The position numbers were made by a program, and so were the translations under genes. The notes under the pieces are model-generated. The model searched no databases, was not told where the DNA came from, and worked only from the letters and a program-made list of their open reading frames with translations. Below, one piece after another: positions 1 through 64,000 of a stretch of 64,000 nucleotides of DNA. The stretch spans positions 96,100,001 to 96,164,000 of the forward strand of contig NC_079165.1 of the NCBI RefSeq assembly GCF_947568905.1, written 5' to 3'. The DNA comes from Ostrea edulis. Its lineage: Eukaryota. How positions within the stretch are numbered: the first letter of the stretch is position 1; each line of letters opens with the position of its first letter.

Positions 1-10
1 GTTATGCACA

Positions 11-3000
11 TCACACAGATCTCTTGGACACTTTCCCATCTGCTGTTCCAAAGTAAGCTACCTTTGCCATTTTGATGAAGAGACCAGTTTCAACCACACC
101 TAATAAAAGAAAAACCAGAAAAGTTTTACAAACGAATATTCCCCCATTACAGCAATATTGAAAAGAATCAACTTTAAAATTAGAATGTCTGCAATGAAAG
201 TGATAAAGATGGGTTATCTACTAGTCAGTGGCAACCACAATATTAAGTTTGATCTCTCAAGAAACTGAACAGACATTTTCAAATAACCAATTATTTGAGG
301 CTTTTATCTTGTGACTTGAAAATTAATAAGGGACATCTAATCCTTTTGATGTACTAGTGAACCAAGTTTGATGTCTGTTGAGCAAAGGGTTCTCAAGATA
401 TTGAACAGACATTATCCTCCTATGTCCAGAATAGTTTGACCATTGACCACAAAATCAGTAAGAGTCATCTACTCCTTCGGTAGAACCAGTGTACCAAGTT
501 TAATGTTGGTCAAGCACAGGGTTCTCAAGATATTGAGTGGATATCTTACTATATCAAGTTTGACCCTTGACCTTTGACCACTTGATAAAAAATTTGATAG
601 GGGATATCTACTCTTTTAAGTACAACCAATGTTCCAAGTCTGATGTCTGCTGTCAAGCAAAGGCTTCTTAAGACATTGAGTGGACAATATCTTACTATGT
701 TCCAGTTTGACCATCATCGCTGGCCATGGTTACTGAGTCCTATCTTAATAGGAGACATATACTTCTTAGGCGGAACTAGTGTATCAAGTTTGATGTCTGT
801 CTGAGAAAGGGTTCTCAAGATATTGACTGTATGTCTAGAGTAGATTGACCCTTGACCTTTGAATCTCAAAATTGTTCACCTAATCTGTAAAACAAGCTTG
901 ATGTCTGTCAAGCAAAGGGTTCTTCAGATATTGAGTGGACAACACTTGTTCTATTGACCAACCAACATAAGAGTGCAAATCAATATGCTCCCCTTTCATT
1001 GGGGGGGGGGGGGGGGGGGATGGTAAATTTATATACTGGTGAATCTCCCATGCTGCTTATGGGACCATGGTTTTGTGGTGGAATAGTTGTCATGCCTTTT
1101 CATGGAGGATTTGAATTTAAACCCCATTGAAAAATTGTGAATTTAAAGCAAGATGTTGGAATATGAAACAAAACATCATAGGCACTTGATCTGCCCATGT
1201 CGAACACGAGAAATGCTTAGTTTGTATGCACTCTACTGATGAAGCATTTTCAGCACACTTTGCCTGATCTAAGCATCTCGTGTTATCACTGACACATAGT
1301 GTCTGTGTAGAGGACATGTTAGTGAACTTCCTTGTATAGATACACAAGTGTTTACTCCATGAACAGGTCTCCTTTACTGTTGATTATTCAGCCATGACAA
1401 AATATGTGTATTTTTAATATAGTAACCCCACCATAAATGGCTGTTAATTAAAGTAATGTAAATGTACAAAGTAAATACATGATAGAAGGCCTCATTATGA
1501 TTATACATGTAGTTTGCATGAAATAAACTATTACAGTGGCAGATCTGCAGGATTCCTAGCCTCAACCCACAATCTGGAGCAGAAAGAAAAAAATTGGGAA
1601 AGGAGAGAATGAGAGATAACATAACTCTAACTACTGTAGACAATTACATCGCTTGGGTTCGAATTTACTATTAAAGAGTACTCTTTAATAGTAAATTCGA
1701 ACCCAAGCGATGTAATTGCCTGTGGTCTACAGGTATGAAATTCCACCGAGATGCACATAGTTCACATAAAAATAGCTTTTGTACTTTAAGTCTGCTCAGG
1801 TATGAAATTCCGTAAATTCTACGTGACCAGAACACAGCTGAAAAAAGTACTGTACATAATAATATTGTACAGTAAATCTAATAACTGTGAGAAGTATTGT
1901 CACATCTCAATCACTATCTTGAAAATCATAGTACATGTAATATGAACTCAAAAGGATCTTTCAATCTCCCATTATATATGAATATTAAATTTCACACATA
2001 CTGTAAATAAATGCCATTATTTTTAAAAACATATTATCCCATTTTTACACTCATTAATTACAATACCTGGAATCAATTTAATAGTGGTGTTACATTTGTC
2101 CCAGTCATCACAGGGGTTTGAGAACTTCCAGTCCAACACAAAGTTACCATTGTCTGTTACCACTGGGCCCTGAAAGCAATCTGTACACATGTACCTTTGT
2201 ATGCAATTTACTAATTTGACAACCAATTTACATCAAGAAGTATCAATGAGATTTAATGCAAGTCCTAATTTGCAGTATTTCATGACATGCAAGTATGGGT
2301 CAACATATATTTAGATTTGAGAGCAATCATCCACTAAAAAAAACCTCCATCCCATGGGATGCAATGCTCACCTGACTCACATTGACCTTGCTGTTAATTT
2401 TTAAAATTTTGCTTACCCTCATTATTCACACCAAAAATTTGGACCCTATATATGACGAATCATGGCCAGTGCTTCTTGGGAAGATTTTTAAAGATTATAA
2501 TTTTGATCCCTACTGTGGCCCCAACCTCCCTCCAGGGACCATAATTAAAACAGACTTGAATCTGCACTACCTGTGGATGATTGAATGCAACTCATCACCC
2601 TGTTGTTCTTAGAAAGATGGTTTTCTAAATGTCCCCCTAAAATTCCCACATAAAACTTAGAGTCTGTATTGTGACACATTAAACCTACCCCTGGGGCATT
2701 GATTTGATTAAACTTAAATCTTCTGCAATACCCGAAGCTTCTTGCATATTAAAATGACTGTTCACGAACAGATTTTTAAAGACTTTTTACTATCATAATC
2801 TCAAATAAAAATTTGATCCCTAATTGTGACCTACCCCATGGGTCACAAAAAGAACTAATTTAAATCTGCACTTCCTGGAAATACTTGCATACTTCTATGA
2901 CTTATCATGTCCCTGTTGCTCTTGAGAAAGGTGTTTTTTTTAAAAAAAATATATCCCATATATTGCTATACATAAAATTAATCCCAAATTGTGGCCCCAA

Positions 3001-6000
3001 CCTACCTGGGGGTTACAAAATGAACAAATTTGAATCTGCACTTCCTGGAAATGATTCAATATTAATGTGACTAATCATGGTCTTGCTCCTCTTGAGCAAA
3101 AGATTTTTACAAGTTGTTTCATTGGTATATTCCCATATAAAACTTGTTCCCATATTGTGACCCCATCCTACTCCCAGTGGCCATGATTTGAACAAACTTT
3201 AATTTATACTACCCAAAGATGCTTGCATATCAATATGATAATGATGACCCTGCTGTTCTTGAAAGATTTTCTCTATATGTCTCCCTGTAAAACTTTACCC
3301 CTTATTGTAGCTACACCCTCTTCCTAATATTAGGAAAATTCCACATAAGTAATTTGATCTTTCTAGCCTTGTGTTTCTTGAGAAGATTTTTTTAATCACC
3401 CCCACCTTTTTTTTTTTTGCCTTATCTCGATTATTTCCCCTTGGAATGAGAAATGTCCCTTCATTTGAACAAACTTGAATTACCTTCATCCAAGGTTACT
3501 CTGTGCCAAGTTTGATTGAAATTAAAGAGTGGTTCTGGAGAAGAAGATGAATATGTGAACAGTTTAAGATACTGATAATATGACAACAAACAACGGACAA
3601 ATTTTGATCAGAAAAGTTGAGCCTTAAAAGCTCAGGTAAATACATGCCAATTATTGTGAAAGTTTATAAACAATGTGGTTAAATGAAAGAGATACACACT
3701 GCCTTCTGTTGGGCCATTCTTAGTATCACTTCTCCCCCAAATAGATCCTGTATTTTCATCTGAATTGGTTTGTATGCCATAGGAATAACTTCTATAGGAA
3801 TTCCTTTCTTGTATGTTGTACCCAACACTTGAGAGTCTTTTCTAAAATTATTGTAAGAAATGAAAATGTGTATGTCAAACACAAATGCCCCCCTTCCTCC
3901 CTCGATCATAGCCAAGATCAAATGAGGATGCTTTTATTATCTATTTATAGTAACTGAGGCCTTTTGGCCCATGACCCAAAAGACAATATCAGACAAGCTT
4001 TCAATTACATTAACCCACGTTACAAATATATACATCTAAATCCAAACTCTTCTCAAATTATTACTCAGAAACCAAATACTTGTTTTTAGGAACGAAGGCC
4101 AAACCCTTAGACCCAGTAACCCTAGAGTCATCCCTAGACTAGCTTTTAAAGACCAAATTTCAAGTCACCTCCCTTAAAATTTAAAAGAAAAACATACAGT
4201 ACTGCTTGTCAATCAAATAAGTGACAATAGTTCAGACCCTCATTGACAGATTTAAATTTGGTCAAGCATGTTAATTGGACATCTGAGATAGGATGTGTTT
4301 ATAGAGCTGGCCAATCAACCCTTTAATATCCTGCTAAGTAATTTCAAAGTGGTTTCTTTCTTTCTTTTTATCACTCTTGAGTCGATAATTTGTCCTACCT
4401 CAATGTAAGTACAATCAGACTTCTTAGAACTACACCATATACTGTGTAAACAAAGATCATTTAAATAGATGTATAGTATACAGCAGGGTTCTAAGAAGTC
4501 TGATTTTAATTAGATTGGGCCTACCTGACCGAAATATTTCAACAAAGAATTCAGTCACAGTCAAATTGTATCCCAAAGAAAATGTCATTGTAAAAGTTGT
4601 TAAAGAGAAATAAGCAGCAATTCAAACTATATTTGTTGGGATTGGGATCCAGAAAGAGAACAAGAAGTTCCCATAGCAATAACATCAGCTTCTATGCCAA
4701 CTGTCCTAATTCCTCCTCAAGCATCCATATATGCATCCTCTTCCCACTACATATCTCTTTGGCAAATAAGAAATTGACATTTGAAATGGTGGAGGGTTAA
4801 ATGTAGACAGAAACTTTGATATGTACAATCAAAAAGGAAATCTTTTTCTGGATCACTGGATCGATTTTCATGGCATACCATCAGTAGTTAATTTCAAAAT
4901 GGCCTGTTTATCTCAAGGCAAATATGAAAAACTCCACTGGGCTTTGTACAGGATTAAGTAACCATCCCATTTCAAATCCAAGTAAAGTTTTTAAAATGGT
5001 TATATATTTCTAAATTTAAAAGTTACTTATTCTTTTACCCACGTCAACGTTTGAGTTTGGGATGACAAGCTAGGCAAGACGAGCGTTCCCAGAAAAACTA
5101 CCGTCGCAAAACTAACTTATGGCAGATCAACAAGTGAAGAGTAGTACAGGCGATGCTGGCAGATGGATTGGCCCCCTCTCAGGTGCGGGGGGCAGGGTCG
5201 ATATCCCGCAAGCACCTTATGAGGTTCAGGGTTGGCACGCTCAACGTGAACACCCTGAGAGGAAGAGTATGTGAGGTGGTGGAGATGCTATCTTGCCGAA
5301 GAATAGATGTCTGTTGTGTACAGGAAACCAGATATCAGGGAGGAAACTGCCGCATCATCAAAGGCAAAGACACCAGGTGCAAACTGTTTTGTTCAGGTAA
5401 CAACAAAAGCACGACTGGAGTAGGAGTGTTAGTGGCAGATGATTTGATAGAGAAGGTATTCGATGTACAGAGAGTTTCAGACCGGATCATTCATTTGAAG
5501 CTGATTATAGGACAAAGTGTGCTCACCTTCATGTCTGTGTACGCCCCACAGAGTGGGCTCAGTGATGTAGACAAGGACTTTTTCTATGATCAGCTTAATG
5601 CGATAACTGCTACGATTCCAGCATCGGAGCTATTGATCCCTTGTGGTGATTGGAATGGTCATGTTGGCAGTACTGGTACAGGTTTTAGAGAAGTGCATGG
5701 AGGTCTGGGTTATGGCAGACTAGATCCTGATACTGAGAGAGAAAGGATCCTGGAGTATGCTTTAGCACATAACTTTCTTCTAGGCAACTCTTGCTTCAAG
5801 AAACGGGACAGTCACCTCATCACTTACAAGTCCGGAAATACAGCAACACAGATTGATTTCATCTTGTTCGGGAAGACAATGCGCAGGCATGTGACAGATG
5901 TGAAGGTGTTGCCTAGGGAAGAGGTTGCTTTGCAGCATCAGCTCCTGGTATGTGACATTCATTTAGCCATGCCATTGAAGACAAAACGAAAGTTCTCACC

Positions 6001-9000
6001 TCGTCTGAAAGTGTGGAAACTGAAGGACCCTGAAACATGCAGCCGCTTCCAAGAAGTCTTCAGTGAACATATGCTTGCTTCTGAAAGTGATGCCAACTGA
6101 AGAAGTCTGGGCTAAGTTCAAAACAGGTCTACTGAAGACAACTGAGGAGGTGTGTGGCACAACACAGCCACATCGATGGTGACGTGAAACCTGGTGGTGG
6201 TGCGATGAGGTTGAAGGGGCAATTGTGGCAAAAAGACAAGCATTCAAGGCTTGGAAGGCTGGCAAGGGAACAAAAGAGGACTACTTGGTGGCCAAGCGTT
6301 CTGCAAGGCGCATAGTGCACCATGCACAAGAAGCAGACAAAGCAGTCTACAATAACATTGAACCCAATTCCTCGGAAGTCTTTCGAATTGCCAAACAGAT
6401 GAGAAGGGTTAATGCAGATGTTGTTGGAGACAAGCCAGTAAGGAATGATGTAGGGGAGATGTCCATGAGTGAAGAGGCTAAACAGCAGGCATGGTTTGAG
6501 CACTACAAGAGGCTCCTCAATGTTGAGTTTGAGTGGGACCCAGGTCACCTGTCAGACGAACCACCACTTGAAGGTCCACCCATCCCAATCACCATCGAAA
6601 TGGTAAAGAAGGCCATCGCCGAGATGAAGACCGGCAAAGCTCCTGGACCATCAGGGGTAGTGGTTGAGATGATGAGAGCAGCAGGCGACTCAGGTGCCAT
6701 CATGCTCCGTGGCCTTGCAATGGCTATCATCCGTAATGGCAGGGTACCAACTGATTGGGAGCAGAGCTTCATCATTTGCCTGTATAAGGGGAAGGGTGAT
6801 GCCCTCGACTGCGGGAACTACAGAGGATTGAAGCTGACTTAGCAATCCATGAAGGTCATTGAGAGAATTGTAGACAGACTCATAAGACAAGTGGTGACAG
6901 TTGATGAATCCCAGTTTGGGTTTGTTCCAGGCAGAGGCACAACAGATGCAATATTTGTTGTCTGTCAGCTGCATGAGAAGTACCTGGCAGTAAATGAGAC
7001 ACTCTACATGGCCTTCGTGGATCTAGAGAAACCTTTTGACAGAGTACCACGACAAGTGATTTGGTGGGTGCTGAGAAAACTTGGTGTCGAGGAATGGATT
7101 GTGAAACTGGTGCAGAGTATGTACGAGAATGCGCGGAGTCGCGTACGGGTTGGTGATGGTCTCAGCGATGAGTTTGAGGTGAAGGTCGGTGTACATCAGG
7201 GATCTGTGCTTAGCCCACTGCTCTTTATCATTGTCCTTGAGGCCCTGTCACGTGAGTTTCAAGCAGGAGTGCCCTGGGAGGACCTTTATGCCGATGACCT
7301 TGTCATCATTTCAAATTCCTTGGAAGAATGTGTCAGTAGATTGTTGACCTGGAAGGAGGCAATGGAGAGGAAGGGACTCAGAGTCAATGCCAAGAAAACC
7401 AAGATCATGATCTGTGGCACAGGCTTGGATCTTCTGCAGAGCTTGGGCGAATTCCCATGTGCTGTGTGCCGTACCGGTGTAGGCAGCAACAATATACACT
7501 GCAAGGGATATAAGCACTGGGTGCATGAGAAGTGCAGCGGCCTTAAGCACTTGAAAGAGGATCCCAATTGCCGCTGCCCTATATGCCTGGGAACTGCTCG
7601 ACCAATAGATGGGAGGCCACAGAAGGAAGTTCAAGTTGGAACAGACAAGCTAGAGGTAGTAGCTTCCTTCTGCTACTTAGGTGACATACTGTCTGTGGCT
7701 GGAGGATGTGTGCTTGCAACGATCACTCGTGTGAAGACGGCCTGGAATAAATTCAGGAAACTGCTGCCTGTCCTCTCTTCCCGTCATCTTTCCTATAAGA
7801 CCCGTGGCAGGTTATACAGTACATATGTGTATACCGCGATGCTGTATGCAAGTGAGATGTGGCCCTTGCCAAAACCAGACCTCCTTCGCCTATGACGAAA
7901 TGACAGAGCCATGGTCAGACAGATTTGCAGGGTAAAGCCAGAAGACATGGCTAGTGTCAGATTAAGCGAGCTACTGGCATGACTTGGGATCGATGACCTC
8001 GACGCTATCCTGAGGGAGAAGAGGCTACGCTGGTTTGGGCATGTTGCTAGATCCAGTGGGGCAATCAATAATGTCTTTAATATGAAAAAAGAGGGAGGAC
8101 GACAACCAGGGAGACCAAAGATGACCTGGAAAGCACAGCTAGAAAAAGACCAGCGTGAGTGGGGACTTCGTGATGTCAACCCATTGGACAGAGATGCCTT
8201 GAAGTCAAATGTTAGGTCTGCCATGCATGCAGCAAGCCAGTTACCTGGAAGGGAGCCCACTGCCGTGGAAGATGTACCTAATCCTGCACGTTAATCAAAA
8301 TGCCGATGATGATGATGATGATGACCCCTGCCAATCCATTTGAGTGAATGGGAACTAAAGACTACACAAAGAGCATCAAAGCAAAGCTCCTTCCTTATAC
8401 AAAACCAGCACTGAACAGGTATATTAAAAAAAACCATTAACTATAATTTATTGAGAAAATGTAAATATATGCATTAAATTATTTTTTTTGTATGCAGTAC
8501 AACTAGGATTTTTTCTCTTGTAATTATCTTAAAATCTAAAGAGAGAGCCTGCAATACCTGTCATCTGCAATGATGATAAGATCTTTGGCACAAGAGGCAA
8601 CAATTTTCTCCTGAGTTAAACAGGCACCTCCTCCTTTAATACATGTTAAATCTTTGTCAGTTTCATCAGCACCATCAATTGCCACATCCAGCTACAACAA
8701 ATTTAAAAATATACTAAATGTCACAAAAAATCAACTTCACGCAAGCGTCAAAGGTATATATGTACATACATACATGTATGTATAGGGAAATACATAATTA
8801 AATTCCTTTTCTTGTTTTAATGCACAACTTACAATACCTTTGGGCAAGTCTCTAAAGTCCCAAGATTCAATCTGTGTTCCTGAATAAGTTGGTTTGCCTA
8901 TAACATAGAGAGGTTAGACTATGTACAAGTCATGTTATTCTGCAGAACTATAGCTCTCTGAGAAAATCTTGGGAGAATTTAGTCTATCCCAATTTTTTCC

Positions 9001-12000
9001 CATAGGGAAATAATTCTGCAGTTAATAAATATTATACAATTATTTCCTGCCTACTCGGGAAACAGTCAAAACTATTGCCTCAAAGAAGTAGATGACCTGT
9101 GAAACTGTTGTCAGAGGCTGTAGGCAACAGTTTCACGGGACTTTGCCACTACTGAGGGGCAATAATTTTGACTGTTTTCCTAGTAGGCATGAAACAATTG
9201 TTTTATTACCTAATCTGCTAATCAGGAAACAATTCGTCATGTGATTGGGTAATAGTAAGTCACGTGATCGGGTAATAGTAAGTCACGTGATGAACTGTTT
9301 CACCCCTGCTCATTGTGTGTACCTTTCTCTGCTGATTATAGTTGGAAACAGAAAAAAATATGTAATATGAATTTATATAGTAAATTAGGTAATACATATT
9401 ATTATTACAGTAACTTGATCTAAAGAGTTGCATCAAGTCGAGTTGACAGGCGCGGATCATCAGATCACACGAGACACGACAAAAAAAAACCTGTTGATGC
9501 ATTGTGACGTCATCAGTTTCAGAAGATACTGATACAGAATCAAATAAAGTCCACCGCCACGGCACATGATACGCCCGTCACATATTGTTAACAGTATAGA
9601 TTGGACCCATTAAAACATTTTTTTTTATATCAACTTAATTATATGTCACAGTGACCTTAAAGTAGGATGTGACACACCTTCTACCTAAGATGCATTAGTT
9701 GACCAATTTTGGTGATTCTAGGTCTAATAGTTTTCAAGTTATGAGCCAGACAAGTTTTTGCCATATATGGCCATATCTTCTTAATGAAAAGTCACAGTGA
9801 CCTGGTTTTAATGTGCGACACACCTTCTACCCAAGATGTATCTACAGACAAAGTTTGATGATTCTAGGCCTTGTAGTATTTAAGTTACGGGTCGGACACG
9901 AAAAAGCTAACAGACGGACGGATATCTTCTTAATGAAAAGTCACAGTGATCTGGTTTTAATGTGCGACACACCTTCTACCCAAGAAGTATCTACAGACAA
10001 AGTTTGATGATTCTAGGCCTTGTAGTATTTAAGTTACGGGTCGGACACGAAAAAGCTAACAGACGGACGGACATGAACGCCATACCATAATACGTCCCGT
10101 CTTAAGACGGGCGTATAAAAACCATAGTGTGGTGATCCGGAAAATCAAGAGTATCAAAAAACAAAACATTGACGGGTATATGACAATGACCTAATTTGCA
10201 CACAAGTATGCAAAACTTAGGTACAAGTATTGTCTTAAAATACAGTGGACTTTCTATAGGAGATTGGGTATTACAAGGCACTACACTTGTTACAAGGTTT
10301 TGTTGAGGTCCCGACTCTTCCCTTCACATTTCTTTCACAAATGTGATGATTACAATGAAATTGATCATTACTAAATTCTGCTCAAAATGATATGAAATCA
10401 ATTTCCTTGTAATGAATATTGATCACAAGTGCTCTTAGTACATGCAACGAAAGATTTTTTGCCTAGTATACCAAATCACTTGGTACACCCCAAGTGCAAG
10501 CTTCACGGTTCAGTAACCATGCCATTGTATTCATGATTATTAAACCAATAATCATCATTAATTGGTACTGATCAAAGACAGGAATGATGGAACTGCATTC
10601 TTCAGTACCAGTCCTGTGTAACATAGCCACCATGACAGTTGTGGTAATTAAAGCTGTGAAATCAGTGATGATTTGTTTTTTAATATACTTCAAGTCATAT
10701 TAGGTCATGACTTGAAAGAGGAATTATTGTATTATGATACTGAAGCTTTGATAATAGCAGAGTCTACAAAGGAGTAAACACACAAAATGTAAAATCACAG
10801 AGGGTTACAATTTACCTGAAAAGACGTTGGTACACATATAATGTTCAAATCTTCATTCTTTATTCTTTCAGCTGAAAAAGTTTTAGACCCAGATTAATGA
10901 TCACCTAAGTGCATATTTTTGGCCTTTAGAAATCATTGTGTTACCTGTGTGCTTTCATATTTTTCCATTTTAAACTTGTACTAGATGATATATGTATTGT
11001 TAGCCTATAACTATAATACATAATTTATAATAATTTACAATTCTATTATAGGGAGTTAAGTTTTATCACACCACAGTGAAAGAAGATTTTCTAACATACA
11101 TTTGTATCTTGCATTTTTATCACATGATCAACTAAGCCTGAGGGGTAGTAAATTTTACATTGCTCATTATAATCATTTAAACAACATGTCTGATTGATGT
11201 CCAGCAGCAAGAAAGATTTTCTTTTCCAATTTAATTTACATAATGTCTATGACCAATCTAGTACCTGGTACCTGAACCTTGGGGGTCATTAATTTCACAA
11301 ATTTGGTAGTGGGGTCAATGCCCATTATAATCAGGTAAACATTTTGTCTCTTTGATGTCCAGAAGTAAAGAAGATTTTCTAAGATGTAATGCATTTTCAA
11401 AATGCATATGTATATGACCAACTTAGCCCAAGCCTAGGTCCTGAACCCTTAACCCAGATGTCATGAATTTCACAGTTTTTGGTAAAGGACTCAGTGCCCA
11501 TTGTGATCTTGCAAACAGTTTGACTGCTTGATGTCCAGAAGTAAAGAAGATTTTTTAAGATTACTGTCATTAATTTTGATGGTTTTGGCCACATCCCTCA
11601 TGCCCCAGGGAGACAGAGACCATAAAAGTCACAATTTTAGTTCCCTTTGATGCATAGACTTTATTTACCCAATTTGGTTGAAATTGGTTAAGCCATTCCA
11701 GAGAAGAAAGAAGTGTTTTTTAAATTCAAAAGTTTACAACCGATTTAATTGTGACCAACAATGAAAGATGATGGACAAAAACAGATAGAAGTAGATCACC
11801 TGAGTGATTCAGGTGACCTAAAAAAAACTGTGGAAGACCCTGCAGGATGCAAGTTTATTTATTTTTTAAATCTCTCTTTCTTACCAAGTCTCTGAACAGC
11901 ATACACCACAGTTGATCCACTCCCAATGCCAACTTTTTGGTTATTCTGAAAGCACATGTATTGAGGAATAATCTCACTGGTACACTAACATGTACATGTA

Positions 12001-15000
12001 TTATTGAATTACAATTATAGACTTACTTACATATCCAATCTTATATTTGTATTGAGGAATAATCTCACTGGTACACTAACATGTACATGTATTATTGAAT
12101 TACAATTATAGACTTACTTACATATCCAATCTTATATTTGTATTGAGGAATAATCTCACTGGTACACTAACATATACATGTATTATTGAATTACAATTAT
12201 AGACTTACTTACATATCCAATCTTATATTTGTATTGAGGAATAATCTCACTGGTACACTAACATGTACATGTATTATTGAATTACAATTATAGACTTACT
12301 TACATATCCAATCTTATATTTGTATTGAGGAATAATCTCACTGGTACACTAACATGTACATGTATTATTGAATTACAATTATAGACTTACTTACATATCC
12401 AATCTTATATTTGTATTGAGGAATAATCTCACTGGTACACTAACATGTACATGTATTATTGAATTACAATTATAGACTTACTTACATATCCAATCTTATA
12501 TTTGTATTGAGGAATAATCTCACTGGTACACTAACATGTACATGTATTATTGAATTACAATTATAGACTTACTTACATATCCAATCTTATATTTGTATTG
12601 AGGAATAATCTCACTGGTACACTAACATGTACATGTATTATTGAATTACAATTATAGACTTACTTACATATCCAATCTTATATTTGTATTGAGGAATAAT
12701 CTCACTGGTACACTAACATGTACATGTATTATTGAATTACAATTATAGACTTACTTACATATCCAATCTTATATTTGTATTGAGGAATAATCTCACTGGT
12801 ACACTAACATGTACATGTATTATTGAATTACAATTATAGACTTACTTACATATCCAATCTTATATTTGTATTGAGGAATAATCTCACTGGTACACTAACA
12901 TGTACATGTATTATTGAATTACAATTATAGACTTACTTACATATCCAATCTTATATTTGTATTGAGGAATAATCTCACTGGTACACTAACATGTACATGT
13001 ATTATTGAATTACAATTATAGACTTACTTACATATCCAATCTTATATTTGTACTGAGGAATAATCTCACTGGTACACTAACATGTACATGTATTATTGAA
13101 TTACAATTATAGACTTACTTACATATCCAATCTTATATTTGTATAAGAGAATATAAGACAATATAAACACGCATATGTAAATGCCTATTCATCAAATGAT
13201 AAATTTGTGAGAAACTTTTTTTAAAAATGACTTTGTATCCTAGTAGGACAAATTGACTCCTAGATACATCTAGTATCTGTTCACATTAAGTGGGGTGAGG
13301 TGGTGGGGGTGGGTGGTGGTGGTGGTGGTAAGTCCCTTCCTTTTCTTGACAGAAAATAGTACATGTACGATGCCCACTGTCTAATCGTATACCTGTGCAA
13401 TCTGGCACATTGGGAATTCCGACCCAATTTTTCACTCCCCAAAATTAATGCAATCAAACACTATACAATCTGACCACTGTCTAATCCGAATTTCGGCACG
13501 ACTTCAAATAACTGCACATAACACAACCCCATGCAATTCCCATAGATATTGTATATAATAAACTATCACATGAGGAACTACAGCATACCTCACAACTAAA
13601 TCTGAGGAAACTCCACAGTTACATTAATGAATTCTTCTGAACATGTAGCAAGTAATCCTTGAAAATAAAAGTTCCAAAACAAAACATTTTTAGACAAACA
13701 CTTTTCAAGCACATAATGACCAATCACATGAGACTCTTTGCCAATTGGACCTGTATGGAGCACCAAATTAACATAAACTCAAATAATTGAAGATATCTTC
13801 AATTATTTGAAGATATCATCAATTCATTTGATGCCCACTACAATTGAATTAAAGGTCTCTTCAAATAATTAATGATACCTTCAATTCTGAATTACTGTGC
13901 GCGTTAATTGAATTGATGATAGCATTAATTCTTCAGCTGAATTGATGTGCACTTAAATTAAATTAATGATTTCTTCAAATGGATTAATGATATCAACAAT
14001 TGAATTGATGCGTGCTACAATTCAATTGAAAAGAGCAATAATTGATATAATGAGCGCATTAAATCAATTGATGAGAGCAATAATTGAATTGATGCGCACA
14101 TGAATTCATTTGATAAAAGCAATAATTGATTTAATGCACGCATTAATTCAATTATTGCTCTCTTCAATTGAATTAATGATATCTTTAATTCATTTGAAGA
14201 AAGCAACAATTCTTTCAGAGAGAGTAACTATATAATTAAAGATATCTTCAATTCAACATATCCACAATTGAATTAATGATCTCTTTAGTTGAATTGTTGC
14301 TCTCTTTAAAAGAATTGATGCGCACATTAATTCCTTATACAAAAGCATTGTAAATGATTTAAAGATATCTTCAGTTGAATTAAAGAGATCATCAAATCAT
14401 TTATACCGAGCTCTAAATTAATTATTGTGAGCAATATTTCTACTAAATTGATGCTCTCATCAAATGAATTGAAGAGAGCAATAATTGAATTTACGTACGC
14501 ATTAAATCTATCATTGCTCTCATTAATTGAATTAATGCGCACATCAATTGAATTAATGAGAGCAATAATTGATTTAATGCGTGCATTAATTCAATAAAAG
14601 AGAGGAATAAGTGAATTGAAGATATCTTCAATTATTTGAGTTTATGTTAATTTGGCGCTCCATAGACCTGAAGACAATGGTCCCGCATTGCGACGTTTTA
14701 GAGATAATATCAAAACCAGCAAACAGAATAACTTCGTACTTCTCGTTAACAATCTTTATGTCCAAATTGAGTCACACAATAAAAAACCCAAATAATAATA
14801 AGTATAAATTCTTAGATTTACCGCTTTTGAGTAGGCGACATTTCAAGCTTAAGAATTTATACTTATAAAATAAATCATTAGGTTTTTTTTATTGTGTCAA
14901 TAAATTTGGACATAAAAATTGTTTCCAAGTATGAAGTTATTCTGTTCGACGGTTTTAATATTAACATAAATCATCGCAATCAGGGACCACCGAGAGTCGG

Positions 15001-15768
15001 CAGTACTAGATTTACCGCCCGCCTATTCTTGGACACCCTTGATATGTTCAGTAGCGAAATGCACTGTATGCTGATGTAGAGCAGCTGATATCTTCAAACT
15101 TGTAAATATATTGACGAAATATGTCTACACCATGCTCATATTCACAATGTTAATATTTACGCCAGTGCATTAAGCAGGTTGGGAACACTTCCCCTATAGC
15201 GAGATATTCTCGCTAAAACGCAATTATCCCTCTTTAGCGAGAAATAAACATTACCACCAACAGGTGTTTTTGCGTCTTTATTGAAAATAATGTCAAATCC
15301 CGTGCAACGCTGAATAAGTGCGACACATTCAACATGATGCGAATTGTTTCTATGAAATTGACAACATAGTCATGCAATTGCATGTCAAAGTTGCTGCGTA
15401 AGAGGGAAGCAGTCTGAAATCCAATACACATCGTGAGTGTTTTTGTTTTGATTAATATATTCGCAAAAGTATCACACATTTTAGCACCTTTTCTTTTCAC
15501 GTGAAACACGAAGAGATGTATTCCATGGGTGTTTTTCTCGGTTGTACGGGATATATTTATTCTCGCTAGAGAGGGATAATCGCGTTTTAGCGAGAATATC
15601 TCGCTAAAGGGGAAGTGTTCCCAACCTGTTAAGAGGAAGAAAGATCAAAGGGATGCATGTTATTGCCTTCGACACACTATGCAAAGCATACAGTTAGATA
15701 TATACCTTAATATTTTCGTCAACAGCAGCAAATGCTGCTGCTTTTTTGCCAGCTTCTATTGCAGACAT
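11..15768 (-). CDS. RPIA: Ribose-5-phosphate isomerase A, 8 coding exons, 235 aa
   Basis: Exons in transcription order: 15768-15706 ([21 protein letters not shown]), 11945-11885 ([20 protein letters not shown]), 10871-10816 ([19 protein letters not shown]), 8897-8838, 8691-8558 ([32 protein letters not shown]...), 3841-3700 (KDSQVLG...[11 protein letters not shown]...RMAQQKA), 2169-2067 ([16 protein letters not shown]...KLIP), 99-11 ([18 protein letters not shown]...stop). All introns are GT-AG, phases match, total 708 nt. The [30 protein letters not shown] and GVVETGLF motifs are RpiA hallmarks. Confidence 0.96.
300..1020. mobile_element. Helentron/HINE-like non-autonomous element carrying degenerate satellite-like units
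   Basis: Repeated blocks 'accaagtttgatgtctgtcaagcaaagggttctcaagatattgagtggaca' and 'tgacccttgacctttgacc', ending in a 'caatatgctcccc...ggggg' hairpin-like end. The same family recurs at about 45440-45950 and 49730-50760. Class assignment is from recalled oyster Helentron-carried satellites, not from a search. Confidence 0.5.
1641..1718. repeat. Perfect 78-bp palindrome (no loop) in RPIA intron 7
   Basis: caattacatcgcttgggttcgaatttactattaaagagt is followed directly by its exact reverse complement actctttaatagtaaattcgaacccaagcgatgtaattg; the centre lies between 1679 and 1680. Confidence 0.95.
2330..3636. mobile_element. Helentron/HINE-like element with internal degenerate tandem units
   Basis: Recurrent 'ccctaattgtggccccaacct...aatctgcact(a/t)cct' units, with ends 'caatgctcacctg' and 'gagcc...agctcagg'. 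Related fragments occur at about 11000-11826 and 44600-44830. Confidence 0.45.
4401..4517. mobile_element. MITE of the CAATCTAATTAAAAT family with a 9-bp TSD
   Basis: Left TIR caatgtaagtacaatcagacttcttagaac pairs with right TIR gttctaagaagtctgattttaattagattg. Flanks gtcctacct / ggcctacct form a 9-bp TSD with 1 mismatch. Confidence 0.7.
5037..8324 (+). mobile_element. RTE-clade non-LTR retrotransposon (APE endonuclease + reverse transcriptase), near full length, inactivated; antisense in RPIA intron 5
   Basis: ORF 5153-6100 is an APE domain ([34 protein letters not shown]). After a frameshift near 6095, ORFs 6225-6842 and 6849-7895 give [41 protein letters not shown] and YADD; the C-terminus has RLRWFGHV and GRPKMTW. 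The 3' tail is (GAT)6 at 8305-8324. In-frame stops lie at about 6180, 6840, 7893 and 7980. Confidence 0.92.
9037..9200. repeat. About 160-nt imperfect hairpin, probably the end of a non-autonomous element
   Basis: Left arm caattatttcctgcctactcgggaaacagtcaaaactattgcc...gtgaaactgttg pairs with right arm caacagtttcac...ggcaataattttgactgttttcctagtaggcatgaaacaattg. Confidence 0.7.
9640..10120. mobile_element. Helentron-like element with a 149-bp direct duplication
   Basis: 9773-9921 is repeated at 9922-10070. The end 'ccataatacgtcccgtcttaagacgggcgtataaaa' is a hairpin whose reverse complement recurs at about 38985 and 46125. Confidence 0.55.
11958..13143. repeat. 91-bp minisatellite, 13 near-identical copies, RPIA intron 1
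   Basis: Unit gtattgaggaataatctcactggtacactaacatgtacatgtattattgaattacaattatagacttacttacatatccaatcttatattt. Period is 91 (11958 to 12049) and 1183/91 = 13 copies; only two variant bases were seen. Confidence 0.95.
13754..14664. mobile_element. TA-flanked TIR element (Tc1/mariner-type MITE) with AT-rich internal subrepeats, copy 1
   Basis: Ends TAtggagcaccaaattaacataaactcaaataattgaagatatcttc and gaagatatcttcaattatttgagtttatgttaatttggcgctccaTA are about 45-bp TIRs with TA at both flanks. The interior is built from about 21-bp 'aattcaattattgctctc' units. Confidence 0.8.
15175..15628. mobile_element. MITE with about 70-bp TIRs (CAGG...CCTG) and 5-bp TSD ttaag
   Basis: Left end caggttgggaacacttcccctatagcgagatattctcgctaaaacg pairs with right end cgttttagcgagaatatctcgctaaaggggaagtgttcccaacctg. 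ttaag is present on both flanks. It lies about 77 bp from the RPIA exon 1 donor. Confidence 0.85.
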
Positions 15769-16413
15769 CGTCTTGCACTGTCTAATATGACCAGTGGCAT
15801 GAGATCTCACACTTCGAACAATCGAAGTAAACATTCGCACATGGGGGAAGTAGATTTGTAATATACGACTTGATATCGTCCAGGTATATCCGAGAGAGTC
15901 AACCAACTTGATGTATTTTTAAAATACCGCCATATCATCTATTATCTACTATGCAAGTAGAAGTTAAAAGAAATATATTAATATTATAATCAATTAAATA
16001 AAATTTATATCAAAGTGAGATATTACTCATTTATAGATTTTTAAGACCTTTATTTTCTACAAGTAATTTTGGGGAATTTTATTGGTTGTTTTTATTGATG
16101 GTAGAAAGATGAAATATTCAATAAATAAACCATAGTTTAAGGAGTCAGGATAGTATATATAATTACAGTATAAAACAAATTATTCAATTTTCATTTTTTT
16201 TCTTCTTCTTTAATATTTAACTCGACGCATGTATGCTTAAATTTACGACCGTTTTAAAACTTATAGGACACCCACTTTTTTTTTTATTATTTTGAGAAAG
16301 AACAAACGATTTATTTTTAAATTTTTTCTGCTAGGTTAAATTGGTACGAATACGTCGTTGTAATATCCTTATACCGTTTGATATGAGAAAATTCACATTA
16401 TACCAGCCTTCTG

Positions 16414-16861
16414 CAGTGACGGATTTTAGGAGGGCGCAACCCCCCCCCCCCCCCCTAACATTTTCAAATTTAAGGTAAATCGTGGTGTCTTGTTCAGAAA
16501 AATTTACTAAACGATAAAAGAAGCAATAATTTCTTCAACTCCCGGAGAAATAAATGGCAAAATCTTTTGATTTCTTGAATTTCTTTATTGGGAGAACTTA
16601 ATTTTTTCCAAAAACCCATAACATTTGCGTGTTTTATTCCTTATTAAAAATGATAGAAAATAGTACAAATGACTACATGTAAATAGGAGACATATTTCAA
16701 GCCCTATAAAATCCAGGAGTTTCAGGGGGCGAAGCCCCCGGACTTCCACCAGGGCTTCGCCCAGGACCCACAGGGGGCCTCAAGGCGGCCCCCAGACCTC
16801 CTGCCTCATAAGGTGGCGCCTCCCCTCACCCCCGTAACCGCAATTCCTGGATCCGCCCCTG
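16414..16861. mobile_element. MITE with CAG(T/G)G(A/G)CGGAT-type TIRs
   Basis: Left end cagtgacggattttagga pairs imperfectly with right end tcctggatccgcccctg. A GC-rich 'ggggcctcaaggcggcccccagacc' interior is related to that of the 21732-22082 element. No clean TSD was found. Confidence 0.6.
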
Positions 16862-16955
16862 TAGTGGTCTCTCACTATAAAATTTAGGTAGGGTCTAAAA
16901 CTATATTTACTACGAAAGCCGGATAGGCTCATTTTTGAAAGGTAAAAAAAATCTA

Positions 16956-17080
16956 ACTCGTTATAACGATATCATCTCGTTAAAACGAGTTAGTATCTCG
17001 TTATAACGAGTTAGTTATCTCGTTATAACGACTTAATTATCTCGTTATAACGACTTAATTATCTCGTTATAACGAGTTAG
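16956..17080. repeat. Short tandem array, about 6 copies of a 20-22 bp unit
   Basis: The partly palindromic core ctcgttataacga(g/c) is repeated. Confidence 0.8.
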
Positions 17081-17194
17081 TGATTGGGACTTAAAAAATA
17101 AACTTCTAAAATTGCATAGGTGGAAATTTTTACAATCTCATAAAATACAACATATGCATTCAAACGCTGCAAAGATGAATTTAGATATAGTGAA

Positions 17195-17950
17195 CCATTT
17201 GTGGCTACGTGTGGGGTTAAGCAAGGCGATAACCTATCCCCTACTCTCTATAATATATTTATTGATGATTTCCACTCACAACTTGTGAATTTTAACACAA
17301 ACCCACCTAGACTTCAAAATGTTGAAGTTGGTCATTTTTTCTTTGCAGATGATTCTCCTCTCAACTACAAAAGAGGCCTTCAAACCTCGATCTAGACTGT
17401 CTTTCAGAATATCGCATGAAGGAAAAATTAACTGTTAACTTTAATAAAACTAATGTACTAATGCAATGATTTTCTCAAATAAGAAAATTGACACAGCTCA
17501 ACACTGTTTTTATTATAATCACTCAATAATTCATCTTACTCATGAATATAAATATTTGGGAATCATTTTCAGTTGTAATGCATGGCAAACTTGGATATGC
17601 CAGCTGAATAGCTAGCTGACCGTGCACGGAAAGCTTTTGTGCAACTAAACATTCTTTACCCTTTTTTGATAAATCATCTTTAAAAACTTTATTCTGCTCT
17701 TATTGCATTTTATATATATGGTTCTGAAATTTGGATTTCAGACTTTAATACATGTATTAACGTTAACAATTGTGACCAACTACCCTTTGGGGAAAAAACA
17801 ACAACCCAGCACTTAATATTTAAAGCGTACAGAAGACAGCTTCAAATTTAGCCATCAAACATGAACTAGGAACATTCCCCATCTGCTGTAAAGCTCTCCT
17901 CTCTATGTTCAAATTTTACAAAAGACTAGAAAGCTATGATGATGAAAATG
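17195..17950 (+). pseudogene. Decayed non-LTR retrotransposon reverse-transcriptase fragment
   Basis: ORF 17201-17395 contains GVKQGDNLSPTLYNIFIDDF and FFADD. Downstream, frameshifted remnants include EYKYLGIIF-like, YGSEIW and ELGTFP-like motifs. Confidence 0.7.
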
Positions 17951-18988
17951 ATATTAAAAATCCAATACTTATGGCTGTTAAACTGGAAGATGATAACCTT
18001 TTTAATACTGGCATATAATACATTCCAAAAGAGTATCGTTTATGTTAGTTTCGTAAAACTACTGTTGAAGATGAGTTACATTTTTTATATGACTGTAAAG
18101 TAAAGTAAATCTTATTTAAAGTCGGTACTACACACATTCAGCAAGTGCACACAGGCTCTGTATAGAGCTTTTTAACCGACTATAAACTGTTTCATGTATG
18201 AAGACATACGAAAGAAATATTAGCCTTTGAACATCTACAATTCAGACGATGATGATATCAAATGAAAACCGTTGTAAAGTACTATGCAACCCTCTCAAAT
18301 TAGTTCATGCTAGAAGGTTATGTGGATTTTTACATGAATGTCTAATATCACAGGTACATGTCAAATATTTTATACTTGTATTTACATATAAGTATATGAA
18401 CTTTTAGTATTTAGTTTATTGTCATTATATATCCCATATTGTGTAATGTGGTTGTATGCCAACATGCTGCTATGGTTAATCAATAAATAAATTGAAAATT
18501 GATAGAGTATTGAAATTTAAGAAAATAGGCCTTGGCAAAGTAAACGTCTTGTATTTTAAAACCCCACTCTATTTTCTTGTGAAATCACCAAAGTATACAA
18601 TGGTTCTTTCTATACCGTCAAGAGAAAATACCTTCAGTATTCAAAAGGAAACCGAAAATTTTGCCAACGACAAGTACTTCAATGGACACCAAAATGTAAG
18701 GACAGTAGAACAGAACTGGTCAATGATAAAGAACTTTATCCTGGAAACTGTACAGAACAACATCCCATCAAAAACAGCGAAAGGGAAAAAATCAGTACCT
18801 TGGATACACAACAACATCAAATGTTTAATCAAAAGGAGGAACAGGACACATGCCAACTATAAGAAAACAGGAAACACCCGAATTAAGCAAAAGTGGAAAG
18901 AACTGAGAAACGAAATAAAGAAAGAAGTGAAGAAATCACATGATAACTACGTAAACAACATGATTGGTGATGTAAGAATATAAGACTC

Positions 18989-20047
18989 TCTTATGAGTAG
19001 CCATGAAATATAAGGTGATTCCACCCGAGGGTTGCAAAAAAGCTGTGAAACCCGAGGCTTTGCCGAGGGTTTTACCGCTTTTTTGCAACCCCGAGGGTGG
19101 AATCACCTTAATATTTCACGGCAACTCATAAGAGAGTATTTTTCTCTCATATTTCTAGAGTTTTCCGTTTTCCTTGTGCCTAGAGACGCCATTTTGAGAA
19201 TTTTCCAATTAATTAATATTTCGCTGTACATTAAAAATAACACCAGAATCGAATTCTACGACCTTCATTTTGGCAACTACGTTGCCGACAAAAAATCGGT
19301 CGACGAGTGTATAAGTGAATTGTATTAGAGTTATTCCTCTTTGAATAAATCAATAATCAAGGTGATGCGTGACGTAACTCGACAGTCCATCAGCGCGAAA
19401 CATTTTGACAGACCTAATCAGAATATGAATCCACAACTGCATGTTTTTTTCTTAGAGGAGCATTGATATTGATATTAATTGAGCAGTTATTTAATGACGA
19501 GTGTGTGAAGAGAGATTCCAAGTGGTTTTTGTTGGTGAATATGGGCATGGCTAGACTTTCGTTTTCCACGCGTGCAAGGACTCGAGTCTGGATATTGAAG
19601 GCACTTATTTCACCTGAAACACGGACAGTAGACGTTGACAGAGTGAATTTGGAGGTAGGCCTAGAACTAATAGACCGTGTGGGTTGGGTTTCTGTGAACT
19701 GGCATAATGCACCGGATGACATCTAGGTGTATGAAGAATTTGTGACTGTTGTTGAGTGTGCAGTAATTGTTCAAGGAATGTGTATTTTTGTGTCCGGTCA
19801 CATACACCTCGATATTATCAGGGACATTACAATCTGTCATTTTTTGTACAAGAGCTTTGCAGACGCTAGTGTTCGTCAATCGAGGGGTATTCCCAATCGA
19901 GGCGAGGTAAGTTGCAAGCTAGTTGTGTATTGATTATGACGTCACGGGATATGTAAGATAAACGTCACGTGATATGAAAGATAGAAATATCTTACATACC
20001 TTTCTTTCATAGAATATCTGTATCTTACATACGTAGATATGAGAGAA
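18989..20047 (-). mobile_element. Non-autonomous Crypton-like element with a tyrosine-recombinase C-terminal remnant
   Basis: Minus ORF 19667-19879 reads RLTNTSVCKALVQKMTDCNVPDNIEVYVTGHKNTHSLNNY, resembling the TNxSxR...TGH...SLxNY tail of Crypton/DUF3504 tyrosine recombinases. It continues by frameshift into 19414-19722 (...LFTHSSLNNCSININ). The element is flanked by direct repeat aagactc (18982-18988, 20048-20054) and has a 150-nt hairpin at its left end. Confidence 0.72.
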
Positions 20048-21731
20048 AAGACTCGAAACCATTCTGGAAATAGATAAATAACCAGAAAGCAGATAAACAA
20101 GGGATTCCAGTATTACAAACCAAATCTGGTAATACAGCGGAAACAGATTTTCAGAAAGCAGAAGCTTTAAACGAACAATTTTCCAGTGTATTCACAAAAA
20201 CAGAATACGAATCAGTTACATACAACAAGATTAGAGCACCAACCATGAGTAAAATCAACATAACATCAAAAGGAGTAGAAAAGATACTGAAAAACCTTAA
20301 TCCTACAAAAGCAATGGGTCCAGATGGAATCAACCCCAGAGTACTAAAAGAACTGTCGGGCGAACTAGCAGGTATCATCACACACTTTTTCCAGCAGTCA
20401 ATCAACAGTGGAAATATTCCAACAGACTGGAAAAAGGCTAACATCTGTCCACTCTTCAAGAAAAATGATAGATCTATACCAAGCAACTACAGACCAGTCT
20501 CATTGACCTGCATCTGCTGTAAGATGCTTGAACACATCATATGCTCAAACATGATGACACACTTTGAAGAGTATAACATCCTCAACAATAGGCAGCATGC
20601 GTTTAGGAGAAGCCATAGCCGTGAGACTCAGTTAGTTTCCATCATACATGACTGGGCAACATCACTAGAGAACAGGACACACGTTGACGTTTTCATCCTG
20701 GACTTTGAAAAGGCCTTCGACACAGTGCCTCACGAATTACTGAAAACAAAGCTACATCGATATGGTATTCCAAGCAACATATTAAACTGGATTGACCAAT
20801 TTTTATCAGGAAGAGAACAGTGCGTAGTGGTAAATGGCGAAAAATCGCAAACAGCAGATGTCAAATCAGGTGTACCGCAAGGAACAGTTCTGGGTCCCAT
20901 ACTCTTCCTTGTCCATATAAATGACATTTCAGAAGGTGTAACATCAAATATCCGACTTTTCGCAGATGACTGTGTCTGTTATAGGGAAATAGACAACATA
21001 GATGATTGTAGGAAACTCCAGGATGACATCAACAAACTAGGTAAATGGGCAACAGCGTGGGGAATGCAGCCAGTCAAGTGCAACATGATGACGTTAAGCA
21101 GGAAGAGAACAAACATCGACTACAACTATACCCTGAAAAACACAAGCCTAGAATTTTTTACATCCATAAAATATCTAGGGGTACATATCACCAATAACTT
21201 GCACTGGCGAAAACATATAACGGAAACCTGCAACAAGGCATATAAGACCTTAGGATTACTTAAGAGGAACCTATCATCATGCCCTCACGAAGTAAAACTA
21301 CAAGCCTACAAAGGATTAATTAGACCACTACTAGAATATGCCAGCTCAGCATGGGACCCACATCAAGAATACCTAAAGAACAAACTAGAAACTGTGCAAA
21401 AACGATCTACTAGATTCATATCATCAAACTATACATATGAACCAGGAACCATGACGCAAATACTAAACGACCTGAAGTTACCACCATTAGAGGATAGGAG
21501 GAAAAACAACAGACTAGTGCTATTCTGCAAAGGCCTACACAACCGAGCCAATATACCAACTGAACTCCTCTCGAAACCAAAACGGAAAACTAAGAGTATG
21601 CATCAAGATCAATACAACAGAATTTATGCAAGAACAGACACTTTGAAATACAGCTTCCTCCCAAACACCATCAGAGACTGGAATGCAGTACCCCCAGATA
21701 TCATCGACAAACTGAAAGCCTCCAAAGAACC

Positions 21732-21901
21732 CACACCCGTAGCCAGGGGGGGGGGGGGGGGGTTCGTACGAACCCCCCCTTGAAAACTACTAAGCACTAT
21801 TAAAGTCGGCATTTTGTTTGAATTGTGACTATTAAAGTCGGGATTTTTTATGAAAATTCATAGTAAAAAAGTTATGATTCCAAAATTCAAATTAAGTGCC
21901 C

Positions 21902-21939
<38 letters not shown>

Positions 21940-22082
21940 CAGAGCTTCTGGGGGCCTTGAGCGGCCCCAGACCCCCTGCCGTAATGGCACCTCGCGGCGC
22001 GGTGCGAGGTGATAGACTCGCGCTAGTCTATGTAACCCCCCCCCCCCCCCCCCCCCCTTGAAAAATCCTGCCTACGGGCCTG
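21732..22082. mobile_element. MITE (CAxxCCCGTAG...CTACGGGCCTG) with 5-bp TSD gaacc, inserted in the CR1 ORF2 3' end
   Basis: gaacc occurs at 21727-21731 and 22083-22087. Removing the element and one TSD restores the reading frame KASKEPVVTF. Confidence 0.85.
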
Positions 22083-25029
22083 GAACCAGTGGTCACTTTC
22101 GCTGACATAGTGAAGAGTGGCCTCATGTAAATTTATTATTATTTTTTTTTTTTGCTACTTGACGCTCGCGAGGTGTAACAACGTCGAGAGATCTATCACC
22201 GTAACCTATCAAGATCAAGATTTTCTCGTGTTTACAGTAATCTAAGCACCTGTCGATTAAAACGAAATGCACATGGTACGAACTACTTGACATCAAACGC
22301 TCCCGTTCAAGATGGCTGCCGTTTAGCATAGGTGAGAATTTTATTGTTATGATTATAAAGGTTTCCCTTCTTTTTGCCATTTAAAGAAGAAAGAAATACA
22401 TATGCTGATCAGGAGATTAATATGTTTTACGGCGTGACCGTATTTGAGGGCGAAGCAAACAAATTTTGGCATTAGTATCTATATCCAAAACAGAACAAAA
22501 ACAACTGAGGACGGAGCTGTATCAAAACATCCTAATTTTGGATATTTGATCCGCCTATTATATATATATTGAACGCGGGAAATATAACGCAATTGATGTA
22601 ACAGTACATTGTGACGTCATATTCAGCGTCGTTATTTAGCAAATTTACAAACATAGCGTTTGAACCACAACAACAAACATGGCGTTAATCGTGGAGTGAT
22701 TATATAGATCTATATGATTAAGAGAATAAGATTTACATGCTTTTACGAATTTTATGTAACATATCCCAGAACGACGTGAACTAGGGTAGACGAGATTCAA
22801 AATGGAGAAATACATGTCCACGCGCTAATATTCGAATCGACGCCATTAGTACCAAAATTTTCAAGTTCCATAGGTATGGTTTAATTTTTCATTATTTTTT
22901 ACTTTTAAACATGTATATACGTGTTACCTATAGGGAGAGCTCCGCTCTCACGGCCCTTTGGGCCGTGAGAGGGCTTCGCCCTCTATTATAACAGTGGACT
23001 CCTTTAGTAACAGTGGTAGTTTATTCCAATGGCGTCGTGTACATGATATACACTGCCTTCGGACTAGACTCCGCGCATTTGGAGAATTAATATACATGAC
23101 TAGTGATGGGCAATGGGGAAAAAATAATAATCGATGATCGGATGCACCTTTTTGATTGATTAATAAAAAAATAATCAAATTTTAATGATTTCAAATTTAA
23201 GGCATAGATATATTAAATTTGTTTTAATTTATACCCTAGATATTAAAGCTATCGTCGGAGGCCCTAAATTCGTTACAGTCCCAGAGTCGTGTCCCTTTTG
23301 TTTTCCTCGCGTATCTCGCGAGATTTTATCCGAGGTTGCGCAATCCGTGAGAAAAATTTTACTATGATATGTGACATCACATCTTACTACACAACAGCCG
23401 ACAATGCGATCAAAAGAGGTAATATTTTCTTTTCTTTTTTTTATTCAAATATTTGCTAAGATTACTTAATCCCAAATAAAGACACAGATGGAAATGGTCA
23501 AATACACTTCTAAACCCGAAATTTAAGAATATAACATCGGTTGTCTCCTTTGTTGACATCCAGCGAATGAAAGTCATGTGATCTGATTGGAATGTTTAAG
23601 GCCAAACAAAGATAATTTTTCGATACAAAGAGTGAAGTTCCTTATAGCATTTTTAAAATGTATTGTGTTATTATTAGGTTAGTGTTTACCAAATGGGCAC
23701 AGTGTGACAGATGTAACCACTCGGTTCATTTAATTTACTGCTCACCTGTGAGATTTGTTAGAAGGAATGACTCGTTTTTCTGTCCTCACTGTACAGAAGG
23801 GTGATTAAAATGTTTACAATTATCCCAATATGCTTTACTGTTATTATCATATTGATTAAATTTTTTAATGTTAATTACATTGTTAAAATTGTTATTCAAT
23901 GTTATTATATTTGTTAACTGAATTTGTTATATCGTGCAATTCCCCATTTATTCATTGTAGCATTATTTTTCATTATAAACGAATCTTTAGACTGATTTGG
24001 CCTTACAGTTTTGTTTATATCTGACGTCACGACTCTGGGACCAGTTTTTCAAAATGGCGTCTCCGCTTCATTGGTGTTTGCAGTGTTCAATTATTTATTT
24101 ATTAAATGAAAAAATAATGAAAATAATGTAAAGTCCTACGAAGAAATAGAAGTCCTTTAGGTATGTTATAATAAATTTAGTGTAAAAAGTTTAAACAAGC
24201 GATTAATGTGGCAAACATCCTTAGGGTAACGACTCATGGACCTCCGAGGATATATGGTCCGAATTACAATATTTTTTTCCATCTCGTAAAAACACTATTA
24301 AATCATTGCACGCATGTAGTAATGAGACTGTACGACATATCATAAATTATTTCACCTGTTTTAACCCAAATAATTGTGATTTTAAATCGATGTTTACAAA
24401 TAACCGCGTCACTGCCATTTCAAGTGACAGTCACGTGACCAGTTCAAACTTTCAGATCATCGGTGGTCTTGTCTGTGTAAAGCTGTGTATTTTGTTATAA
24501 CAGTGCCATACCATAAGTTTAATAGAAATAAAAATATCATATACCTCTTAGTAATTTTTTGTTTTACGCTTTCAGCCTTAACACTAGACAGTTGCGTATG
24601 AGTTAATACATCATGTTGGGATTCCCCTGACGCGCGTGGGTCTATTTATAGACGTCTATTATGGGATGATTTATTTATGTAGCCACTATATTTACTTTCT
24701 AAATAATATTCGCACTGTTTTCTTTTACATGCAGATGTTTTCAAGCATATAGTTAAGGGAAAGTTAATAACTTTATAAAGTAATTAATCTGCTTTAAAGT
24801 AATTATGTACAAAAATAATACATGAACATCGGGTCATACAGCTTTAAGTTAATTAGAATAAAATCATTAGATTGATTGTACATGTATCTTGCGTAACGTC
24901 TCTCGAGAAAAATTTTCACTCATATGGAGACGTCTAAAATAATAATTAGAAATTTGAAGTAAATAATCCCATACTTTCGATTTTATTTTCCCGTGATAGG
25001 GATAGATCTCTCGACTTTTGTTGTTCTTA

Positions 25030-25270
25030 TGGGATCCGGGTTAGAACAGAGTCTCATTACCCCTTGCATGTTGTAAGAGACAAAATCTGAGGCCCCATGT
25101 CACAGGAGGTGTGGCATGATAAAGATCCCAGCTCCCTGTTCGAAGACTGTAAGTGCCGAACATAGGCCTAAATTTTGCAGGCCTTTACCGGCAATGGTGA
25201 CATCTCCATATGAGTGAAAGATTCTCATGAGGGACGTTAAACAATATTTAATCATTATAGTCATTCAATC
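25030..25270 (+). mobile_element. SINE fragment (3' part), copy 1
   Basis: Aligns by eye with 60952-61207 (gggatccgggttaga...gaggcccatgtcacaggaggtgtggcatgataaagatccc...gcctaaattttgcag...ccggcaatggtgacatc...gtgaaagattctc...gggacgttaaacaata) and ends in an aatc-type tail. The 'ccgaggtccc...aaagatccc' core resembles conserved SINE central domains (recalled, not searched). Confidence 0.6.
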
Positions 25271-25835
25271 TTATCGGATGATTTGAACAGTCTCGTCAGC
25301 CATTTTCAGTTTTAGATAAGTCGCGGCAGGAATATTCATATTGTTAAAATTATTACTGACGTCGGCGAATTTTCGATTTTCAAAATGACAATCGATTATT
25401 CACATCGTTTCAGTTATAGCGACCGACAATCGAAAGTCGGCGACAATCGGTACATCACTATACATAACGGTTGTGTAAATAGTCATTTGTATATGTCGTG
25501 TCCATATACACAACCATTGGACACCTTTTCTACATCAGCTCTATGCACGACAGTCGGTTACCATGTGAAGAATTTCTATTTGTATTTTTTCTTCTACCAC
25601 GCTGATGTGTTTACAATTACAGTTCTACCGTTGGGGCAAGCGGAGCCAGTGTATACTTTTAAGTATGTTTATCCCTAACAGGTACATAGAATAAGAAAAT
25701 TCTGAAGTTATGTCGAGGTGTACAGACAGTTGTCAAAACATCTTAACATCTTGCAAGATGACTTTAAACATAATTTTAATTAATCTGCCTATTCATTTAA
25801 TGAGGGGAAATATAATGAGGCATGTTCGACCTCTG

Positions 25836-26644
25836 GCATCTTCGCTAGCCAAGGGTTTGCGATCCGCTCTGCTTCTTTACAAAACCAGATTTAGTGCAAT
25901 TTTCGTAGCCTCAGCTTTCAGCATATGATTGGACACAGAGAAAGTCCACTGCTCAATCAGAGAACGTGTTACGTTAGATCACATGCAAAACAAACTTGGA
26001 ATTTAAATACCTACAACTGTCACTCAGCCGTGTATCAAATACTTATTCAAACCAATGATGCCACATGCACAGATCAGACTCGTATCTGCATAAAGAAGTG
26101 CATTTTATTTACTACAGTACCGTACCATAAGTTTAATATCAAACATCTCGTGTAATTCGTTGTTTTATGTTCTATATATCCCAGATTTAGACAAGTTGCG
26201 TCAGAGCTATTTTCCTCAATTTGGAATTCACCTTACATGCGTGGAGTTAGTTTTAGACGTAGACTCAACGACTACATATATTTCATGGGTTCACCACATG
26301 TTTATTTTCTAAATAATGTTCTCACTGATTTCTTTTTCAAGTATGCAATTAAGAGATAGTTAAATTTATTATTGATATTTTGAATGATTTGCATGTACCA
26401 CATTACGCTACTCTCTGAGTGCAGCCATTTCTAAACAACGAGCACAGCCATTTCTAAACAACTTTTAAACAGTAGTTGAAACACGCATTTTGATTAGATA
26501 ATGGATAAGCATGATGTAATCCAAACAGGGTTGTTTTCTCCATCCACTAGAGGGCGCCACTTAAAGCTACGAAAATCGCACTAAATCTGCCAAGGGTTTG
26601 TAGAGAAATGGAGCGGATCGTAAACCCTTGGCTAGCGAAGATGC
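25836..26644. mobile_element. TIR element with about 85-bp imperfect inverted termini
   Basis: Left end gcatcttcgctagccaagggtttgcgatccgctc...agatttagtgcaattttcgtagc pairs with right end gctacgaaaatcgcactaaatct...gagcggatcgtaaacccttggctagcgaagatgc. Confidence 0.7.
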
Positions 26645-26805
26645 ATCTCTGGTGGCCATGGCATTTCTCCCTTCCTGTTACATTTGCTGCCATAGGTCAG
26701 CCACTGGAACTGACAGGTGAAAATGCCTGCCAGAAGATAAAGATCCTGGGTTGATGTTGTGTGAAGGAAGTATATGTAGTGGTCAGACGAGTTTGATCTA
26801 TAGTT

Positions 26806-26860
26806 GCCATAGCTTAGTTGGTAAAGCACCTGAATGGAGATGGGTCTGAGGTATGATCCA
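26806..26860 (+). pseudogene. Degenerate tRNA-like sequence (SINE head or tRNA pseudogene)
   Basis: Has an A-box-like tagcttagttggtaaagc and a degenerate B-box-like ggtatgatcc. It lies within an about 200-bp unit delimited by two copies of gcatttct(t)cccttc(c/a)tgttaca (about 26662 and 26863). No intact cloverleaf could be built. Confidence 0.4.
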
Positions 26861-27214
26861 TTGCATTTCTTCCCTTCATGTTACAAGTGCATTCAGGGTT
26901 CCAAATTACTGATTGCCCACTCGCATTGATGACCATACTTTGCTTGTGGGCACCCCAAATTCCCAGTCTCATCACCACAAAATAGAATAGATTGCTAATG
27001 ATGATGCGGTTACATAAAGTAAACGGCAAAAAGAAAGTGTAAGGCAGACAGAACAACACTGAGTAATAACACTCTGGTGAAGTCATTGAGTTTGTTTATG
27101 CTATTGGGGCAGAATGACTTCAGTCTATGTATTCAGAATTTCTAAAACTTTAGCAGTCTAATTTTTTTTTGATTATTATTCATTATTATTTTTATGCCCC
27201 CAAGATCAAAGATC

Positions 27215-27248
<34 letters not shown>

Positions 27249-27249
27249 A

Positions 27250-27301
<52 letters not shown>

Positions 27302-27412
27302 TGATAATTCACATGAGTATTCCTTGTGACAAGACCTTTCCGTGGGTACCAACATTTTTTACCCTGTCACCTCGACTTTGGAGTTTGACCTACTTTTTGA
27401 AAACTTTAACCT

Positions 27413-27445
<33 letters not shown>

Positions 27446-27446
27446 A

Positions 27447-27488
<42 letters not shown>

Positions 27489-27642
27489 ATTGGTACTAAA
27501 GCTTTTGACCTTGGCATTTGACCTACTTTTAAAAATTTGACATTGGTCATAACTTCTAAATGATAAATATTAGAGCTTTCATACTGCACATGAGCATTTC
27601 TTGTTACAAGATCTTTCTACTGGTACCAAGATATTTGTCCTT

Positions 27643-28208
27643 CAATCTAATTAAGATTAGATGTTAGATCCGCTCTGACACATACTTGCTACACAAACAT
27701 CTAACAACATCCCAGAGGGTCACGTCAGAGGTCAAATTTGCAACAGCCAATCAGATTTCCCGCTTCATATCGATAGAGTATCATCCCGCAATTCCATGCA
27801 TTGTTTATGTAACAGTAAGGAAGACAAAAAACGGTGCCACCCATTATCGCATGTTTTTGATTAAATTTTAAACTATGGCGACATCTTGGGGGGGGGGGGG
27901 GGGGGGGGGGGATCTTTAATCCCCAGGAAGATATACTTCAACATTTAAGTATTTGTTTTCTTCATTTTTCAAAGCCTCAAGATCAAATATCTTTAAAACG
28001 GTTTTAATCGCTTCCAATTCTACTCTGTCACCATCTTTGATAAGTAACCAAATACACTATATAATGAGGATTCTCGTTGGATGCCGATGACACTTCTGCC
28101 TTTGTAGCGATTGGTGATTTTTATTAATGCAAATTTGACCTCTGATGTGACCCTCTATGGGATGTTGTTAGATGCTTGTATAGTGAGTATATGATTTTAA
28201 TTAGATTG
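27643..28208. mobile_element. MITE of the CAATCTAATTAA family with exact 9-bp TSD tttgtcctt, nested in a Helentron-like repeat
   Basis: Ends are caatctaattaa and ttaattagattg. A subterminal inverted block catctaacaacatccc..agagggtcacgtcagaggtcaaatttgca pairs with its complement at about 28128-28175. tttgtcctt is on both flanks. Confidence 0.82.
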
Positions 28209-31200
28209 TTTGTCCTTGTGACCTTGGCCATCTTTGGAATTGGTCATTATTGGGGGCATTTATGTTTCAGAAACATATTTTGTTTAAGATTATTTTTTAT
28301 GTCCATAATTAAGGTCTTCCGTAACAACGGAAGACCTTCTACTGATTGTGCTGGTTAAGATTATTCTTATTAATATTCTTTTTTTCTTCTTTTTCCTAGA
28401 CACTAACTTTGAAGCTTCATATCTCGCTCATTTCTGCATGGATTTTGCTCAAATTTTCAGGGTTTATAAACTTTACAGAACAATTTTAAAATCATGTACT
28501 ACAGTTCAGAAATTCCCTTCTGTTCACGAGTTATTCCCCTTTGAATGAAATTTATGGGGCTTTGGTTTCCAGACAAAGGCTCCGAGACTGTATAAGCTTG
28601 AGCAGAAAATGCATTGAAAAGTAGGAGCATTGTAGTTGTGCACATCGTTTTTTGATTGCAGGGTTCGAAATGGTGTTTGACAGGGTTAAAAAATTAGGAC
28701 ACCTAAAGGAGCAAAAAATTACACATATTTTCCTTTGTATCTTTTAAACTAAAAATATTTTGTTAAGACGTGTAGAACAAAAGTTGTGCAAAATGTTAAG
28801 AGCTTTCTTTTGAGATCCCTAAAAAGGGGCTGGCCCCTTAAATTAGGGATCTGGGGATCTTCAAAGTTTTCGCTTTATAACTCAAAAACGGTAAATATTT
28901 CGATATGGCTTTGGCTGGAAAAGTTGTTCTTTAACATCTTATTGATCTCATAAACACAATATTTTGCTCGAGTATTGTGTTATATATGAGTAAAAAGCTT
29001 GACCCACAAACAGGTAACCGTATCATTAGGTAGGTGAAGAGGGAAAAATATGCGTATAACTTAAATAAACTTGCTTTAATTGATAAATCTGACTCCATGA
29101 AATGCTAATATTCTTTTAAAATAAGGTTTTAACGTGATCTATGGTTCCTTTAAAAATCATCTATCGACAACTTTTTTTTTAATTATTATTTAGTAGCTTT
29201 AATATAAACAATCGTTCCAAAGAAAAAAAGAGGAAAAGGTTATCTCTTCTACATTTGTCAATTTAATTGAAGAAACAAACCTTCAAGCATAGAATAACTC
29301 AGTCATTAACTACACTCATCTTACATACACCGCAGGGTTTGTTTTTGTTTACAATTATGTAACCGCCTCAAGGAACCATCGTGTGTGAACCAGGGCATGT
29401 ACACAAAGTAAACATTGTCATCCTAAATATAACACAGAATGTTATGTTTTTGATCATATTGGATTTTTCGAATAATTCAGTCTTTCCGGGGATGTATATA
29501 CTTGTTTATACGTCCCTGGTCTTACGTTTTATTTGTTTTAAATTCAAAACTCTAGAGCATTGTGTCAGACATCAATTTAAAATCTGCAATTTAATATACA
29601 GTTCGTTTCTCAATCATGTCTAATTGAATGTGTGTTTAATATCGGAGATTCATCGCTGCTGGACTAGCGATCTGTGATTTCACACTACTTTAACTGAACA
29701 CACAAGCTTTACTCAAATTCTTCGTTGTGAAAAAGGAAATGGATACATTTTACAAACATAACGAATTATTTCAGAACATGTTTTGAAATCAATAGTTTAT
29801 AATCATGATTAAACCAAATCTAAACATGTGTATAGAATATTCAGAAACCCATGGCTGACCAGTCTCATTTCAAATGATTTGTTGTTTTATTTTTTAAAAA
29901 CAATGACTCCTGGTCCAAATTATGTAACTTCAGCACGTGCCTCTGGCGTGAAATTCATACGCGACTTCTGTGTGCACTGTGTACATAATATACCTACATG
30001 TATTTACGCAGATAGAATAAAATATTCAAGATTTGAGAGCAATTTATTTGATTTGTATTTATAAATAATTCAAACTCGATGAATTATTCTTATCAGTCTG
30101 AATATTATGCTCTCATAATTTTGTTGTATGATAAAATATTGGTAACAGCTATAAACCTTTATAAATTGTATGTCTAAACTAATATTAGTCCTCTCTCTGA
30201 CCACTCTTCCCTGCTCTGTATCTGTGGATGCTATGGGAAAGCAGGATAACCATTTTTGTCGAGGGGAGGGGGGATGATGTTACATATTTCCACACAAGGA
30301 TGAAAAACATCATCAGTTACAATTTTCAGCATTTTATTGGTCCAAAAACAGGCATTGTAATTCAATGGAAAATCGTCACCGTTATTGCCCATTGCCCCTT
30401 ACGGAAAAGCAATGTTTTTATGACATCTACAATATAAAACACTACTTTTTATAAAGCCTTCCCATTACAGCGAATTACAAAAGTGTAATATCTGACAATC
30501 TAACAAAAGAGACTGCCTCTTCGAGCTGGAAGAACAGACAACAATATTACCGAACACCAATTATAGTCCCAGCAAATAAAGTTTGAGATATCGCCAAGTC
30601 CGTCTATCCGTGCAAATGTGCCCAGACCACAACTTTTAAAAATACACCGTAAGCTCATTCTTCACATAAAGATTATTAATGACCATAACATGAATATTCT
30701 TGATGTAAGGTCATTTGCACCATTTCTAAAGGTCTAAAAATTAAAAATTGATTAGAGTCTTAATATATCTTACTAATGGAAATTTATTTTAATTAATAGT
30801 GATAAAAAGTTTCCATATGATCAAAGAATATGTCCTGGCCTTGACCCATGGTCACATTGTCAAGTTCACTTTTTAGAAAATACAAACCCTGTCCTGGCCA
30901 TATCAAGTAATGAAGAAACATTTAGATTTCATACTTACAACAGATTTTCATGTTAACTGAGGCTGCATTAGGACCTGACCCAAGGACATATGGTCAAGTT
31001 CAAGGTTTTTATGTCATACAGCTCCGACGGAAGACCTCTCGTTGCTTTGCAACGAGCTTTGCTCTAGTTAGTCTACTAATTATTTTTTTCCATGTTATTA
31101 TTATACTACAATACCAGATTTTATTAATTTATTGTTCTATATGGTCTGCAGTTCAACATTCATTATATAGCTTCACACCTCCAAGTACGAAATACTCATT

Positions 31201-31626
31201 ATAACTCGTCATTAGAACGGGTTCACATACTGCTTAATTATACTGATTAGTTATCCCAGTCTTTGTTTTTGACTTTATCCAGTGCAAGATTTAATTAATT
31301 CAATTCAGTCTTGAAACTGGTTCAGAACAGACTTTTCTATTGCACCATAGTGCACTCAATAATTTCAGTATGTAGACATTTTGTTTGTTATCAGGTTTTG
31401 TAGTTTAGTTTTAGTGTAAACTAGTTTGTTTTTTTATTTAGTTTTCATTTCTATTTAAATATTCCATCATCCTGAAGAAGGGACAGGTTATCCCAAAAAA
31501 TTGACAATTGAATATCTTTCATGTCATTGGTTTTTTTAGTGCTTTATTTATTTGACCTCATATCTACTATTAGATCTGACACTTTTGATGTTGAGTGTTG
31601 TTGGTTTTTAGTGCTTTCTATATAAG

Positions 31627-31627
<1 letters not shown>

Positions 31628-31680
<53 letters not shown>

Positions 31681-31722
31681 CTGTATATATCTCTATATAT
31701 ATCTATATCTATATATATATTA
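31628..31722. repeat. Compound (CT)n/(AT)n microsatellite abutting the acceptor of the first coding exon of the nuclear receptor
   Basis: Directly visible; the acceptor cag is at 31729-31731. Confidence 0.95.
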
Positions 31723-31761
31723 TATTTGCAGATAACAAGCTATCAATCAGCAACACAAAAT

Positions 31762-34700
31762 ATGGCTGAACCCAACCATAGCATAATGAGCACTAAGATT
31801 GAGAAAATACAACAAAGTGATGGCAATAACCCCAGCTTTGGTTTTGTGGTAACAGAGGGAACGGATCAAGGGGATCTACAGTCACAAGGTGGCAGAGTCA
31901 GAAACCTCTCCCCTCAATACCAGGGGGCAGGGGGCTATACTAGTGAAAATGTAGATACAAACTTCAACATGGAAATGGACAATCACCCTGGAAGTGGGCC
32001 AGAAAACATGACATCAGACCTCTTGGGTTCCCCAGAAATTCAGATCCATACCCAGGGAATGTCTTTGTCAACCTCTACAGTGGTCAGCTCAGGATCAATA
32101 CACTCAACCAGTAATGAGCACATGGTGCCCCCTGTTATACAGGTTACGGGAGTCAACGAAGAAACACAGGTATAATAGCATTCTTAAGATGTAAAAAAAA
32201 ATTCGGGAGTTGGGGCTGGGTCAGAATCTTAAAAGATAATTCAATCTTTCAATTTTTTCTTCTCCTGGACATTAAAAGACAAGGTTGCTGGATATAACTG
32301 GTAAACCTCCACTTCTTCCAATAAACCCTTTTATGCATCAAGATGGCTAAAGACTGTCCACCGATAAAACAAAACAGCACTCCTTACCTAAGTGAAATGT
32401 TTGATTTGTTCTTCTTTTACCGGGTGTCTATTAAATTTTCACATTTTTTACTTTTTCTCTAGGGTTATCAAATTTACTCTCAGTTTGAACAGTTGATTAC
32501 TTCATAATTTTTTTTCAGCAATAAGATTGCTCTATACTGAATCTGTTGAGTGTTTTAATGTTATGAACTTTAATACGAGCATTCACCTTCAGTTAAAATT
32601 TTGTGTTGCAGGCATATACTGGAGGAGAGGACTCCTCATCAAATGCATCCCCCTGTATGATCTGTAATGATCGAGGTTCAGGCTACCATTACTCTGTCTT
32701 TTCCTGTGAGGGGTGCAAGGGGTTCTTTAAACGCAGTGTGCAGAAGAATCTAGTGTACACCTGTAAAAACGAAGGGAACTGTGTCATCAACAAGTTCACC
32801 AGGAACAACTGTCAGTACTGTCGTTTTGTTAAGTGTACACAGATGGGCATGAAAAGAGAAGGTTTGTGGGCTTTTGAACTGAAGAAATTAAATGTAAACT
32901 GGATTTGTTTTTTTTAAATTATCCTGCCTGTGCAAGTGTGCTTAAACATATTGCAAAAATGAGCTCCTTCCTCAATGTTCTGTAAATGGAGAAATTGAAA
33001 GTATTTATATGTATTTTGACAAAATATTTATTTATTGGACGAGTCTTCTCAAAATAACTAAGAGGCCACATTTTGTGAATATGCTAGTATCATTTTGTCA
33101 AATCATGACATTTGGCTTTGTGTACAGCCACAGGAAGTGGGACAATGTCTCAAAGATTCATGACTCAGTATGAGCAAAAGAGGCGGGATGTAGAAGCATT
33201 GTAGAAGAAAGCAAATAAAATTTTCTGTTTACATGTGAGTTTGTCAAGGTGTGCTCCTTTGAAACAATGTATGGGCATTATTTGATGTCTGTAAAAAAAA
33301 AATAGTGTGGCTTATTTTGGTGATTTTCTTTTCTTATTTTGGTGATTTTATTTTCTCTCACCCCAAATCATCTTATTCCTTTCTAATATTATTTAAAAAT
33401 AATGAATGATTTTTATCAATTTTAGTTTAAACAATATTTATTCTAAAATAATTCGATAATGTTTACAAACAATGTCTTATACATGAAATAGATTGAGAAA
33501 CAAGCCAAAAGGCTTATATTAATCTCGCTCTTTATCAATTTTGAAATGATTGCATGTTCATCAATAGTTACACTAGGAGCTAACTTTACAGCAGAAAGCA
33601 AAAATATAGGGGAGGTAATTTAAAAGATTTGTTGTAAACTTGAAAGTAAATCCAGATAAATGCATAATATTGTATGAGTCATTGGGAGTCATTTTAATTT
33701 TTAAAACAAAGTTTGAACAACATGACGATTTTAATGCTTTTAAGTAGGAACTCAAGTTTTGCAAATGCATGAACGCAGTTTTCATGACTTTGTAATTTAC
33801 ATCTGCAGCCGTGCGAGAGGACAGATCCCCAGGAGGGAAACACCGAAACAAGAAGCCACGCCTAGATGAAATTCATGCTATGGTCAGTTCAGATGGGGAG
33901 GTGTTATTTGTTCCAGGGACCCAGGAGCCAAAGGTTTTAGAATCATTTGAAGACCCCATAACAGAAGGCCTTATTAATGCCCGACCAGATTTGATTCCAA
34001 GGGTTGATGGTCAGTGAACACTTGTTGCTAATGATGGGACTGGAGTTTTAGTTCACAAACAAATTATTTCATTAATTTGTCAATTCATAGAATACAATAA
34101 TAATTGGAAAAGATAATAGTATTTAACTGAATGGTAATTTCAAAATATACTTTGGATAATAGTGGAGTAATAATAATATGTATTTTGAAATATTTACTGT
34201 AACAATGGAATATTGCATGCAAGAATTGGTGATTTCTCTCTTTTTCTTTATAGGAAATATATGCCTACAAAGTATGGGCATTAATCAACTGATGCAGTAT
34301 GGTTATGCTGAACTGAAATACATTATCGACTGGGCAAAGAAAGTTCCTGGTAAATCTAGGGTGCTAATAGCAGAATGTGAAAAGATCGGATGATAAAGAT
34401 GATATTCATGAATGGGATTAGTCACACTATTAAAATATGTCTCTATGATACACTAAAAATGCCAGTTTTTTAAAATCATAAAGTGGTGCATTTGTTTTAA
34501 CAGGTTTCTCAGATTTGCGACTGGAAGACCAGATGGCCCTGCTGAAATCCTCTTTTATGGAACTGAATGTATTGAGATTGTCCTACAGGTCAGTGTATAA
34601 AAATATGCTGTGTATTGTGTTTTTCTAGGTACAACTACAGCCTGATCATTGTTCTCAATTTTAAACCAGAGTGAAAGTACTGTGTGATATACATCATCAC

Positions 34701-36472
34701 TGTATGTGTTTATGATGTGTCGAATACTAAGGCCAAAAATTAATCCATAGTTTCTCAGGCACTGCCACATCCATTGAAAAGGTACTGCATGGGATTTTTG
34801 TTTTCAATTTATAATTGTTTATTTATGTAAATGAGGTAACTCATGTGTTATCAACTTTCAGAAGGTTTTAATAAAACTAAGTATTTTTTTGATCAAATAA
34901 TTATTGAATGCATACTCATTTATGTGCAAGTGTTTAAGAGTAATATTATACACTTGTAGAAAGTGAGTAATGTGAAGCTATTTTTTTTTTATAAAAATAA
35001 TAATTCCATTGAATTAGAAAGAAAAGGTAACTCATGCTACAGTCAACAGAAAAAAGGAAAGATAACTCAAGCTACAGCCAAGTGAAAAAAGGAAAGATAA
35101 CTCAAGCTATAGCCAAGTGAAAAAAGGAAAGATAACTCAAGCTATAGCCAAGTGAAAAAAGAAATACCTTCTAACTTTATCAAAATTAAAATTTTTGACC
35201 TGAGAAACTATTCATTAATTTTTTGTGCCTAATTATAGAGCTGCTTTATTTCTTTTTATATGTATCGTGAATCACATGCATTTTGTGAAACTTCTGTGAT
35301 CTTTTCTTGTCAGATTCATCAGCAAGACTTGATTTTTGCAAGTCTACAGTTTGTTATCAATATGTATCCATGAAAACTTCATTTTTATGTCAAGACATCC
35401 TCAAGGGTTTATGCAGAAATATAGATTTTGCACTGAGAAAGTGATTTTACAGTAAGTCGTATCTATAGGTCAAATATTGGGGGGGGTGTGTGCATTTTCT
35501 TTTCAGTCTTGTCTTTCTGTCTGATCTCGGAGACTTCGAACTGTAAGATCAACTCTATGTCAATTTAAGACTTGATCTTCTTAATAATTTGTGACCTAAA
35601 GAAGTTAGAGAGTTCATATTGACCAAATGATAGAAATGGACGAGAGCTTTAAGATTTTGCTTCATCAAACTCTTCATGTTCAATCACTTGTGTAAAAGAC
35701 ATTAAAGTTACTTAAATTTAAATGGATCGGGATCAGTGTTATCATTGCATTGGTAACTATAAAATTAAATGAATCAGGATTGGCATTAGCATTCTGGCAA
35801 ACATTTTGGGAGAACTAGCGTGCTCTCATAAACATCCACGCATAGTAATTAGCATTCAGGCAGACATTTTGGGAGAACTAGCATGCTCTCATAAACATCT
35901 ACACATAGTAATTAGCATTCAGGCAGACATTTTGGGAGAACTAGCGTGCTCTCAGAAATATCCTCACATAGTAAGTTCCGTTACATACAGTAAGTCATCC
36001 ATTGCGTCTTCCTGATTTAAATCATTAGTTCATGTTACTTCTTTGAGTGAACTTGGTTGCTGTTCAATATACTGTATGTTGAGATGTTGAAAAGCTTTAA
36101 AGATATAGTGTTGTCAAATATTATATCATGGATCATTATTAATAGAAAGGGCATCATTGTGAATTGTTATAATTATGATATATTAATTTAATCATCACTT
36201 TGTTAAGTTGTAAGACCTTGGTATTCATAATTTTTATGTCATTGTGCAGTACATAAAGTTCCGGAATGAAATGTCACAGTTTATACCCAGTGTTCTTATG
36301 ATGTATGATTTATTGACGACATACATGGAGAAGATGAATATACACATCAAATGAATTTTATTGGCTGATTCATAATAATGTAATATTTACAGATTGTAGG
36401 TATGATATTTTATACAATTTTACATTCCTGCAAAAATTTTCTAGAGATTAGTTTCTGCTTTTAAATATATAT

Positions 36473-36514
<42 letters not shown>

Positions 36515-38304
36515 ATTATTACTACAGTAACTTGATCCGAAGAATTGGATCACGTTGAGTTGATAGGCACGGATCATCAGATCACACGAGACGTGAAGCG
36601 TTGAGTTTGATCTGATGATCCACGCCTGTCAACGAGACGTGATCCATCTCTTCGGATCAAGTTACTGTAGTAATGATAAATTTAAATTTATTATATACCC
36701 CCTTATGCATGTTAAATCCACATTTATAAGATAATAAATGTAATCCAAATTATCAAAAACACAGACATATCATGAAATTATGTTTTGTGTATGCAGTTTT
36801 GTTTTGTAACGAGGTCAATATTTTCAACAAATAATGTTGCATTGTGACGTCATTATGACGGCATCAGTTTCAGAGGATACTATATGGAATCAGAAAACCA
36901 CAGTGTGGTGATCTGGAAATCCGGATCACACGCTGTGAAATCCATAGTATCAAAGAATGATACATTGAGGAGCATATAATAAATATATATGTAATAGCAG
37001 TGAACAATGAGAAAAAGCGTATCTATATTTAAGCTATGTCTAGTATGCATTTTGATGAACTTATAGTCAAGCTTCACCTGAAAGAAAAATGGATAAAAAC
37101 CCTTTAGTGGTATAATTTGCACCCCCACCAACCAACCACCAACCACCCCCACAAAATTAGGAAGAAAGTGTGTAAATGTACTACATGTATATTTGGCAAA
37201 ATATAATTTTGTGTGTCAATGCCAACATTGTGAACACACTCCAGGGTTATACATAAACACCTTTAGTGACTTAGTAGCATTAGTCCAGTCAGAGTATTTT
37301 GTCAAATTCTGGACATTTCTAAATTTGAATTGACCACACTCAATGGCATTGTGTTTCACAAACATTTCTTGTTTGTTAAAGGAAAAAGAAACTGCATGTT
37401 CATTTCTTGTATTTACAATCTACTTTCATTTCTGTCAGAATTCCTAGTCATTTAAAATAGATGTACTATATTGATTAAGTACTCTGTATTCATATGTGCA
37501 GTTTACAACTGCAACGCATTCATGAGAAAATGCCCATCATTACAATTTTTAAAAATATTAAAGGTAAAAACATCGTAACTGTAAATAATACATCCTTTAT
37601 TTGAAGGTCAATGGATACAGGGAGCTGTATAAAGTTTGCTGAAGGATTAAAGGTACCCATAGAGCTGGCTCAGAAGATGGGATGGGGAAAGGAGCTGGTA
37701 GCAGCCACTGTAGAGTTTTCTGCCCGACTGAAGGAGCTGAATATCGACAAAGTGGAATTCTGTATCCTGAATGGCATTGTATTGACTTATCCAGGTAAAT
37801 ACAGCTTACTCCTACATTTTATAAAGAGCTGTTGGAAAAGCTGCCGGGCCAAAGATATTTTTCCGTGAACTTTTAATTTAAAGTGAGCTGATTATAGATT
37901 TTCTAATTTTCATCCCACCGCATGAAATTTTCGAATTGTTGAAAATTATAACACATTTTATAGGTATTTCAGACAATAAATACATGATTTTAAAATGTCT
38001 GAAATTACATGTAGCAATGTTCAGCAAGATTTTACTCCAATATACATAAGCATGCATTACATTTATAGATGCTCAAAACTTGGTGGAAAAGCAGAAAGTC
38101 ATTCTACTACAGACCCAGATTTTGGACAGATTGCGTAAATATCACAATCACAAGTATCCCGGCAATGTGAAAAGATACGGAAAAATGCTTCTACGACTGC
38201 CATTCCTACGTACAGTCAGTGCAAAAGCAGCAGAAAGGTTTCTGTCCTTGACACTGGATGGAACACTGCAGCTAAATGAACTTGTGTTAGAAATGATAAA
38301 CTGA
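31762..38304 (+). CDS. Nuclear hormone receptor (C4 zinc-finger DBD + LBD), 7 coding exons, 487 aa from ATG 31762; probably NR7/NR8 (NR8A1-like) subfamily
   Basis: Exons: 31732(ATG 31762)-32169, 32612-32861 ([66 protein letters not shown]), 33809-34009 ([13 protein letters not shown]), 34254-34349 ([10 protein letters not shown]), 34504-34588 ([15 protein letters not shown]), 37607-37794 ([19 protein letters not shown]), 38069-38304 ([13 protein letters not shown]...LVLEMIN-stop). All introns are GT-AG, phases match, 1464 nt. The family call is certain, the subfamily is tentative. The first exon is open upstream of the ATG, so an extra 5' coding exon is possible. Confidence 0.93.
35020..35165. 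repeat. 35-bp minisatellite, about 4 copies
   Basis: Unit aaaaaaggaaagataactcaagctatagccaagtg; period 35 (35061 to 35096). Confidence 0.85.
35795..35970. repeat. 63-bp tandem repeat, about 2.7 copies
   Basis: Unit gcagacattttgggagaactagcatgctctcataaacatctacacatagtaattagcattcag; it explains ORF 35806-36015. Confidence 0.85.
36518..36674. repeat. 157-nt hairpin (end of a non-autonomous element) in nuclear-receptor intron 5
   Basis: Left arm attactacagtaacttgatccgaaga..ggatcacgt..gttgataggcacggatcatcagatca pairs with right arm tgatctgatgatccacgcctgtcaac..acgtgatcc..tcttcggatcaagttactgtagtaat. One arm and downstream sequence recur at about 9405-9545. Confidence 0.8.
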
Positions 38305-51611: not shown

Positions 51612-54600
51612 CTAACTTTTGATTTTGAGAATGATTCCTGCCAGCGCCAGCAGACCGAAGCTCCAGGCAGTGTTGACTAGGTACCCCCTCCAGACTGGCA
51701 TGTCTACCAGTGTCCAACCTGGTCAAACAGGATATTCAAAATATAAACATTGCTCTATGTAATATTGTATACAAGCAGTTTTGGCCCATTTTTTCTGCTA
51801 ATTTCCTCCTTATCCTAAATGGGTATATTCAAAACTGAGCTAATATACATTCATTTATTACTTTAAATTATCAAGAACCAATTTTGGGCTAGTTTAAACC
51901 TGATTTTAAATCATTTTCCAATCTGAATGTATGGGAAAATATACCACATGGCAAAAACAACCCTGCATCCAGCACTCTGATGTGTAATTTTTGAGCCTGT
52001 TTAAAATCTGTCCAACATGAGTGTTAAAACCAGCTATACATGTTCTTGGAAATTGCTTTTATTGCAAATTAATCTGAAACCCTCCCCTGATTTTCCCAGC
52101 AATTTTCTACAAAGCGTAAAATCTTAATATTCCTTTTCAAAATGACATGATACTAGAAGGCATTCAGAGAAATAAACTTCCTTAAATTTATACTTTGTAT
52201 TTTTAAATGGGAGTTCACTGGTTTTTACTGTCTTCTCACAATATTTGCGATGAGGATATACATGTACTAGCACACTGGTAGTATCTCGCCTATATGCATG
52301 CTTTTGTTGGTATCATCAAAATTTTTAAGCCATATTTCTAATCCAATTTCCAGGAGTATTGTCTTGTATAAGAATCTAAGTTCTTATTGATTTTATTGAT
52401 TTTTGCGATAAAATATAAAAGGTCAAGGGCACTGAAAGTTTCACAGCATTTTATGGATGCTACCTATTCAATACAAATATCATAAACTGAGAACAGACTT
52501 AAGTCAAAATAAAGATTTTGTATATACCCATGGCTTGATCAATTTGAAAATCTGACTCCATTATATTATAAGATTCTGGTCCAGGATCCTGGATTCCTAT
52601 TGATTTTAATAGGTCAACAGGCATATTCCAATTCACTGTGTACAAGATTTCAGCTGTATTTTGTATCCAAAATCAACAACTCTTGAAGGGTTGTTACCTT
52701 ACACAAAGATCTTGGGCTTTTACTGAATTTTAAGGATAAAAAACATGATAGGTGAAGGCCCAAAGAGAGGAAATTCTGAGAGCTCCCATTGCAAGGTGAC
52801 ATCTTACTTTGTGAAGCCCTTGATACATATTCTCTAACTGAATATAAATTCGTAAAAAATTTCAAATGGCGTGATCAGTAATGGGGAGTGCTGGATCTGA
52901 TATAAATGTTTTCTTTCAGAAAATTCAAAATAAAGAAGAATGTTCATTACCTCTACTAAGAATACACCTCATTGCTTCTGCTGCATAGGTTTGAGGCAGA
53001 CATATACTGATGTACCGCAACCATTCTGGAATAGCCTCGATGGGCCATATTATACCTACAGAGTACAGACACATATTGAAAATTATTCCCAAAAATATCA
53101 ACTATACATTTATATTCAAAAGTACACGTAGAAAGGAAGTTTGAGAAATCACCTCAAATTTCAACATCATTGTTCATATCTCTACAATTTTTTTTGAGGA
53201 TGTGATGAGTATCATTCACCCTAGTCAAATAATGTTGTATGTGTGTTGGATGATTTACTTTTTCACTGAACACTCACCACATAGAAGTAACATTGGATAC
53301 ACAGAACACTCACCACTTAGTAGTAATACTGGATACACAGAACACTCACCACTTAGAACACTGGATACACAGAACACTCACCACATAGAAGTAACATTGG
53401 ATACACAGAACACTCACCACATAGAAGTAACATTGGATACACAGAACACTTACCACTTAGTAGTAATACTGGATACACAGAACACTCACCACTTAGAACA
53501 CTGGATACACAGAACACTCACCACATAGAAGTAACATTGGATACACAGAACACTCACCACATAGAAGTAACATTGGATACACAGAACACTTACCACTTAG
53601 TAGTAACATTGGATACACAGAACACTTACCACTTAGTAGTAACATTGGATACACAGAACACTTACCACTTAGTAGTAACATTGGATACACAGAACACTTA
53701 CCACTTAGTAGTAACATTGGATACACAGAACACTTACCACTTAGTAGTAACATTGGATACACAGAACACTCACCACTTAGTAGTAACATTGGATACACAG
53801 AACCAAGGGCTAGTTGTATAGCAGAGGACTCGTTCTCACAAACAGCTGAAAATATCACACCTGCAAACACAACTTATCATTTCTTAATGAAGCATACCTT
53901 TAATGATATTTCACAGATTCTACATATAAAAATCATCAGACTCATATGTGTATAGGGTCTATCTCAAATTCATATTTCTTTTGCTTTTTTCTTCTGGGTT
54001 GGGTGAAGTGTTTGTTGATTAATTAATATCTCATTTTTTTCATTTTCATTAAACACTGCATAGTCATCAAAGCACTGACCTAGGGTCATTCCACAGAATC
54101 CTTGCCCCATGACCAGTAAAATGACCCATATCAGGGGGCCTTTGTATGGAACCTGCAAGTGAAAAAAAGGTGCATATCATAGAAATGATGGAAAGGGTGA
54201 ATATCTCCTATGTAAAAAATCCCACATGTAAACAAAGACATGCCAAAAATAGAAAAGACATGACTGAGTAACAGTCTGTTAAAACTACAATGCTCAGTGT
54301 GCTCATGTTCTGTCTGTTTGGGTCGTAATGAAAGAAATAGTAAAAACTGCCCTTCTTTGAAATCCACAAGAAAGGAAATTCATGAATGAACATTTCATAC
54401 CCGAAAAACTAGCACAGAGATTACATACCTTATTTCATACTAGGCTCCGTAAAGCAATAAAAATAGTTAACATGGGAAACTAACCTCGAAAACTGCTAAA
54501 GCAAACACCATCACTAGAGCAACTTGGACTGTCAGCACAAACAGCTGTGTAAAGACGTGGGCCAAGAGGATTTCGAAGGCAGACATTCCAGCTGTCAAAC

Positions 54601-57600
54601 TCCGATCTAACAGTCCCTCCTTCTTTTCTATCACAAAAGCCAGCGTTGTCAGACCAGTGGCCATAAAAAAAGTAATGCTACAAGAAAATCACTTACACAT
54701 TGTCAATTTTTTAGAAGTTTTTTTCACTGCCGGTATGTTAAGGCAGGTGATACCACATTTCTGCATGTAAATTGTGCAGTCTTTACAACCTGTACTAAAC
54801 AAAGGAAGGGAGCTATTAAACTTCTAAAACTATTTTGAGAGCTTACATTAAAACATTTAGTGTCTTAACAAGGTGACAAAGATGTGCTTTAGTAAGACAT
54901 CATCACATGGTTGTTATTTAATAGATAATGAATGTACCTTAAAAAATGAAAAAATATAACACTAACCTTGCTTTAAACATCAATTTGATTGGCATTATTT
55001 TAAAAAGGTAAAACACCCAAAGTTTACAAAAGTGCTGCTAAAATAATGTACTTATTTCAATCATGATATGTCACATTGTTTTGCAGATTTTTTCCAAGCC
55101 AAGTTTTTCATGACCTGTCTTAATGTACCCTTGACAGTTTTCAATTAACTTCTTAAATCTAAGAAATAAATATCAAGGATATTTGAATTATGAAAGCATG
55201 AGATAATTCATATAATCCACAGAGGCATAAATGCAATGCATGAAAGTTCTCAATAATACGGGACTTTTGAGATACGGATCCATTCTGACTTTTATCGCGT
55301 GTTGAACGTAATTTGTAGGGCATGTCACTTCCGAATCACAATACCAACTAGGCAAACAAACATAGAATACTTCAATTGCTCTCAAATTCCCGCATTGAAA
55401 TGCTATCTTTGAAAGAAAGGAATCACTATAACCATTTTATAGGAAAATGCATTTGATTAAACTATCCAAGTTGACGAGGGAAATAAATTTAGGGAATATT
55501 TTGAGGACATCGGTAAGACTTAACGCCTTGCATCCAATGATACGCATCTAAATGCATCTTTTCCCACCCATCTAATTTACACTCAGGTACTTAGCACCAA
55601 TAGTGACTTGGGTCGTCATCGTAGAACAACACATAGCTCTTTACGGACCATCTGCTAGCGAAACACCATTTGTATCTATGTCAACTCTGCCCTACAATTG
55701 GTTATAATCACGTGACTGCGGTGTATAAACGTCAAGCCTAAACAGTCGTTCCGGCACATCCCGAAAGTTCCATATTGTTAATGTTTGCTAAACATATCAA
55801 CATATCCAGAGTACTTACAAAAGAATTGCACGCTTTGTACCTGAGTATTATTCCAGGTGCTATAAAGTTCCTGAAGTTGGGGTCTTTGCTACCATAGATA
55901 GGATCATTCATCTGTAAAGGAAATAAGGATTTGTTCAATCAGATGAGTACTAAACGATGTCCACTTACTTACACTTGTATAACAATATATCTCTCAAAAT
56001 AAGAACTGTTAGTTGCACTCTGAATTATGTGACCCCTGACTACATATATAATATTGTACAATATTATTATTATCTTTTAATTTCTGAAATTGTATATATA
56101 TGAATTATATGAACTAAAAGCCTTTCTAATCCAGGGGGCCCCTGGCACCCCAGGTGAGGAATACTTAGGGGATATCTTCGGATATTTTACCCCAAAACTA
56201 GAATTATGTACTTACTTAATAAAATCAATGTCAACTATGGAAAAAAAAAAAAAGTTGCACTCAGCAGTAAGACTACCAATCATTTTTCACTGACCTTTAT
56301 GGGAAGCTGTCCTAAATTTGGATTAAGCTGAAAAGTTTGCAGTAATATCTCAGAAAATGCTTGGAATGAAGAGGCAATGGACTCCTGTAACTGTAATGTA
56401 ATCTGTTGGTCTGCAAGAGAAAGGTTTTCATGCCAGTATAATTCAGTTTTCACTGAATTTTATCCCAGTACTTGACAAACATTTTTTTGTACCTTTTTTT
56501 GGTTGCTGGTAATTATTGTTGAATTTATGTATTCAATAGAAGACATCTAGTGAATTACTAAGTCGTATTCTTGATTCCGTGAATATTTCACACTTACTTG
56601 TTGTGTCTAAATATAGTTGTATACAGCTCCCTTCAATAGTACGGTTGTCAACCCCTGATACGTTGGTAAATCTGTAATGTAACTCATGCAAATAATATTT
56701 TAAAAATTGTAATGATTTTGCCTTTGATATTTTTTAAAACTGTTATGACAGCCATTTCCTCATGAACACGCTGCAGTTGTAAACAATGGTATGAATACAG
56801 ACCTACTTGATAAATATAGTACATTTCTTTTAACGACTGGGAATTCTGACAGAAAAGAGAGTAGCTTCAGGAAGTATGCCAGCTTAAAACATGGCAGTTC
56901 ATACACTCGTGTATTTTCAATTTAAAAAAAAACAAAAGACAAACATAACACATTTCATAGTCTTGTTATCTACTACTTACCTTGTGAGGAGGTCCTGAGT
57001 GAAATTCCTCCCTATTCCAATGACTCCCCATGTATCCCCAAGTCTCACGGAATCTAGCGCTACATTCATGTCTTTATATATTACCTACCAAAAACAGAAT
57101 GGCTTAACATAACAGTATGACCCTATTCACCATTAGGAGTTATTAAATGCAGAATGAAACTAAATATCTATTTGTACATTATTGTTTTGTACACTGTATC
57201 ATATACTGTAATAGATGTACAATATTCTTAATCTGATAAAGCCAGCCCCCTTTTTCCTATCGACATGTTCTGATGGGCATCGTCTGGAGGTCATCCTGAC
57301 GACGATAGGAGAAGGGGGGCTGGCTTTACTCAGACTGCAATATTCTTATCAAATTGTGCAGTAACATTGTTTTCCTCAATATTTTAGTTGCACATTAAAC
57401 ACATAATCCAACAAAGCAAGCATGTCTGTGCAGTGCAGGGCCCAACTGAAATAAAACTATTTTCTCACTAGAAATGTGATGGAATTTGTAAATCACTGAC
57501 AGCTTATGGCTCGGATGTCGGATCTAATGGAAATACCCAGGCTTATGGCTTGGATGTCGGATCTAATGGAAATACCCAGGCTTATGGCCTGGATGTCGGA

Positions 57601-60600
57601 TCTAATGGAAATACCCAGGCTTACGGCTCGGATGTCGGATCTAATGGAAATATCAAGGCTTATGGCTCGGATGTCGAATCTAATAGAAATACCCACACGG
57701 GGGATTCTGGAATTATTTTGCCATGGCTATCTTTTGAGATGAATAACCAGTACAACTGAGTAACATCACCTATACATGTTCATTACCTTACTAATCGTTT
57801 CATTATCCAGTTCCCTGATAAATAGCTGTCCCAATCCCTCTGTTTCGTTGTTGACGATGGCCATTTTTAATCCGTATGGTGAGCTCCCAATACACAGACA
57901 AAACAGGATGATCTGTATTGATGGCAAAATAAACTGAAACAAAAGAAAACTGAAATGGAAAAGTAAAAGCTTTCCATAAATTCTTTCCATTAAGTATGCA
58001 AATATTTTATAGCATTTTGCTAATGAATGTGTAAAACTGACTGTTGAGATGCATGATCAGAGATTTGGGTTCAACAGGACTGTTTCCTTGAATAGTGCAA
58101 CTCCCAACAAGAGAACAGACATTAAAATACTCCACAGTGTAATTGGTCTGCTATTTTTTTTTTTTTTTTTTTTACAAAGTTTGTAGGATATCTCCAATAG
58201 CAACCCCCCTCCAGTAAACTACTAGTATAGTTATCACTGTTATTGATAATATTGAGGTGTTGTTGAATTAAGTGGGGGGGGGGGGGGGGGGGGGGGGACT
58301 AGATATAACTTGCACAAACTTAATTAAAGGTCATAATACCAGTAAGATGATGTACACAATCTTTTCTTTTAATGGTTTATATTGTGCAAGTGATAAAGTT
58401 TGTCTGAAGCATAAATGAATCTTACCCAATGTTTCTTTTCATAAATATGATATTCTTCAGAAATTGAGCAAAAATATTTCTGGGAGATGGTAATCCAATT
58501 GGGCAGAGGTAGTTCCCAGGGACTTCTATTTGTGCATCTAAAACATTTCACAATATATCATATCACTCTGATTCTGTTCACAAGCATCTAAGACACTTTA
58601 CATCAAACTGGTTTTACTCACAGTAGTATTAAAATGTTTGGAACCAAACCAGATTTATTTTATTTCTTGCTGTGAATCTAAAAATTCATATGGCAATACT
58701 TTCATACTGGTCTGAATTTCAATGAAACACTTTGATTATCCTAAATATGGGCTTTGGAGTATCTGAGCATCAAACAAAGAGATAAAAGTCACATACAGTG
58801 GATGGATTGTTACTTAAATTGGCCTAAAAATTCTTAAATTTACATATTTCTATGTTCTCCACGAATCATAATTTGTTTTGTGGCTGGACAATTTGAAGAA
58901 ATTTAAAACAAAAATATACCAGGAAAATTTTGATTCATTCATTTCACACACTTCCTCAGTCTGAATGGGAAAATTGAAAACTGGAGAAATTTTAATCTTG
59001 CCTATCAATTCAAAGCAGCAGTAAATGATTTTGGGCCAATCCAAAATACAGATGGAATTGTTTTTCAATGTGTCCGGGCAAAAATTACATTGGAGAAACA
59101 TTTCTCAGCACAAAGTATTCTAAGGTCTATGGATTGTCACTAAGGTCATCTTAAACAGTCTGTTTATCTTGGATATATATTTTGAATAACAGTATTGAGT
59201 AACCACAATCTATTCATGCAATCTAATTATTCTACATCTGAACTTTATATAAACATTCTGATTAATGACAAAGTTTTTACGTGAAACTGATGACACCTGC
59301 ATTAAAAAGAGAGAGAGAAAACGACATGATGTGTTCATGTAGAATAATCATAAATTTTCCTCATTTTAAATACATTCATATGTATTCTCTAAATAATACA
59401 TTTCTATGTCATGTACATAATGTTAAATAAACATGCAAAATATAGTAATTATTACCCAATAATTATAATATACCGGGTACACCCAATAATTTCTACATGT
59501 AGATCATTTTCATAAAGTTTAAATACAGATCATTTTTGAGAGTTCAATACCTCATATCTAAGTCCAGACATTTTATGTAAGTTACTTACTAGTTACAAGA
59601 AAAGTAATGCATGCCTTGGTTTAACAATTTCCTTGATATAACATTAAAACTGAAATGTATCTCAGTACAGATACTACACAGGAGTGACTATGAAGCAGCA
59701 ACTGACATCCATAACCCTGGGTAGTAAACCTTTTAATAAAATAATTGCTGTCCTCCAAATTTCTCAAGGATTGTCTTGTAGGCATATACTGTAAACCAAC
59801 TTTTATTCGCGTGCGAGAAAATTTTGCGAGATTAGCAAGAACCTCATAGTCGCAAATATTTCTCATCATGAACCAGTCCTTGAATGTCTTTCATAGGTTC
59901 GAATAAGGCTTGATCGCGAAAATTCCTTGCCGTGAACTAGTTTACCACAGATGAATCACAAAATAAAGTAGCCATGAATAAAAGATGGCTTACAGTATCC
60001 CGGTAACCAAATGTCCATAGTTCCTACTCGTGATACTGCCACACAGTAATAATAATAATGTCCTTTACTTACAAGACAGTTTGATGTAATGATGTAGCAG
60101 TTTAAATAAAGTGAGGGCATGTAAGTACAAAGCCTTGAAATATTTTTCCTAAGTGAAAATACCAAAATTCTGCATGTCGTGCAGCAGTAATGGAGTCGTC
60201 TCCCCTGCTGGCTCATGTTCAGAGTTCACCATCTTCATACTAGGTTTGCTTGGCTGGTGACTCTGAAAAAATGAAAATCCATAGTGTTTTCAGATATGAA
60301 CACCATAATACAGTATGCATATTAACAATCTTGCACGGCAAAACACACCTTACTGTGTATTAAAGGGGCATTATATGTAATTTTGTCACCAAAGATTTAA
60401 TTCAATGGAAATTGTTCTATATTACATATTTCAGTAATAACACCAGTATCTAATTATTTCAAACACTTTTTAACCTCAAAACATGCAGGCACATCAATAT
60501 GTGTAATTTCGGTGATTAAATAATCATTGTTTTGCAAGACAATAATTCTTTTTACATATTTCTTTACACTAAAAGTGGTTATCTAACATAGTTTTATTAG

Positions 60601-61830
60601 GTTTTTCTTGTTTTCGTACATAATAAATGTTTGTTAGTCATTATTATATTATATTCCTATGCCATTGAGAGATTTTGAGAGAAAAAATGGTTGCCATCAC
60701 TTCCACAGCTAATGCTCCTTTAAGATCTTAATCTAGGATGGGGAATTCAGAAAGTCATACATGTTGTAAAACTGAAAAGTTTTGTATCTAATCATTAATC
60801 AACATGAATAGCACATGGCATATATTCTTTTATATTGTTCCTGAGGATTTTTTTTTATTAACATGTATTTTAACAGTACTCTTGATTTTTGGCCATTATA
60901 TGTATTGATTGTATATATACAGTCTAGAATATCCTTATTCATATATTCTTATGGGGATCCGGGTTAGACTAGGTCCTCAGTACCCCTTGCTTGTTATAAG
61001 AGGTGACTAGATGGGGTGGTCCTTCAGAGGAGACCGCAAAAACCGAGGTCCCATGTCACAGCAGGTGTGGCACGATAGAGATCCCATAGGCCATATGTGT
61101 TGAGCATTATAGGCCTAAATTTTGCAGCCCTTGACCGGCAATGATGACATCACTGTATAAGTGAAAGATTCTGAAGAGGGACATTAAATAATATACAACC
61201 AACCAAACTTATGTATTTTTACCAAATTTCAGTACAGTGACAAGAGTTATCTGCCCTTTATAACAGTTGATATAGTAAATTTCATGGGATATTATGACAT
61301 TACATAATTCAAGTTTCATAATATTTTGTTTTTTAAAATAATCTGTCTTATATTTAAACAACATACCAGTATGTACTTCTAAGTTAACCAAAACATGTAC
61401 CACCTGTACATAAATATTTCCCGGTGTCATTTTGTGACAAGAGTAAGCAACAGAATGTATTTGTTTATCATCTGTCTCCCTGTGATGGCCAATTCTATTG
61501 TTTCTATTTGACTCGATCACCATCACTGAGTACATGTAGTTTGGAGTTTTGGGTCTATTTACTGTTAGATATGTTGTGCGTTACAGTGAATTAGATTACT
61601 TTAATGGAGAAAGACAAATATAATTCAACTATTGGTGGCAGTTACCAGGAGGGAACGGGAAGAGGGCAAAGAAAATATGAACAGCTACTCAACAAATATA
61701 TATATTGGTACATCAAAAAGGTATTTTACTGCTAAGGGTGCAATATGTGCTGTCATACCTCTCCTGCAAGATTCATGTTCAGAGTGTTTTGATCTGCATG
61801 ACATAGTTTCAGGAATATTGTTTCCAAACA
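51612..61830 (-). CDS. ABC half-transporter, ABCH-like (ABC-2-type membrane domain at the C-terminus); 5'-partial, 13 exons, 458 aa in window
   Basis: Exons in transcription order: 61830-61759 (CLETIFLKLC), 60262-60163, 58537-58426 (PSPRNIFAQFLKNIIFMKRNIG), 57949-57787 (FLLFQFILPSIQIILFCLCIG), 57084-56981, 56671-56598 (LYLDTT), 56410-56295 (NQQI), 55911-55841 (PIYGSKDPNFRNFIAPGIIL), 54677-54485 (EKKEGLLDRSLTAG...LAH), 54152-54080, 53860-53774 (LGSVYPMLLLSG), 53055-52951 (IIWPIEAIPEWLRYIS.CLPQT.A.EAMR.IL.RG), 51718-51612 (stop). All introns are GT-AG and phases are continuous (1377 nt). No Walker A/B exons were found, so the ATPase domain lies beyond 64000. Confidence 0.9.
53268..53803 (-). 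repeat. 36-bp minisatellite duplicating the last 30 nt of an ABCH exon plus its 5' splice site (15 donor copies)
   Basis: Sense unit GTTCTGTGTATCCAATGTTACTACTAAGTG|GT(A/G)AGT. The first copy is the real exon end (53774). Two internal units are 32 bp. Confidence 0.93.
57232..57334. repeat. About 100-nt hairpin (mini inverted-repeat element)
   Basis: Left arm tctgataaagccagccccctttttcctatcg pairs with right arm cgataggagaaggggggctggctttactcaga. Confidence 0.75.
57502..57696. repeat. 39-bp minisatellite, 5 copies
   Basis: Unit gcttatggctcggatgtcggatctaatggaaatacccag; it explains three overlapping repetitive ORFs. Confidence 0.92.
59787..59997. mobile_element. TA-flanked MITE (TACTGTAAACC...GGCTTACAGTA), Tc1/mariner-type
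   Basis: Short TIRs with TA at both ends, plus subterminal inverted 'ttttattcgcg' / 'catgaataaaa'. Confidence 0.7.
60952..61207 (+). mobile_element. SINE fragment (3' part), copy 2
   Basis: Homologous to 25030-25270; ends in an (aacc)n tail. Confidence 0.6.
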
Positions 61831-62580
61831 CTGAAAAATAAAAACAAAAAACAAAAAATATACACAGGTAACAGGAATCCAGTAAATTAAAATCAGACTT
61901 CTTAGATCCGCACCGTATAACTCTGCATAAGAAGATCTGACATAACCCAACTAGGGGTCATGTTCATGTGAACTTTATGTTAGCCAATCAGTGAGTTGCC
62001 TATGAAATCGTCAGTGTTCACAAATCAAGGAAAATGGCTGCAATTGTTTGGTTTGAACGAAAATACATCACAGTTAGATGTGACGTCACAATGCACTGTT
62101 TACGTCGACTGGCGTTATATTCCTCGCGTTAATCAAGTAAACTATCTTGAAAACTATTCAAATCATACCCATCCCTATTCATACATAAATTGCAATTCAC
62201 AATTAATTTGAGTGTATTTCATATCGTACGTTTTCTTGTTTGTATGACTGGAATAGAATTGGCATTATTGCGAAAGTTTAAAATTCCTAATGAGAAAATA
62301 TATAATTTCATAGTTTGGAATAAACTTCTTGGGAGAGAGATTGAATACTGCAACTTGTTTATGAATTGCCGGGAACCACCTAAATAGCCATCATTGTCTG
62401 TTGGGCGTAATCTGACTGGCTGATAGTTCTCATGAATATTCCAAGCAAAAGGTCATGTGGACGTGACCCCATATGGGGTTATGTCAGATCCTATTGTAGT
62501 GATTGTGAGCATATCTTAGGATCTCATTTAATTAGATTGAGGCCAGTATATAAGCTGGTAACAGGGGGCCAGTGGGCCAC

Positions 62581-62712
62581 AATGCTGAACCAAGTCACCA
62601 TGCTGAACCGAGTTACTATGCTGTACCAAGTCACCATGCTAAACCGAATCACCATGCTGAACCAAATCACCATGCTGAACCGAGTCACCATGCTGAACCA
62701 AGTCACCATGCT
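62581..62712. repeat. 18-bp minisatellite, about 7 copies
   Basis: Unit catgctgaacc(a/g)agtcac; it explains ORFs 62432-62752 and 62524-62721. Confidence 0.9.
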
Positions 62713-64000
62713 CATTATCATGGGCTATAAAAATATTGGCAGTATGGGGTAATTTGCCTATACCCCTTGAATAAACAATCTAGAAATTCAATCTTTACAT
62801 TCTAATTTCGTAATATACAGGTATAGATACATTTTATGCTGAAATACATAACAAATTGCTAGATGCATTAATGCTCTATTTCAGCCCAGTATTAACCAAC
62901 AATTCAAAATCAATTTATTCACAATGCTTGGTTATGGTTTGTGTAATTTGAAGAATTCCTCATTTGTGGTTCATGACAATTTTTTAAAAAAATTTTCTCT
63001 ATACATTTTCTATGAAAACATTCTTGCCCCAGGGGTTTTGGAATGAAGAAAATTGAATCTATATTGCATGAGGATGTTTTTACATGTATATGAATGTGAC
63101 ATTTGTTACTCTGTGAGTCTTAAGATTTAAAAAAAATTTAAAGACACTTGCTACAAACAATTCTATTTATTCCTATGTTACATTTAAAGACACTTGTTAC
63201 AAACAATTCTATTTATTCCTATGTTACATTTAAAGACACTTGCTACAAAGAAATCAAACTTCTTTGTTTTCAAATATTTCTGTAAAAAATGTTAATAAAT
63301 ATGCAAAATATGTAAAAATAGCAACATTACAAACCGAATTAAGTCAAGTTGATCAAATTATTAGCATTTAATGGGTATTTGTTTTCAGAGCTTTCCTGTG
63401 TAATCACTCAAATCCTTTTCACACATTGATTTAAAAATTGCTTTATGTGTATCATGTTCTTTAAATATCAATATATACTTCACGACCAGGAAACTTGTCA
63501 AAAACTGTAAAACTTGAAACTCTTCAAAAGGAGGTAGAAAAATTTGTTTGTAGCAATTGTCTTTTAAACCCTACAAAAAAATGTCTTGTTTGTGGAAAAA
63601 TGCACAAAGGCATTGCATGACAGAATACCCCATAGCAACACGGTATCACTGAAAGAATGCTGCTATTTAAGATTCATTCTATACTATAAGGCAACATTAT
63701 TATCAGCTTTTTACCATGAAATCTCCTTCTCAGTTACATATTAAAAAAAATATGTCATACCTGACCTCAATACAATGACTCTGTCCTTTTTCTATTCTTG
63801 AAGCAAGTACAAGCCTGAAAAGTGGACTGTTTTGATGGTGTCAACAACATTGCTAATAGCAGCCATGACCTTCACCTACCTTCCATTCTGCCATATCACA
63901 TTGTTACATTTGAATACCTATTATGACCTTGACCTTTGTATTTTGAATACATCAAATGGCAGTTTCTTTTCCCCATCTAGCATCTGTGCAGTAAGTATGA

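What the first reader, a model, noticed from the sequence alone, without database searches (positions are those of the whole stretch)
53268..53860. Exon end plus 5' splice site amplified 15 times: an in-frame ladder of alternative donors in the ABC transporter membrane domain
Seen: the 36-bp unit is the last 30 coding nt of the exon (GSVYPMLLLS-G) plus the 6-nt donor. Exon ends could fall at 53774 (native, G|GTGAGT); 53738, 53702, 53666, 53630, 53594 (all G|GTAAGT, a closer match to the consensus donor than the native site); and 53558, 53522 (G|GTGAGT). These 8 are spaced exactly 36 nt apart with no stop, so each step adds 12 residues (G[E/K]CSVYPMLLLS) just before the conserved GIIWP motif. 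A 32-bp unit then introduces a TAA (53493-53495), so the 7 more distal donors (53490 to 53278) would give premature-stop transcripts. Inference: array length could tune the ratio of normal, helix-extended and NMD-bound isoforms, and copy-number alleles would act as a splicing rheostat on a transporter.
Basis: partly seen in the sequence, partly recalled or inferred. Interest (0 to 1): 0.78.

Follow-up and report, generated by a model that had tools for sequence, protein, structure and literature searches.

The report
Splice-junction minisatellite in oyster ABCH gene
In a flat-oyster lipid-transporter gene, the last 30 bases of one exon plus its splice signal have been copied 15 times in a row into the intron; the repeat is real, but it belongs to a known kind ("mirage" minisatellites, as in human F7) in which the extra splice signals are normally silent decoys.

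Summary
On the minus strand, TRF finds a 36-bp array of 15.2 copies at 53803-53264. Its first unit is the last 30 nt of exon 53860-53774 plus the donor. There are 15 GGT[AG]AGT donors at exactly the stated positions. Eight are in frame, and a TAA at 53495-53493 makes the other seven premature-stop sites.

The gene is Ostrea edulis "ABC transporter G family member 20-like", an ABCH-type half transporter. Its annotated protein joins the native donor 53774 to acceptor 53055. All 35 aligned orthologs keep that junction without an insert.

Independent O. edulis read assemblies also break at the array, and one differs in a unit, so the array is real and variable.

Relatives argue against a conserved in-frame ladder. 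Saccostrea echinata has a 43-bp array and a Crassostrea gigas-group oyster has a 53-bp unit at the same junction. Both are out of frame and built differently. C. virginica, S. cucullata and Pinctada have none.

Similar arrays sit at other junctions of this gene in other bivalves. The scan found the same kind in other O. edulis genes.

This is a new member of a known kind. The splicing rheostat is untested and unlikely.

The parts
51612..61830 (-). Part of the Ostrea edulis ABCH-type gene ('ABC transporter G family member 20-like', XP_056011638.1) that lies in the window. It covers residues 237-694 (linker plus membrane domain). The nucleotide-binding domain lies beyond 64000.
   Evidence: tblastn of P0164 on the window gave exon HSPs at 97-100% identity where they do not run past the exon; Pfam ABC2_membrane and ABC2_membrane_3 on single exons; source name.
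54080..54152 (-). Upstream exon (VPYKGPLIWVILLVMGQGFCGMTL, then the first base of a split codon).
   Evidence: Sequence read; matches P0164.
53774..53860 (-). The 87-nt exon whose 3' end seeds the array. It encodes (G)VIFSAVCENESSAIQLALGSVYPMLLLS plus the first base of Gly625.
   Evidence: The residues are identical in the S. echinata and S. cucullata proteins although exon DNA identity is only 84-85%.
53264..53803 (-). The 36-bp minisatellite: 15.2 copies with a 140-bp higher-order period. The first unit spans the exon-intron boundary.
   Evidence: TRF; unit listing.
53768..53773 (-). Authentic donor GTGAGT (exon ends at 53774). This is the one used in the annotated protein.
53594..53773 (-). 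Five 36-bp units whose 30 exon-derived bases match the exon end exactly and which are identical to one another except at intron +3 (GTGAGT in the first unit, GTAAGT in the next four). Each ends in a G|GTAAGT donor (53738, 53702, 53666, 53630, 53594). This is the young, homogenised part of the array.
53522..53593 (-). Two in-frame variant units (...LLLC) with G|GTGAGT donors at 53558 and 53522.
53490..53521 (-). 32-bp unit (4-bp deletion) that carries an in-frame TAA at 53495-53493.
53278..53489 (-). Distal units with six more donors (53454 to 53278). All lie behind the stop. This is the older, more diverged part, including a second 32-bp unit.
   Evidence: Independent contigs L020 and L021 start inside this part.
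53056..53263 (-). Unique remainder of the intron. It starts GTGAGTGTTCAGTG at 53277, and its GTTC matches the GTTC at the start of the unit in the exon (53803-53800).
   Evidence: The microhomology is read directly from the sequence.
52951..53055 (-). Downstream exon encoding (G)IIWPIEAIPEWLRYISICLPQTYAAEAMRCILSR(G), with the invariant G-x-x-W-P turn.
51612..51718 (-). Last coding exon (WTLVDMPVWRGYLVNTAWSFGLLALAGIILKIKS) and the TAG stop.

Best explanation
This is a lineage-specific 'mirage' minisatellite, a tandem array whose first unit spans an exon-intron boundary.

Proposed history (inferred):
- Slippage or unequal exchange between two GTTC microhomologies duplicated a 36-bp segment. One GTTC is in the exon at 53803-53800 and the other is at intron +7 to +10. 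The segment is the last 30 exon nt plus GTGAGT.
- The array then grew by unequal exchange. There is an older distal part organised as 140-bp higher-order units. There is also a young proximal block of five units whose exon-derived bases are still identical to the exon end.

Proposed function (inferred):
- The functional mRNA is made from the authentic, most upstream donor (53774) joined to acceptor 53055.
- The 14 downstream copies are mostly silent decoys.
- Occasional use of donors 2-8 would duplicate 12 residues per step inside the TM5 helix, just before the invariant G-x-x-W-P turn, and would most likely inactivate the protein.
- Use of donors 9-15 would give stop-containing, NMD-prone RNA.

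The array is a tolerated by-product of a very repeat-prone bivalve genome, not a tuned regulator. The anatomy, gene identity, species comparison and reality of the array are shown. Donor usage and the birth mechanism are inferred.
For: Anatomy.

Gene identity and native junction in the annotated protein.

Junction conservation: uninterrupted in 35 orthologs from molluscs to insects and echinoderms, with G625, W628 and P629 invariant.

Coding constraint: the exon's residues are identical between O. edulis and Saccostrea at 84-85% DNA identity, so the gene is under purifying selection and must be spliced correctly.

No protein with the repeated motif was found.

Same junction in relatives:
- S. 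echinata has a 43-bp array of 7.7 copies at 79% identity. There is a stop right after the native donor, downstream sites are out of frame, and several donors have mutated.
- In the C. gigas group, contigs from five samples break at the exon end, and one shows a 53-bp unit restarting.
- C. virginica, S. cucullata and Pinctada have no array.

Boundary-spanning arrays at other junctions of the orthologous gene.

Independent O. edulis contigs: L020 and L021 are 99.6-99.7% identical, start inside the last units, and L021 shows one unit variant.

Literature: in F7 IVS7 only the most upstream of identical donors is used (PMC1557585). Amphioxus mirages do not disturb normal splicing (PMC3087553).
Against: - No O. 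edulis RNA-seq or cDNA could be examined, so donor usage is inferred from annotation, orthologs and precedent.
- All 15 donors pair with U1 equally well, and better than three other donors of the gene (-11 against -6.7 to -8.3 kcal/mol).
- In human 6-16 (IFI6) and CBS, two proximal pseudo-sites are used alongside the authentic one (PMC1557585).
- The F7 scanning rule was shown in mammalian cells, not molluscs.
- Three oyster lineages carry arrays at this one junction. That is more than the roughly 5-10% per-junction rate seen would predict, so a local cause or selection is not excluded.
Confidence: 0.75

Rival explanations
1. The in-frame donors are genuinely used as alternatives. They give a ladder of TM5-extended ABCH isoforms plus NMD targets, and array copy number tunes the output of functional transporter.
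For: Eight donors are in frame with no stop. All 15 are strong U1 matches. In human 6-16 (IFI6) and CBS, two proximal pseudo-sites are used alongside the authentic donor (PMC1557585). The array varies between individuals.
Against: No annotated or assembled protein carries the insert. The insert would duplicate half a transmembrane helix next to invariant residues. Arrays at the same junction in relatives are out of frame and decaying. Two oysters and Pinctada do without any array. The F7 experiments show dominance of the first site.
Confidence: 0.07
2. Splicing noise without function. Donors 2-3 are used in a noticeable minority of transcripts simply because they are strong and close. This gives non-functional isoforms and a mild cost.
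For: The pseudo-sites have the same 30-nt upstream context and the same U1 pairing as the native site. The 6-16 and CBS precedents apply.
Against: The F7 result shows that identical or stronger downstream sites stay silent. The NCBI annotation gives one protein for two transcripts. All C. gigas transcript-derived proteins seen that span this junction use the first site, although that species has at least one duplicated donor.
Confidence: 0.13
3. A selected array of U1-binding sites. Repeated donors just downstream of a small exon are kept because they help exon definition or protect the transcript. This would explain why three oyster lineages evolved arrays at this same junction.
For: Arrays recur at one junction with three different unit structures: 30+6, about 16+27, and 36+17 nt. 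The donors are unusually strong compared with neighbouring donors.
Against: C. virginica, S. cucullata and Pinctada splice the same conserved exon without any array. S. echinata copies are losing their GT donors. Similar arrays occur on acceptor sides and at other junctions, which fits a mutational bias better.
Confidence: 0.04
4. Assembly artefact. The array or its length was created by mis-assembly.
For: Tandem repeats are error-prone in assemblies. Copy number could not be checked against raw long reads.
Against: The array is only 540 bp long and has an ordered internal variant structure. Contigs from two independent O. edulis samples start inside its distal units and continue into the same flank at 99.6-99.7% identity.
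Confidence: 0.02

Closest known systems
Human F7 intron 7 VNTR (37-bp minisatellite; Borensztajn et al. 2006, PMC1557585)
   Same: The first monomer spans the exon-intron boundary, so the authentic donor is followed by several identical or near-identical pseudo-donors. The unit length is similar (37 against 36 bp). The array is polymorphic.
   Different: The F7 unit is 4 exon nt plus 33 intron nt, with 5-9 copies. Here it is 30 exon nt plus 6 intron nt, with 15 copies, and the unit is a multiple of three, so eight sites are in frame. Usage of the first site only is shown experimentally for F7 and is only inferred here.
'Mirage' minisatellites of amphioxus (Adh3 and globin genes; PMC3087553)
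   Same: Tandem duplications of exon-intron boundaries in an invertebrate with a highly polymorphic, repeat-rich genome. They are length-unstable, show concerted evolution inside the array with diverged edge units, and normal splicing is retained.
   Different: The phylum differs (mollusc). The unit is shorter than in the globin cases (150-160 bp). As far as my searches went, the kind has not been described for bivalves.
Human interferon-inducible 6-16 (IFI6) and CBS intron 13 minisatellites (as summarised in PMC1557585)
   Same: Boundary-spanning arrays that provide many reiterated donors.
   Different: Multiple-site usage is documented there by transcript analysis and is undocumented here. 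I did not verify their unit lengths and frames, because the primary papers are not held in the library.
ABCH half transporters (Tribolium TcABCH-9C; PDB 8yzp, 8z01, 9ju6; PMC12578276)
   Same: The host gene is a clear homolog (E = 8e-196). It has the same NBD-TMD order and the same Pfam domains.
   Different: It is a mollusc ortholog of unknown substrate. Only residues 237-694 lie in the window.

Membership tests
Boundary-spanning ('mirage') minisatellite | Head-to-tail tandem array of a short unit (tens of bp) | tested here: met
   TRF gives period 36, 15.2 copies, 92% matches, score 863.
Boundary-spanning ('mirage') minisatellite | The first unit contains the authentic exon-intron junction, so the splice site is reiterated in the intron | tested here: met
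   The unit is exon 53803-53774 plus GTGAGT, giving 15 GGT[AG]AGT sites.
Boundary-spanning ('mirage') minisatellite | The authentic site is still the one used for the normal mRNA | tested here: inconclusive
   The annotated protein P0164 and all orthologs use the native junction. No O. edulis transcript reads were available.
Boundary-spanning ('mirage') minisatellite | Length or sequence instability between individuals | tested here: inconclusive
   L021, from another O. edulis sample, has GTAAGT where the window has GTGAGT at 53314. This is either a SNP or one 140-bp block fewer. Copy number was not measurable from short-read contigs.
Boundary-spanning ('mirage') minisatellite | Lineage-specific, not conserved in the orthologous intron | tested here: met
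   S. echinata has a 43-bp unit and the C. gigas group a 53-bp unit. C. virginica, S. cucullata and Pinctada have none.
Functional in-frame alternative-donor ladder (6-16/IFI6 type) | Unit length is a multiple of three with an open frame | tested here: met
   36 nt; open through eight donors, then TAA.
Functional in-frame alternative-donor ladder (6-16/IFI6 type) | Transcripts or proteins that use more than one donor | tested here: not met
   No protein with the repeated motif in the word search. One protein for two RefSeq accessions.
Functional in-frame alternative-donor ladder (6-16/IFI6 type) | Frame and donors preserved where relatives have the array | tested here: not met
   Units of 43 and 53 bp are out of frame. 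S. echinata has a stop right after the native donor, and several of its donors are mutated.
ABCH subfamily ABC half transporter | N-terminal ABC ATPase domain followed by an ABC-2-type membrane domain (PF00005 plus PF12698/PF01061) | tested here: met
   Precomputed Pfam for P0164; single-exon Pfam hits; the AF2 model shows the NBD followed by membrane-domain helices.
ABCH subfamily ABC half transporter | Closest solved homolog is an ABCH transporter | tested here: met
   8yzp, 8z01 and 9ju6 at E = 8e-196 over both domains. The next best hits are ABCA3, ABCA7 and ABCA1, on the NBD only.

The most novel reading that the evidence does not exclude
The junction after the ...GSVYPMLLLS exon of oyster ABCH is a true hot spot. 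Arrays of reiterated donors arose there independently in Ostrea, Saccostrea and Crassostrea. In O. edulis the in-frame version is actually used, so individuals with different copy numbers make different mixtures of normal, TM5-extended and NMD-destined transcripts. This would be a heritable, fast-mutating dosage dial on a lipid or xenobiotic exporter.
Probability: 0.06. Interest if true: 0.7.

Novelty: new member of a known kind. Interest (0 to 1): 0.3.

Why it matters
As it stands, this is a clean, well-dated mollusc example of a phenomenon known from human F7, 6-16, CBS, LMNB2 and PDGFA and from amphioxus 'mirages'. Together with the two other notes from this scan, it shows that such arrays are common in oyster genes.

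Its practical value is threefold.
- It warns gene predictors, because 15 equally good donors follow one another.
- It is a natural test bed, in a non-mammal, of the rule that the most upstream of several identical 5' splice sites wins. The proximal units copy the exon end exactly and all 15 donors pair with U1 equally well.
- It is a likely length-polymorphic marker inside a transporter gene.

If the ladder were used, it would be a rare case of copy-number-tuned isoform output. Nothing found here points that way.

Tried and rejected
- **Genome-wide repeat or TE fragment.** The whole-genome DNA search found only this locus. The weak hits L002 and L003 are unrelated 15- and 16-bp minisatellites that share a TTCTGTG core. 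Rejected.
- **Paralogs in the same genome.** None were found with two exon queries. The first look is loose, so this is weak evidence.
- **Proteins carrying the repeated 12-residue motif.** A word search with the 126-aa read-through frame found none.
- **Ancient array shared by Saccostrea and Ostrea.** The apparent relic copy in S. cucullata is no better than shuffles (162 of 2000 reach the score). The similarity is just the orthologous first 27 nt of the intron. The unit boundaries differ in the three lineages. Rejected in favour of independent births.
- **GTAAGT copies stronger than the native GTGAGT.** True by letter match only. The U1 duplex energies are equal.
- **Turri et al. 1995 on 6-16.** The paper is not held. 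I cite it only through PMC1557585.
- **Argopecten locus and the O. edulis record.** Neither was retrievable.
- **Joined exon models.** Exons were searched one by one by reference, and the database protein P0164 served for the alignment and the fold. The extended isoform was therefore not modelled.

Full report
**What is there**

The gene lies on the minus strand. Exon 53860-53774 (87 nt) ends ...AGTG|GTGAGT. The motif GGT[AG]AGT then recurs 15 times: 53774, 53738, 53702, 53666, 53630, 53594, 53558, 53522, 53490, 53454, 53418, 53382, 53350, 53314 and 53278. The spacings are 36 x7, 32, 36 x3, 32, 36 x2.

TRF reports one array at 53264-53803, with period 36, 15.2 copies, 92% matches and score 863. 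There is a second-order period of 140 bp, which is 36+36+32+36. The unit is exactly the last 30 nt of the exon (53803-53774) plus the six-base donor.

In the five units after the exon, the 30 exon-derived bases match the exon end exactly. These units differ from one another only at intron +3, where the first has GTGAGT and the next four have GTAAGT. The distal units are diverged and include two units with a 4-bp deletion.

Reading on from the exon frame gives GECSVYPMLLLS, then GKCSVYPMLLLS five times, then two units ending LLLC. A stop follows at TAA 53495-53493. The only slips are the LLLC units and the strength argument. RNAduplex against the U1 5' end gives -11.0 or -11.1 kcal/mol for all 15 sites. 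Three other donors of the gene give -6.7 to -8.3.

**Whose gene it is**

Single exons hit Pfam ABC2_membrane and ABC2_membrane_3. One exon (window:54485-54676:-) was searched against 1.84 billion representatives. This led to bivalve full-length proteins.

P0164 is 'ABC transporter G family member 20-like [Ostrea edulis]' (XP_056011638.1 and XP_056011639.1, 694 aa). It matches the window exons at 97-100% where the HSPs do not run past the exon, covering residues 237-694. The window is therefore flat-oyster DNA, not human. The nucleotide-binding domain lies beyond 64000.

The closest solved structures are the ABCH transporter entries 8yzp, 8z01 and 9ju6, at E = 8e-196. These are the insect lipid and insecticide 'squeeze pump' (PMC12578276).

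I built no joined exon model. Exons were searched one at a time by reference, and the database protein P0164 was used for alignment and folding.

**Which donor makes the protein**

The annotated O. edulis protein reads ...ALGSVYPMLLLSGIIWPIEAIP..., which is donor 53774 joined to acceptor 53055.

In an alignment of 35 orthologs (molluscs, a nemertean, a hemichordate, an echinoderm, crustaceans and insects) the junction is never interrupted. P619, G625 (the codon split by this intron), W628 and P629 are invariant.

An AlphaFold model has mean pLDDT 77.6. It places SVYPMLLLS in a short helix (617-623) at the end of the TM5 region. This sits directly before the G-x-x-W-P turn and the short helices that follow. 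One 36-nt step would duplicate 12 mostly hydrophobic residues there.

The exon's residues are identical between O. edulis and the two Saccostrea species, although DNA identity is only 84-85%. The gene is therefore under purifying selection and must be spliced correctly most of the time.

A word search with the 126-aa read-through frame found no protein carrying the repeated motif.

**Is the array real?**

It is unique in the 895-Mb genome. Two contigs from other O. edulis samples (L020 and L021) are 99.6-99.7% identical to the window. They begin inside the last one or two units and run into the same flank. That is what short-read assembly does at a tandem repeat.

L021 has GTAAGT where the window has GTGAGT at 53314. 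This is either a SNP or one 140-bp block fewer. An assembly artefact is therefore very unlikely, and some variation exists.

**The orthologous intron in relatives**

| Species (locus) | State at this junction |
|---|---|
| Saccostrea echinata (L018) | Own array starting in the same exon end: period 43, 7.7 copies at 79% identity, plus 2.6 more copies further on |
| Saccostrea cucullata (L017) | No array |
| Crassostrea virginica (L016) | No array; a (GA)n run instead |
| Pinctada imbricata (L019) | No array |
| C. gigas group (L009-L013) | Contigs from five read sets all stop within 0-33 nt of the exon end; L011 runs through the donor plus 17 intron nt and then restarts 36 nt upstream in the exon, a 53-bp unit |

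- In S. echinata a TAG follows the native donor at once. Downstream sites fall in all three frames, and several have lost GT.
- An apparent relic copy in S. cucullata is not significant. The similarity is just the orthologous first 27 nt of the intron.
- The C. gigas-group assignment rests on one exon being 100% identical to C. gigas XP_011436092.1.
- All C. gigas transcript-derived proteins listed that span this junction use the first donor.

The three arrays are built differently: 30+6, about 16+27, and 36+17 exon+intron nt. They therefore arose independently. Only the O. edulis unit happens to be a multiple of three.

**How common is the kind?**

In the same orthologous gene I found further boundary-spanning arrays:
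- C. virginica has eight 55-bp copies of the last exon's acceptor plus its first 13 nt (L016 17623-18064).
- Pinctada has a donor-side array (L019 4866-5088).
- Pinctada also has a 24-bp x 50 array with duplicated exon pieces (L019 1966-3187).
- S. echinata has a 23-bp array touching an acceptor (L018 7761-7882).

Two earlier notes of this scan report the same kind in other O. edulis genes.

The literature already knows the class.
- Human F7 IVS7 has a 37-bp VNTR whose first unit spans the junction. Only the most upstream donor is used, even when downstream copies are made stronger, up to a consensus value of 91.
- In human 6-16 and CBS, two proximal pseudo-sites are used as well.
- In LMNB2 and PDGFA only the authentic site is used (PMC1557585).
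- Amphioxus 'mirages' are length-unstable and do not disturb splicing (PMC3087553).

I found no description for bivalves.

**Most likely mechanism**

A first 36-bp duplication probably arose by slippage between the GTTC at 53803-53800 and the GTTC at intron +7 to +10. This is read from the sequence, and the event itself is inferred. Unequal exchange then built the 140-bp higher-order units, and recently the near-identical proximal block.

The first donor makes the mRNA. The other donors are decoys whose rare use would give inactive or NMD-bound products. I put this at 0.75. Noticeable but functionless use of donors 2-3 gets 0.13.

**What remains open**

Donor usage in O. edulis was not observed. 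The recurrence of arrays at this one junction in three oyster lineages also exceeds the rough per-junction rate (about 5-10%). This points to a local mutational predisposition or, less likely, to selection.

**Verdict**

This is a new member of a known kind, with modest interest.

Noticed in passing
L018 20897-21222 and 21329-21439 (Saccostrea echinata, orthologous intron): An independent 43-bp array starts in the same exon end. It has 7.7 plus 2.6 copies at 79% identity. Downstream sites are out of frame and several donors have decayed.
   Followed up: yes
L009-L013 (C. gigas-group read assemblies); L011 1554-1581: Contigs from five samples all end at the orthologous exon end. One shows the exon sequence restarting after 17 intron nt, which implies a 53-bp junction repeat. 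The full structure is unknown.
   Followed up: partly
L016 17623-18064 (Crassostrea virginica): An acceptor-side junction array. Eight 55-bp copies of the polypyrimidine tract, CACTAG and the first 13 nt of the last coding exon lie directly upstream of that exon.
   Followed up: partly
L019 1966-3187, 4866-5088 and 6034-6576 (Pinctada imbricata): Several arrays overlap exon boundaries of the same gene. One is a 24-bp x 50 array with repeated exon pieces, and another is a donor-side repeat of about 33 exon nt plus GTAAATTAATCA.
   Followed up: partly
Proteins P0224 (C. virginica isoform X1, 714 aa) and P0211/P0218 (C. gigas isoform X2, 573 aa): Annotated alternative isoforms in relatives arise at other junctions. 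One reads through after the ...SRG exon, and the other is truncated after the ...ALAVFEV exon. Neither arises at the repeated junction.
   Followed up: no
Proteins P0175, P0182, P0186 and P0013-P0171: Clear ABCH orthologs exist in bivalves, a gastropod, a nemertean, a hemichordate and a sea urchin. A 2025 commentary (PMC12578276) calls ABCH arthropod-specific.
   Followed up: no
L002 1414-1749 and L003 878-2174 (other chromosomes of this genome): Unrelated minisatellites with 15- and 16-bp units share the core TTCTGTG with the 36-bp unit. This may be a slippage-prone motif in this genome.
   Followed up: no
window 11957-13144: A 91-bp unit repeated 13.1 times at 99% identity.
   Followed up: no
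window 13983-14617 and 43687-44361: Two blocks of degenerate 42-bp repeats (66-77% matches) lie about 30 kb apart. Their consensus units look like reverse complements of one another, which may mark the ends of a large element.
   Followed up: no
window 57502-57695: A 39-bp x 5 array lies inside the intron that follows the ABCH exon ending near 57783. It does not copy the exon boundary.
   Followed up: no
window about 8691-8539, 3933-3682 and 2232-2026 (minus strand): Open frames here read like exons of a ribose-5-phosphate isomerase A gene (for example ...DGADE...KGGG...). This rests on recall only.
   Followed up: no
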